In this document: positions 1-64,000 of the stretch, piece after piece
How the letters are laid out: every line of letters starts with the position of its first letter
How positions within the stretch are numbered: position 1 is the stretch's first letter
DNA from: Candidatus Latescibacterota bacterium
GTDB lineage: Bacteria; Latescibacterota; UBA2968; UBA8231
Reading direction: 5' to 3'
Assembly: GCA_965203175.1 (NCBI GenBank)
Contig: OZ241867.1
Location: forward strand, 2,016,001 to 2,080,000
DNA: 64,000 bases
Translations under genes and position numbers: made by a program
Notes under the pieces: generated by a model
The model's database searches: none
Seen by the model: the letters and a program-made list of their open reading frames with translations, nothing else
What the model was told of the DNA's origin: nothing

Positions 1-1
1 C

Positions 2-1345
2 AATATCCCTCTCTTCGACGAGAGCACAGCCGAAGGCACCTTGCCCGCAGTGGAGGACGCCGTGGTCATCTATGGGTACGGGCCGGAGGTCGAGACTCTA
101 ATAGAAGAGCTTTCCAGTAGGCACCTGCCAATGGTGGTGATCGAAGAGGACGAGGCGACAGCGCGGCAGCTCCAGACAAGTGCTGATGTGCAGGTCGTAC
201 ATGCGCACCTAGCGGCGGAGACGCTGGACCTGCGGCCGTTGACCAAGGCCAAGGCGCTGGTAGCCAACGGCTCAGACGACGACAACGCGCTGTTTGCGCT
301 CAGTACCCGCGAGGCCGGTTTTGCCGGTCCAATCGTGGCGATGATCGAGCACCCTCAGCGCCGCGGTCCCATGTTGCTGGCTGGCGCGACTGCGGCCTTT
401 ACTCCCAACCACGTCCTCGCTGCGGCCATTGCCGTTCGCGCCAGCGCGAAAATCGGGCCGCGAGTGGCGGGCGTAGAGTCGCTCGACCCATTCCTCGAAG
501 TGGCCGAACTGCGCGTGCACGACCAGAGCCCGCTCGCCAATCGCACCTTGGCCGAGACTGAGCTCTACACCCGGACTGGTGCCCACATCGTCGGGCAGTG
601 GGCGGACGACGCGCTCGGCTCGCCGCCGGCCGCGGCGGAGAAGCTGGAACCCGGAACAATTCTGGTAGCGGTCGGCGCGCCCGAGAGCATTCACAGGTTA
701 AACGACATGTCCCGGCCGATTACTCAGCAGGGACCGATTGCGGTGATTGGCTTTGCCGATGTCGGGCAGAAGCTAGTCGAGATCCTCCACGCTGCGGGCG
801 AGGAAGTGCGGGTCGTCGATGAGGCCGAACGCGCCGGAGTCGATGTGGTCGGCGACGTGCTCGACGTGCGCGTCCTGGATCGCGCTGCCATTGCGGAGGC
901 GCGGGTCGTCATCCTCGCCCTCGACAGCGACCGAGCCGCCCTGTTCGCCGCGGCGGTGGTGCGCGATCACGTTCCGGAGATCCCACTGTTGGCTTGCGTG
1001 TCCCACGTTGAAAACGCAGACCGGGTGCAGCGCGCTGGCGCTGATTTTGCGCTCTCGGTCAGCCAGGTCGCCGGTCAGTTGCTGGTCCACCACGTCCTCG
1101 GAGAGATGGTTTCGCACAAGCCTCGGATCAAGATGGTCAAGCTCCGGCCCGGCCCCCTCGCCGGACGCCACCCGCTCGCCGCGCGCATCCGCGAGCGCAC
1201 GGGTTGTTCGGTGGTGGCGGTCGAGCGGGCCGGCGACGTGATCATGGAGATCCCGGCTTCGTTGGTGCTCGAGCCTGAAGACGCGCTTTACCTCTGCGGC
1301 ACGCCCGCGGCTTTTGATCGCTACTACGAGGAATTTCCGACTTAG
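2..1345 (+). CDS. TrkA-N/TrkA-C (RCK) domain potassium channel-type protein, 5' truncated by the window
   Basis: Frame is open from base 2. Two Rossmann RCK-N motifs (IYGYGPE, VIGFADVG), each followed by an RCK-C domain. Confidence 0.85.
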   Translation, partial: NIPLFDESTAEGTLPAVEDAVVIYGYGPEVETLIEELSSRHLPMVVIEEDEATARQLQTSADVQVVHAHLAAETLDLRPLTKAKALVANGSDDDNALFALSTREAGFAGPIVAMIEHPQRRGPMLLAGATAAFTPNHVLAAAIAVRASAKIGPRVAGVESLDPFLEVAELRVHDQSPLANRTLAETELYTRTGAHIVGQWADDALGSPPAAAEKLEPGTILVAVGAPESIHRLNDMSRPITQQGPIAVIGFADVGQKLVEILHAAGEEVRVVDEAERAGVDVVGDVLDVRVLDRAAIAEARVVILALDSDRAALFAAAVVRDHVPEIPLLACVSHVENADRVQRAGADFALSVSQVAGQLLVHHVLGEMVSHKPRIKMVKLRPGPLAGRHPLAARIRERTGCSVVAVERAGDVIMEIPASLVLEPEDALYLCGTPAAFDRYYEEFPT

Positions 1346-2163
1346 GGAAGTGGATAGGTCCTGAATAAATCTCGTTGCGCCTTTGTCAAGCGACTGAGGG
1401 TCTCTGGGGTGATGTGCTGTTTTTCGTCCATGGTGGCGATGTTTTGCGACATCATCCAGTACGGCCCGTAGCCCACGTGCAGAGTCTTGCGGGTCTGCTC
1501 GGAGCGGTTGGTGAAACCGCCGTGGCGCAAGTTCTCGGTGAAGAGGATTGCGTCGCCGGCCTTGACCTCTAGACCTACCATGTCGGGGTCTTCGTCCGGG
1601 TCGTTGCTGTGGGGTGAGGGCAGATTGGTTTTGTGCGTTCCCGGCACCACGCAAAAGGCCCCCTGCTCGTTGGTGCAATCGTGGATGAAATAGACCATCC
1701 GCACCATCATGCAGTCGATGCCGTGGTCGGTGTAGCTGTAGCGGTATTTTTGGCTGGCTGAAGCGGTGCCGCCGTGGCAGCCGGTGGCGTTGCCATGATA
1801 GCGGATGCGGATCTCGGAGTTGTTGATCGTCGGCCGCTGTTTGACGATGCCGTGGATGTAGTTCATCGTCGGCTGGTGATCGAGCAAAACGTCGAAGGCC
1901 GGGTTGGCGTTCCAGTAGTCTTCGATCATGAGGGTTTTGCCCTCGCCTCGCTCGCCGTTGGTGTGGTAACCTCGCTCGGGATTGGCGTGGTAGTTGGCTC
2001 CCCAGCCGCTTTGCTTGCGCGGCGGTTGGGTGACGTGCGCGAGCGCGTGTTATTCTAGCTCATCAACAGCCTCGGCCAGCGCGGCCACTTGGGTCTTGTT
2101 CAGCAGGTTCTCGATGACGATGTAGCCCTGGCGGTCGAATTCAAAGGTTTCGATTTCGTTCAT
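1342..2163 (-). pseudogene. PhyH-family dioxygenase interrupted by an in-frame TAA
   Basis: ATG at 2163 with GGAG RBS reads MNEIETFEFDRQGYIVIENLL (typical PhyH N-terminus). TAA at 2052-2050, then the same frame continues into ORF 1342-1929 (GAFCVVPGTHK, AGDAILF..HGG). Confidence 0.8.
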
Positions 2164-2173
2164 GTGTTGCTCC

Positions 2174-2977
2174 TTATTTGTTGAACCATCGGGCCAAGTT
2201 GCCCCCCTTTACCAGCGTTCGCTCGGCCTCTCCGTAGTCTGCTAGATGCGCATCGACGATTGCCGGCGTGCCGCTACCCCAGACCATGCGCTCCGGCCCG
2301 AAAGCCTCGATCACGCGCTGCGTAAAGGGCTTGGCGCTTTCGTACAGCGGCTCGTCTTGGGCGAAGTGGCCGAGGCCGGAGAGCTTTATATAGACCTCGG
2401 CGTCAGCACAGCTCAGATCCAGTATGTCGGCGTACTCGACTGCGCTGCCCTGATGCGGCTCGGCCAAGTGGTCGATTAGCGCCACGGTTTGGGGAATGTC
2501 GCGCAGCACTTGGGCGACTTGGGCACCGTAATTAGGCCCAATGTGCAATTCGACGACCAAGCCCAGTTCCACGGCCTTTTCCCACAGGGCGCGTACTCCT
2601 TTGTCGTCGAAGCTGTCGAGATACAGCTCCTTGCCTCGGTGGGCGTGAAAGCGCGTGGCGATGATCTTGGGTTCGCGAGCGACTAGATCAACCAACTTCT
2701 GGGGCGCGTCTGGATCTTTGGGATAAAACAGCGATGTGCCCCGCAGCCGCTCTGGCTCGCGCTTTAGACATTCGAGTATCAGCCGGTGGTCGTCCCCATA
2801 CGGCTCGGGATGGACGACGACGGCCCGGTCGATCCCCTCGTCGTCCAGGCGCTGCAAATAGGCCGCCAATGGGTCTGGGGGATGCACGGAAACATCTGGA
2901 CGATAGGCCGCCTTGGGATGCAAGGGATAGCGCTGGGTATCAGGGTTGAAAATGTGGGCATTCCACTCGACGATCAT
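2174..2977 (-). CDS. Amidohydrolase_2 family protein
   Basis: NAHIF, IDHLAEP, KLSG and FGPERMVWGS motifs. Confidence 0.85.
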   Translation of the reverse strand: MIVEWNAHIFNPDTQRYPLHPKAAYRPDVSVHPPDPLAAYLQRLDDEGIDRAVVVHPEPYGDDHRLILECLKREPERLRGTSLFYPKDPDAPQKLVDLVAREPKIIATRFHAHRGKELYLDSFDDKGVRALWEKAVELGLVVELHIGPNYGAQVAQVLRDIPQTVALIDHLAEPHQGSAVEYADILDLSCADAEVYIKLSGLGHFAQDEPLYESAKPFTQRVIEAFGPERMVWGSGTPAIVDAHLADYGEAERTLVKGGNLARWFNK

Positions 2978-3073
2978 CGGGCCGTCTCCCTCGGCTGAGT
3001 TCGGGTCGAAGCCTCGTGCAGAGCAAGAGTACCACGCCGGTCTGCAACTGTCAAACGGCTCTGCCGCAGCACC

Positions 3074-3102
3074 TTGACAATACAGTTGGGGAATTCTATT
3101 TT
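3074..3102 (+). promoter_or_regulatory. sigma70-type promoter for tRNA-Glu
   Basis: TTGACA-N17-TATTTT about 30 nt upstream of the tRNA. Confidence 0.6.
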
Positions 3103-3132
3103 TTTGAAGCTGTCAGGCTGAAAATAGACGTT

Positions 3133-3208
3133 GGCCCGTTCGTCTAGAGGCCTAGGACGCCGGCCTCTCACGCCGGTAACACGGGTTCGAATCCCGTACG
3201 GGCTACCA
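3133..3208 (+). tRNA. tRNA-Glu (CTC)
   Basis: Acceptor stem GGCCCGT/ACGGGCT, anticodon arm CCGGC-ct-CTC-ac-GCCGG, T-loop GTTCGAATC, encoded CCA. Confidence 0.97.
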
Positions 3209-3214
3209 ATTATT

Positions 3215-3254
3215 AAACCCCAGGTTGGTTACACTGACCTGGGGTTTTCTTTTT
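3215..3254 (+). terminator. Intrinsic terminator after the tRNA
   Basis: AAACCCCAGGT...ACCTGGGGTTT hairpin followed by a T-rich tract. Confidence 0.85.
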
Positions 3255-3298
3255 GCCGATCCACTAGGCCGTCACGACTTATAGAAGACGACGCTAGC

Positions 3299-3694
3299 TC
3301 AGCATCCGCACTCGATTTCGGTCCCAGACTGCGCCTCGTCGCCGGCGGTGGCGTAGCCGTCGCGCTTCCACCAGTCGAACCCGCCGATTAATTCGCGCAC
3401 TTGAAAGCCCAGCGTCAGCAGTTTTAGCGCCGTCTTCGTCGAGGCGTTGCAGCCGATGCCGTCGCAGTAGCAGACATAGAGCTTTGATTTGTCGAGCGAC
3501 GCAGTGGAATTGAAGCAGATTTCCCGGTGGGGCAGGTTGAGTGCGCCTGGAATGTGCTCTTGGGCATAAGCCTCTGCCGAACGGCCATCGACGACGATGA
3601 TGGGTTCGTTGTCGCCCAATGCCATGTATAGATCCCACGAATCCATCTCGTAGGAGAGCTTGCGCTGGTAGTGGTTCATTTGGTCAATGGACAT
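3299..3694 (-). CDS. Rhodanese-like domain protein
   Basis: VVDGRS..HIPGALN, YCDGIGCNAS, LIGGFDWW. Start set at ATG 3694. Confidence 0.9.
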   Translation of the reverse strand: MSIDQMNHYQRKLSYEMDSWDLYMALGDNEPIIVVDGRSAEAYAQEHIPGALNLPHREICFNSTASLDKSKLYVCYCDGIGCNASTKTALKLLTLGFQVRELIGGFDWWKRDGYATAGDEAQSGTEIECGC

Positions 3695-3716
3695 AGTTTT
3701 TTCCGTTGTTGAAATG

Positions 3717-5108
3717 CTACGAACACCAGTAAGCATACAGGCGGGCGTTGTGCAGTGCGAAACGCAGGCGCACCGGCTGTTCTCTCAACGCGCGCAAATC
3801 CCGGCCGTCGCGCCAGCGCACGGGCACGGCGACTCCGTCCTCGGCGATGGCAACGCAGTCTTGAGCGGTATGGCCGGGAATGGGGTGCCCTTCCTCATCG
3901 AGCAATTCGACGGTTAGCTGTCCGTAATCTGCCTTGGCGTTGATCTGCAATTCGTCCCCGGCCAACGCGAAGGGCCGGGTCGTTATCTGCCCGCCGTCAA
4001 AACTGGCGTTGAGCGATGCGAAGCCGTCGAGGCGCAGCATGGCCAAGCCAATGCCCATCGTCCCCGGGTCTTGATCGGCCGCAATCGGTGGGTCGAATTC
4101 GCGCGGGATCTTGGCGTGCCGCCGCGCCGTACCCCGGTAGTAGATATAGAGCTTGTCGCCCACGGCAATTGGCGGCGCACCGCTGAGCATGAGTTGGAAC
4201 CGATCCCACTCGCCCACTGCACCCAAACCCGCTAGTGGCTCCCCCGGAGCCCGATGCCAGCGCTCCCCGTCGCGGCTGCACAAAAGCCGCAGGACTTGGG
4301 TCTGTTGGCGCGGGCGTTTGTCGAAGTGGGTCAGGATGCCCAAGTAATGAGCGCCGTAGTTGAAACCCGTGTTGTTGTAGAGGGCCTCTTCTTCGTTGAG
4401 CGGTGCTAAGAAGGGTCGCGGCGGCGACCAGTGGACGAAGTCCTCGCTCGTGCTCATTAGCCGCTCGGGCACGCCGCGCAAAAAGGCCACGTAGCGCCGG
4501 CGCTCAATATCTACCATCATGGACTGCGCATCGCCGACCGGCCCCAAGTCGGAGGTGCCGGGCCGCGGATGGTAGCGGAAAATCGGGTCTGGCGAATGCG
4601 ACCAGTTGATCCCGTCCGGCGAAGTGGCGCTGTAAATGCCCGAGCGCGGGCCATCCCAGTCGTAGCTCGACCAGCCGATGGCCTTGTAGCGGCGGGCGGG
4701 GTCTGGGTCGAGGGGGTCCTTGAGCATGGTCTCCCAGTGATCCTTCCCTTCGTGGTGGGTCGCGGGGATGACGATGTTGTTGTCCTTGGAGCCGAGGGCC
4801 TCGTGGATTCCGAGGGAGGGGCGCTCCCAATGGATTCCGTCCGGCGACAGCGCGAGGCACTGCACGCTTCCGCACCCTGGCTCATAGTGGCCGGCCATGT
4901 ACCAGGCCTTGAAAATTTGTTCCTCTGCGTCGAAAATCACCGCCGCGGTCATGCCGCTGTTCTGTTCCCACGGCGCTTCTTGTTTGAGCACGGGATGCGT
5001 GCCGTACTTCTCCGCTTGGTGGAAGACTCGCGTCACGTTTTCTTGGCGTTCGACGTCGTCCATATCGACGAAGAGACGCTTGCGGTGGTCGAGTGTTGGG
5101 TAGTCCAT
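3717..5108 (-). CDS. GH32/GH43-like beta-propeller glycoside hydrolase-like protein
   Basis: Repeated Asp-box motifs (SPDGIHW, SPDGINW, SEDFVHW, SRDGERW) and C-terminal LRLDGFAS...LRFAL beta-sandwich. Start at ATG 5108. Confidence 0.7.
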   Translation of the reverse strand: MDYPTLDHRKRLFVDMDDVERQENVTRVFHQAEKYGTHPVLKQEAPWEQNSGMTAAVIFDAEEQIFKAWYMAGHYEPGCGSVQCLALSPDGIHWERPSLGIHEALGSKDNNIVIPATHHEGKDHWETMLKDPLDPDPARRYKAIGWSSYDWDGPRSGIYSATSPDGINWSHSPDPIFRYHPRPGTSDLGPVGDAQSMMVDIERRRYVAFLRGVPERLMSTSEDFVHWSPPRPFLAPLNEEEALYNNTGFNYGAHYLGILTHFDKRPRQQTQVLRLLCSRDGERWHRAPGEPLAGLGAVGEWDRFQLMLSGAPPIAVGDKLYIYYRGTARRHAKIPREFDPPIAADQDPGTMGIGLAMLRLDGFASLNASFDGGQITTRPFALAGDELQINAKADYGQLTVELLDEEGHPIPGHTAQDCVAIAEDGVAVPVRWRDGRDLRALREQPVRLRFALHNARLYAYWCS

Positions 5109-5113
5109 TGGTC

Positions 5114-5848
5114 CTATGTCCTCATCCCCGACTGGGATTCGAAGCCCAGCAAGCGCTTCAGGGTCGGCGTCGCCCGCGCGACGACCTCGGGGCGCGCCAG
5201 CTTGAACTGGTCTTGTTGCGGCTTCATAAACGAGCGGCAGAAGAATCCCAACAGAATCATCCGATCCTGCTGGGTGTGGTTGGCACCGCTGCCGTGCCAC
5301 GTTGCACCGTGGAAGACGACGATATCGCCTTTGCGGACGTCTAGCTGGATGACGTCGTCGTATTCTTTTTCTGGGTCGGGGGCGTACCCGCGCTTGTAGC
5401 TGCCCGGCACGATATGCGTGGCCCCGTTTTCAGGCGCGAAGTCGTCGAGCACGTAGATGGTATTGGCGCAAAAGGCGAAGGGTGGCGGCGGCTGGGGAAA
5501 GCTGCCGAGTGGGAAGTCGATGTGTAGGCGGCCGGCTGGCGCATCTGGGCCGATGTGATTGACGGTGAAGCTGCTCAAGATGCAGTTGTCGCCTAGCAGG
5601 TACTCTTGGAGTGCGAGTACCTGAGGAAGCTGGATCATCTCCTCGTAAATGCGGCCCTTGTTGACTAGGTTCCACACGCGCTGTGCGGAGCCGTCGAGGT
5701 AGACATGCTCTCCTCCGGCGGCCCGCTCCTGTACAATCAGCTCGGCCGAGCGATTGCGCAGGGTATTGGCCTGGTCCGGGGTCAACGCCTCTTTGAGCAC
5801 GGCGTACCCGTATTCGTCGATATGGGCCTTGGCGTCGTCGATGGTCAT
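5114..5848 (-). CDS. PhyH-family dioxygenase
   Basis: LHID, NGATHIVPGS and HGSGAN Fe(II)/2OG motifs. Confidence 0.9.
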   Translation of the reverse strand: MTIDDAKAHIDEYGYAVLKEALTPDQANTLRNRSAELIVQERAAGGEHVYLDGSAQRVWNLVNKGRIYEEMIQLPQVLALQEYLLGDNCILSSFTVNHIGPDAPAGRLHIDFPLGSFPQPPPPFAFCANTIYVLDDFAPENGATHIVPGSYKRGYAPDPEKEYDDVIQLDVRKGDIVVFHGATWHGSGANHTQQDRMILLGFFCRSFMKPQQDQFKLARPEVVARATPTLKRLLGFESQSGMRT

Positions 5849-5859
5849 GGTGGTCGCTT

Positions 5860-6615
5860 CTAACCTCGTCCGACAAACGGCATTTTCGTCGCCATGATCG
5901 TCATAAACAGCACATTGGTGTCCAGCGGCAGCTCGGCCATTTGCACTACGGCACGGGCCACGTGTTCGACGTCAAAGCGCGGCTCGACGAGCTTGGAGCC
6001 ATCGGCCTGCGGCACGCCGTCGCTCATCCGCTGCGTCATATCGGTCGCCGTGTTACCAATGTCGATCTGGCCGCAGGCGATGTCGTATTTGCGCCCGTCG
6101 AGCGAGGTCGATTTGGTGAGTCCGGTAATGGCGTGTTTGGTGGCGGTATAAGGGGCGGAATTGGGACGCGGGGCTGCGGCTGAAACTGAGCCGTTGTTGA
6201 TGATGCGCCCGCCGCGCGGGTCTTGATCCTTCATAATGCGGAAGGCCGCTTGGGTGCAGAGGAAGCTACCGGTCAGGTTGACGGCGACGACCTTCTGCCA
6301 CTGTTCGTATTCGAGGTCTTCCAACGGCACGGTCGGCGCTCCGCCCCCGGCGTTGTTGAACAGCACATCGAGTCGGCCAAAGTGTTCGGCGACTTGGGCG
6401 AACAGCGCGTCAACGGCTTGGGGGTCGCCGACGTCGGTGGATACCGGCAACATGCGGGCATCCGCCCCCGCCAGCGCGGTCGTTTCCTCTAAGGCATCTT
6501 GACGCCGTCCGGCTAGAGCAACTGCATAGCCGGCCTCGGCCAATGCCAAGGCACTGTGGCGGCCGATGCCGCTGCCGGCACCTGTGACGAGGGCGACTTT
6601 TGCATGTGCTTCCAT
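5860..6615 (-). CDS. SDR family oxidoreductase
   Basis: [17 protein letters not shown]. Confidence 0.95.
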
Positions 6616-6645
6616 TTGTCATCTCCTTGAATTTGAATGGTGGTT

Positions 6646-8835
6646 CTAGGTGGTACGTTGGGCGGCTTTTACCTCTCTGCGCCGCTTGTGCAACACGTTT
6701 TCCGTATATCCGTTCGGTTCGGTGCGACCGTTGAATACTAGGTCCAGCGCCGCTTGGAATTCGACGCTGGCGTCGAGGTCGGGGGCCATGGGGCAGTACG
6801 CTGGGTCGCCGCTGTTTTGTGCGTCTACGACTGAGGCCATGCGCGCAAAGGTCGCCCGCACCTGCTCCTCGTTGGTAATTCCGTGGTGCAGCCAGTTGGC
6901 GATGTGCTGGCTGGAAATTCGCAAGGTGGCGCGGTCTTCCATCAGGCCGATGTGGTTGATGTCCGGCACCTTGGAGCAGCCAATGCCCTGGCCGACCCAG
7001 CGCACCACGTAGCCCAAAATCCCCTGGACGTTGTTGTCCAATTCCTGCTGAATTTCCTCGGGACTGAGCGAGCGATCGAGCACCGGGGGACTGAGAATCG
7101 CGCCGAGCGAGGCTCGCTCCCGTCCGGCTAGCTGGCCGAGGCGTTCGAAGACATCGACTTGGTGATAGTGCAACGCGTGCAAGGTGGCCGCTGTCGGCGA
7201 AGGCACCCAAGCGGTCGTCGCCCCAGCTTGGGGATGGCCTATCTTGGTCTCTACCATCTCGCGCATCCGCTCGGGCATGGTCCACATCCCCTTGCCGATC
7301 TGCGCTCTTCCCACTAAGCCGGTGGCGATGCCGACGTCCACATTCCAGTCCTCATAAGCACTGAGCCAGGGCTGCTCTTTGATTTCCATCTTGGGCAACA
7401 TGGGGCCTAGTTCCATGCTGGTGTGGATCTCGTCCCCGGTGCGGTCGAGGAAGCCGGTGTTGATGAAGACGACGCGTTCGGCCGCGCAGCGGATGCACTC
7501 GCTGAGGTTGACTGTGGTGCGGCGCTCCTCGTCCATGATGCCGATTTTCAGGGTGTTTTTGCTCAGCCCCAGCGCCTCCTCCACTCGCGTGAAAAGTTCG
7601 ACGGTCGCTGCTACCTCGTCCGGTCCGTGCTGTTTGGGCTTCACCACATAGACGCTGCCGGTCTTGCTGTTGCGGTAGCGGCCGCGGCCTTTGAGATCGT
7701 GGATCGCCGCTAAGCTGATGACCATGGCGTCGAGGAAGCCCTCGGGGATTTCCGCGCCGTCGGCGGTGGTCACCGCATCGGTGTACATGTGGATGCCGAC
7801 GTGGCGCACGAGCAATAAGCTGCGCCCGGATAGTGTCAGGGTGTGGCCGCTGGGTGTGGTAAATGTGCGGTCGGCGCGCAGGCGGCGCGTCAGGGGCTGC
7901 CCGTTCTTGACAAAGATCGCCTCCAGCGTGCCCTGCATCAGGCCGTTCCAGTTGCCATAGACGAGGACCTTGTCCTCGGCATCGACCGCGGCCACGGAAT
8001 CTTCGCAATCTTGGATGGTGGTAATGGCCGCTTCTAAGAGCACGTCTTTGACGCCAGCGCGGTGGGTGCGCCCAATGGGATGGGTGCGGTCGATTTGGAT
8101 CTCGATGTGCAATCCGTTGTGGCGGAGTAAGACGCTGCTTAGCTGCCCGCCCTCGCATCCATAGCCGACGAACTGTCCGGCGTCTTTGAGGCCGACCTCG
8201 TCACCGCTTGCGAGGCAAGCGCGCAAGGTTTGTCCACCGGCGTCCTCACGTAGGAAAAACTCTACCACCTCTCGGTACGCGCCCTGTTGGAGGCCCGCGA
8301 TCGCGTCGAGAAATGCCTCGCTGCGCGCGATGACTTGGGCACCGCGCTCGGCGTCGTACTCGCCTGCCGGGACGCGGCCTTCAATTACATCCGTGCCGTA
8401 CAGGGCGTCGTACAAGCTGCCCCAGCGCGCATTCGCCGCGTTGAGCGCGTAGCGCGCATTGTCAACTGGGACGACTAGCTGGGGGCCGGCTAGGGAGGCG
8501 ATTTCTGGGTCGGTGTTTTCCGTGCGGATTCGCTGCGCGTCGCCCGTGGGTAGTAAGTAACCGATCTCTTCGAGAAAGGTACGGTAACTTGTGGGATCTA
8601 ACCGCTCGCCGCGCCGCTGTTGGTGATAGGCGTCAATCTGGGCCTGCAAGGCGTCGCGGCGCTGAAGTAGCTGTTGATTTTTTGGCCCTAAGTCTTGGAC
8701 GATTTTCTCCAGCGCCGCCCAGAAGTGATCGACATCCACGTCCGTTCCGGGCGCGATCTGCTCGGCGACGAGGGCATAGAGCCGCTGGTCGATGTGCAAT
8801 CCGCCGCTGGTTACTTTTCTTGCTGATTCCGCCAT
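6646..8835 (-). CDS. glcB: Malate synthase G
   Basis: [56 protein letters not shown]; 729 aa. Confidence 0.97.
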
Positions 8836-8966
8836 GATGTGCTCCGTTTAATTTTGCCGAGCAAGAGTATAATCATTTATGGCGCGGGCGACCTATGGAC
8901 AGGGTGGATGGGATTTGGATAGCTTGTAGGCACTAGCGCATAACAACACTATCGCAGGAGGAGACC

Positions 8967-9881
8967 ATGAACTACGACCCATGCCAACGCACCTTTGACT
9001 GCGAGCCGACGCTCACCGACTCCGAGGTTCTCGAATTCTGCCGCGAGGGCCACCTATTGCTCAGAGGCGTCGTGCCCGACGAGATCAACCAGCGCACCTG
9101 TGCTTGGATCGACGGCGATATTCCCGCCAACCCGAGCTATATCCCCGACGGCCTGACCGAGGCTGACCTCGACCGCATCCGCTTTACCCACGAGCCGACC
9201 TCCATCTTCTTGGAGGACTGGTTCATCGAGCACGTCTTGCTCAATCCGCAGTTGGCTGGTGCCATGCGCTCGCTCTTAGGCCCCAACATCGGCCTGCCGG
9301 TCTTGGCCAGCCACCACCGGGCCGAATGCCCAATGGAAGCCCAGCGCTGGCACCAAGACGCCGACCACATCTATGGCCCGGAGGTGCGCTTTTTGGAGGT
9401 CTTCTACTTTCCGCAGGACACGCCCGTGGAACTGGGGCCGACCGAGTTGGTGCCTGGCTCGCACATCCAACCTGGTGGTCACCGCGACGAAGAAGAAGGG
9501 GGCGTGTTTTGCGATGGCCCGGCCGGCACCATTGGGGTTCACCATCAGAGCATTATGCACCGCCGCGGCAAATCCACCGCCGAGGGGCTGCGCCGGATGC
9601 TTAAGTACAATTACTGGCGCACGGCACCTCCCCAGCGCGATTGGATCGTCGAGGAGGACTTTGATTTCCAGAGCGCGTATTACGGCGGGCACCGCACGGC
9701 GCGCTACTACGCCCACATGTTCTACTGGCTCTGCGGCAAGGGCGATCAGTTCCGCGTTATCGGCGGTCAGGCTTGGCCTTGGCAGACTGAGAATCAGATC
9801 GGGCCGTCGTATGGCTTTGACGCCGAGGAAGGCTACCAGCCCAATTGGCGGCGGGATAATCCGGACGGGTATGCGCGTTGA
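8967..9881 (+). CDS. PhyH-family dioxygenase
   Basis: WHQD, GPTELVPGSH, distal HRR; AGGAGG RBS. Confidence 0.85.
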   Translation: MNYDPCQRTFDCEPTLTDSEVLEFCREGHLLLRGVVPDEINQRTCAWIDGDIPANPSYIPDGLTEADLDRIRFTHEPTSIFLEDWFIEHVLLNPQLAGAMRSLLGPNIGLPVLASHHRAECPMEAQRWHQDADHIYGPEVRFLEVFYFPQDTPVELGPTELVPGSHIQPGGHRDEEEGGVFCDGPAGTIGVHHQSIMHRRGKSTAEGLRRMLKYNYWRTAPPQRDWIVEEDFDFQSAYYGGHRTARYYAHMFYWLCGKGDQFRVIGGQAWPWQTENQIGPSYGFDAEEGYQPNWRRDNPDGYAR

Positions 9882-9907
9882 TTGGTTGGACGGGTGGCGT
9901 TGATGAG

Positions 9908-10335
9908 GCAGTGGCCGCCTCCAACAGGAGGGACCATTGCTACGAGAGGCAGGGGCAGGGCACCGGCCCGGCGGGTGTGGGGCGGTACTGATTAAATCCA
10001 CATTCCCCGTCTAACTACGGGAGCCTCCGCGCTCGTCGAGCGAGCTTTGGCAGAACCCGGATCTATTCACGGGGGGATACACCCTGCCCCTGCTGAGAAT
10101 GGCGAACGGAAGAGACGCGAAGCCCTGTTGCTGATTCGCTGAAGGGCTCCCGGTGCTGAGTGGTTAGCCGCTAGGTCGTTGAGCGGCTTTGCCGGATAAT
10201 TGGGTTATCAATCCCTGAGGTCGCGCGTTACAGTGCGCGCCGAGTCTGGGCTATGCGCCGTCACCGGCGCAGTCGCACTTGCTCCCCTGTCTCTTCCGTG
10301 CGGCCACAACAAGTGTGGCCGGACTGCTCTAGTTG
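9908..10335 (-). ncRNA. Candidate large structured RNA (~430 nt), family not recognised
   Basis: Perfect long-range inverted repeats 9949-9960/10082-10093 (12 bp) and 10106-10116/10289-10299 (11 bp) plus at least 7 local hairpins. Wobble pairs and a GNRA loop favour the minus strand. No credible ORF. Confidence 0.6.
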
Positions 10336-10338
10336 TCC

Positions 10339-21266: not shown

Positions 21267-21566
21267 TCATTTGGCTAACATTTCACCTAGACGACGGTTC
21301 CTCTCGACGCTGCTCTGGAAATGGGCCATAACCGAGGCTCGGGGCTTTTCTTGGATGCGGTTTTCAATGTATTCACGCATGGCCTCTGGTGACACACCGA
21401 GCAACCCCTCCTCCCGGCGATCCTTGAGAATAAGCGCTATGGACCCAACCAAATTCTCGCGTGCTTCGTCCCTAGTTTTGCCCTGACCATTTGCCCCAGG
21501 AATTTCGGGACAATAGGCAATATACCATTTCTCGTCCTGCTCGATAATCGCCGTAAACTCTTTCAT
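21267..21566 (-). CDS. HicB-family antitoxin (no hicA seen)
   Basis: FTAIIEQDEKWYIAYCPEIPGANGQGKTRDEARENL. Confidence 0.8.
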   Translation of the reverse strand: MKEFTAIIEQDEKWYIAYCPEIPGANGQGKTRDEARENLVGSIALILKDRREEGLLGVSPEAMREYIENRIQEKPRASVMAHFQSSVERNRRLGEMLAK

Positions 21567-21734
21567 AGCGTGCGTTTAGCCTCTCTGTATTGGCTCTCGA
21601 AGTATGGTCAGGTCGGCTTATGCTTCAATAATGAGCTGTATCCTTCCAATAACGCCCAAATAGCATTGGCCAGCAAGCGAGAGATTGGGTTTCCAGAGCG
21701 GAGACGATGCCCAATGACGACGGTGCTTTTGGTT

Positions 21735-21835
21735 TCACTCCCGATTCGCTATGTGCAACTCCCACAACTGCTCGGGCGACACCTCGCTCGGCGCACCCAT
21801 GAGCGGATCCTGCGCATTCTGGTTCATCGGGAAGG
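21735..21835 (-). repeat. 101-bp direct copy of the aspS 3' end (24058-24158)
   Basis: Hand alignment gives 4 mismatches in 101 nt; includes the stop codon. Confidence 0.92.
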
Positions 21836-21837
21836 TG

Positions 21838-22098
21838 TGTTGCCGACGCCCTCGCGAGCCTTCTGCACCAGCAGCCGGACGGCATCGAGCTGGTACTAAC
21901 GCGGGAAGATCATCGTACTTCCTTCCAGAGGTAGGCTGTCCGATAGCTGCGGCCTACCGGATCGTGTGGATTCCCGGAACCGCCATCACATCCCTTGTCG
22001 AAGGGCAGGAAGTAGGTTGCGTCGCCGGCTAGGCGCGTGGTCGTGCGCACGTATTCGGTATCGACGGCAAAATGGACGAGTGTGCGCCGTTTGAACTC
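21838..22098 (-). pseudogene. Degraded internal fragment of hsdR
   Basis: Matches 15283-15364 and 15462-15642 with an ~100-nt deletion and a TAT>TAG stop in FPRY. Confidence 0.88.
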
Positions 22099-22171
22099 AG
22101 GAATCTTGCTCTTGCGAACAGAAGCAGTCGGGGTCTCGCAGTTCCCAAGTCGCCTATTCGCCTCAACGACT

Positions 22172-22930
22172 TCATTTCAATTTCTCTAGATGCGTCTCGA
22201 CTAGAAACGTCGCTACAGCACCCGCAGCGTTTACCGCAAGGCTCGCATGTCGTGGTGACGGACGAACAGGCAAAGGTCCTCCCTTGCCGTGCGAATCGGA
22301 GAGCCGATTGCGCAACGTTCCGATGCCGTTCACGAGGTTCGTCACGCTACCGAGGATCGCCTTGATCGGCTCCTCCGAATGCTGGTTCGGCGCTAAGCTC
22401 AAAGCCTTAGAAGCCTTCTCATATAGCTTCGGCAATTTGTCTTTGTCGGTATAGTCCAGCGAAAGGTCGTCGAGGATGCGCTTGATCACGGTTTCCAGCA
22501 ATGTCCGGGCAAGAGTGATCGCACCTTCGGGGTCGTCTGTCCTACGCGACAATGCCTTCGACCACACCGCGTGAACGTGTTCGGCATCAAACAACTGAAG
22601 CGCATCGAACGTGACCGAATCGGCAGGCGCGAGGTTTTGACCTTCCAGACTGTCAACAAGAGGAGTGAAGGCTGCACTGATGATCTGCCGACGCTCCGCG
22701 TACGTTTCAGCCTCGTTCTTGATGAATGGCCAGAAGGCCTCCAGACTTCGATAGGTGCGAACGAAGTCGGGAAGCAAGTTCCTGATTTGGTGATCGTTCA
22801 TGAACTCCCGGCGCAAATGCACGTAAATGGCGTCGTCAGAGGAACCATATGTCGCCGCATCAATCAGAATCCGCTCCATCATTTTGATCCGTTCAATGAT
22901 CGAGTCTGGAAGTTCTTGTTCGTTAATCAT
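22172..22930 (-). CDS. Abortive-infection family protein (Abi_C domain, AbiJ-like)
   Basis: DPEGAITLARTLLETVIK...LRNRLSDSHG (HEPN-like R-x-H motif). Confidence 0.85.
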   Translation of the reverse strand: MINEQELPDSIIERIKMMERILIDAATYGSSDDAIYVHLRREFMNDHQIRNLLPDFVRTYRSLEAFWPFIKNEAETYAERRQIISAAFTPLVDSLEGQNLAPADSVTFDALQLFDAEHVHAVWSKALSRRTDDPEGAITLARTLLETVIKRILDDLSLDYTDKDKLPKLYEKASKALSLAPNQHSEEPIKAILGSVTNLVNGIGTLRNRLSDSHGKGGPLPVRPSPRHASLAVNAAGAVATFLVETHLEKLK

Positions 22931-23067
22931 TATGGTCTTCTTGGCTTACATGGATGAATTTGAGCCATACGCTGTCCAAGTGTCTGAAGTCTGTATCTGT
23001 TGACAGGAGTGCAGCCCCGCTTACGTGAGCCGTCGCGGCGATCCAGAGATCATTATAAATATATCGC
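22923..23067 (-). pseudogene. PIN/VapC toxin remnant (C-terminal half)
   Basis: 23054-22923 reads NDLWIAATAHVSGAALLSTDTDFRHL...*; the N-terminal half is missing. Confidence 0.75.
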
Positions 23068-24009
23068 TCAATCGAGTTGGGCTAGGAGATCCTCGATGGG
23101 TTCATCGCCAGGCCACGTGCCCGCAAGCTCAATAGGGTCAAAGCCCCCGACTTGCTTGCGTTGTCCCGAGAACAGGTCATGCGATTTCTGGACCTCTATT
23201 GATGGCATTTCTTCGAAAACGACATCCTTTTCCAGCCGACCACTAATCCGGCGAGCCTCGATCAATCGCGACTGCCCATTGGCCTTGAAATGCACCATTC
23301 CCTCAACAGTGGTCTGCTTGCCCCATAGAGGACGCAAAGTCTCTACACTCAATGATGCGTCTAGCCGTCCAAAGAGTGCTGACTTCTGGCTCACCAAAAG
23401 GCGAAAGCGACCATTATCATGTTTGATCTCGTCGAGCCTACCACTTATGATGAAAGATCTTGGAGCCGGAATGGCATTCAACTGTTCTTTGACATATGTG
23501 TAGGAAATATCGTTCAGCTTGAATTGCCCATGCGCTGTCCCTTGAGGGATCATTTCGTAGCGCACGCCGGAGGCTCTAGCCGCTTGCCTAAACATAAGAA
23601 TCGCTTCGAGAACTGAACTATCGAAATAGTCTCCAATTGGATTGTCGGTCTGGGTCTCATTGATCGATTGAGCGACCAGGTCGAGCGCTGTTCCATCTAG
23701 GTCGGGCTGCTTATTCCATAAATCTTTCTGGGTAAATTGTTCATAGGCAGTCTCGCCAAGCCGAGGAGCCTCTATGTCAAAAATCGTGGATCCAGGTTTC
23801 AATCCAGTTATCGTAAAGTCAATGGTGGCGTTCAGCCACTGAGGCCTCGCTCCCCTCCCCCCACTACCTGCACCAGTGGCGAGTAAGCGGGTGGTCCGCT
23901 CTGCTGTCACGAGAAGGGCGTCCATAACACGCCGGAGAGTCGCCATCTTGATTTGACCTTCATCTTCTTTCAGGCCGCTGATGCGGAGTTGGTAGCGTTG
24001 TGTTTTCAT
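23068..24009 (-). CDS. Hypothetical protein, possibly the partner of the PIN remnant
   Basis: Long low-GC ORF; acidic C-terminus GTWPGDEPIEDLLAQLD abuts the PIN remnant. Start may be GTG 24021. Confidence 0.7.
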   Translation of the reverse strand: MKTQRYQLRISGLKEDEGQIKMATLRRVMDALLVTAERTTRLLATGAGSGGRGARPQWLNATIDFTITGLKPGSTIFDIEAPRLGETAYEQFTQKDLWNKQPDLDGTALDLVAQSINETQTDNPIGDYFDSSVLEAILMFRQAARASGVRYEMIPQGTAHGQFKLNDISYTYVKEQLNAIPAPRSFIISGRLDEIKHDNGRFRLLVSQKSALFGRLDASLSVETLRPLWGKQTTVEGMVHFKANGQSRLIEARRISGRLEKDVVFEEMPSIEVQKSHDLFSGQRKQVGGFDPIELAGTWPGDEPIEDLLAQLD

Positions 24010-24057
24010 GGTGGGACTCACTTTCCTGGGTTGCTGAGGTCCATTTCAAGAATAATA

Positions 24058-25818
24058 TCACTCCCGAATCGCTATGTGCAACTCCCGCAACTGCTCGGGC
24101 GACACCTCGCTCGGAGCGCCCATGAGCGGATCCTGCGCATTCTGGTTCATCGGGAAGGCGATGACCTCGCGGATGTTCGGTTCGTCCGCCAGCAGCATGA
24201 CGATGCGGTCGATACCGGGCGCGATGCCGCCATGGGGTGGCGCGCCGTAGCGCAAGGCGCGGATCATGCCGCCGAACTTGCGATCCACTTCTTGCTGCGA
24301 GTGCCCGGCAATCTCGAACGCCTTGTACATGATGTCTGGTCTGTGGTTGCGGATGGCACCGCTCGACAGTTCGAGGCCGTTGCAGACGATGTCGTACTGA
24401 TACGCCTTGATCTCCAGCGGTCGTTGCGTCTCTAGCGCAGCCATGCCGTCCTGTGGCATGGAAAACGGGTTGTGCGAAAAGGCCACACAAGCGCGTTCTT
24501 CGTCCCATTCGTACATGGGAAAATCGACGACCCAGCAGAATTCATAGCAACGCTCCCGCCGCAAATCGAGCCGGTCTGCCAGATGCAGGCGCAACCGTCC
24601 CGCTATGGACGCTGCCTCGGCTGGCGGTCCGGCGATGAAGAAAATGGCTGACCCCGGAGCGGCTGCACACTGCTCGATGACGCGGCTACATACGGTCTGT
24701 TCCAGCGCGGCGGCGATTGAGCCGGTGGCCTGCGCTCCGTTGATGAGGTACGCCAATCCCTTGCCGCCCGCCTCTTTGACGAATGCTTCGAGGCTATCGA
24801 AAAACGAGCGCGGCTGCGCTTCCAGTCCGGGAACGCACAGGGCGCGGACGACCCCTTCTGCTGCAACGATGTCCCTGAACAGCCTGAACGAGGATCCCGC
24901 GAAAATCTCGGAGAGGTCTTGGATTTCGAGCGCGAAGCGCAGGTCTGGTTTGTCCGTGCCGAACCGCAGCATGGCGTCGACGTGGGAAAGACGCGGGAAC
25001 GGCGGTGCGGTCACTTCCCAATCGGTGAACTCGCGGAAGAGACCGGAAAAGAGTTCCTCGACCACTGCGAAGACATCCTCTTGCTCGACAAAAGCCATCT
25101 CGAGGTCGAGCTGGTAGAATTCGCCGGGGGAGCGGTCGGCGCGGGCGTCTTCGTCGCGGAAGCAGGGCGCGATCTGGAAGTAGCGGTCGAAGCCGGACAC
25201 CATCAGCAACTGTTTGAACTGCTGCGGTGCCTGCGGCAGCGCGTAGAAGCGGCCGGGATAGAGCCGGCTCGGCACGAGGTAATCGCGCGCGCCTTCGGGC
25301 GAGCTGCTAGTGAGAATGGGCGTCTGGAACTCGGCAAAGCCCATCTTTGTCATGCGCCGTCTGATGCTGGCGATCACCTCCGAGCGGAGCTGAATGCGGC
25401 GGTGCAGTCCGGCCCGGCGCAGGTCCAGGAAGCGATAGGACAAGCGAGTACTCTCCCCCACGTCGGGATCTTCGGCGACGGAAAAGGGAAGTGGCTCTGC
25501 CAGCGAGAGCACTTCTAGCTCGCGCACGGCGATTTCCACCTCTCCAGTCTCCATGGTGCTGTTGATAGTCTCAGGCGACCGCTTGCGCACGTCGCCTACG
25601 ACGCGGATGACGGATTCGCGGGGGACCTTTGACGCGGTTGTCGCAACGTCATTCTCTGGTGAGATCACGAGCTGGGTAATGCCGTAGTGGTCGCGCAGGT
25701 CTAGGAACAATATGCCTCCGTGGTCCCTTTTGCGATGAATCCAGCCGCTCAGGTGGATGGTTTGGCCGGCGTGACGCTTGCGGAGTTCGCCGCAGGTGTG
25801 GGTGCGATAGCGGTGCAT
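24058..25818 (-). CDS. aspS: Aspartate-tRNA ligase, probably non-discriminating (Asp/Asn)
   Basis: [14 protein letters not shown] (His typical of ND enzymes), [44 protein letters not shown]. Confidence 0.96.
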
Positions 25819-25845
25819 GGTAGCCTCCAGTTTTGGATGTACATG

Positions 25846-25882
25846 AAAAACCCGCCGTCGGCGCGAGGCTCAACGGCGGGTT
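25846..25882 (-). terminator. Attenuator terminator 2 (proximal to aspS)
   Basis: Minus strand AACCCGCCGTTG-loop-CGACGGCGGGTT followed by TTT; 12-bp stem. Confidence 0.85.
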
Positions 25883-25902
25883 GGGGTGCGGGTAGAATCC
25901 GA

Positions 25903-25992
25903 TCACGGCCAACGCCATCGAGCCCGAATGGCGGGGTTATTATCGTTATTGTTAGCAAAGGCGTAGGCCGTGTGATTGTAGCGGAATGTCAT
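25903..25992 (-). CDS. Asn-rich leader peptide 2, MTFRYNHTAYAFANNNDNNPAIRARWRWP
   Basis: AGGAG RBS (26001-26005), ATG 25992, run of NNNDNN codons, TGA 25905-25903. Confidence 0.85.
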   Translation of the reverse strand: MTFRYNHTAYAFANNNDNNPAIRARWRWP

Positions 25993-26005
25993 TGCAAAAG
26001 CTCCT

Positions 26006-26046
26006 AAAAACAGAAAACCCGCCGCGATGCGTGTTCGCGACGGGTT
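26006..26046 (-). terminator. Attenuator terminator 1
   Basis: Minus strand AACCCGTCGCGA-acacgca-TCGCGGCGGGTT followed by TTCTGTTTTT. Confidence 0.85.
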
Positions 26047-26072
26047 GTGAATTCTTGGGTTGGATTCAGTCG

Positions 26073-26138
26073 TCAGAACACGCGCAATGGGGCTAGCGGG
26101 TTATTATTCTGTGTGCGGTCGTTCTGACGAGTTATCAT
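26073..26138 (-). CDS. Asn-rich leader peptide 1, MITRQNDRTQNNNPLAPLRVF
   Basis: ATG 26138, ND and NNN codons, TGA 26075-26073. No SD; ATG lies 8 nt after a -10 box, so probably leaderless. Confidence 0.78.
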   Translation of the reverse strand: MITRQNDRTQNNNPLAPLRVF

Positions 26139-26146
26139 AGTCGTCT

Positions 26147-26174
26147 AAGATAGAGGAAGGCCGGATCCCGTCAA
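26147..26174 (-). promoter_or_regulatory. sigma70 promoter of the aspS leader
   Basis: Minus strand TTGACG-N16-TATCTT. Confidence 0.65.
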
Positions 26175-26201
26175 GCCAGACTGGGCCGCGCTTGCTGGTC
26201 T

Positions 26202-28721
26202 CTACAGCCCGAACCAGCGGTTGAGCTTGATCAAAAAGATGCTGTCGCCATCGTCGGCGAAGGCGCGGCTCAAGTCGCCGGCGGGGCGGAACCTCGGGTC
26301 GCTAACGTCGTCGAAGGCGCGGTCGCGGCTCTGCTGCCAGACGGCGAAGAGCGTGCTGCCGGGTCGGTACTCCCAGCGCAGCACTGCGTTAGAGCGCAGT
26401 GAGCGGCGGCGAAAGTCCGGGTTTTCTTCAAGGCCGGCGTAGGGTGAGAATTCGTAGGACCGTGGGCGCGCCAGTTCCTTGATGGCACCGTAGTCGCCGG
26501 TTGTCGCGAAGGGCTGCGCGAACAACTGCAAGCTCAGACTCGGCGTGAAGGCCCAGGTGACGCGCACGCCGATCTCGAAGACGCGGCTTTCGAGCTCGCC
26601 GAAGATGAAGTGGTCGTCCTCGCTGTCGCCGTCCTCGTCCTTGTTCTCTACCCACTGGGCGAAGTTGCGGTTGAAGTTGTAGCCCGGCTCGATTCCCAGC
26701 TCAAACTGGGATACGGGGCGCAGTGCGATTTCAAAGCCGACCCACGATCCCAAGTTGTCGCCTCCCCGGCTCCCGCTGATGTTCCAGCCGAGCCAGCCGC
26801 TGATGGGCTTGCGGTCGTCAGTCCACACGTCCATGCCAAACCAGGTGTGGGCGGGCGAGAGCATGAGCGGTCCGCCGCGAGTGGCCAAGTCGTCAAAGGC
26901 GGCAAAGTTGCGGCTGAGGCCCATCCAGAATCCCCAGTAGTTATGCAGGTTGTGCCAAGTGTTGAAGTTGATGCCGCGGGACAGCCGCTCGCCGGCGAAG
27001 TTCCAGTGGTTCCAGACGTTGACGTTGAACCCGGAGCGGCGGGCGAACCAGTAGGGGTCGAGCTTCTCGTGATAGATGTGGGCACCGGCTTGGATGCGGT
27101 CGTTGCGCCGCATAAAGCCGAGGTCGTTGGCCTCAAAGCCGGGCGACTGCGCGTCCACGTACGCTTGGCCGCCGAAGGCACCGCCCGTTTTCTGAAAGTA
27201 GAGCGCGCCCTCCCAGCCGGTGTCGCGTTCCTTCTCCTGCCCAGCGCGACTGACGGCGAGCCGGCTGTAGAGGCGGTAGGCGTTCTCCCACCACTTGACG
27301 TGCAGGTCGCCGGCACCGACGTAAGCCGGGTCAAAGCCGCGGCCGTTGACCGCAGTGAGTTGGGCTCCAGCGGTGGAGTTGGTGAGTAAATCCTGTTGTA
27401 CGCGACCGATAAAGTAGTTGGTGATCGGCTCGATCTCGACGTCGCGGCGCAGCGTATCGATGCGGCCTGTCTCAGCGCTGGTGATGCGCTGGTCGATGCG
27501 CGCTTCCTCCCGGCCGGTGACGGCGTTGAGCAGGCCAAAGGCCGTGCGTCCGGCGGTCTTTCCCGATACTTTGACGGCACCGAGGATGGTGGTGTTGTCG
27601 GGACGGTCCACCTCGTTGCTGTCTTCGGGCAAGTCAAAGCGCGAGGGCGGTCGGCCAATGCGCCGCGAGTGGAACAGGCGCGTGGGCCGGCGGATGCCGA
27701 CGATGAACGGCGTCGGCGATTCAAAAATCTGGATGCCCTCTAAAAAGAAGGGCCGGCGCTCGCGGAAGAAGGTCTCAAAGACGCCCAGATTGAGCACGGC
27801 TGGGTCCCCCTCGATCTGGCCGAAGTCCGGGTTGATGGTGGCGTTGAGAGAGATGTTCGACGATAGGCCGTAGCGCAGGTCGAGGCCGGCCGAGGAGAAC
27901 AGGTCGTGCTCGCTGTCGCTGTCTCCCGGCGACAGGGTGCTGCGGCCTAGCGCGAAGGGGAAGATCTCGAGGCTGCGCTGTGGCCGGATGCCTTCGATCC
28001 CTTCGAGATGACCGAAGCGCGAGACGTAGCCGCTGACGCCCCGAGGTTTGAAGCTCCACTGTGACCACTCGGCGCGGCGGGAGATCTTGCGAAAGACGTT
28101 GATCCCCCAAGTATAGCTCTCCTTTTCGCCGAAGCGCAGGACGTGATAAGGGATCTTCAACTCCAGGCTCCAGCCGTCAGCGCGCCGCGCCGTCTTCACC
28201 TCGGCCACGCTGTCCCAGCTATCGTCAAAGTCGTCGTCGTTGTAGATAATCCCGTCCCCGATCCAGCCTGAGGGACCCACGACGAAGTAAACGCCTGTCT
28301 GATGGTCGTGGTGGGGGTCGAGGTTGATCTCGAATAGGTCGCGCTCGCGCCACTCGTCGCGCCGCGCCAGCCGCGTGGTGATGCTGTCGGGATGGGTGTC
28401 GTAGCAGATGCCGGCGATGTAGAGGGCGTCGTCGTCGTAGGCCACCTGAAAGGTAGTGCGTTGCGTCGAAGGCTGGCCGTTGTCCGGGTCGTTTTGCGTA
28501 AACCCCTCGTGTACGGGTGCGCGCAGCCAGATTTCGTCGTCGATGACGCCGTCGAGACGCGGCGGCACCTCGGCCCGCACGGCGCGGGCGGTGCGCTGGG
28601 GGTGCGTCATCCAAAACTGCATCTGGGCATCGCTGGTGTCGGCCCGGGCGGGTTGCTCATCGGCTGCGGCTGCCTCGGAGATGAGAAAAGCGGCGGCTAG
28701 CACTGCCGCAAACATGTGCAT
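26202..28721 (-). CDS. DUF5916-family protein (CBM9-like domain plus outer-membrane barrel)
   Basis: Signal peptide, PRLDGVIDDEIW, TINPDFGQIEGD, FFRERRPFFLEG, LRWEYRPGSTLFAVW. Confidence 0.85.
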   Translation of the reverse strand: MHMFAAVLAAAFLISEAAAADEQPARADTSDAQMQFWMTHPQRTARAVRAEVPPRLDGVIDDEIWLRAPVHEGFTQNDPDNGQPSTQRTTFQVAYDDDALYIAGICYDTHPDSITTRLARRDEWRERDLFEINLDPHHDHQTGVYFVVGPSGWIGDGIIYNDDDFDDSWDSVAEVKTARRADGWSLELKIPYHVLRFGEKESYTWGINVFRKISRRAEWSQWSFKPRGVSGYVSRFGHLEGIEGIRPQRSLEIFPFALGRSTLSPGDSDSEHDLFSSAGLDLRYGLSSNISLNATINPDFGQIEGDPAVLNLGVFETFFRERRPFFLEGIQIFESPTPFIVGIRRPTRLFHSRRIGRPPSRFDLPEDSNEVDRPDNTTILGAVKVSGKTAGRTAFGLLNAVTGREEARIDQRITSAETGRIDTLRRDVEIEPITNYFIGRVQQDLLTNSTAGAQLTAVNGRGFDPAYVGAGDLHVKWWENAYRLYSRLAVSRAGQEKERDTGWEGALYFQKTGGAFGGQAYVDAQSPGFEANDLGFMRRNDRIQAGAHIYHEKLDPYWFARRSGFNVNVWNHWNFAGERLSRGINFNTWHNLHNYWGFWMGLSRNFAAFDDLATRGGPLMLSPAHTWFGMDVWTDDRKPISGWLGWNISGSRGGDNLGSWVGFEIALRPVSQFELGIEPGYNFNRNFAQWVENKDEDGDSEDDHFIFGELESRVFEIGVRVTWAFTPSLSLQLFAQPFATTGDYGAIKELARPRSYEFSPYAGLEENPDFRRRSLRSNAVLRWEYRPGSTLFAVWQQSRDRAFDDVSDPRFRPAGDLSRAFADDGDSIFLIKLNRWFGL

Positions 28722-28856
28722 TATCCTTCCTTCTTGGTTGAGGATAGCAAAGGGCTCCACTTAGAATTCAAGCTCCCCTGACGGTTGAACAATGTCAAAA
28801 GTGGGTGTGGGCGTACGGGGGATGGGTGACCGCTGGGCTTGCCTCGATAATCCGAT

Positions 28857-28884
28857 GTGACTACAATTATCCTAATGTAGTTAC
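28857..28884. promoter_or_regulatory. Inverted-repeat operator of the Phd-VapC operon
   Basis: GTGACTACA-N10-TGTAGTTAC just upstream of the RBS. Confidence 0.55.
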
Positions 28885-28896
28885 AAGGAGATCCCA

Positions 28897-29163
28897 ATGA
28901 ACGCATCCGTACGCGACCTGAAGAGCAGGTTGTCGCGCTATCTTCGGCAAGTCCAGCGGGGAGAGATAGTCGTCGTAACTTTGAGAGGGAAGCCCATCGC
29001 CCGCCTCGTGCCGCTACCGTCCCTCCCAGTGGAAGAGCGGTTGGCCACCTTGCCGGGGATCAATGCCGGGATAGGGGGAAAACCGAGAGGTGCCACGCGC
29101 CCCGTGCGCGTTAAACCTGGGAAGAAAAGCGTTGCGGACATCGTGGTGGAAGAGCGACGGTGA
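28897..29163 (+). CDS. Phd/YefM-family antitoxin
   Basis: SVRDLKSRLSRYLRQVQRGEIVVVTLRGKPIARLVP. Confidence 0.92.
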   Translation: MNASVRDLKSRLSRYLRQVQRGEIVVVTLRGKPIARLVPLPSLPVEERLATLPGINAGIGGKPRGATRPVRVKPGKKSVADIVVEERR

Positions 29164-29651
29164 TCCTCTTTCTCGATACATCGGCTCTCGTCAAGCTGTA
29201 CGTTGAGGAGGCCGACTCCGAGACGGTACGCGGCTGGGTGGATGTGGCCGAGGAAGTTGCCTGCCAGTGGATCGCATACGTGGAAGCGCGATCCGCTTTG
29301 GCTGCCAAGCAGCGTTTAGGCGACCTGTCCGATGCAGAGCTGGAGGAATGCAAGAAGGAGCTGGAAGAGGATTGGGAGCGATATCACCGCGTCGCGGTTA
29401 CCCAGACTCTCCTGCGACGAGCCGGTGCTCTGAGCGAACAACTCGGCGTGCGCGCCTATGACAGTGTTCACCTTGCGGGGGCTGAGTATCTGCAATCCTC
29501 GCTAGGAGTGCCGATAACCTTTGGGTCCTTTGACCGTCGACAGGTCGATGCGGCCGCCCGGCTTGGAATGCTCATTCCGGCCCAGGGCGATGACCAGAGT
29601 GATGACCAGAGCGAAGGCAATTCTCCTTCACCAACGGCATCTGCTTCATAG
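29160..29651 (+). CDS. VapC/PIN toxin
   Basis: FLDTSALVKLYVEE, VEARSAL, RAYDSVHLA, SFDRR; 4-nt overlap with the antitoxin. Confidence 0.92.
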   Translation: MILFLDTSALVKLYVEEADSETVRGWVDVAEEVACQWIAYVEARSALAAKQRLGDLSDAELEECKKELEEDWERYHRVAVTQTLLRRAGALSEQLGVRAYDSVHLAGAEYLQSSLGVPITFGSFDRRQVDAAARLGMLIPAQGDDQSDDQSEGNSPSPTASAS

Positions 29652-29659
29652 CAAAGGAG

Positions 29660-30631
29660 ATGGATTTGACGGATCTAGGAACACTAGATAGCGTTGATCT
29701 TCGAGAGGTATGGCAGAATGAAGCCGCGGATTTCACACCGTGGCTGGCGGATAACTTGGACTCGCTGGGTGATGCGCTCCAGATGGAGATCGATACTGAG
29801 GATGTGGACACCGAGGTGTCAGTCGGTAAGTACTCGGCTGACATACTGTGTCGAGATTCAAGTGACAATTCACGGATTGTAATAGAGAACCAATTCGACA
29901 GTACCGATCACGACCATCTCGGCAAGTTGCTCACTTACGCGTCTGGGTTGGATTCCGATCCTCCGGTAAGCTCAGTCATCTGGATCTCAGAATCGTTCAA
30001 CGATGAACATCGTTCGACTTTGGATTGGTTGAACAGAATTTCGCATGACGAGATTCGCTTTTTCGGCGTCACGATTGAGCTTCTGAAAATCGAGGGATCC
30101 AAACCTGCCCCGCGCTTCAATATTGTCGCCAGTCCCAATGATTGGACAACAGCAGTGAGGGCATCGAGCAGTGGTGAGGTGTCCGATCTTAAACGGCAAT
30201 ATTATCAGTTTTGGACCGCTTTAATTGAGCACCTGCCAAGTTCTGCGCCTAGGCTGAAGTCACCGAACCCGCTCCCAAGATCGTATTTTAACCTCGCTAT
30301 TGGTAAGGCTGGGTTCGCGTTACAATGCAGGCTGAGTCAACAAAAAAAGCAATTACATGTTACCCTAGAAATAAAAGGGGGGAACCCTTACTACCACTTC
30401 GATCTCCTAAAGCAGCAAAAATCTGCTATTGAAGAAAAGATAGGTAGTCCACTAGAATGGCAAGGGAAGACTAAAGGTCGAGCATACAAAATTTCACTGA
30501 TCAAATCTGGCAACCCGACAGATGAATCTGATAGGGAAAATCAGATCAAATGGATGGCGCAAACGCTGAATAAGTTCGACAACACATTCCGTGATCGTGT
30601 CCAGAATCTGACTACAGAATCCTCTCAGTAA
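29660..30631 (+). CDS. DUF4268-domain protein with an N-terminal PD-(D/E)XK-like nuclease
   Basis: LREVWQNEAADFTPWL, ADILC..VIENQ, DHDHLGKLLTYA, QFW. Confidence 0.85.
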   Translation: MDLTDLGTLDSVDLREVWQNEAADFTPWLADNLDSLGDALQMEIDTEDVDTEVSVGKYSADILCRDSSDNSRIVIENQFDSTDHDHLGKLLTYASGLDSDPPVSSVIWISESFNDEHRSTLDWLNRISHDEIRFFGVTIELLKIEGSKPAPRFNIVASPNDWTTAVRASSSGEVSDLKRQYYQFWTALIEHLPSSAPRLKSPNPLPRSYFNLAIGKAGFALQCRLSQQKKQLHVTLEIKGGNPYYHFDLLKQQKSAIEEKIGSPLEWQGKTKGRAYKISLIKSGNPTDESDRENQIKWMAQTLNKFDNTFRDRVQNLTTESSQ

Positions 30632-30717
30632 AGCATACCTCCGCGCTTGCTGCCCCCATCTGTAAAACCATACATTAATCCGACTCCAACTAGCCCCCCA
30701 ACGAAAGGACAATTCCC

Positions 30718-31572
30718 ATGAGCGGCCTCACCTCCGACCAACTCGACTTCTATCGCACCGAAGGCTACCTCCTCGTCGAGGATGTCATCGACCCTTCTGT
30801 ATTCGACCGCCTTATTGCCGAAATCAATGCCATCGTCGATACTGCTGCCCAGGAGGCTTACGCTGCTGGTGAACTGGCCGAGCTACACGCGGACCTGCCC
30901 TTTGCCAAGCGCCTGGTCCACATACACTCCCAATTGGCCGACCCTGAACCGCTGTTGCGCCAAGTCAACGGCAAGCTCAAAACCGAGGGCATGTTCGCCA
31001 TTTTGACCCAACCGGCGCTGCTCGACATTGTCGAATCCGTGATCGGCCCTGAGATACTGGCTCATCCGCAATTCAATCTGCGCGCCAAATTGCCCAATCA
31101 AGACGCTACCGTGGTACCTTGGCATCAAGACTTGGGCTATTTACAGCCCGACGCGGAAGAGACCTTCATGGTCAATTTTTGGATTCCCTTGGTCAATGCC
31201 ACTCTTGAAAATGGCTGTATGGAGGTCATTGCTAGCAGCCATCGCGCTCCGCTCATCGGCCACGAGCACGGCTTGGGCCCTGGTGCCAATTTCAAAGGCA
31301 TCACCGATCAGTACCTGCCCCCCGGCGAGCAAGTTAGTTGTCCGGTCAAAGTCGGCGGCGTGCTGCTCATCCAGCACAAGACTATCCACCGCTCCATTCC
31401 CAACCTCTCCGATCACGTTCGCTGGAGCCTCGATCTGCGTTACAGTGACCCGGCGCAGCCCAGCGGTCGCGACGGCGTCCCCGGCTTTATTGCCCGCAGC
31501 CAAGCGCACCCCGAGTCGGTGGCCCGAAGCGTGGACGATTGGTTGGCGTTGTTCGAGACCGCTGCTCCATAA
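30718..31572 (+). CDS. PhyH-family dioxygenase
   Basis: PWHQD, WIPL, NGCM, HRS..N..RWSLDLRY. Confidence 0.92.
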   Translation: MSGLTSDQLDFYRTEGYLLVEDVIDPSVFDRLIAEINAIVDTAAQEAYAAGELAELHADLPFAKRLVHIHSQLADPEPLLRQVNGKLKTEGMFAILTQPALLDIVESVIGPEILAHPQFNLRAKLPNQDATVVPWHQDLGYLQPDAEETFMVNFWIPLVNATLENGCMEVIASSHRAPLIGHEHGLGPGANFKGITDQYLPPGEQVSCPVKVGGVLLIQHKTIHRSIPNLSDHVRWSLDLRYSDPAQPSGRDGVPGFIARSQAHPESVARSVDDWLALFETAAP

Positions 31573-31678
31573 CTGAAACATTTACCTCTTCTCGGTACTT
31601 TTCGTGGTTCGGTACATCTAGCTCGTTGGTTAGTGTCAGGAGACCGCATATTCCCCAAACACTTTTTCGGAGATTACC

Positions 31679-32818
31679 ATGCTCTACGATCTGATCCTCA
31701 AAGGCGGCACCCTAGTTGATCCAGCCCAGAAGTTGCACGCAGTGCAGGACGTAGCTTTTGCCGATGGCAAAGTCGCTGCGGTCGGGGCCGACCTGTCCGC
31801 GGACCAAGCGCGCCAAACGCTCGATGTCGCGGGCTATGTAGTGGCCCCTGGCCTCATCGACTTGCACGTCCATGTGTATTGGGGGGTCAGCCACTTCGGC
31901 GTCGAGCCTGATCCCACCTGTATAGCCCGAGGCGTCACCACCGTAGTCGATGCTGGTTCGGCTGGTGCCGATACCTTCCCCGGCTTCCGCAAATTCATCA
32001 TCGACGTCAGTGACACCCGCATCTTGGCCCAGCTCAATATCTCCTCGCAGGGCATGTTGACGCAGGAAATCGGCGAGTTTGAGATCCCGGAGTACGCGGA
32101 CGTGGATAAAGCCTGCCGCATGATCGAACAACACCGCGACCTCATCTTGGGCGTCAAGGTGCGGCTCACCCGCAACAGCATCGTCAGCGAGCGCTCGGGA
32201 ATGCTGCCCCTACACCGGGCCCGCGAGGCCGCGGATGCCGCCGGTCTGCCCATTATGGTCCACCCGCAAGACGCTTGGTGCGACAGCCTCGATGATGTGC
32301 TGGCCGTTATGAAACAGGGCGACATCCTCACCCATTGCTTCCACGGTATGAAGTGCGGGGTCCTCGACGAGGCCAGTCAAGTGCGCCCTGCGGTACACGA
32401 GGCCGTGGAGCGCGGTGTGCTCTTTGACGTGGGGCACGGCGCTGGTTCTTTCTCTTGGGAGGTGGCCGAGACCGCTCTGAGTGCCGGCCTTGCGCCGCAT
32501 ACTATCTCCTCAGATTTGCACGTGTACAACCTCCACGGGCCGGTATATGACTTAGTCAATGTCGTGTCTAAATTCTTCCACTTGGGCATGGACTTGGACA
32601 CCGCGCTGGCTAAAGTCACCTCAGTGCCGGCCCAAGTTATTGGGATGCCGGACGAGATCGGCACCCTAGCAGTAGGTGCTTGGGGCGACGCCGTAGTACT
32701 CGATGTGCGCCAGGGGCAGTTCCAGTTGGCCGATTCGGGCGGGGAGGTGCGCACGGGCCAACAGCAATTGGAACCGCTTGTTGTGGTCAAGGGCGGTCGA
32801 GTTTATCGCCGGTATTGA
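31679..32818 (+). CDS. Amidohydrolase/deacetylase-family metallohydrolase (dihydroorotase-like)
   Basis: PGLIDLHVH, DAGSAG, THCFHG, DVGHGAGSF, ISSDLH. Confidence 0.9.
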   Translation: MLYDLILKGGTLVDPAQKLHAVQDVAFADGKVAAVGADLSADQARQTLDVAGYVVAPGLIDLHVHVYWGVSHFGVEPDPTCIARGVTTVVDAGSAGADTFPGFRKFIIDVSDTRILAQLNISSQGMLTQEIGEFEIPEYADVDKACRMIEQHRDLILGVKVRLTRNSIVSERSGMLPLHRAREAADAAGLPIMVHPQDAWCDSLDDVLAVMKQGDILTHCFHGMKCGVLDEASQVRPAVHEAVERGVLFDVGHGAGSFSWEVAETALSAGLAPHTISSDLHVYNLHGPVYDLVNVVSKFFHLGMDLDTALAKVTSVPAQVIGMPDEIGTLAVGAWGDAVVLDVRQGQFQLADSGGEVRTGQQQLEPLVVVKGGRVYRRY

Positions 32819-32839
32819 GACCCAACCTAGGAGAGGCTT

Positions 32840-33583
32840 GTGAGTTCATCTGAAAATCAGTATGACGTGATCGCCGAAGCCTATCAAGATTCAAAGCAAT
32901 TGCCCTTTCGGAAATACATCGAAGCGTATTCTCTTTTCGAAATCTTGGGCGATATTCGCGGGACGACGGTTTTAGACTTGGCTTGTGGTGATGGGTTTTA
33001 CACGCGCAAAGTCAAGCAAGCCGGGGCACTGGAGGTCACCGGCGTCGATCTCTCCGCAGAGATGATCAAGTTGGCCGAAGACGAAGAACGCGCCCGCCCC
33101 TTGGGCTGTAAGTACTTGCACCGCGATGTGGCCGCGCTCGAGTTGTCTGAACCGGTTGATCTCGTGGTGGCCATGTACCTTTTGAATTACGCCAAGACGA
33201 AAGAGGAACTGCTCAGGTTTGTCGAGGTGGCTTACAACATGCTGCGGCCTGGGGGGCGATTCGTTGGCTTCAACGACAATGTTCAGTGCGTTGCCAAGGG
33301 AACTGTTTCCCTGGCTCAATACGGATTGGAAAAAGTGTGCGCCGATGACCCGCGAGAAGGCGATGTCGTTTTGTACAAATTGACCAATGAAGATGGGACG
33401 CAGTTTGAGTTTAAAAATTACTTTCTCAAACCAGAGACCTATCAGTGGGCCTTTCAAAAAGCTGGATTTGCCGATTTTCAATGGGTCGGTCCTTATTTGC
33501 ACCCGTCCCAGCAGCACAATCCATTTTGGGACGCCTTTATGTCTCATCCCCCAGTCATTGGCTTTAGCGCGGCGAAATCGTGA
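32840..33583 (+). CDS. Class I SAM-dependent methyltransferase
   Basis: VLDLACGDG, GVDLS, LRPGGRF. Confidence 0.9.
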   Translation: MSSSENQYDVIAEAYQDSKQLPFRKYIEAYSLFEILGDIRGTTVLDLACGDGFYTRKVKQAGALEVTGVDLSAEMIKLAEDEERARPLGCKYLHRDVAALELSEPVDLVVAMYLLNYAKTKEELLRFVEVAYNMLRPGGRFVGFNDNVQCVAKGTVSLAQYGLEKVCADDPREGDVVLYKLTNEDGTQFEFKNYFLKPETYQWAFQKAGFADFQWVGPYLHPSQQHNPFWDAFMSHPPVIGFSAAKS

Positions 33584-33615
33584 ACGATGAGTTACACCAG
33601 CGAGGAGTACGGATC

Positions 33616-36402
33616 ATGAACGCGAGATACGCATTTTTGCTAGCCCTCGTCTGTACTATGGGAGCGTTCGCAGAAGAGGAGGCGGACGAACGGAAGATAT
33701 ACGAAGTCGAAGAGATCACGGTGACCGGCTCCCGCATCAAAAGCGCGGAGACGCTCGCGCCAGCGCCGATTGTCGTCATGTCAGCCGAGGAAATCAGGGC
33801 GCAGGGCTTGGCCTCTCTTGGGGACGTGTTGCAAACGCTCACTGTGCAGTCCAATGCGATCAACACCCAAGCCAACAATGGCGGCGATGGCTCTACCCGC
33901 GTCAGTCTGCGCGGCCTCGGTTCCAATCGCACTCTGGTGTTGGTCAATGGCCGTCGCTTCGTGTCGGGCGGGACGGGTGCGAATTCATCCGTTGACCTAA
34001 ATGCCATTCCCGCCGCCGTCATCGAGCGCATTGAGGTGCTCAAAGACGGGGCCTCGGCCGTCTATGGCTCGGACGCCATCGGCGGCGTGGTCAACATCAT
34101 TACCAAGACCGCGATAGAGGGAATAGAGATCGACTATTACACGGGGACTTCGGGCGCGGGCGACGGCGAAGTTTTGGACCTCAGTGTAACTACCGGCCTA
34201 CAAAGCGAAAAAGGCCATATCGCTTTTTCGGCCGGCTACCACAACCGGCGGCCGGTTTGGACCGGCGATCGCAGCTTCAGTGAGTCGGACAAGGCCTACG
34301 ACTGGGAAAAGAACGACGGATCCTATAACAAAAACGGCAGTTCGGCTACCCCGGAAGGCCACATCATCGACCGCTCGGGTGACGAGGGGAACGAAGCTTG
34401 GCAGGCGGTCGTGGAGGCAGCCGGCGACGAGGCCGGGGATTACCACCGCGATCCGGATATTGGCTGGCGTCCCTTCAATTGGGCGGGGATCTCATCCGAC
34501 GGGAGCGGTGATACGTACAACTACCAGCCGGAAAATTACCTCTACACACCGCAGACGCGCTACAGCTCCTTTCTCAGCGGTTCCCATACCGTCGCTGAGG
34601 ATGCGAAGGCGTATTTCGAGGTGGTGTACACCAACCGCCAGTCCGACCAGAAGCTAGCGCCAACGCCGCTGTTTATCATCAGCGACGGGATCGTGGTGTC
34701 GGCCACCAATCGGTACAACGAATTCGGCCGCGATTTTATCGATGTGCGCCGGCGCTTTGTCGAGGCGGGGAATCGCAACTTCCTCCAGGATATCGATACC
34801 TACCGCATGGTGTTGGGGTTGGATCATCGGCTCGGAAGCTTTGACTCTGACTTGTCTTTTACCTACGGCCGCAGTGAGGGTACCAATGTCAACGAGGGCC
34901 GGTTCATTCTCAATCACGTAAAAAATGCCCTCGGGCCGGACGAGGATTGCACCGGCGACTGCGTCCCGCTGGACCTCCTCCACGGCGCCGGCACCATCAC
35001 CCAACCGATGGTAGATTACATCCAGTACACTGGCGTTGGCCGAGGCTATTCCCGGCAGCAAATTCTACAGTGGAACCTGACCGGTGAGGTAGCGCGTCTG
35101 CCTGCCGGTCCGCTGGCAGTGGCAGCCGGTCTCTCGTCGCGCTGGGAGGCGGGGGCTTACCTCCCCGATCCCATGACTGCATCGGGAAATACCACTGGCA
35201 GCAAAGCGTTCCCGACCGAGGGCTCGTACTCGGTCAGGGCGCTGTACGCAGAAACCCAACTGCCGATCTACGAAGCAGGGGCTGTCAGCCTCGATGCAAC
35301 GGCTGCCGGACGCGCCTTCGACTACGACACCTTCGGCGGGGGTTTCACCTATGAAGCTGGAAGCCGTCTCCAGCTTTCCGAGGGCCTAGCTTTCCGGGCC
35401 ACTTCCTCTAACGCCTTTCGCGCCCCCAGTATCGCCGAAATGTTCCTCGGCACCAGCGATTCTTTTCCCTTGGTCAGCGATCCCTGTAGCAGGGTGGACG
35501 AAGCGGGCAATGCCCGGGAGTTGACCGCTCAGCAGGAGCGGAATTGCGCCGACCAAGGCATCCCGGACGATTTCGAGGACTCGCGCGCTCAGCTATTGGC
35601 AAAGTTGGGTGGCTCTACGGATCTCGATCCGGAAAAGGCCGCGATGATCACTGCGGGCGTGGTGTACCAGCCGGATTTCTTGGGGGGATTAGACCTGACC
35701 GTTGACTACTATACCACCAAGATCGAGGATGAGATCGGCACCCTGCCAGCTAGCCTCATTCTGAGCAACTGCTACTCGCAGGACGTGCCATCCGACTGCG
35801 ATCAAGTCGTGCGCGATCCGGACAACCACCTGATCACCCAGATTCTGGCGACCAATACCAATATCGGGGAGACTGAAACTAGTGGTGTGGATTTCGGACT
35901 TAACTACATTGCAGATGCGCCCATTGGTGTTATCTCGGCACAGTTCGAGAGCAACATGCTCGTTAAGTACGAGCAAACGCTGCCCTCAGCCAGCGGTCCT
36001 GAGCTGGTCAAGGGCTTGGGTTACTACGACTTGGGCGTGTTTCCCGAGTGGCGTCATACCGCTTCCGTTGGCGTGGCAAAGGAGCGTTTTTCCGCTGGGT
36101 TGACGTGGCGCTACATTGGCGGATTTGAGGAGTGCGAGGACGACGACTGCAAGGGCAAGTACCGCGCGGATGTAGAAGAAGTGCCGCCGAGCCGCAAGAT
36201 TGATCCGAACAGTGTCTTCAATGTGCGTGGATCGTACGAACTGGGAACGGCTCTTGGACTCTCCACCCTGACCGTCGGCATCAACAATCTACTCGATCAG
36301 CCGCCGGCGGTGATCTTCAATGGGTTCCTCGGCACTTCTGATTCAAGCACTTATGACTTTATGGGCCGCTACCTATACGTGCGCCTGTCCCATTCTCGGT
36401 AG
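33616..36402 (+). CDS. TonB-dependent receptor
   Basis: Signal peptide, TonB box EEITVTGSRI, plug LRGLG..RTLVLVNGRR, IEVLKDGASAVYGSDAIGGVVNIIT, C-terminal GRYLY. Confidence 0.95.
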   Translation: MNARYAFLLALVCTMGAFAEEEADERKIYEVEEITVTGSRIKSAETLAPAPIVVMSAEEIRAQGLASLGDVLQTLTVQSNAINTQANNGGDGSTRVSLRGLGSNRTLVLVNGRRFVSGGTGANSSVDLNAIPAAVIERIEVLKDGASAVYGSDAIGGVVNIITKTAIEGIEIDYYTGTSGAGDGEVLDLSVTTGLQSEKGHIAFSAGYHNRRPVWTGDRSFSESDKAYDWEKNDGSYNKNGSSATPEGHIIDRSGDEGNEAWQAVVEAAGDEAGDYHRDPDIGWRPFNWAGISSDGSGDTYNYQPENYLYTPQTRYSSFLSGSHTVAEDAKAYFEVVYTNRQSDQKLAPTPLFIISDGIVVSATNRYNEFGRDFIDVRRRFVEAGNRNFLQDIDTYRMVLGLDHRLGSFDSDLSFTYGRSEGTNVNEGRFILNHVKNALGPDEDCTGDCVPLDLLHGAGTITQPMVDYIQYTGVGRGYSRQQILQWNLTGEVARLPAGPLAVAAGLSSRWEAGAYLPDPMTASGNTTGSKAFPTEGSYSVRALYAETQLPIYEAGAVSLDATAAGRAFDYDTFGGGFTYEAGSRLQLSEGLAFRATSSNAFRAPSIAEMFLGTSDSFPLVSDPCSRVDEAGNARELTAQQERNCADQGIPDDFEDSRAQLLAKLGGSTDLDPEKAAMITAGVVYQPDFLGGLDLTVDYYTTKIEDEIGTLPASLILSNCYSQDVPSDCDQVVRDPDNHLITQILATNTNIGETETSGVDFGLNYIADAPIGVISAQFESNMLVKYEQTLPSASGPELVKGLGYYDLGVFPEWRHTASVGVAKERFSAGLTWRYIGGFEECEDDDCKGKYRADVEEVPPSRKIDPNSVFNVRGSYELGTALGLSTLTVGINNLLDQPPAVIFNGFLGTSDSSTYDFMGRYLYVRLSHSR

Positions 36403-36430
36403 GGTCACTTATTGCGTTGGCCCTACCGAG
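36395..36430. terminator. Hairpin between the convergent receptor genes
   Basis: CTCGGTAGGG...CCCTACCGAG 10-bp stem; no clear U-tract. Confidence 0.6.
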
Positions 36431-36454
36431 ACGGGGCAAGTGGACTGCTGACCG

Positions 36455-39106
36455 CTAATAATCGTACGTCAATGAAATATTCCAGCGGCGTCCCAACCCG
36501 AGGAATACGCGAGCGCTTGCGGCGTCGTGGCCATCGCCATCATCGGCATCGGACACGTAGCTTTCGTCGAGCAAATTGAAGACGTGCAATCGCAGCTTCA
36601 TATTGCTGAACGAAGCGCCGGGCAGCGTGTAACTCGCGTGTAGATCCATCAGATTGTAATCTGGGAGTTTCCAAGACTGTGCTCGGTCGTCGGGGTCGGT
36701 TCGGTTGGCGGGATCAAATTTGGCGTAGTGATCCATGAACCGCCGCACACCTAGCGAGGCGTAGAGGCCGCGCGTGGGAAATACCGCACCGCTCAGGCGC
36801 AGGGTCTTTTGCGCTGCGTCGCCCACCTTTAGCCCTTTGGCATAGACTTGAAATTCGCCGATCGTCTCTGGATCCTCTTCGGGTGAAAATGTCACATCGA
36901 CATCGTTGAGCCATTCCCAATTGCCCAGCGACACCATGCCGCGCACCTCAAATTTGTCATGGGGACGCGCCTTCAGGTCTAGCTCTACGCCGGTATGCAG
37001 CGCGTCAATGCCGTTTAGCAGAAATCGCAAGCGCTGGTCGAGCTTTTCGCTGTAAATACTCTTGGGCCACGAGCGGTCTATCCACTTGGTGTAATAAAAG
37101 TTTGCGTTGCCGGTAAACATGCCGCGTTTGAAATAACCGGCACCCAGTTCAAAAGAGGCGACTTTTTCATTGAACGTGGGATCGTACAGGCTGTTGTCGT
37201 AGTGGTAAACCGAGTCGAATTTGGGCGCGGTCGAGAGCCAGCCCATGTTGGCATACACATTGACTGTGGGAGTGGCGTTGTAGTTGCCGCCCACTTTCAT
37301 GGTGTAGCCGGAGAAGTTTTCCCAGGCTGTCTGGTCCCAGTCACCATCGACCTTGGCGCGGAAATAGTCGATGCGCTTATAACCAGTCACCGATCCCGAG
37401 GTGCTCAAAAAGGCCGAGAATTTGTCAAACTGCCCTTCGAGCTGTGCAAAGCCGCCCCCCCAGCGCGTAAGGCCATCGTTGTGGTAGGAGACTTTGTCGC
37501 CGAGTCGCTTGACGACGGTCGTGGCATTGTTGTCCCATTCAAAGACGTAGTAGTCGGCTCCGAGCAGATTGCGCACTTCGCGCCAGTGCTGCCCTTTGTA
37601 ATAGCGCAAATCTGTGCCAAAGGTCAGCTTGTAGATGTCGCTCAAATGGTATTCGGCCGTGCCCAAATATCCATACCAAAAGTGCTGATTGACCGAGTTG
37701 CGGATAATGGTCTGTGCTGCGATTTCGTCGGCACCCACTGCGCCGGCAGCTACCAATGCGGAATCGGCTTGGGTATTCAACTCATCAGCAACGCGTTGCC
37801 AGTTGATGGTGCCATCGTCGAGTGTGCCCGGATTGGCGCCCAAACGCCCGGTGCCGCCGCCTTTCCCGCGCGAGAAGTAGAATACATTGGACAACATGAA
37901 TTGCGCGCTGGGGGTCCAGTACCAGTTCAAATTGGCCTGGGGTTTGTGGTAAAAATTTTCGCGCTCCATGATGATTGCGCTGTCGCGCGCATCGTGGACG
38001 CTGCCGTTGTAATACTCTTGATAGGACGAAAAGGGCGAGCGTCCCCAGTTGGGATTGTAATCGACGCCGTAGTTTTTTGCGTCTGTAACGTCAATGCCCA
38101 ATGAGCGGGCGTAATCGGCGTCAAAGGTTGCAATGGACTGCTTGTAAAGACGGTGCCCGTGGCGCTGCGGTGCGCCGGTGACGAACAGATCGATTTTGTG
38201 CGTGTCGGATGCCAAAAAGCTCAACGCACCAAAGTAGGCCCACGCCGAGGACCACGCCTGAGCGGGCAGGCCCTCGCTGCTCTTGCGCGTCATGCCCACG
38301 GTGAAAGCCGTTTTTTTGTCGATCAAACCCGAGGAAAAATTGAGCGTGGTTTTGTAAAAGGCGTTATTCCCAGCCTCCTGTTTGAGTTTGAATCCGCGCC
38401 GCTGACTGGCGATATCGGTGATGATGTTCATGGTGCCACCCACCGAGGCAATCGCCAGATTGGAAGCTCCCAATCCGCGCTGTACTTGGATTGACGACGT
38501 GACATCACTCAGCCCATCCCAGTTGGACCAATAGACCCAGCCGTTTTCCATATCGTTGACGGGTACGCCGTTGATCATAACGGCGACATTGCGCTGGTCA
38601 AAGCCGCGCACATTGATGCGGGAGTCGCCGGCCCCTCCGCCTTGCGCGGTTGCATACACGCCCGGCGTATCATTTAAAATCAGCGGCAGATCGCGCGAGC
38701 CGAGTTTGCGCTGCATGTCGGCTTTGGGCACATCGGAGAAGGCGACGGGTGTTTCGCGCATTTTAGCCCGGTCGGCGACGATGATGATTTCTTTGCCGCG
38801 AAATACCTCGGGCATGAGTTCGACAAACAACTCGACCGCATCCGCTTCTACGACAACGGGGCTGCGGTGTTCTTTGTATCCGATAAAGCTTACGACGAGC
38901 GTGTGGCTGCCGGCACCGACATTGGCGATGGCAAATTGTCCGTCGAGGTCTGTAGAGGCTCCGCGCTCGACGCCTTCTATATATACGTTGGCACCCGGCA
39001 GTGACTCGCCGGTTTCGGCATCGCGCACGGTGCCTTTTAATTCGGCGGCAGACAGAGCTGAATGGGCGAGGAGCAGCAAGGAAAAAAGCGTGATCATTGG
39101 CTTCAT
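36455..39106 (-). CDS. TonB-dependent receptor with an N-terminal carboxypeptidase-regulatory-like domain
   Basis: GTVRDAETGESLPGANV, SFIGY, RGFDQRNVAVMINGVPVND, terminal YDY. Confidence 0.93.
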   Translation of the reverse strand: MKPMITLFSLLLLAHSALSAAELKGTVRDAETGESLPGANVYIEGVERGASTDLDGQFAIANVGAGSHTLVVSFIGYKEHRSPVVVEADAVELFVELMPEVFRGKEIIIVADRAKMRETPVAFSDVPKADMQRKLGSRDLPLILNDTPGVYATAQGGGAGDSRINVRGFDQRNVAVMINGVPVNDMENGWVYWSNWDGLSDVTSSIQVQRGLGASNLAIASVGGTMNIITDIASQRRGFKLKQEAGNNAFYKTTLNFSSGLIDKKTAFTVGMTRKSSEGLPAQAWSSAWAYFGALSFLASDTHKIDLFVTGAPQRHGHRLYKQSIATFDADYARSLGIDVTDAKNYGVDYNPNWGRSPFSSYQEYYNGSVHDARDSAIIMERENFYHKPQANLNWYWTPSAQFMLSNVFYFSRGKGGGTGRLGANPGTLDDGTINWQRVADELNTQADSALVAAGAVGADEIAAQTIIRNSVNQHFWYGYLGTAEYHLSDIYKLTFGTDLRYYKGQHWREVRNLLGADYYVFEWDNNATTVVKRLGDKVSYHNDGLTRWGGGFAQLEGQFDKFSAFLSTSGSVTGYKRIDYFRAKVDGDWDQTAWENFSGYTMKVGGNYNATPTVNVYANMGWLSTAPKFDSVYHYDNSLYDPTFNEKVASFELGAGYFKRGMFTGNANFYYTKWIDRSWPKSIYSEKLDQRLRFLLNGIDALHTGVELDLKARPHDKFEVRGMVSLGNWEWLNDVDVTFSPEEDPETIGEFQVYAKGLKVGDAAQKTLRLSGAVFPTRGLYASLGVRRFMDHYAKFDPANRTDPDDRAQSWKLPDYNLMDLHASYTLPGASFSNMKLRLHVFNLLDESYVSDADDGDGHDAASARVFLGLGRRWNISLTYDY

Positions 39107-39294
39107 GGGACACCTCCGTGGGGGAATGGGGACGCAGCAGTGCCGTTATGTTTATATCATTTTTATATAAAATTTAATTAAAACATATTTAATCTAATGA
39201 ATCGCGGATGCTCCGTCAAGTTCCGTCGCCGTTGGGGGTAGAGAGGGGAGTGGGATGCTGCCCGACCCTTAATTGACTCCTAGTTCACTTGCTG

Positions 39295-39323
39295 TTGACA
39301 TGTGTACCGGCACACGGTACGTT
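39295..39323 (+). promoter_or_regulatory. higBA promoter with overlapping operator; probably leaderless mRNA
   Basis: TTGACA-N17-TACGTT, inverted repeat GTACCG-gcaca-CGGTAC, ATG 5 nt after the -10. Confidence 0.7.
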
Positions 39324-39328
39324 TTTTT

Positions 39329-39607
39329 ATGATTCGGACGCTTCGACATCGCGGCCTCAAGCGGTTGTACGAGCACGGAGATCCCAGCAAAGTACGTGCT
39401 GATCAAACGGAACGGATCGCACTCGCTTTGGCGGACCTCGACGACGCTAGCAAGCCGTCGGACCTCGATTTACCAAGGTATAGGCTTCACCCGCTGAAGG
39501 GTGATTTGAAAGGATTTTGGAGCATCTCGATTTCCGCTCACTGGCGAATCATCTTCCGCTTTGAGGAGGGTGATGCGTACGACGTCGACTTGATCGATTA
39601 TCACTAG
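39329..39607 (+). CDS. higB: HigB (RelE/ParE-family) toxin
   Basis: HRGLKRLY, LHPLKGDLKGFWSISISAHWRIIFRF, DYH terminus. Confidence 0.93.
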   Translation: MIRTLRHRGLKRLYEHGDPSKVRADQTERIALALADLDDASKPSDLDLPRYRLHPLKGDLKGFWSISISAHWRIIFRFEEGDAYDVDLIDYH

Positions 39608-39622
39608 TAAGAGGCATAAATT

Positions 39623-39916
39623 ATGGCTATGAAGAATCCCCCGCATCCTGGTTATAGCATCAAGGAGAATTGCCTAGATCCGCTCGGTCTGAACGTCACC
39701 GAGGCAGCGAAGGTATTGGGCGTGGCCCGTCACACGCTTTCGCGCGTACTGAATGGACATGCAGGCATTTCGCCGGAGATGGCCATTCGGCTGGAGAAGG
39801 CGGGCTGGTCTAACGCCGAATTCTGGCTGCGTCGGCAGACCTCGTACGATCTGGCGCAAGCGCGCAGGGGCGAAGACCAGATCAAGGTCGAGCGTTATCA
39901 GCCGCAGGTAGCCTGA
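39623..39916 (+). CDS. higA: HigA antitoxin
   Basis: [28 protein letters not shown]. Confidence 0.93.
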
Positions 39917-40017
39917 AGCGACGATCCGAGAATATTTTATTCTCGCCCACAATCCAAACGGTCAATTCGCAGCAAAGTAGACCTGCGAATGTGCTACGAC
40001 CACACCCACTAATCCCT

Positions 40018-41370
40018 TCAAAACCGCAACGCAAACACCGTCCGCACGCCTGGTTCCGAACGGGCGGAGATGGACCCCCGGTGGAGCCGCATGATTTGGC
40101 GGCACAGGCTCAGCCCGATGCCGGAGCCGTCCGGCTTGGTCGTGAAAAAGGGAATGAAGACCTTGCCGAGTGCTTCTTCGACGATCCCTGGCCCATTGTC
40201 CGCGACCTCGACGACGACCTTGTCGTGCGCCAGATGAGCGGTCAAGTCAACGCGGGCTCCAGCGCGGCCAGCCGTGGCTTCGCGGGCATTGCTCAGTAGG
40301 TTGATGAGGATCTGCTCGACTTGCTCGGGGTCGGCGGTCAATTCGAGGCTGGGGGGATTGACCTCGGTGTGCAACTCGACTGCGGACTCGGTGAATTGGG
40401 ACCGCATTAGCTGCTCTACCCGAGCGAATAGACCGGCTGCCGGGACGATCTCAAAGGAGGGGGCTGGTACGCGGGTGAGGTCGCGGTAGGCTTCGACAAA
40501 GTGCAGCAGGCCCTCGCTGCGGCGCTGGATGGTGCTCACCGCAGTGCGGATGTCTTCGGTGCTCTCGGCATCGAGGGAATCGTCTTTTAGCATTCCGTCC
40601 GCGGTGGCGGCCAGCGAAGCAATGGGGGTGATGGAATTCATGATCTCGTGGGTGAGCACGCGGATCAGGTTTTGCCAAGCCTCCATTTCTTTTTCGTCGA
40701 GGTCGGGGCCAATGTCGTGGAGAGCTACTAGGGTGTTCTTGCGGTCGCCGATCTGGAATACCGAGGCGTGCAGGGCGAGTCGGACTTCCTCCAAACTCAC
40801 TAGGTCGCGGCCTTGAGGCCCGAGGCTTTGCAGGGTGGTGGTTAGGATGGGGTTGATTCGGTTGAGATCGGCAATGTGGCCCAAGCGGGGCACCCCCAAC
40901 AGGCGCTTGGCCGCGTTGTTGATCAGCGACACCTCGCCAGCGTTGTCGAAGACGATCAAGCCGACGCCAATGTGCTGCACCACGGTTTGCAGATAGCGCG
41001 CCTGTTCTTCCTTTTCGGCGCGCGCTTGGCGAAAGGCGTCGAGGACTTCGTTGAACGCGGTCTTGAGTTCGTCGAAAGAGGAGCCGAGGCCGCCGGTGAC
41101 AAAGGTCTGCGAGAAATCGGCGTAGCGGATGGCGTTCAAAAAGCGCGCTAGATCGCGGTTGGCGCGCTCGACGTAGTGAACGAGGGCGTAGAGTTGGTAG
41201 AGCAGGACGAAGCCGACGGCGATGGGGACGGCCAGATGATAGGTTCCTTTGGCTATTATATAGAACAGCAGCCACAGGGTGGCGCCGAAGAAGACGACGC
41301 GCAGCACGATCCGCGTGCGGAAGGCGCGGGCTCCTTGCGCCAAGCGATGCAGAACGTCCTTAAAGTCCAT
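40018..41370 (-). CDS. Sensor histidine kinase (NtrY-like)
   Basis: Two TM segments, PAS, THEIMNS H-box, DNGPGI, FFTTK..GSGIGL. Confidence 0.93.
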   Translation of the reverse strand: MDFKDVLHRLAQGARAFRTRIVLRVVFFGATLWLLFYIIAKGTYHLAVPIAVGFVLLYQLYALVHYVERANRDLARFLNAIRYADFSQTFVTGGLGSSFDELKTAFNEVLDAFRQARAEKEEQARYLQTVVQHIGVGLIVFDNAGEVSLINNAAKRLLGVPRLGHIADLNRINPILTTTLQSLGPQGRDLVSLEEVRLALHASVFQIGDRKNTLVALHDIGPDLDEKEMEAWQNLIRVLTHEIMNSITPIASLAATADGMLKDDSLDAESTEDIRTAVSTIQRRSEGLLHFVEAYRDLTRVPAPSFEIVPAAGLFARVEQLMRSQFTESAVELHTEVNPPSLELTADPEQVEQILINLLSNAREATAGRAGARVDLTAHLAHDKVVVEVADNGPGIVEEALGKVFIPFFTTKPDGSGIGLSLCRQIMRLHRGSISARSEPGVRTVFALRF

Positions 41371-42736
41371 ATTTCTCCATGCGGCGATAGAGGGCCGTGC
41401 GGGTCAAGCCGAGCTCCCGCGCGGTTTGGCTGACGTTGCCTTGGTGCTTGCGCAGCACCCGGGCGATGACCTCGCGTTCGACGTCTTCGAGGTTGTAGCT
41501 GTCAAAGGCGACGGACTCCTCCGGCGACGATGCCGCAGTCAAGGGGAAATCGTCTGCGGCTAGTCGGTCCCCTTCACTCATAATGACGGCGCGCTCCACC
41601 GCGTGCTGCAATTCCCGCACATTGCCCGGCCAAGCGTACGCACGCAAGTGGGCGAGCGCTTCGGCGGTCAGGCCGGTCAGCGCCTTGCGGTACTTGGTCC
41701 GGTACAGGTCGAGGAAGTGGCGGGCCAACAGCGCGATGTCCTCGGGGCGCTCGCGCAGGGGCGGTAGGTGGATTTCCACGGTGTTGATGCGGTAGAGCAG
41801 GTCCTGGCGGAAGGTGCCGGCGGTGGCCATTTCGTGGATGGGCTGGTTGGTGGCGCATATGAGGCGCACATCCACGGAGACGGGTTGGTTGGCACCGACG
41901 CGGACGATCTGCTGGTTTTGCAGGGCCGCGAGCAGCTTGACCTGCAAGGGCAGGGGCAGGTTGCCGATCTCGTCGAGGAACAGGGTGCCCCCGGAGGCGA
42001 TTTCAAAGCGGCCAGCGCGGTCGCTGCGGGCGTCAGTGAAGGCACCTTTGACGTGGCCGAAGAGTTCGCTCTCGAACAAGGTCTCGCTCAGGGACCCCAT
42101 ATCGACGGAGATGAAGACTTCGTCGGCGCGCGCCGAGCGGCGGTGAATCTCGCGCGCCACTAGTTCCTTGCCCGTGCCGTTTTCTCCGAGGATGAGGACG
42201 CTGGCGTCGGTGGCGGCTACCTTGGCCATTGTCTGAAATACTTCCTGTAGGACTGGGGCCTCGCCGATGAGATCGCCAAAGGGCTGGTCGAGATCCGCGG
42301 ACAGCCGCTGCTGGCGAGAGCGGAGGTGGTCGGTTTCCCGGCGCGAGCGATGCAATTCCACGGCCGCGGACACGGTGGCGAGCAGCTTCTCGTTCTGCCA
42401 GGGTTTGAGCACAAAATCGACGGCCCCCTCCTTGACGGCGCGCACGGCCATCTCGACGTCGCCGTACGCGGTGATCAGCAAGACAGCGACGGTCGGGTCT
42501 AGGTCGCTGATTTGTTGGAGCCAGTAGAAGCCCTCCCGGCCGCTGGTCGCCTCCTGCGTGAAGTTCATGTCGAGGAGGACGACGGCTGGCGACTCCTGTT
42601 TGAGGGCACTCGGAATGGCCTGGGGATCGGTCTCGGTGCGGACTTGGTAGCCCTGCTGCTTGAGGAGCAAGCGGGCGGCGACGAGCACGTCTTGATTGTC
42701 GTCCACGACGAGGATGCGGGCGGCTTCAACAGACAT
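41360..42736 (-). CDS. sigma54-dependent NtrC-family response regulator
   Basis: REC domain, GENGTGKE, ESELFGHVKGAFTDA, WPGNVRELQH, Fis-type HTH. Confidence 0.95.
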   Translation of the reverse strand: MSVEAARILVVDDNQDVLVAARLLLKQQGYQVRTETDPQAIPSALKQESPAVVLLDMNFTQEATSGREGFYWLQQISDLDPTVAVLLITAYGDVEMAVRAVKEGAVDFVLKPWQNEKLLATVSAAVELHRSRRETDHLRSRQQRLSADLDQPFGDLIGEAPVLQEVFQTMAKVAATDASVLILGENGTGKELVAREIHRRSARADEVFISVDMGSLSETLFESELFGHVKGAFTDARSDRAGRFEIASGGTLFLDEIGNLPLPLQVKLLAALQNQQIVRVGANQPVSVDVRLICATNQPIHEMATAGTFRQDLLYRINTVEIHLPPLRERPEDIALLARHFLDLYRTKYRKALTGLTAEALAHLRAYAWPGNVRELQHAVERAVIMSEGDRLAADDFPLTAASSPEESVAFDSYNLEDVEREVIARVLRKHQGNVSQTARELGLTRTALYRRMEKYGL

Positions 42737-42751
42737 GGGATATGCTCCCTA

Positions 42752-42871
42752 GTGTACGCCAGCGGACAGTAGGTGTATCACCAGCGGACAGTGGCGCTGG
42801 GGCGGGCAAGGAGGCGATTCGACTCATCTTCTTTTTTATCAAGGGGTTAGGAATATGGCATGTATCTTGCT
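42752..42871 (+). promoter_or_regulatory. sigma54 promoter with tandem enhancer sites and an IHF site
   Basis: Direct repeats CCAGCGGACAGT inside TGT-N10/11-ACA (~42753-42792); IHF consensus TATCAAGGGGTTA 42837-42849; TGGCA-tgtatc-TTGC (-24/-12) 42856-42870. Confidence 0.85.
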
Positions 42872-42914
42872 ATCTCTGGAGAAAAGGCTGCGACAAGATA
42901 AGGTAGCAAATGCT

Positions 42915-44264
42915 ATGCCCGCAAATATTCGACTTTTCTCGAAAAAAGACCCCACTCCCGAGCCGAGCCCCGGTAGCACCCGCCTCGGCGGCGGCGTTGG
43001 CATGGATCGCAAAATCGAAAAGCCTCGGTTCACGCCCAAGCGCATCGCGCTAGGCGCGGCTGCTTTGCTGTTGGCCGGGCTATTCGGGTACGTCCTGCTC
43101 GTGGATTTCGGGGTGCGCAAGCTGAATGTGGAGCGCGAGCGGCTGACGATCTCGACGGTCGAGTTCGGCCCGTTTCAGGAATACATCCCAGTGCGCGGCA
43201 CGGTGCTGCCGCTGCACACCGTGTATCTCGACGCCTTGGAGCGCGGTCAAGTGGAGCAGGTGTTCGTCGAAGAGGGTGCCTCGGTGGCCGAGGGCGATCC
43301 ACTGCTGCGCCTTGCCAACCCCGATCTAGAATTGACCGTCCTGCAACAGGAAGCCGACCTCGAGCGCAGCCGGGAGGCGTTGCGCAATGGCCGGCTGACC
43401 ATGGAGCAGGAACTGCTGCGCTCGCGGAAATCACTGATGGAGATCGAGTACCAGCTAGCCATCAACAAGCGCAACTTCGAGCGCTACGAGAGCCTGTCGG
43501 CGGAAGATTTGACGGCCATCCTATCGCGGCAGGAGTACGAGAAGCTGCGCGACGAGTACCAGTACAGCGTCCGCCGCATGGCCCTGACGCGGGAGACCCA
43601 GACCCAGGACTCGCTGCTGTCGGCGAGCAAGGTGGTACAGCTCGTCTCGGCCGTGGAGCGCATGGAACGCAACCTCGAAATCGTCCGTCGTAGGCTCGAC
43701 AATCTGACGGTGCGAGCCCCTGTGTCCGGGCAGTTAACCCTGCTGGCGGCGGAGGTCGGCGAGAGCAAGGGGACGGGTGCGCGCTTGGGCAAGATCGACA
43801 TGATTGACGGTTTCAAGGTGCGCGCCGCTATTGACGAGCACTACATCGGCCGCGTGGGCCGGGGGCAGCGCGGCCAGTTCGACAGCGACGACGAGTCATA
43901 CAGCTTGATGATCCGCAAGGTCTATCCAGAGGTAAGGGAAGGCCGCTTTGAGGTCGATCTGGTGTTTGAAGGAGAAGCACCCGAGGGCATCCGGCGCGGC
44001 CAGACTCTGCACATTCGCCTTGAGTTGGGCGATCTGGATGAAGCAGTGCAAGTGGCAAGGGGTGGATTCTATCAGGCGACCGGGGGCCACTGGGCCTATG
44101 TGCTCGACGCTGCTGGCGACCGGGCCACGCGGCGCTCTATCGCCCTGGGACGCCAGAACCCCCGGGTGTACGAAGTGCTGGAGGGGCTTGAGCCGGGAGA
44201 GCAGGTGATTACTTCGAGCTATGAGACTTTTGGCGAAGACATGGACGTGTTGGTGTTGCGCTAG
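42915..44264 (+). CDS. Efflux periplasmic adaptor (MacA/HlyD-like)
   Basis: Single TM, lipoyl-like halves, coiled coil, LEGLEPGEQVITS. Alternative start at 43002 (MDRKIEK). Confidence 0.9.
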   Translation: MPANIRLFSKKDPTPEPSPGSTRLGGGVGMDRKIEKPRFTPKRIALGAAALLLAGLFGYVLLVDFGVRKLNVERERLTISTVEFGPFQEYIPVRGTVLPLHTVYLDALERGQVEQVFVEEGASVAEGDPLLRLANPDLELTVLQQEADLERSREALRNGRLTMEQELLRSRKSLMEIEYQLAINKRNFERYESLSAEDLTAILSRQEYEKLRDEYQYSVRRMALTRETQTQDSLLSASKVVQLVSAVERMERNLEIVRRRLDNLTVRAPVSGQLTLLAAEVGESKGTGARLGKIDMIDGFKVRAAIDEHYIGRVGRGQRGQFDSDDESYSLMIRKVYPEVREGRFEVDLVFEGEAPEGIRRGQTLHIRLELGDLDEAVQVARGGFYQATGGHWAYVLDAAGDRATRRSIALGRQNPRVYEVLEGLEPGEQVITSSYETFGEDMDVLVLR

Positions 44265-44290
44265 CAACGCCCTAACCAAGGAGAAAAAAC

Positions 44291-45025
44291 ATGACTGAGC
44301 AGACAGCAAACGCTGAAAACGGCCGCGCGCCCCTGATCCGCACTGTCGGGCTGCGCAAGCTATACACGACCGAGGAGGTGGAGACGACCGCCTTGGACAA
44401 CGTGAACCTCGAAATCGCCGAAGGCGAATTTGCCGCCATTATGGGGCCGTCGGGCTGCGGCAAGTCAACGCTGCTCAATCTGCTCGGCCTGCTCGACAAC
44501 CCAACCGAGGGGGAATACTGGCTGCTGGACGAGGAGGTAGCGACCTACTCGGAGCGCCTGCGGGCGAATCTGCGCAAGGGGACGATCGGTTTTGTCTTTC
44601 AGTCGTTCAACTTGATCAACGAATTGACCGTCCACGAGAACGTCGAGCTGCCCCTGCTCTACATGGGTATGCCAGCTACGGAGCGCAAGCAACGGGTGCG
44701 GTTGATCCTCGACCACATGCAGATCACCCACCGCGAGAAGCACTTTCCGCTCCAGCTTTCCGGCGGCCAGCAGCAGCGCGTGGCCGTAGCGCGGGCTTTG
44801 GTCGCGGAACCGAAGCTGGTGCTGGCGGATGAGCCGACGGGCAATCTCGACTCGCGCCACGGCGACGAGGTCATGGAGATGCTCACCGAGATGAACCGGA
44901 ATGGCACGACCGTGGTGATGGTGACGCACTCGCCGGCCTACGCCGACTTTGCGCACCGAATCATTCACTTGTTCGACGGCAGGATCGTGAGCGAGAACAT
45001 CGAGCGGGATCAGGAAGCGTCGTAA
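44291..45025 (+). CDS. ABC transporter ATP-binding protein (MacB/LolD-like)
   Basis: [32 protein letters not shown]. Confidence 0.95.
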
Positions 45026-45066
45026 GCGGCGGACTAGGGCGCACTACGACACGAAAGGAACTTATC

Positions 45067-47463
45067 ATGCTGGGCAACTACCTGACGACGGCGCTGCGGC
45101 TTCTGTGGCGGGAGCGCGGCTATGCGGCGATCAACATTTTCGGCTTGGCCATTGGCTTTGCCCTGTGCCTGCTGATCGTCCAGTTCTCTGCTTATCAGCT
45201 CGCGGTTGGCGACTTCCACGAAAAAAAAGACCGGGTTTATCGCGTTCTGGGACCCTCCTTCTGGGGTGAGGCCCAGTACTCGGGAGGTTTGCCAATACCG
45301 CTAGGCCCGACCCTCAAGGAGCAACTTCCCGAGGTCGAGGAGGCGGTCCGCTTCAGCGGGGCTAGGCCGAGTTTGCTGCGGGTCGGGGCCAAGGACGGGA
45401 TCTCCGAGGAAGTGCTGACCGCGGAAGCCGGCGTTTTCGACGTATTCAGCTTGCCGCTCCTACGCGGCGACCCCAAGACGGCCTTGGCGCGCCCCTACAC
45501 CATGGTACTGACCGAGCCGTTGGCCCGTCGGCTGTTCGGCGAGGGCGATCCCATCGGACAGGTCGTCCGCTACGAAGAAAAATTTGATTGCGAGGTCACT
45601 GGCATCGTCGGCCAGCCGCCCACCAGCTCGTTGCTCCAGTTCTCGGCACTGCTCTCTTTTGCCACAGAGTACAAGGAGAGTCCGGGAATGATGGCGTCTG
45701 GTTGGAACGCTTCAGCCTTCACGACCTTCGTGCAGCTAACGCCGGGTGCCGACCCGGCTGCGGTAGCCGGGCGCATCCCCAGTATTGTCGAGGCGAACAC
45801 GGGGATGTCAAGCGCTGATAGGGCCGAGGCGATCACAGGATCGCGAGAGACTGCCGGTTCCTACGCGCTACAACCCCTGAAATCGATCTACTTCGACACC
45901 GAGGTGTCCAGCAATATCGGCCCGAGTGGCAACCCTCTCTACTTGGCGCTGTGCGCCATCTTAGCAGCAGTGATTCTGACGATCGCCGGTGTCAACTACG
46001 TGAACTTGGCGACGGCGCGAGCCGGGCGGCGGACCCACGAGATCGGCGTGCGCAAGACTCTCGGTGCTCATCGCGGTCAACTCATTGGCCAACTCCTGAG
46101 CGAGTCCGTGCTGTTGAGTACTGTAGCGACGGTCTTAGGCGTTGCCATGGCCGAGGGTGTGATTCTGCTCCTGCCCGTGATTACGGGATTCGATTTTGAA
46201 TTGTCCTTCCTGCGCTGGACCCTCCCGGCCTGCGCTGGGGCCGCAGTGCTGGCGGTAGGGGTCGGATTGGCCGCGGGTGCGTACCCAGCGTGGGTCGTGG
46301 CGCGCTTTCAGCCGGCGACCGCGGTGCGCGGGGACCGCGTGGGCGGTGCGCGTCTGCGCCGGGGTTTAGTGGTGGCGCAGTTTACGGTTACGGCGGCCTT
46401 GATGACCATGACGCTGCTGATATGGCACCAAGTCGATTACGTCCAGAATCTCCTCCGCGAGGAGTCCGCCTTGGGGTTTGAGCCGGAACAGGTAGTGGTG
46501 ATCAGAAATAGCGCTTTGAGCATAGATCGCGCCCGAATCTTTAAGGCAGAGCTGCTTCAGGACAGCCGCATTGCCGCGGTGAGCCTTGCTGCGACAGTAC
46601 CTGGTGAAGGTTCGCGGACGAGCTACAGTGTCAATCCAGAGGGCGTGGAAGAGCAAGTAATGATGAGAACTTATGACGTGGATGGCGACTTCGTCGAAAT
46701 CCTAGGCTTGCGCATGGCCGAAGGACGCAATTTTACCGACGAAGCGACCCACGCAACTGTCATCAACGAGACCGCGATGCGGATGTTGGGGTGGACCAAG
46801 CCGCTGGGCAAGAGGATCAAAGTCGGCGGTCGGGATCGGCGCGTCGTGGGCGTGATTGAGGACTTCCACTTCGACGGTCCGCACCGCAAGATAGAGCCAC
46901 TGATCATAACGCCGGTCACTCACTGGCCGAGCCTCATTATCGTGCGGGTGCAACCTGGGCATCTCGATGCGGCCCGCAAAATGATTGACGACAAGTGGGC
47001 CGCCGTTGAGCCCTACCGCCCCATCCAGCGCAATTCCCTCGAAGAGGTCTTCACTGGGCTTTACTTCGAAGAGCTGTTGATGGGCCGTGCCCTCACGTTC
47101 TTCCTCGTTTTATCGCTCGTCGTCGCCTCGGTGGGACTCTTCGGCATGGCCGCACACGCCGCCCAAGAGCGCACCAAGGAGATCGGCATTCGCAAGGTGT
47201 TCGGCGCTTCTCCCAGCGGCCTCACCACTATGCTGCTGCGCGACTTCGCCAAACCCGTTGCCATCGCCTTCCTGCTCAGCGTGCCGATCGCCTACTGGTT
47301 GGCTAACCAGTGGCTGCAAGACTATGCCTATCACGTGGAAGTCGGCGTGGGCCTGTTCTTGGTGTCGGGAGCCTTGTCCTTCGCCATCGCCGGGTTGACG
47401 GTGGGGCACCAAGCGATGCGAGCGGCGCTGACCAATCCGATAGAGACGCTGCACACCGAGTAG
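45067..47463 (+). CDS. ABC permease, duplicated MacB_PCD/FtsX type (paralogue A1)
   Basis: INIFGLAIG, NYVNLATARA..R..EIGVRK, RTKEIGIRKVFGA, NPIETL. Confidence 0.93.
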   Translation: MLGNYLTTALRLLWRERGYAAINIFGLAIGFALCLLIVQFSAYQLAVGDFHEKKDRVYRVLGPSFWGEAQYSGGLPIPLGPTLKEQLPEVEEAVRFSGARPSLLRVGAKDGISEEVLTAEAGVFDVFSLPLLRGDPKTALARPYTMVLTEPLARRLFGEGDPIGQVVRYEEKFDCEVTGIVGQPPTSSLLQFSALLSFATEYKESPGMMASGWNASAFTTFVQLTPGADPAAVAGRIPSIVEANTGMSSADRAEAITGSRETAGSYALQPLKSIYFDTEVSSNIGPSGNPLYLALCAILAAVILTIAGVNYVNLATARAGRRTHEIGVRKTLGAHRGQLIGQLLSESVLLSTVATVLGVAMAEGVILLLPVITGFDFELSFLRWTLPACAGAAVLAVGVGLAAGAYPAWVVARFQPATAVRGDRVGGARLRRGLVVAQFTVTAALMTMTLLIWHQVDYVQNLLREESALGFEPEQVVVIRNSALSIDRARIFKAELLQDSRIAAVSLAATVPGEGSRTSYSVNPEGVEEQVMMRTYDVDGDFVEILGLRMAEGRNFTDEATHATVINETAMRMLGWTKPLGKRIKVGGRDRRVVGVIEDFHFDGPHRKIEPLIITPVTHWPSLIIVRVQPGHLDAARKMIDDKWAAVEPYRPIQRNSLEEVFTGLYFEELLMGRALTFFLVLSLVVASVGLFGMAAHAAQERTKEIGIRKVFGASPSGLTTMLLRDFAKPVAIAFLLSVPIAYWLANQWLQDYAYHVEVGVGLFLVSGALSFAIAGLTVGHQAMRAALTNPIETLHTE

Positions 47464-47482
47464 CGATGCGAAAGGAACTATC

Positions 47483-49846
47483 ATGCTGGGCAATTATCTG
47501 ACAACGGCGCTGCGCCTCTTGTGGCGGGAGCGCGGCTACGCGGCGATCAACATCTTCGGCTTGGCGGTTGGCTTTGCCCTGTGCCTGCTGATCATTCAGC
47601 TCGCCGACTATCAGCTCGCCATTGGCGATTTTCACGAGAAAAAAGACCGGGTTTACCGCGTGCTTGGGAAGTCATCATCCGGGTACGAGGGAGCGTTGCC
47701 TGTAGAGCTGGGGCCGACCCTCAAGGAGCAATTGCCCGAAGTTGAGGAGGCGGTCCGCTTCAGACCAGGTGGGCGGGGACTGCTTCGGGTCGAGGCCAAG
47801 GACGCGATCTACGAACAGGTTATGCTGGCGGAAGCCGGCGTTTTCGACATGTTCAGCTTGCGGCTCCTACGCGGAGATCCGAAGACGGCCCTGTCGCGTC
47901 CCTACACCATAGTGCTGACCGAGCCGTTGGCCCGTCGGCTGTTCGGAGATAACGATCCCATCGGACAGGTCATCCGCTACGAGGAAGACTTCGATTGCGA
48001 GGTCACCGGCATTGTCGGTCAGCCGCCCTCTAGTTCATTGCTCCAGGTCTCGGCGCTGGTCTCTTTCGCCACGATGTACGAGGAGAGTCGGAGGATGATG
48101 GAATCGAAGCACGTTAGGTCCTTCAGGACCTTCGTGCAGCTAACGCCCGGTGCCGACGCGGCTGTGGTGGCCACGCGCATCCCCGGCATTGCTGAGGAAC
48201 TTACGGGCTTACAAGAGGAAGCCGATTCCTACGCACTGCAACCTCTGAAAGCAATCTACTTCGACACGGAGGTGTCCAGCTACCTCGGCCCGAGAGGCAA
48301 CCTCTTCTACTTGACGCTATGCGCCATCTTGGCGGTGGTGGTCCTGACGATCGCTGGGGTCAACTACGTGAACTTGGCGACGGCGCGGGCGGAGCGCCGA
48401 ACCCACGAGATCGGCGTGCGCAAGGCCCTCGGCGCTCATCGCGGCCAGCTCATTCGCCAGCTCCTGAGCGAGTCGATTCTGCTGAGCGTTGGGGCGACGG
48501 TGCTAGGCGCGGTTTTAACAGAGGTTTTGATTGTGCTCATACCCATCATTACGGGATCCGATTTCCAGTTGCCCTACTTGCACTGGACGCTGTCGACCTG
48601 CGCTGGGGCTGCGGCGCTGGCGGTAGGGGTTGGACTGGCTGCGGGTATGTACCCGGCGTGGGTGGTGGCGCGCTTTCAGCCGGCGACTGCGGTGCACGGG
48701 GGCCGCGTGGGTGGTGCGCTTCTGCGTCGAGGCTTAGTAGTAGCGCAGTTTACGGTCACGGCGGCGTTGATGACGATGACGCTGCTGATATGGCACCAAC
48801 TCGACTACTTCCAAAACCTCCTTCGCGAGGACTCCGTCTTGGGGTTTGAGCTAGAACAGGTTGTCGTCGTCCACAACCGCGGCCTGACCATGGATCAAGC
48901 CCGAGTCTTCAAGACGGAGCTTCTGCAGGACAGCCGCATCGCCGCAGTGAGTCTCTCTTCTACAGTACCTGGTAAGGGTTCGCGGGCGACGTACGGTGTC
49001 AAGCCGGAGGGCGTGGAAGGGGAAGTAGGAATAAGAGTGTATCAAGTAGATGGTGACTTTGTCGAAATCATGGGATTGCGCATGAGCGAGGGACGTGCCT
49101 TTACCGACGAACCGGCCGACGCCCAAGCGATCATCATCAACGAGGCCGCCGCGAAGAGGATAGGATGGACAGAGCCGTTGGGCAAAACGATTTTCGGCTT
49201 CCAGGGCCGAGACCGGCGCGTCGTCGGCGTGATTGAGGACTTTCACTTCGACGGCCCGCACAGCAAGATAGAGCCACTGCTCATGGCACCGTTTGGTCAA
49301 TGGGCGTGGGCGGGAACCATTATCGTGCGGATGCAACCCGGGCATCTCGACGCAGCCCTCAAAGTGATCGACGACAAGTGGGCTGCTGTCTCACCCTATC
49401 GCCCCATCCAGCGCAATCCTCTCGAAGAAGTCTTCGCCGGACTCTATTCCGATGAGCTGCTGATGGGACGTGCGCTCACTTTCTTTCTCTTTTTAGCCAT
49501 CGCCGTCGCCTCGGTGGGGCTTTTCGGCATGGCCGCACACGCCGCCCAAGAGCGCACCAAGGAGATCGGCATCCGCAAGGTATTCGGGGCGTCCCCTGGC
49601 GGCCTCACCACTATGCTGCTGCGGGACTTTGCCAAACCTGTTGCCATTGCTTTTCTGCTCAGTGTGCCGATCGCCTATGGCTTGGCCAATCACTGGTTAC
49701 AGGAGTTTGCTTATCGCGCGGAAATCGGCGTGGGCCTGTTCCTGGTGTCGGGCGCTTTGTCCTTCGCCATCGCCGGGCTAACGGTGGGGCACCAAGCGAT
49801 GCGGGCGGCGCTGACCAATCCGATAGAGACGCTGCACACTGAATAA
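47483..49846 (+). CDS. ABC permease paralogue A2
   Basis: Same motifs and high nucleotide similarity to A1. Confidence 0.93.
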   Translation: MLGNYLTTALRLLWRERGYAAINIFGLAVGFALCLLIIQLADYQLAIGDFHEKKDRVYRVLGKSSSGYEGALPVELGPTLKEQLPEVEEAVRFRPGGRGLLRVEAKDAIYEQVMLAEAGVFDMFSLRLLRGDPKTALSRPYTIVLTEPLARRLFGDNDPIGQVIRYEEDFDCEVTGIVGQPPSSSLLQVSALVSFATMYEESRRMMESKHVRSFRTFVQLTPGADAAVVATRIPGIAEELTGLQEEADSYALQPLKAIYFDTEVSSYLGPRGNLFYLTLCAILAVVVLTIAGVNYVNLATARAERRTHEIGVRKALGAHRGQLIRQLLSESILLSVGATVLGAVLTEVLIVLIPIITGSDFQLPYLHWTLSTCAGAAALAVGVGLAAGMYPAWVVARFQPATAVHGGRVGGALLRRGLVVAQFTVTAALMTMTLLIWHQLDYFQNLLREDSVLGFELEQVVVVHNRGLTMDQARVFKTELLQDSRIAAVSLSSTVPGKGSRATYGVKPEGVEGEVGIRVYQVDGDFVEIMGLRMSEGRAFTDEPADAQAIIINEAAAKRIGWTEPLGKTIFGFQGRDRRVVGVIEDFHFDGPHSKIEPLLMAPFGQWAWAGTIIVRMQPGHLDAALKVIDDKWAAVSPYRPIQRNPLEEVFAGLYSDELLMGRALTFFLFLAIAVASVGLFGMAAHAAQERTKEIGIRKVFGASPGGLTTMLLRDFAKPVAIAFLLSVPIAYGLANHWLQEFAYRAEIGVGLFLVSGALSFAIAGLTVGHQAMRAALTNPIETLHTE

Positions 49847-49880
49847 CCAGCACACCCATTACGTGAGAGGAGACGCCATT

Positions 49881-51545
49881 ATGAACCCTTTTATCTACCC
49901 ACTGCAACGCCTCTTGGGCGCGCTGTTGGCCATTCTGGTCGCCTTTGGCTCAGCTCAGGCCGACTCTTCCAAACCCGAACAAAGGCGGTTCGCGCAAAAC
50001 GCTGCCACCGCTCCGGGCCAGACCCTCTATCTGGAAGCGCGTCATGCCGAGATCGTCGTCAGCGGCTCGGACGAAAACGAAATCGCCCTTGAAGCCACCG
50101 TCGAACTCAGCAGTGGCAATGCCGAAGCTAGGGACGCTTTCTTTGCCGCGATTCAACTCCTGCTCGAACCTCGCGGCCAAGACTTTCGCGCCGTGCTCAA
50201 GATCCCCGAGTGGGAAGAAGAGGAGTCGGAGGACAAAAGAAAATCTTCCGGCTTCCTGCGTCGGCTGTTCCATCGCGTAGAACACCGAGAGCAAGCCCGC
50301 ATCGTTCTGCGCGTTGATGTGCCCTCGCGCTATGGACTCGACATCGCGGGTGAATTCGGCGACATCCACATTGAGGGCATTGAGGGCGCGATCCGCATCG
50401 ACAATAGGTCGGGCCGCATCAGCGTGGAAAACTCCGGCGGGTCATTCGATGCACGCAATCAGTACGCTGACTTAGAAGTTGTCTCTTTTGCGGGCGACAT
50501 CCACTACCGGGGTGCCAGCAGCGCGGTGTCTCTGCGCGACATCACTGGCAATGCCACCGTGCACACCACCTATAACCCCGTATCCGCGGTCGGCGTCAGC
50601 GGCACTTTGCACATTGACGCGCAGAGCAGTCGGATCGAGGGTCGGGACATCGGTGCCGACTGCACCATCTCTACTTCGTACAACCCGGTCGTCGTCGACA
50701 ATGTCGCGGGCAATCTGTCGGTCAGTGCTAGGAGCAGCAAGGTCAGAGTCGCCGACATCAAGGGCAATGCACATATCGAATCGAGCTACAACCCAATCGC
50801 AGTGAATCGCGTCGCCGGCAACTTGGTAATTCGCGGCTCCTCCAGCTCGGTCGCCATCGAGCGCGTCGAGCAGGATGTGTCCGTTCGCACCTCGTACAAT
50901 CCCGTCACCGTCGAGCACGTCGCCGGCAATTTGGAAATTGACGGCTCTTCGTGCAGCGTGGTTGTGCGCCAAATCAGCGGCGATACCGAGGTGGTCAACT
51001 CGTACAATCCCGTCACCGCCGAGGACATCACCGGCAATTTGGTAATTCGCGGCTCCTCTAGCCCAGTCACCGTCGAACGCATTGAGCAGAACGCCACCAT
51101 ACGCACCTCGTACAACCCCATAGTCGCCGAAGAAATCGGTGGTGACCTGCGTATTGATGGCAACTCTTGCAGCGTCTTGGTGGAAGGAATTGAGGGCGAC
51201 GCGACCATTGCCAATTCCCACAATTACGTCGTCGTCAAGGGCAGTGCCGGAGCGCTCTCCATCAACGGCCATAACAGCCCCATTGAAGTATCCAACGTGG
51301 CCGCTCTGCCTGCCACCGGCCGCGTCGAACTCTTCACCACCGGCAAACCCATTGAACTACACATCCCCGCCGATGCCGACATCGAGGCTAGGTTGCAGAC
51401 CAATCGCGGCAAAATTCGCTCGGACTTCCCGCTGTTGACTGAAGAAGATGGCCGCAACCGCAAAAACGCTCGTCTCGAATTGGGCAGTGCCGGTACGCAG
51501 GTACACGTGCGGACGGACGGAGACATCAGGATCGAGAAGCAATAG
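49881..51545 (+). CDS. DUF4097-like beta-strand repeat exported protein
   Basis: Signal peptide; ~38-aa repeats containing (S/T)YNP; C-terminal GKIRSDF. Confidence 0.8.
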   Translation: MNPFIYPLQRLLGALLAILVAFGSAQADSSKPEQRRFAQNAATAPGQTLYLEARHAEIVVSGSDENEIALEATVELSSGNAEARDAFFAAIQLLLEPRGQDFRAVLKIPEWEEEESEDKRKSSGFLRRLFHRVEHREQARIVLRVDVPSRYGLDIAGEFGDIHIEGIEGAIRIDNRSGRISVENSGGSFDARNQYADLEVVSFAGDIHYRGASSAVSLRDITGNATVHTTYNPVSAVGVSGTLHIDAQSSRIEGRDIGADCTISTSYNPVVVDNVAGNLSVSARSSKVRVADIKGNAHIESSYNPIAVNRVAGNLVIRGSSSSVAIERVEQDVSVRTSYNPVTVEHVAGNLEIDGSSCSVVVRQISGDTEVVNSYNPVTAEDITGNLVIRGSSSPVTVERIEQNATIRTSYNPIVAEEIGGDLRIDGNSCSVLVEGIEGDATIANSHNYVVVKGSAGALSINGHNSPIEVSNVAALPATGRVELFTTGKPIELHIPADADIEARLQTNRGKIRSDFPLLTEEDGRNRKNARLELGSAGTQVHVRTDGDIRIEKQ

Positions 51546-51640
51546 GGGCAAGTCCGCACCCCGTAGCAAGGGTGCCACAAGGACGCCCTCTGCAAAAGCG
51601 AATTCGTTGGTACAAATGTTTGAAACTTGCTGCGAACCAT

Positions 51641-51673
51641 GTAGGGGCGGTTCGCGCTCCGCACCGTCCCTAC
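51641..51673. repeat. GTAG-family REP-like palindrome
   Basis: GTAGGGGCGGT...ACCGTCCCTAC (10 of 11 complementary). Confidence 0.6.
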
Positions 51674-51691
51674 GACACTAAAGGAACTATC

Positions 51692-54043
51692 ATGCTGAGC
51701 AACTATCTGACGATGGCGCTGCGTCTCCTGCGGCGGGAGCGCAGCTACGCGGCGATCAACATCTTCGGCTTGGCGGTCGGCTTTTGCCTGTGTCTGCTGG
51801 TCATCCAACTCGCCGCCTATCAACTCTCGGTTGGCGACTTCCACGAGAAAAAAGACCGGGTTTTCCGCGTGATGGGGCCAACCAGTCATCCAAGAATTCA
51901 TACTACGTCCGGGTACACCTCAAGTATGCCGATACCGCTTGGACCGACCCTCAAGGAGCAATTGCCCGAAGTCGAGGAGGCGGTCCGCTTTAGCTGGAAT
52001 TATCCGCGTCTGTTGCGGGTCGGGGACAAGGAAGGAATATATGAAAAGGTTGGTGGGGTGGAGACGGGCGTTTTCGACATGTTTAGCTTGCCGCTCCTGC
52101 GCGGCGATCCCAAGACGGCCTTGGCGCGTCCCCACACCTTAGTGCTGACCGAGCCGTTGGCCCGCCGGCTCTTTGGCGAAAGCGATCCCATTGGACAGGT
52201 CGTCCGGGTCAATGAGGAGTTCGATTGCGAGGTTACTGGCATCGTCGGCCAGCCGCCCTCCAACTCATTGCTCCAGTTCTCGGCGCTGCTTTCGCTCGCC
52301 ACAGAGTCAATGGCAGCGTATGGCTGGGGCTTTTCAGGCTTCTCAGTCTTCGTGCAGCTAACGCCCGGTGCCGACCCTGCTGCGGTAGCTGCGCGCATTG
52401 CCGACATCGTCAAGGAAGCTAAGGGGTTGCCCGAAGCGTCCGATCCCTACGCGCTGCAACCCCTGAAAGCGATCTACTTCGACACGGAGGCACCTAATCA
52501 CTTTGGCCCGAGGGGCAACACCATGCACCTCGCTTTGTGCGCCATCTTGGCGGTGGTGATCCTAACGATCGCCGGTTTCAACTACGTGAACTTGGCGACG
52601 GCGCGGGCCGGGCGACGGATTCACGAGATCGGTGTGCGCAAGGCCCTCGGCGCTCATCGCGGCCAGCTCATGCGCCAACTTTTGAGCGAGTCCGTGCTGT
52701 TGAGTGCTGCGGCAACGGTGCTAGGCGCAGCCTTAACAGAGGTCTTGACTCCGCTTATACCCGTCATTGCGGGAGCCAATTTCTCGTTGCCCCACTTGCA
52801 CTGGACGATCTCGACCTACGCCGGGGCTGCGGCCTTGGCGGTGGGGGTTGGACTGGTCGCGGGCGCGTACCCGGCGTGGGTAGTGGCGCGCTTTCAGCCG
52901 GCGACCGTGGTACAGGGGGGCCGCGTGGGCGGTGTGCGCCTGCGTCGGGGTTTGGTAGCGGCGCAGTTCACGGTTACGGCGGCGTTAATGACGATGACGC
53001 TGCTGATATGGCACCAAGTCGATTACTTCCAAAACCTCCTCCGCGAGGACTCCATCATGGGGGCAAAACCGGAACAGGTTGTGGTGATCGAGAACCGGGG
53101 CCTGACCGAGGATCAGGCTCGAGCCTTCAAGACGGAGCTGCTTCAGGACAGCCGCATCGCCGCGGTGAGTATCTCTAATACAATACCTGGTGGGGGGGCG
53201 AAAATGGTGTTTGTGAGCGGGGAAGAGCAAATGAAGATAAATGTGTATAAAGCAGATAGCGACTTCGTCGAAATCATGGGGTTGCGCATGGCCCAAGGAC
53301 GCGCCTTGACCGACGAACCGGCCGACGCCCAAGCGGTCGTCATCAACGAGACCGCCGCGAGGATGATGGGATTGGAGGAGCCGCTGGGCAAGATGATCTC
53401 CGCCTCTAGGGGAGACTCGCGCGTCGTGGGCGTGATTGAGGACTTCCACTTCGATGGCCCGCGAAGTAAGATAGAGCCGCTGGTTATATTGCAGATTGAT
53501 GGAGGGGGGCGCGTCATTCTCGTGCGTGCGCAACCCGGCCATCTCGACGCAGTCCTCAAAGTGATCGACGACCAGTGGGCTGCCGTTGAGCCCCATCGCC
53601 CCATTCAGCGCAATTCCCTCGAAGAGGTCGCCACCAAGCTCTACTCCCAAGACCTGATGGTGGGGCGCGCACTCACGCTCTTTCTCTTTTTAGCCATCGC
53701 CGTCGCCTCGGTAGGGCTTTTCGGCATGGCGGCACACGCTGCCCAAGAGCGCACCAAGGAGATCGGCATCCGCAAGGTGTTCGGCGCTTCTCCCGGTGGC
53801 CTCACCGCTATGATGATGCGGGACTTCGCCAAACCCGTTGCCATCGCCTTCCTGCTCAGCGTGCCCATCGCCTACGGCTTGGCCACTCACTGGCTACAGG
53901 AGTTTGCCTATCGCGTGGAGATCGGCGTGGGCCTGTTCCTGTTGTCGGGCGCTTTGTCCTTCGTCATCGCCGGGCTGACGGTGGGTCACCAAGCGATGCG
54001 GGCGGCGCTGACCAATCCGATAGAAACGCTGCGCACTGAATAA
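51692..54043 (+). CDS. ABC permease paralogue A3
   Basis: Start set by the shared AAAGGAACTATC-ATG leader; same motifs as A1. Confidence 0.93.
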   Translation: MLSNYLTMALRLLRRERSYAAINIFGLAVGFCLCLLVIQLAAYQLSVGDFHEKKDRVFRVMGPTSHPRIHTTSGYTSSMPIPLGPTLKEQLPEVEEAVRFSWNYPRLLRVGDKEGIYEKVGGVETGVFDMFSLPLLRGDPKTALARPHTLVLTEPLARRLFGESDPIGQVVRVNEEFDCEVTGIVGQPPSNSLLQFSALLSLATESMAAYGWGFSGFSVFVQLTPGADPAAVAARIADIVKEAKGLPEASDPYALQPLKAIYFDTEAPNHFGPRGNTMHLALCAILAVVILTIAGFNYVNLATARAGRRIHEIGVRKALGAHRGQLMRQLLSESVLLSAAATVLGAALTEVLTPLIPVIAGANFSLPHLHWTISTYAGAAALAVGVGLVAGAYPAWVVARFQPATVVQGGRVGGVRLRRGLVAAQFTVTAALMTMTLLIWHQVDYFQNLLREDSIMGAKPEQVVVIENRGLTEDQARAFKTELLQDSRIAAVSISNTIPGGGAKMVFVSGEEQMKINVYKADSDFVEIMGLRMAQGRALTDEPADAQAVVINETAARMMGLEEPLGKMISASRGDSRVVGVIEDFHFDGPRSKIEPLVILQIDGGGRVILVRAQPGHLDAVLKVIDDQWAAVEPHRPIQRNSLEEVATKLYSQDLMVGRALTLFLFLAIAVASVGLFGMAAHAAQERTKEIGIRKVFGASPGGLTAMMMRDFAKPVAIAFLLSVPIAYGLATHWLQEFAYRVEIGVGLFLLSGALSFVIAGLTVGHQAMRAALTNPIETLRTE

Positions 54044-54107
54044 CCAAGACGCTGAACGATATGCACGACCCTAAAAAAATCCTCACTGCGACACGAAGGG
54101 AACTATC

Positions 54108-56444
54108 ATGCTGGGTAATTACCTGACGACGGCGCTGCGCCTTTTGTGGCGGGAGCGCGGCTATGCGGCGATCAACATCTTCGGCTTGGCGGTTGGCTTT
54201 TGCCTGTGCCTGCTGACCGTCCAACTCGCCGCCTATCAACTCTCTGTTGGCGACTTTCACAAGAAAAAAGATCGGGTATTTCGCGTGTTGGTATCAGACA
54301 CGCAGAATACCAAGTACACAGCAGGGGTGCGAATACCACTGGGGCCGACCCTCAAGGAGCAATTGCCCGAAGTCGAGGGGGCGGTACGCTTTAGTCGAAG
54401 TTGGCCGCGTCTCCTTCGGGTCGGGGACGAGGACGGAATATATGAAAAGGTTGGTGAGGCGGAAGCCGGCGCTTTAGACATGTTCAGCTTGCCGCTGCTA
54501 CGCGGAGACTTGAAGACGGCCTTGGCGCGCCCCTACACCATGGTGCTGACCGAACCATTGGCCCGCCGGCTCTTCGGCGAGAGCGATCCCATCGGACAGG
54601 TCGTCCGCGTCGGAAAGACAGACGATTACGAAGTTACTGGCATCGTCGGCCAGTTGCCCGCCAACTCGCTGCTCCAGTTTTCGGCGCTGCGTTCGCTTTC
54701 CACCGCCACAAACCCAATGTTGGCGTCTGGTTGGAACGCTTCAGCCTTTGAGACCTTCGTGCAGCTAACGCCCGGTGCCGACCCTGCTGCGGTAGCCGCG
54801 CGCATTGCCGGCATCGTCAAGGAAGTTAGGGGGCTGCCCGAAGCGCCCGGTTCCTACGCGCTACAGCCGCTGAAATCGATCTACTTCGACACCGAAGTGC
54901 CCAACAGCGTCGGTCCAAGTGGCAATCCCGTGTACCTCGCTGTATGCGCCATCTTAGCGGTGGTGATCCTGACAATCGCCGGGGTCAACTACGTGAACTT
55001 GGCGACGGCGCGGGCGGGGCGACGAATTCACGAGATCGGTGTGCGCAAGGCCCTCGGCGCTCATCGCGGCCAACTCATGCGCCAACTTTTGAGCGAGTCG
55101 GTGCTGTTGAGTACTGCGGCAACGGTGCTAGGCGTTGCCATGGCAGAGGTTATGGTTGTGCTCCTACCTGCGCTTGTGGGATTCGATTTTGAATGGTCAG
55201 CCCTGCGCTGGACGATCTCGACCTATGCTGGGGCTGCGGTGCTGGCGATGGGGGTCGGACTGGTCGCAGGCGCATACCCGGCGTGGGCCGTGGCGCGCTT
55301 TCAGCCGGCGACCGTAGTGCAGGGGGGGCGCGTGGGCGGTGTACTCCTGCGTCGGGGTTTGGTGGTGACGCAGTTCACGGCCACTACGGCGTTGCTGACG
55401 ATGACACTCCTGATGTGGCACCAACTCGATTACATCCAAGACCTTCTCCGCGAAGACTCCATCTTGGGGGCAAAGCCGGAACAGGTTGTCGTCGTCGAAA
55501 ACCGCGGTCTGACCATGGATCAGGCTCGAGCCTTCAAGACGGAGTTGCTGCAGGACAGCCGCATCGCCGCAGTGAGTCTCTCTATGACAGTACCTGGTCA
55601 GGGGTTCGGAATGACTATGAGAGGGGAAGATCAAATAGAAATAAATGTGTATCAAGCAGATAGCGACTTCGTCGAAATCATGGGGTTGCGCATGGCCCAA
55701 GGACGCGCCTTGACCAACGATCCAGCCGATGCCGACGCGGTCGTCATCAACGAGACCGCCGCGAGGATATTGGGATTGGCAGAGCCGCTGGGCGAGACGA
55801 TCGCCGTCCAGGGAGGAAAGCGCGTCGTCGGCGTGCTTGAGGACTTCCACTTCCACGGCCCGCGCCATGAGATAGAGCCACTAATTATAGAACAGGTCGC
55901 TGGATGGGCGGGCGTCATTATCGTGCGGGTGCAGCCCGGCCATCTCGACGCAGCCCTCAAAGTGATCGACGACCAGTGGACTACCGTTGAGCCCTACCGC
56001 CCCATTCAGCGCAATTCCCTTGAAGAGGTCACCGCCAGCCTCTACTCCGAGGAACTGATGGTAGGCCGTGCGCTTACTCTCTTCCTCTTGTTAGCCATCG
56101 CCGTCGCTTCGGTGGGACTCTTCGGCATGGCCGCACACGCCGCGCATGAGCGCACCAAGGAGATCGGCATCCGCAAGGTGTTCGGCGCTTCTCCCGGCGG
56201 CTTGACCGCTATGATGATGCGCGACTTTGCCAAACCCGTTGCCATCGCCTTCCTGCTCAGCGTGCCCATCGCCTATGGGTTGGCCACCCACTGGCTACAG
56301 GGGTTTGTCTATCGCGTAGAAATCGGCGTGGGCCTGTTCCTAGTGTCGGGTGCTTTGTCCTTCGCCATCGCCGGGCTGACGGTGGGTCACCAAGCGATGC
56401 GAGCGGCGCTGACCAATCCGATAGAGACGCTGCGCACGGAGTAG
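54108..56444 (+). CDS. ABC permease paralogue A4
   Basis: Same motifs as A1. Confidence 0.93.
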   Translation: MLGNYLTTALRLLWRERGYAAINIFGLAVGFCLCLLTVQLAAYQLSVGDFHKKKDRVFRVLVSDTQNTKYTAGVRIPLGPTLKEQLPEVEGAVRFSRSWPRLLRVGDEDGIYEKVGEAEAGALDMFSLPLLRGDLKTALARPYTMVLTEPLARRLFGESDPIGQVVRVGKTDDYEVTGIVGQLPANSLLQFSALRSLSTATNPMLASGWNASAFETFVQLTPGADPAAVAARIAGIVKEVRGLPEAPGSYALQPLKSIYFDTEVPNSVGPSGNPVYLAVCAILAVVILTIAGVNYVNLATARAGRRIHEIGVRKALGAHRGQLMRQLLSESVLLSTAATVLGVAMAEVMVVLLPALVGFDFEWSALRWTISTYAGAAVLAMGVGLVAGAYPAWAVARFQPATVVQGGRVGGVLLRRGLVVTQFTATTALLTMTLLMWHQLDYIQDLLREDSILGAKPEQVVVVENRGLTMDQARAFKTELLQDSRIAAVSLSMTVPGQGFGMTMRGEDQIEINVYQADSDFVEIMGLRMAQGRALTNDPADADAVVINETAARILGLAEPLGETIAVQGGKRVVGVLEDFHFHGPRHEIEPLIIEQVAGWAGVIIVRVQPGHLDAALKVIDDQWTTVEPYRPIQRNSLEEVTASLYSEELMVGRALTLFLLLAIAVASVGLFGMAAHAAHERTKEIGIRKVFGASPGGLTAMMMRDFAKPVAIAFLLSVPIAYGLATHWLQGFVYRVEIGVGLFLVSGALSFAIAGLTVGHQAMRAALTNPIETLRTE

Positions 56445-56523
56445 CCAGCACTGGCTTCGTCGGCAGCAGGAAAGAGACTTCCAATGCCGCCCGCCGAGGG
56501 CATTTGCTGAAAGGAAATACCAA

Positions 56524-57771
56524 ATGAATAGATCATTCGCAGTAGCGGTCGTGTTGTTGCTGGCGTCGCATCCACTATGGGCCGGGGAGAAGCAGGGCTC
56601 TTGGGACAGCAGCAGGTACTTGGGGTGGGAGCAAAAGTGGGGGGTGGGCGACGCGCATCTATACTACGACGACGTAAATCCCTTGGTGCGGTACAACCGG
56701 GTGGAGGGTTTGCTGGTGGGTGCTCGGGTGCCGCGCTCCTACCGCGACTGTCAGGGCTTTGCACCCTATGGGGAACTGGCCTATAGCTTTGGCAACAGCG
56801 CATGGCACTACCAAGCTGGCACCCAAGTATTCACGTTCCAAGCCTGCCACCGCGACAACCCCCACCTCGCCAGCTTGGGGGTCGAGGTGCACGATCTGAC
56901 CGCCACGCAGGACGACTATCTGGTGCCCGAGGAGGCGAACTCGCTGTATGCGGCGCTGTTCCGGCGCGATATGCGCGATTACTACCGTCGCGTCGGCTGG
57001 AGCGTCTATGCGGTGCAGAACTTGGCCGGCGCAGTGCAGCTTACCGGGCGCTTGGCTCACGACGAATTCTTCAACTTGGAAAATGCAGTCCATTGGATCT
57101 TGCTGGGCAACCGCTTGGCCCGCGACCAGTTCCGCGCCAATCCGGCAATAGACGAGGGCACGGCGGTCCGTTTGCAAGCCGAGGTGCAGTTCGACTCCCG
57201 GTCTAATGGAGACCAGCGGCAGGGGTGGCTGGTCAATGCCTTGGCCGAACGCGCTGGCGACTTGGGCGGAGAATACGCCTTCCGTCGCTATCTAATAGAC
57301 CTCCGCCGCTATCACCCCATCGCCCGTGGTACCCAGATAGACTTGCGGCTTCGTCTCGGGCGGGGAGATGGGGGCGTGGGGCGGTGTATAGGAGACGGCG
57401 ATACATGCTCGTCTCAAGGAGGCCTGCCGCGGCAATACTTGTTCGATCTGGGAGGCTATTCGACGCTGCGGGGGTATCCGTACAAGGCATTTACCGGGGA
57501 CCGGATGATCCTCCTCAACGCCGAATACTGGATTTACGCTGACCACGCAGACGAATGGCGCGCTGGCGTCCTCTTTGACGTGGGTTCGGCTTGGTTTGCC
57601 CGGCTGGAGGACGCTGCAAAGATCGGAGTCGGGGAATCGCTCGACACCGACTTCAAGGCCAGCCTTGGTTTTGGGATAGGCGACGATGAGTGCCAATTCG
57701 AGTTGGCTAGGCCGTTCGGGCAACGCGACGCCGATTGGCACTATGCGATCCGGTTCAGCGAGACGTTCTAG
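56524..57771 (+). CDS. Outer-membrane beta-barrel (Omp85/BamA-TamA-like, no POTRA seen)
   Basis: Signal peptide, RYNRVEG, LGGYSTLRGY loop motif, terminal Phe. Confidence 0.75.
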   Translation: MNRSFAVAVVLLLASHPLWAGEKQGSWDSSRYLGWEQKWGVGDAHLYYDDVNPLVRYNRVEGLLVGARVPRSYRDCQGFAPYGELAYSFGNSAWHYQAGTQVFTFQACHRDNPHLASLGVEVHDLTATQDDYLVPEEANSLYAALFRRDMRDYYRRVGWSVYAVQNLAGAVQLTGRLAHDEFFNLENAVHWILLGNRLARDQFRANPAIDEGTAVRLQAEVQFDSRSNGDQRQGWLVNALAERAGDLGGEYAFRRYLIDLRRYHPIARGTQIDLRLRLGRGDGGVGRCIGDGDTCSSQGGLPRQYLFDLGGYSTLRGYPYKAFTGDRMILLNAEYWIYADHADEWRAGVLFDVGSAWFARLEDAAKIGVGESLDTDFKASLGFGIGDDECQFELARPFGQRDADWHYAIRFSETF

Positions 57772-57800
57772 GGACTTACTACGAGACGAAAGGAACTACC

Positions 57801-57940
57801 ATGCTGGGTAACTATCTGACGACGGCGCTGCGCCTTTTGTGGCGGGCGCTTTGTCCTTTGTCATCGCCGGGTTAACGGTGGGGCACCAAGCGATGCGGGC
57901 GGCCTTGACCAATCCGATAGAAACGCTGCGCACTGAATAA
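57801..57940 (+). pseudogene. Collapsed permease paralogue (first ~45 nt joined to last ~95 nt)
   Basis: Shared RBS and MLGNYLTTALRLLWR joined out of frame at CGGG to ...GALSFVIAGLTVGHQAMRAALTNPIETLRTE*. Confidence 0.92.
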
Positions 57941-57960
57941 CTAAGACGTGGAGGCACATC

Positions 57961-58635
57961 ATGATCGAAATGCACGACATCGAAAAATACCACCAATCCG
58001 GTCCCCGCAAGACCTACGTGCTGCGCTACGTAAACCTGAACGTCGCCGAGGGCGAATTCGTGTCCATTATGGGGCCGAGCGGCGCGGGCAAATCGACGCT
58101 GTTGCACATCATGGGGATGCTCGATGAGCCGACGGCTGGGTCGTATCGGTTTCTCGGCGAAGAGGTGGGTGGAATGGGGGAGAAGGAACGCACTGAGATC
58201 CATCGGCAGCACATTGGTTTTGTCTTCCAAGCCTATCACCTGATTGACGAGCAGACGGTGTACGAAAACCTGGAGATGCCGCTGCTCTACCAAAAGGTGA
58301 AGGGAGCCGAGCGCAAGGCGCGGGTGAGCGAGCTGCTCGACCGCTTCCAGATGGTGGCCAAAAAGGACCTGTTCCCGCACCAGCTTTCCGGTGGCGAGCA
58401 GCAGCGCGTTGGCGTGGCGCGAGCCCTGATTGGCCAGCCGACGCTGATTCTCGCCGACGAGCCTACGGGCAACCTCAACTCCAAGCAGGGGGAAGAGGTG
58501 ATGGACATGCTGCGAGAGCTAAACGACGAGGGCACGACGATTGTGCAGGTGACTCATTCGGAGAAAAACGCTGGCTACGGTAGCCGGGTGGTGCATCTGT
58601 TGGACGGCAAGATAGAGCAAGAGGGAAGGTACTAA
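57961..58635 (+). CDS. Second ABC ATP-binding protein
   Basis: [24 protein letters not shown]. Confidence 0.95.
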
Positions 58636-58655
58636 CCAAGAGGGAGGTACTAACC

Positions 58656-61025
58656 ATGCTGCGCAATAACCTGATCGTCGCTTGGCGCAATCTGCGCCGC
58701 TATCGGATGTACACTGCGATCAACGTGGGTGGGCTGGCCGCAGCCTTCGCGGTGACCATCTTTGCCGGCCTGTACATACATAGCGAACTGACGTGGGACC
58801 GCTTTCACACCAAGGGCGAGCAGATCTACCAAGTTTACGTAATATGGTCCGAAGCCGAGGATCCCGGGGTACTGCGGAGCTCCTACAGGTGGACGCCCAA
58901 GGCCCTCGGTGCCGAGATGGTAGCTACGATCCCAGGGGTGTTGCGCTCGGTGCGCGTCGAAGAAGACGAGCCTGGGGTACTGAGTCACGGGGACCGGGTC
59001 TTCGATGCACGGGGACAGTTCACCGATCCCGGGTTCTTTGAGTTGTTCAGCTTCCCGCTGATTGAGGGCGACCCGAACACGGCGCTCGACGCACCGCACT
59101 CGATCGTGTTGTCGAGGCGGATGGCGCGGCGGTTGTTCGGCGACGGAGATCCCATGGGCCAGACCCTCCAACTGGGGTACCAAGGTGCCGGTGGGGACTT
59201 CATCGTCACCGGCATCGCCGCTGACGTGCCGTACGCGTCCAGCCTGCAATTCGACTGGTTGATCCCCTTCGTCCACTTGGAGGCCCAAAGGCCCCCCGGC
59301 CCTTGGGACATTGGCGGCCAGACCTATCTGCAAATCGCCGATGCCGCGGGTGTGGAGGCGGCCTTGGTCTTCGACCTAGACCGCTACATGGAGAAGAAGG
59401 GGGACAGCCTCGCCCTAGTGCCCCTGTTCGACAAGCATCTGCACTCTGAAGTCAGCCACGGCAAGTCGGAAATCTACGTCTTCGGATTCGTCGCCTGCCT
59501 CGTGCTGCTGCTAGCGTGCATCAACTACGCCAATCTGGCGGCGGGCATGTCGCTGACGAGGGCGCACGAAGTGGGTGTGCGCAAAGTGATGGGTGCCGGA
59601 CGGGGGCAGCTAGTACGCCAGTACTTCGCCGAGTCCTTGCTGCTCAGCTTCGCCGCCTTGGCGCTGGCCGTGCTGCTGGCGGAGACCTTGCTGCCGGGCC
59701 TGAATCGTCTGATGACGATGCCTGGAGAGTTTGAACTGCGCCTCGACTTGCGGTACACGCCGTGGATGATCGCGGCCCTAGCTGGGTTCGGCGTGGTCAT
59801 GGGAGTCGTGGCGGGCGCATATCCGGCGCTGGTGCAGTCGCGGATGCAGCCGGTCGAGATTCTACAGGACAGGCTCCAAGTGCAGGGCCGTTCTGGCCGC
59901 ATCCTAGTAGTTGTGCAGTTCGTGGCCGCCACGGTATTCCTCACCGCAGCCCTCGTCGTGGACCGGCAGGTCAATCACTGGATGTCTCTGGACCAAGGCT
60001 ACGACTCTCGGCTCGTGGTCTGCATTCCGACCTTCGCGGATCACTCGCACGAGGACGGGGTACACGAGACGCGGCGCTTCCTCGATATTTTCCGTCGGGA
60101 GGTGCTCCCCCTTCCGGGCGTGCTTGCTGTGTCCGGCTCGCAGGACTTCGTCCCCAGGAGTGGAAGTTTTTCCTTCCGTGACCGCAATGGAAATCGGACG
60201 CGGGTTTCGGCGATCGAGGCTGATCCCTACTTCCTGCACACCCTCGGCTTGGAACTGATTGAGGGCGAGGACTTCTCGCCGGATCTGCTGGCCAGCGGTG
60301 GAACCGCGCTGGTCAACGAGGGGCTGGCGGCTCAGTTGGAGGGACAGGTAGTAGGCGTAGAGCTCGAAGAAGGCGATCGCTATCCTGGCCACCAGACGCG
60401 GATCATCGGCGTAGTCTCCAACTTCGAGCACTCACCGCATTATGCCGCTTCCCACCCCCTCATAATCAGCGTACGACCCGAACACTCCATTGAGACGGTG
60501 CTGGTAAGAGTGCGGCCCGGAGATGTGTCCGGGACGCTCGCAGGACTGCGAGATGCTTGGGTCCGGATGGCTCCCGAGGTGCCCTTTAGCTATCGCTTCC
60601 TCGATGACCATATCGCCGAGCGCTTTATGGGGAAGGCTATGCTTGCCAGCCTGACGCGCTGGCTGGCCGGATTCCTGGCCCTAATCGCCTGTCTCGGCGT
60701 CTTCGGCATGGCTTCCCTCGCCGTCAGCCGACGCACGAAAGAGGTAGCCGTGCGCAAGGTACTCGGCGCCTCGACGGCGAGCGTGGCCGTGCTGTTGTCG
60801 TCGCAGTCCACGCGGCTCGTGCTGATCGCCGTGGTCATCGCCATGCCTCTGGCCTACCGGCTCTCGGAGTATTTACTCCGCAGCGAAGTGAACCGCATCG
60901 AGCTCGACCTGCTCAGCTACTCGGCCGGCGGCCTGATCGCCTTGGGCTTGACTTGGCTGGTGTCGGGATACCACGCGGTTCGAGCGGCGATGGCGAATCC
61001 GGTGGACTCGCTGCGCAGTGAGTAG
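58656..61025 (+). CDS. ABC permease paralogue B1 (second subfamily)
   Basis: MLRNNLIVAWRNL, NYANLAAG..RAHEVGVRK, RTKEVAVRKVLGA, NPVDSLRSE. Confidence 0.93.
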   Translation: MLRNNLIVAWRNLRRYRMYTAINVGGLAAAFAVTIFAGLYIHSELTWDRFHTKGEQIYQVYVIWSEAEDPGVLRSSYRWTPKALGAEMVATIPGVLRSVRVEEDEPGVLSHGDRVFDARGQFTDPGFFELFSFPLIEGDPNTALDAPHSIVLSRRMARRLFGDGDPMGQTLQLGYQGAGGDFIVTGIAADVPYASSLQFDWLIPFVHLEAQRPPGPWDIGGQTYLQIADAAGVEAALVFDLDRYMEKKGDSLALVPLFDKHLHSEVSHGKSEIYVFGFVACLVLLLACINYANLAAGMSLTRAHEVGVRKVMGAGRGQLVRQYFAESLLLSFAALALAVLLAETLLPGLNRLMTMPGEFELRLDLRYTPWMIAALAGFGVVMGVVAGAYPALVQSRMQPVEILQDRLQVQGRSGRILVVVQFVAATVFLTAALVVDRQVNHWMSLDQGYDSRLVVCIPTFADHSHEDGVHETRRFLDIFRREVLPLPGVLAVSGSQDFVPRSGSFSFRDRNGNRTRVSAIEADPYFLHTLGLELIEGEDFSPDLLASGGTALVNEGLAAQLEGQVVGVELEEGDRYPGHQTRIIGVVSNFEHSPHYAASHPLIISVRPEHSIETVLVRVRPGDVSGTLAGLRDAWVRMAPEVPFSYRFLDDHIAERFMGKAMLASLTRWLAGFLALIACLGVFGMASLAVSRRTKEVAVRKVLGASTASVAVLLSSQSTRLVLIAVVIAMPLAYRLSEYLLRSEVNRIELDLLSYSAGGLIALGLTWLVSGYHAVRAAMANPVDSLRSE

Positions 61026-61077
61026 AGGGATTCCCTACAAATCGCATCGCTTTAGCGCGAAAAAGAGGGTACTAACC

Positions 61078-63444
61078 ATGCTACGCAATAACCTGATCGT
61101 CGCTTGGCGCAATCTGCGCCGCTATCGGATGTACACCGCGATCAACGTGGGTGGGCTGGCCGCGGCCTTTGCGGTGGCCATCTTCGTCGGCTTGTACGTG
61201 TATAGGGCGCTGACGTGGGATCGCTTCCACGCCAAGGGAGAGCAGATATACCAAGTCTGCGAGACACGTCCAGTCTGGAAAGGGCAGGCCTTTACGTCAG
61301 TGCCGGGAGGTCTCGGCCCGGAGATGGTGGCCACACTCCCCGCGGTGTTGCGCTCGGTGCGTACGGAAGACGAGGACGGGCTGCTGAGCTATGGGGGGCA
61401 AGAGATCGCGGCGAAGGGACGGTTCGCCGACCCCGGCTTCTTTGAGTTGTTCAGCTTCCCGCTGATCGCGGGTGATCCGGGCACGGCGCTCGACGTGCCG
61501 AACTCGATCGTGCTATCGAAGCGGCTGTCGCAACGGCTGTTCGGCTCCGACGACCCCATGGGCCAGACTCTGCTGCTGGGGGGAAGTGGTATTAGCAGAG
61601 ACTTTATTGTCACCGGGGTCGCTGAGAACGTGCCGTACGAATCCAGCTTGGGATTCGACTGGGTGATCCCCTACGTCCACCGGGAAATCCAGACTGCGTG
61701 GGCCGATGATTTCAGTGTCGGCGTAGGCGAGACCTATCTCCAGATCGCCGATGCCGCGGGCGTGGAGGCGGCCCAAGCCTTCGACTTGGATCGGTACATG
61801 GAGAAGGAGAAGGATCGTAGTCTCGTCATCGTGCCGCTGTTCGACAAGCGGCTGCATCCCCAACTCAGCGGCGGGAGAGGGATGATGAGTTCACTCTACA
61901 TCCTCGGATTCGTCGCCGGCCTCGTGCTGTTGCTGGCGTGTATCAACTACGCCAATCTGGCTGCGGGGATGTCGCTGACGAGGGCGCACGAAGTGGGTGT
62001 GCGCAAGGTGGTCGGTGCCGGACGGGGACAGCTAATGCGCCAGTACTTCGCCGAGTCTCTGCTACTCAGCTTCGTCGCTCTAGTACTCGCCGTGCCGCTG
62101 ACGGAGATTTTGCTGCCGGGCCTGAATCGTCTTCTGGAGGTGCCCGGAGAATTTGAATTGGGCCTCGACCTACAGTACACGCCGTGGACGGTGGTGGCCC
62201 TAGCTGGGTTCGGCGTGGTCATGGGGCTCGTGGCGGGCGCGTACCCGGCGCTGGTGCAGTCGCGGATGCAGCCAGTCGAGATTATGCAGGACAGGCTCCA
62301 AGTACGAGGCCGTGCCGGCCGCATCTTAGTAGTCGTGCAGTTCGTGGCCTCCACGGTGTTCCTGACTACGGCCCTCGTCGTGGCCCGGCAGGTCGATCAT
62401 TGGGAGTCCCTAGATCAGGGCTACGACCCGAGGCTCGTGGTCTGCATCCCGACGTTTGCTGGCTCCTCAAGAGGGGGGGGCGATGTGCATGAGTCGCAGC
62501 GCTTCCTCGATGTATTTCGCCGGGAGGTTCTCCCGCTTGCGGGTGTGCTCGCGGTGTCCGGCTCCAGCGAATTCCCCGATGGAGCCGACGACTTTCGCTT
62601 CGCCGACCCGGAACGGCCGGAGGCCGCGCTGATTGAGGTTGATCCGTACTTCCTGCGCACCCTCGGCTTGGAACTGGTCGAGGGAGAGGACTTCTCCCCG
62701 GACCTGCTGGCCAGCGGTCGCGTAGTGCTCGTCAACCAGCGGCTAGCGGCTACGCTGGAGGGACCGGTCGTCGGCTCTTACCTCGAAGGCGGGTACCCGC
62801 CGCGCCGGCCGCGGATTATTGGCGTAGTCTCCGACTTCCAGCACGATGATCCCAGCTCTGGGGGCTTCGTGCCGGAACTCGTGATCAGCGTCCTACCGGA
62901 TCGTTCCATTGAGACGGTGCTGGTGCGGGTGCGACCCGAAGGGGTGCCCGAGACGCTCGCCGAGCTGCGCGAGGCTTGGGAACGCCTGTCGCCTGGGGTG
63001 CCTTTCAGCTATCGCTTTCTCGACGACCATATCGCCGAGCGCTTCATTGGCCACGCCATCCTCATTAGCCTGCTGCGCTGGGTGACCGGGTTCCTTGTGC
63101 TAATCGCCTGTCTCGGCGTCTTCGGCATGGCCTCCCTCGCCGTCAGCCGACGCACCAAGGAGGTGGCCGTGCGCAAAGTTCTCGGAGCCTCGACGGCGAG
63201 CGTGGCCGTGCTGCTGTCGTCGCAGTCCACGCGGCTCGTGCTGATCGCCGTGGTCGTCGCCATGCCCCTGACCTACCAGATCTCGGAGATGTTACTCCGC
63301 AGTGAGGTGGACCGCATTGAACTCGACCTGCTCAGCTACTCGGCTGGCGGCCTGATCGCCTTGGGTCTGACTTGGTTGGTGTCGGGATACCACGCGGTTC
63401 GAGCGGCGCTGGCGAATCCGGTGGACTCGCTGCGCAGCGAGTAG
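61078..63444 (+). CDS. ABC permease paralogue B2
   Basis: Start set by the shared GGTACTAACC-ATG leader; near-identical TM regions to B1. Confidence 0.93.
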   Translation: MLRNNLIVAWRNLRRYRMYTAINVGGLAAAFAVAIFVGLYVYRALTWDRFHAKGEQIYQVCETRPVWKGQAFTSVPGGLGPEMVATLPAVLRSVRTEDEDGLLSYGGQEIAAKGRFADPGFFELFSFPLIAGDPGTALDVPNSIVLSKRLSQRLFGSDDPMGQTLLLGGSGISRDFIVTGVAENVPYESSLGFDWVIPYVHREIQTAWADDFSVGVGETYLQIADAAGVEAAQAFDLDRYMEKEKDRSLVIVPLFDKRLHPQLSGGRGMMSSLYILGFVAGLVLLLACINYANLAAGMSLTRAHEVGVRKVVGAGRGQLMRQYFAESLLLSFVALVLAVPLTEILLPGLNRLLEVPGEFELGLDLQYTPWTVVALAGFGVVMGLVAGAYPALVQSRMQPVEIMQDRLQVRGRAGRILVVVQFVASTVFLTTALVVARQVDHWESLDQGYDPRLVVCIPTFAGSSRGGGDVHESQRFLDVFRREVLPLAGVLAVSGSSEFPDGADDFRFADPERPEAALIEVDPYFLRTLGLELVEGEDFSPDLLASGRVVLVNQRLAATLEGPVVGSYLEGGYPPRRPRIIGVVSDFQHDDPSSGGFVPELVISVLPDRSIETVLVRVRPEGVPETLAELREAWERLSPGVPFSYRFLDDHIAERFIGHAILISLLRWVTGFLVLIACLGVFGMASLAVSRRTKEVAVRKVLGASTASVAVLLSSQSTRLVLIAVVVAMPLTYQISEMLLRSEVDRIELDLLSYSAGGLIALGLTWLVSGYHAVRAALANPVDSLRSE

Positions 63445-63510
63445 AGGGATTCTCTACAAGTCGTACCGATTTATGACGATGTGGATTTTTTACTCCAGAG
63501 GAGGCGCGAG

Positions 63511-64000
63511 ATGATCAGCCAGAAGCCTAACGGCAGCAGTTCAAAACGGGAAGCGGTACTCTTTGCGCTTTTAACTTTTTTCTGCACTAGTACGGCAATG
63601 GGCACGAGTACCGAGGACGGCCCGATCGTCGTCCCGTTGCAGTGGGTGCGGCCCAGTGAGGAGGTGCTCTCCGACTTTGGTGGGCCAGGGGTCGACTTTG
63701 AAGACCAAGGCTGGGTCCGCAAGCGGCCTGTTGAGTCCGGTCTCCGGGGCCTGCCGCCAACCGACCGAATCCTGTTCTATGGGATATTCGATCTCAGTGC
63801 AGAATCCATCGTTTTGTCGTGGAGACCAGAGCAGCCTGAGGAACTCCTGTGGACGCTTCCACAACGCGAACTTCCCGACTCTCGCGTTTCTTGGATCAAT
63901 GCGCTGGACGCTGATGGCGACGAAGTCTTCTACTTTGACTCCGACAACGACGAGGATTTCGCGGACGAGGAGCCGGTTTATCCCAAGGACTATAGCCCCC
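63511..64000 (+). CDS. Exported hypothetical protein, 3' truncated by the window
   Basis: AGAGGAGG RBS, ATG 63511, hydrophobic signal (AVLFALLTFFC), frame open to the window end, acidic DSDNDEDF motif. Confidence 0.7.
   Translation, partial: MISQKPNGSSSKREAVLFALLTFFCTSTAMGTSTEDGPIVVPLQWVRPSEEVLSDFGGPGVDFEDQGWVRKRPVESGLRGLPPTDRILFYGIFDLSAESIVLSWRPEQPEELLWTLPQRELPDSRVSWINALDADGDEVFYFDSDNDEDFADEEPVYPKDYSP

Follow-up and report, generated by a model that had tools for sequence, protein, structure and literature searches.

Predicted serial asparagine-codon attenuators upstream of an accessory aspartyl-tRNA synthetase gene in a Latescibacterota family

Organization of the aspS2 leader region

The analyzed window, a stretch of 64,000 nucleotides from a Candidatus Latescibacterota bacterium, carries on its minus strand an aspartyl-tRNA synthetase gene, here named aspS2, preceded by a leader with two short open reading frames (uORF1 and uORF2) and two terminator-like hairpins. 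The promoter, uORF1, terminator 1, the Shine-Dalgarno sequence, uORF2, terminator 2, and aspS follow one another exactly where a preliminary description of this DNA had placed them. Each of the two units contains the mutually exclusive helices 1:2, 2:3, and 3:4 given there, with the 2:3 pairings as written and the 1:2 helix of unit 1 being longer (16 pairs). The features are as follows:

26147..26174, minus strand: sigma-70-like promoter (-35 box TTGACG at 26174-26169, 16-nt spacer, -10 box TATCTT at 26152-26147)
26073..26138, minus strand: uORF1 for leader peptide 1 (21 aa), MITRQNDRTQNNNPLAPLRVF followed by the stop
26114..26130, minus strand: unit 1 region 1, TCGTCAGAAC-g-ACCGCA, pairing with region 2
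26070..26086, minus strand: unit 1 region 2, TGCG-c-GTGTTCTGACGA, the partner of either region 1 or region 3
26029..26042, minus strand: unit 1 region 3, CGTCG-c-GAACACGC, forming the 5' arm and the loop in terminator 1 and the 3' strand in the antiterminator
26006..26046, minus strand: terminator 1 (stem 26046-26016 with 12 pairs, 7-nt loop, tail TTTTCTGTTTTT, T-run to 26006)
26001..26005, minus strand: Shine-Dalgarno sequence AGGAG of uORF2, as read from the sequence
25903..25992, minus strand: uORF2 for leader peptide 2 (29 aa), MTFRYNHTAYAFANNNDNNPAIRARWRWP followed by the stop
25956..25972, minus strand: unit 2 region 1, CACGGCC-t-ACGCC-t-TTG, pairing with region 2
25904..25924, minus strand: unit 2 region 2, in which CGATGGCGTTGGCCGTG (25920-25904) pairs with region 1 and GGCTCGATGGCG (25924-25913) with region 3
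25867..25878, minus strand: unit 2 region 3, CGCCGTTGAGCC, forming the 5' arm in terminator 2 and the 3' strand in the antiterminator
25846..25882, minus strand: terminator 2 (14 pairs in the minimum free energy fold, then TTTTT)
24058..25828, minus strand: aspS2 (coding sequence 25818-24058, 586 aa) including its ribosome-binding site GGAGG (25828-25824)

The control codons of uORF1 are AAT AAT AAC (26108-26100), with AAC and GAC also present as codons 6 and 7, and its stop codon TGA (26075-26073) falls within region 2 of unit 1. In uORF2, the control codons occupy positions 14-19 (AAC AAT AAC GAT AAT AAC, at 25953-25936). Since the -10 box ends 8 nt ahead of the uORF1 ATG, this frame is probably leaderless or nearly so. 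The promoter scan returned 6 promoter-like sites in 5 kb vs. 1.0 +/- 0.9 in shuffled sequences; a TTGAC(G/A) -35 box and a TAnnnT -10 box are retained in the divergent leaders that were read and are missing from genome G007. Most tandem leaders (16 in all) retain the AGGAG sequence of uORF2; G012 has AGGAA at this place and G055 has GGAGA. Aligned with each other, the two units score 57, and none of 500 shuffles (25.4 +/- 8.4) reaches this value, which weakly suggests that unit 2 may have derived from unit 1 by duplication, with the reservation that common functional features could inflate the score.

The combination of elements stands out in the genome (6.58 Mb), where 12 short ATG-initiated ORFs contain a run of at least three Asn codons and only uORF1 and uORF2 precede a terminator-like hairpin; for reference, Asn codons account for 2.9% of long ORFs (AAT 1.1%, AAC 1.8%). 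The upstream regions of asnS and of the housekeeping paralog aspS1 contain no Asn-codon leader of the aspS2 kind. Among genome-wide scans for codon-enriched uORFs with terminators, only a strict search for codon runs was informative; a relaxed one gave 277 rows and was too noisy.

Alternative folds and predicted switching

The minimum free energy (MFE) fold of the 327-nt leader contains helices 1:2 and 3:4 in both units (-111 kcal/mol, z = -4.42; none of 100 shuffles is equally stable) and leaves the aspS2 ribosome-binding site unsequestered. Folded alone, terminators 1 and 2 have computed energies of -20.6 and -24.0 kcal/mol, respectively.

We propose that this leader of about 330 nt probably consists of two classical ribosome-mediated attenuators in series, which respond to the speed of translation over Asn codons and, less strongly, over Asp codons and which gate the accessory gene aspS2. 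In either unit, a uORF that is untranslated or read to its stop inside region 2 would leave region 2 either paired with region 1 or occupied by the ribosome, and with region 2 unavailable the 3:4 hairpin and its U-run would end transcription. At low levels of charged tRNA-Asn, the ribosome would stall at the Asn/Asp codons between regions 1 and 2 and block the 1:2 helix; region 2 would then pair with region 3, the terminator would be pre-empted, and RNA polymerase would continue. The aspS2 gene would be reached only if both units are passed, and it is thus probably switched on when charged tRNA-Asn is short. We infer from the sequence that the uORFs are translated, the hairpins terminate, the response is to Asn, and aspS2 acts on tRNA-Asn.

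Folds computed with a masked ribosome follow this scheme in unit 2, where a ribosome over codons 14-19 of uORF2 gives the antiterminator as the MFE structure (-34 to -44 kcal/mol) and a ribosome at the stop codon gives the terminator (-24.5 kcal/mol). In unit 1, the antiterminator is preferred with the ribosome at codon 11 (-27.7 vs. -25.3 kcal/mol), and the terminator is the equilibrium fold once the ribosome sits on Asn codons 12 and 13 (-25.3 kcal/mol), so that antitermination from these two codons would require kinetic precedence of the 2:3 helix.

RNA-library contigs from relatives about 94% identical to this DNA run across both hairpins: contig X1 (25000-26036) spans terminator 2 into aspS2, and contig X2 (25899-26109) spans terminator 1. 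These contigs represent small shares of their libraries, are available as assemblies only, and may include DNA, and their ends, starts, and levels are unreadable; no meaning is attached to the segment 26134-26241, which is uncovered in all four RNA runs. That the contigs, being unable to show ends, yielded no transcript ends is compatible with another route, in which stalling at the Asn codons acts via Rho-dependent polarity, translation, or mRNA stability instead of via intrinsic terminators, and the small difference of about 2 kcal/mol between the alternative folds of unit 1 would also fit it. We nevertheless regard this route as very improbable, given that both hairpins are GC-rich, show 99% pairing, and are directly followed by at least four T residues (TTTTCTGTTTTT and TTTTT, respectively), and that the ribosome-binding site of aspS2 is free in the MFE fold.

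The leader could also be bound by a factor acting in trans, such as an uncharged tRNA in the manner of a T-box, AspRS itself, or another protein. Autoregulation by the synthetase is known for thrS of E. coli. In other phyla, many aminoacyl-tRNA synthetase genes are controlled by such factors, according to excerpts of PMC1262725. However, a search of positions 25000-27000 against Rfam with cmscan, at E-values up to 10, returned four sub-threshold, unrelated matches and neither a T-box (RF00230) nor an amino-acid leader. Moreover, the control codons, their frame, and their spacing are conserved, and a binding site needs none of them; we therefore consider a trans-acting factor to be highly implausible, and retain attenuation by ribosome stalling as the preferred reading.

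Conservation and distribution of the leader

One Latescibacterota family, represented by 76 genomes, has the leader DNA in 28 of them; being related, these genomes are non-independent samples. A strict region 2-to-region 3 pattern was matched by 24 of 168 genomes from the phylum, every one of them in the leader-bearing family, and was found in none of 92 genomes from 13 other Latescibacterota families and in none of the controls. Nine upstream regions of aspS homologs from other phyla (about 60% identical) were read and none has an Asn uORF with a terminator. Metagenome contigs gave no stretch with the first leader pattern; a looser pattern gave 119 stretches, of which 80 were screened and none has the second terminator arm and T-run, and these were rejected as chance matches.

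Every leader that was read sits directly 5' of aspS2. The conservation of the uORFs and their Asn runs, which the preliminary description had proposed as a check, is extensive: in 26 of the 28 leaders, the uORF1 frame is intact from its ATG start to the TGA stop inside region 2, with lengths of 20-30 codons and with its Asn codons kept, and uORF2 is present and intact in all 16 genomes with a tandem leader. The terminal NNP of the Asn runs, recorded there for this genome, recurs in 25 of 26 intact uORF1 frames and 15 of 16 uORF2 frames. The spacing from the last Asn codon to the stop is likewise fixed, at 8 codons in uORF1 (25 out of 26 intact frames) and at 10 codons in uORF2 (16 out of 16). 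The peptides follow the motifs NNN(N)P for uORF1 and NN(N/D)DNNP for uORF2; substitutions of the N/D codons in uORF2 are confined to Asn, Asp, and, in G055, Ser, and additional Asn codons occur in uORF1 of divergent genera (e.g., MTNHKNRALNNSNSTNNDNSPMALLRVL in G047). G005 has a broken uORF1 yet keeps aspS2, and G007 lacks the promoter. Eleven leaders are natural one-unit variants, and genome G091 combines a one-unit leader with a truncated gene; the coexistence of one-unit and two-unit variants would permit a direct comparison of their effects, including the wider dynamic range that the preliminary description proposed for two units in series.

Among the family leaders, the alternative helices of unit 1 are paired in 86.8% of 433 cells (1:2, 16 pairs), 98.4% of 364 cells (2:3, 13 pairs), and 99.4% (3:4, terminator 1, essentially invariant), compared with 8-58% in slid controls. 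The corresponding values for unit 2 are 90% of 240 cells (1:2, 15 pairs), 99% of 192 cells (2:3, 12 pairs), and 98.7% (3:4, terminator 2). With respect to helix covariation, the check that had been suggested was borne out only in part: the 2:3 helix of unit 1 has two compensatory pairs (in G047 and G007), observed values that are reached in 16-19 of 500 shuffles, the 1:2 helix of unit 1 shows no significant covariation signal, and neither unit 2 nor either terminator has double changes among the compared family leaders, so that covariation is uninformative there. The signal is thin because the leader sequences are close relatives. In G055, two one-sided changes preserve pairing in both the 2:3 and 3:4 helices of unit 2.

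The hairpins could instead be plain terminators or insulators of the upstream gene for a DUF5916 protein, with the short ORFs and alternative pairings arising by chance, since the stop codon of this gene lies on the same strand 156 nt ahead of terminator 1 and both terminators lack covariation. Several observations speak against this explanation and make it exceedingly unlikely: the leader stays joined to aspS2 in at least five distinct upstream contexts; the uORF frames survive indels in the numbers given above; the loop of terminator 1 has near-invariant letters that are complementary to region 2, with the two compensatory changes in this pairing; the association of Asn runs with terminators is the only one in the genome; and a promoter is found between the DUF5916 gene and uORF1. 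The central claim of the preliminary description, Asn-codon (and some Asp-codon) transcription attenuators in series on aspS, is supported by the conserved leaders, the intact frames, the pairing percentages, and the folds with a masked ribosome.

The aspS2 enzyme, asparagine supply, and known systems

The aspS2 product is a bacterial-type aspartate--tRNA ligase (NF001750, 808.9 bits, full-length match) with 44% identity to the product of aspS1; copies at least 91% identical to it were found in 17 of 24 sampled genomes of the same genus. The FastTree phylogeny separates the aspS2 sequences (a clade of 8 rows with a support of 100) from those of aspS1 (14 rows, also with a support of 100); the former lie with AspRS of other phyla, and no donor emerges from the tree. 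Judged by these comparisons, aspS2 is an accessory, horizontally acquired paralog. Its motif RKRDHGG has His at the same position as the Asp/Asn ligases of M. smegmatis and P. aeruginosa in alignments with PDB entries, where the Asp-specific enzyme of T. thermophilus has Leu (RRRDLGG). We take the His in RRDHGG of the anticodon-binding domain to be a determinant of non-discriminating (ND) AspRS; however, the earlier suggestion that it singles out aspS2 was rejected, because aspS1 has RRRDHGG as well.

The genome, a single contig with completeness of 93%, has no match to asnA, and its only asnB matches are partial amidotransferase-domain matches of at most 72 bits vs. a cut-off of 267. It encodes AsnRS (asnS, 473.7 bits vs. 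a cut-off of 342.6), which contradicts the predicted absence of asnS, as well as GlnRS (glnS) and, of the GatCAB expected in the preliminary description, the subunit gene gatB (570 bits). The tRNA-Asn has the U1-A72 pair and tRNA-Asp has G1-C72. According to excerpts of PMC4206432, GatCAB (here gatB) and a U1-A72 tRNA-Asn are what the tRNA-dependent asparagine route requires, and ND-AspRS has a precedent alongside AsnRS, GlnRS, and GatCAB in genomes without AsnA/B. From this gene content, it follows that aspS2 most likely aspartylates tRNA-Asn for GatCAB. The device would then boost tRNA-dependent synthesis of Asn-tRNA-Asn if the AsnRS supply fails, with the pathway product being the sensed molecule. 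Thus, for a second, acquired aspS in a genome with glnS and gatB and without asnA/asnB, the regulatory logic would shift from housekeeping control to control of the tRNA-dependent asparagine route.

Across the 76 family genomes, 25 have the leader and no asnB, 3 have both, 36 have asnB and no leader, and 12 have neither (4 of these 12 being assemblies of 1-3 contigs), as counted with the asnB model TIGR01536, which also takes in AsnB-like paralogs that do not necessarily make asparagine. Hence asnB is absent from 25 of 28 leader-bearing genomes vs. 12 of 48 leader-less ones; the family-wide distributions of aspS2 and asnB are largely complementary, and within genera g1, g13, and g22 they are complementary. 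GlnRS and GatB occur in 73 and 74 of the 76 genomes, respectively, regardless of aspS2, and thus non-discriminating activity may already reside in aspS1, with aspS2 perhaps being a mere booster.

The attenuators might also be real and aspS2 an ordinary Asp-specific spare, with the Asn codons serving as a proxy for starvation or nitrogen limitation, or with mainly Asp being sensed. The mixture of Asp and Asn codons in uORF2, the Asp retained at codon 7 of uORF1 in genus g1, the ND-like His already present in aspS1, the family-wide GatB and GlnRS also in genomes without aspS2, and the three genomes with both aspS2 and asnB are all compatible with such a spare. However, every leader has more Asn than Asp codons, and the distribution of aspS2 is largely complementary to that of asnB. 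Codon choice also appears to track function, as seen in two other leaders of the same genome: the thrS leader has 11 Thr codons and a terminator, and the tyrS leader has 5 Tyr codons and a terminator, with the Thr run kept in all 12 relatives read and the Tyr run in 11 of 12. Since thrS and tyrS are led by codons of their own amino acids, the Asn codons of aspS2 point to an Asn-tRNA function, and we consider an Asp-specific spare unlikely. Under the preferred reading of Asn sensing, control codons for an amino acid other than the enzyme's own would provide regulatory evidence, independent of biochemistry, for a second bacterial-type AspRS in Asn-tRNA-Asn synthesis, and such leaders offer a prediction of ND-AspRS function beyond sequence motifs alone, the RDHGG His being in both paralogs. 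The Thr and Tyr leaders further suggest that this uncultured phylum may regulate synthetases by leader peptides where Firmicutes use T-boxes.

A more far-reaching scheme, which we offer as a speculation with limited chances of holding in full, is that aspS2 is an acquired AspRS preferring or dedicated to tRNA-Asn, repeatedly swapped with asnB and regulated by its end product, Asn-tRNA-Asn, like a biosynthetic operon, and that the thrS, tyrS, and aspS2 leaders are the counterpart of the Firmicute T-box regulon in this lineage. A parallel for a tRNA-Asn-dedicated AspRS is GluRS2 of Helicobacter, which is dedicated to tRNA-Gln.

Excerpts of PMC4206432 describe acquired AspRS2 enzymes that, together with GatCAB, supply Asp-tRNA-Asn for asparagine in Thermus thermophilus and Deinococcus radiodurans, and a single ND-AspRS in Bdellovibrio. 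The genome studied here shares with these bacteria AsnRS, GlnRS, GatCAB (here gatB), the lack of AsnA/AsnB, and a U1-A72 tRNA-Asn. The second AspRS of Thermus and Deinococcus is of the archaeal type, whereas aspS2 is of the bacterial type with a putative tRNA-Asn activity; for the AspRS genes of all three bacteria, the same excerpts mention no attenuator, and aspS2 has a predicted one.

The textbook cases of classical attenuation are trp, his, leu, thr, ilv, and pheST. Full-text literature searches found no published Asn-codon attenuator, in agreement with the preliminary description, which knew of none on aspS. The systems closest to the aspS2 leader, according to excerpts of PMC1262725, are the E. 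coli pheST attenuator with its leader peptide pheM and candidate classical attenuators before S. avermitilis trpS2 and Streptomyces leuS. As far as these excerpts go, in all of them, as in aspS2, control codons lie in the frame of a leader peptide, hairpins for antitermination and termination are alternatives, and the regulated gene encodes a synthetase; trpS2 is also a second copy. The aspS2 leader differs from them in having Asn codons instead of codons for the enzyme's nominal Asp, two serial units, an acquired paralog as target in a genome without asparagine synthetase, an apparently leaderless uORF1, and no Rfam leader match.

In Firmicutes, aspS and asnS are controlled by T-box riboswitches. 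Such T-boxes of aspS/asnS are named in excerpts of PMC1262725. Like the proposed attenuators, a T-box couples synthetase expression to tRNA charging via the choice between antiterminator and terminator; unlike them, it binds uncharged tRNA directly and involves no ORF, and the aspS2 leader has no T-box match.

In the mgtCBR leader of Salmonella, the leader ORFs respond to different signals, ATP and proline. Excerpts of PMC3641672 describe two short leader ORFs there, each proposed to control whether stem-loops form and whether RNA polymerase proceeds into the coding sequence. Attenuators with leader ORFs in tandem are thus already known. The two leaders are alike in placing two short ORFs within one leader, and they differ in that the mgtCBR operon serves virulence and Mg2+ transport, whereas the target here is a synthetase and the two similar units of the aspS2 leader both have Asn/Asp codons.

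Architecture and predicted switching of the aspS2 leader

The minus-strand layout proposed in the preliminary description, with a promoter, uORF1, terminator 1, an AGGAG site, uORF2 and terminator 2 ahead of an aspS gene (here aspS2), was matched exactly on reading the sequence, and includes the following elements:

26174-26147, minus strand: sigma-70-like promoter TTGACG-16-TATCTT (promoter scan)
26138-26073, minus strand: uORF1, 21 codons, MITRQNDRTQNNNPLAPLRVF and stop (ORF reading)
26046-26016, minus strand: terminator 1, a 12-pair hairpin followed by TTTTCTGTTTTT (terminator scan)
25992-25903, minus strand: uORF2, 29 codons, MTFRYNHTAYAFANNNDNNPAIRARWRWP and stop, preceded by AGGAG (sequence reading)
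25882-25846, minus strand: terminator 2, a hairpin with TTTTT (sequence reading)
25818-24058, minus strand: aspS2, GGAGG and then the ATG; aspartate--tRNA ligase, 586 aa (NF001750, 808.9 bits)

The uORF1 is probably leaderless, since 8 nt separate the -10 hexamer from its ATG and no Shine-Dalgarno sequence precedes it. In genome G013 (locus L017, contig C1, upstream of aspS2), the -35 TTGACG and the -10 region of this promoter are parted by an insertion of ~50 nt with a hairpin (CTCCCCTTGTTCAACGGAGGGGAG). Short ATG-initiated ORFs with at least three consecutive Asn codons number 12 in the 6.58-Mb genome, where 2.9% of the codons in long ORFs are for Asn, and only uORF1 and uORF2 are followed by a terminator-like hairpin. 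An Rfam search of the leader at E-values up to 10 returned no T-box, no amino-acid leader family and nothing else relevant.

The 327-nt leader has a minimum free energy of -111 kcal/mol (z = -4.42; 0 of 100 shuffles fold equally well), and in this structure each unit forms its long 1:2 helix and its terminator. The previously claimed 2:3 (antiterminator) pairings were also found in each unit. The conservation of all three helices is summarized below.

Conservation of the helices in aligned leaders (28 rows for unit 1, 16 rows for unit 2): pairs; cells paired; covariation
Unit 1, 1:2: 16; 86.8%; no significant covariation
Unit 1, 2:3: 13; 98.4%; two compensatory pairs
Unit 1, 3:4: 12; 99.4%; almost invariant
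Unit 2, 1:2: 15; 90%; no double changes
Unit 2, 2:3: 12; 99%; no double changes
Unit 2, 3:4: 14; 98.7%; no double changes

Both compensatory changes in the 2:3 helix of unit 1 are U-A to C-G, in G047 and G007; the observed values were reached by 16-19 of 500 shuffles, and slid controls gave 8-58%. The loop of terminator 1 is part of the 3' strand of the antiterminator, and its conservation points beyond a plain terminator, which has no reason to keep its loop. In unit 2 of G055, two changes leave pairing intact in both 2:3 and 3:4.

When the ribosome footprint is masked, the modeled folds behave like a textbook attenuator. Unit 2 is predicted to form the antiterminator (-34 to -44 kcal/mol) with the A-site at any of codons 14-19, the terminator (-24.5 kcal/mol) with the ribosome at the stop codon, and 1:2 plus the terminator (-55.7 kcal/mol) when untranslated. 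For unit 1, the antiterminator is favored at codon 11 (-27.7 vs. -25.3 kcal/mol) and the terminator slightly at codons 12-13, so that for a stall at the latter codons a kinetic precedence of 2:3 would have to be assumed. Among contigs from four metatranscriptome runs, derived from relatives with ~94% identity, one spans terminator 2 into aspS2 (25000-26036) and another spans terminator 1 (25899-26109); such contigs carry no readable ends or levels and may reflect DNA carry-over, thus they tell only that RNA-library contigs spanning both terminators exist.

Distribution, coding signal and natural variants

Leader DNA was detected by BLAST (357-nt query) in 28 of the 76 genomes of one Latescibacterota family, namely in 20 of 31 genomes of the window's own genus g1 (its own genome included), 1 of 3 in g9, 1 of 3 in g13, 2 of 2 in g15, and 4 of 10 in g22. 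A strict region 2-to-region 3 pattern, run on 168 genomes from the phylum, matched once in each of 24, all within this family (0/92 across 13 other families), and the reversed control gave 0 matches. Each leader read is directly followed by aspS2, in at least five different upstream DNA contexts, and we take it to belong to aspS2 and not to the DUF5916 gene that lies upstream. The product of the latter gene (26202-28760, minus strand) is an 852-aa protein that has DUF5916 and CBM9-like domains; the gene is unrelated to the leader. The upstream regions of nine aspS homologs from other phyla (~60% identical) contain no such leader.

Conservation of the uORFs and their Asn runs, on which the proposal depended, holds among these relatives and speaks for the uORFs being translated. 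The uORF1 is open from ATG to a TGA inside region 2 in 26 of 28 leaders, with 20-30 codons; at least two Asn codons immediately precede Pro in 25 of these 26, and 8 codons lie between the last Asn and the stop in 25 of 26. In divergent genera, an 18-24-nt insert in uORF1 brings extra Asn codons (e.g., ...CNNQANSGNNNP..., ...HNNPANPGDNNP..., and MTNHKNRALNNSNSTNNDNSP... in G047). The uORF2 is open in all 16 cases, its run ends in NNP in 15 of them, in agreement with the NNP end initially described for both peptides, and substitutions in the run are confined to Asn, Asp and, in G055, Ser.

The 28 leaders comprise 16 tandem and 12 unit-1-only variants. In five of the latter (G001, G023, G019, G008, and G068), terminator 1 runs into the AGGAGG of the aspS2 ribosome-binding site, and in seven (G007, G056, G090, G088, G083, G047, and G091) its 3' arm continues as the terminator 2 tail. 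The basal members of the aspS2 tree, G047 and G090, are single-unit. Units 1 and 2 align with a score of 57 vs. 25.4 +/- 8.4 in shuffles (0/500 reach 57), which weakly suggests that unit 2 was born by duplication. There are three cases of decay: uORF1 is broken in G005; G091 (L143, C1, ~3148814-3149800) retains an intact unit-1 leader (MNNNPTKTGDNNPPDLLRVF and stop) before an aspS2 that is missing the first 178 residues and has a further break downstream; and no leader is present in G022, whose aspS2 is reduced to fragments with two TGA stops. G091 and G022 indicate that the paralog is being lost in some lineages.

The acquired aspS2 and a probable route to asparagine

The genome also encodes a housekeeping aspS (aspS1, from C1:4615142 onward), 44% identical to aspS2. 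An AspRS match was present in 41 of 41 genomes searched, the full-length ones at 42-47% identity being aspS1-like; aspS2 at 91% identity or more was found in 17 of 24 same-genus genomes sampled and in 0 of 16 from other families. Its closest relatives outside the family (~56-63% identical) are mostly from Alphaproteobacteria, with some from Lentisphaerota, Fibrobacterota, and Planctomycetota. A 99-row FastTree phylogeny groups the aspS2 clade (8 rows, support 100) with these phyla and has an aspS1 clade that tracks taxonomy (14 rows, support 100). This occurrence and placement argue that aspS2 is a horizontally acquired accessory paralog, although no donor emerges from the tree. Residues 551-586, at the C-terminus of aspS2, are duplicated at 21738-21845 (minus strand, 83% identical), ~2.2 kb downstream, and the interval contains a 317-aa ORF without a family and a 252-aa Abi_C (abortive infection) domain protein, as if a small defense-like cassette had been inserted at the aspS2 3' end.

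The genome contains gatB (570 bits), as the preliminary description anticipated for gatCAB, and glnS (706 bits); contrary to its prediction, asnS is present (473.7 bits). Neither asnA nor asnB above the cut-off was found, just amidotransferase-domain fragments. The single-copy tRNA-Asn has U1-A72, the pair required by bacterial GatCAB (PMC4206432), and tRNA-Asp has G1-C72. The same gene and tRNA constellation is described for Thermus, Deinococcus and Bdellovibrio, in which a non-discriminating AspRS and GatCAB provide a route to asparagine (PMC4206432).

Across the family, leader/aspS2 and asnB are largely complementary (aspS2 only, 25 genomes; both, 3; asnB only, 36; neither, 12), with asnB scored by TIGR01536 at E-values up to 1e-30, a model that also takes in paralogs not necessarily making asparagine, and with related genomes being non-independent samples. 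The complementarity recurs inside g1, g13, and g22, and 4 of the 12 genomes with neither gene are assemblies of 1-3 contigs. GlnRS (73/76) and GatB (74/76) are almost universal in the family, irrespective of asnB or aspS2 status. In four g22 genomes (G083, G088, G089, and G090), the open frame that contains gatB is 1113-1115 aa long vs. ~480-580 aa elsewhere, which suggests fusion with a neighboring gene.

The RDHGG His put forward as a mark of non-discrimination is present in aspS2, which agrees here with the M. smegmatis and P. aeruginosa Asp/Asn ligases (Leu in the Asp-specific T. thermophilus enzyme); however, it is not specific, as aspS1 has it too. As GlnRS and GatB are found across the family, aspS1 may itself be non-discriminating already; aspS2 may act as an inducible booster or specialize in tRNA-Asn.

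Other synthetase leaders and comparison with known systems

Two further synthetase genes of this genome, both outside the window, have comparable leaders:

G000:C1:2324487-2324603 (locus L153:2109-2340), minus strand: thrS leader
G000:C1:5271245-5271310 (locus L154:200-390), plus strand: tyrS leader

Directly upstream of thrS (TIGR00418, 687 bits) lies the leader ORF MISAMLTVASAPCLSGLPSGPTATTTTTTTTTTTMCAG (and stop), with 11 consecutive Thr codons and a strong terminator; its promoter -10 is ~7 nt before the ATG, and this ORF looks leaderless too. The tyrS gene (TIGR00234, 394.5 bits) is preceded by MMQNLRAERYYYYYTSLHRQG (and stop), with five Tyr codons and a terminator. Among 30 other genomes from the genus, 28 have the thrS leader DNA and 27 that of tyrS; of the 12 loci read for each, all keep the Thr run and 11 a Tyr run of at least three. 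The aspS1 and asnS genes of this genome have no such leader. Judged by their leader ORFs, synthetases in this genome would be gated through codons for the very amino acid that each one serves, and the best argument that aspS2 serves tRNA-Asn is that its own gating codons would be those for Asn.

The leader is a real feature. We consider it likely that serial Asn-codon attenuators gate aspS2 and that aspS2 aspartylates tRNA-Asn for GatCAB; our confidence is higher for the Asn-sensing attenuator, and lower for the charging of tRNA-Asn by aspS2, than for this combination. Our literature search found no Asn-codon attenuator, in line with the initial remark that none was known, and the "5'-UTR motif" of Shewanella aspS is a predicted structure only (PMC2659441). 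Like aspS2, the synthetase genes pheST, trpS2, and leuS have known or predicted classical attenuators (PMC1262725), and tandem leader-ORF attenuators, as at aspS2, are known from Salmonella mgtCBR (PMC3641672). The novelty here lies in the phylum, in a tandem layout of which natural single-unit variants exist, in the restriction to an acquired paralog, and in the context without asparagine synthetase.
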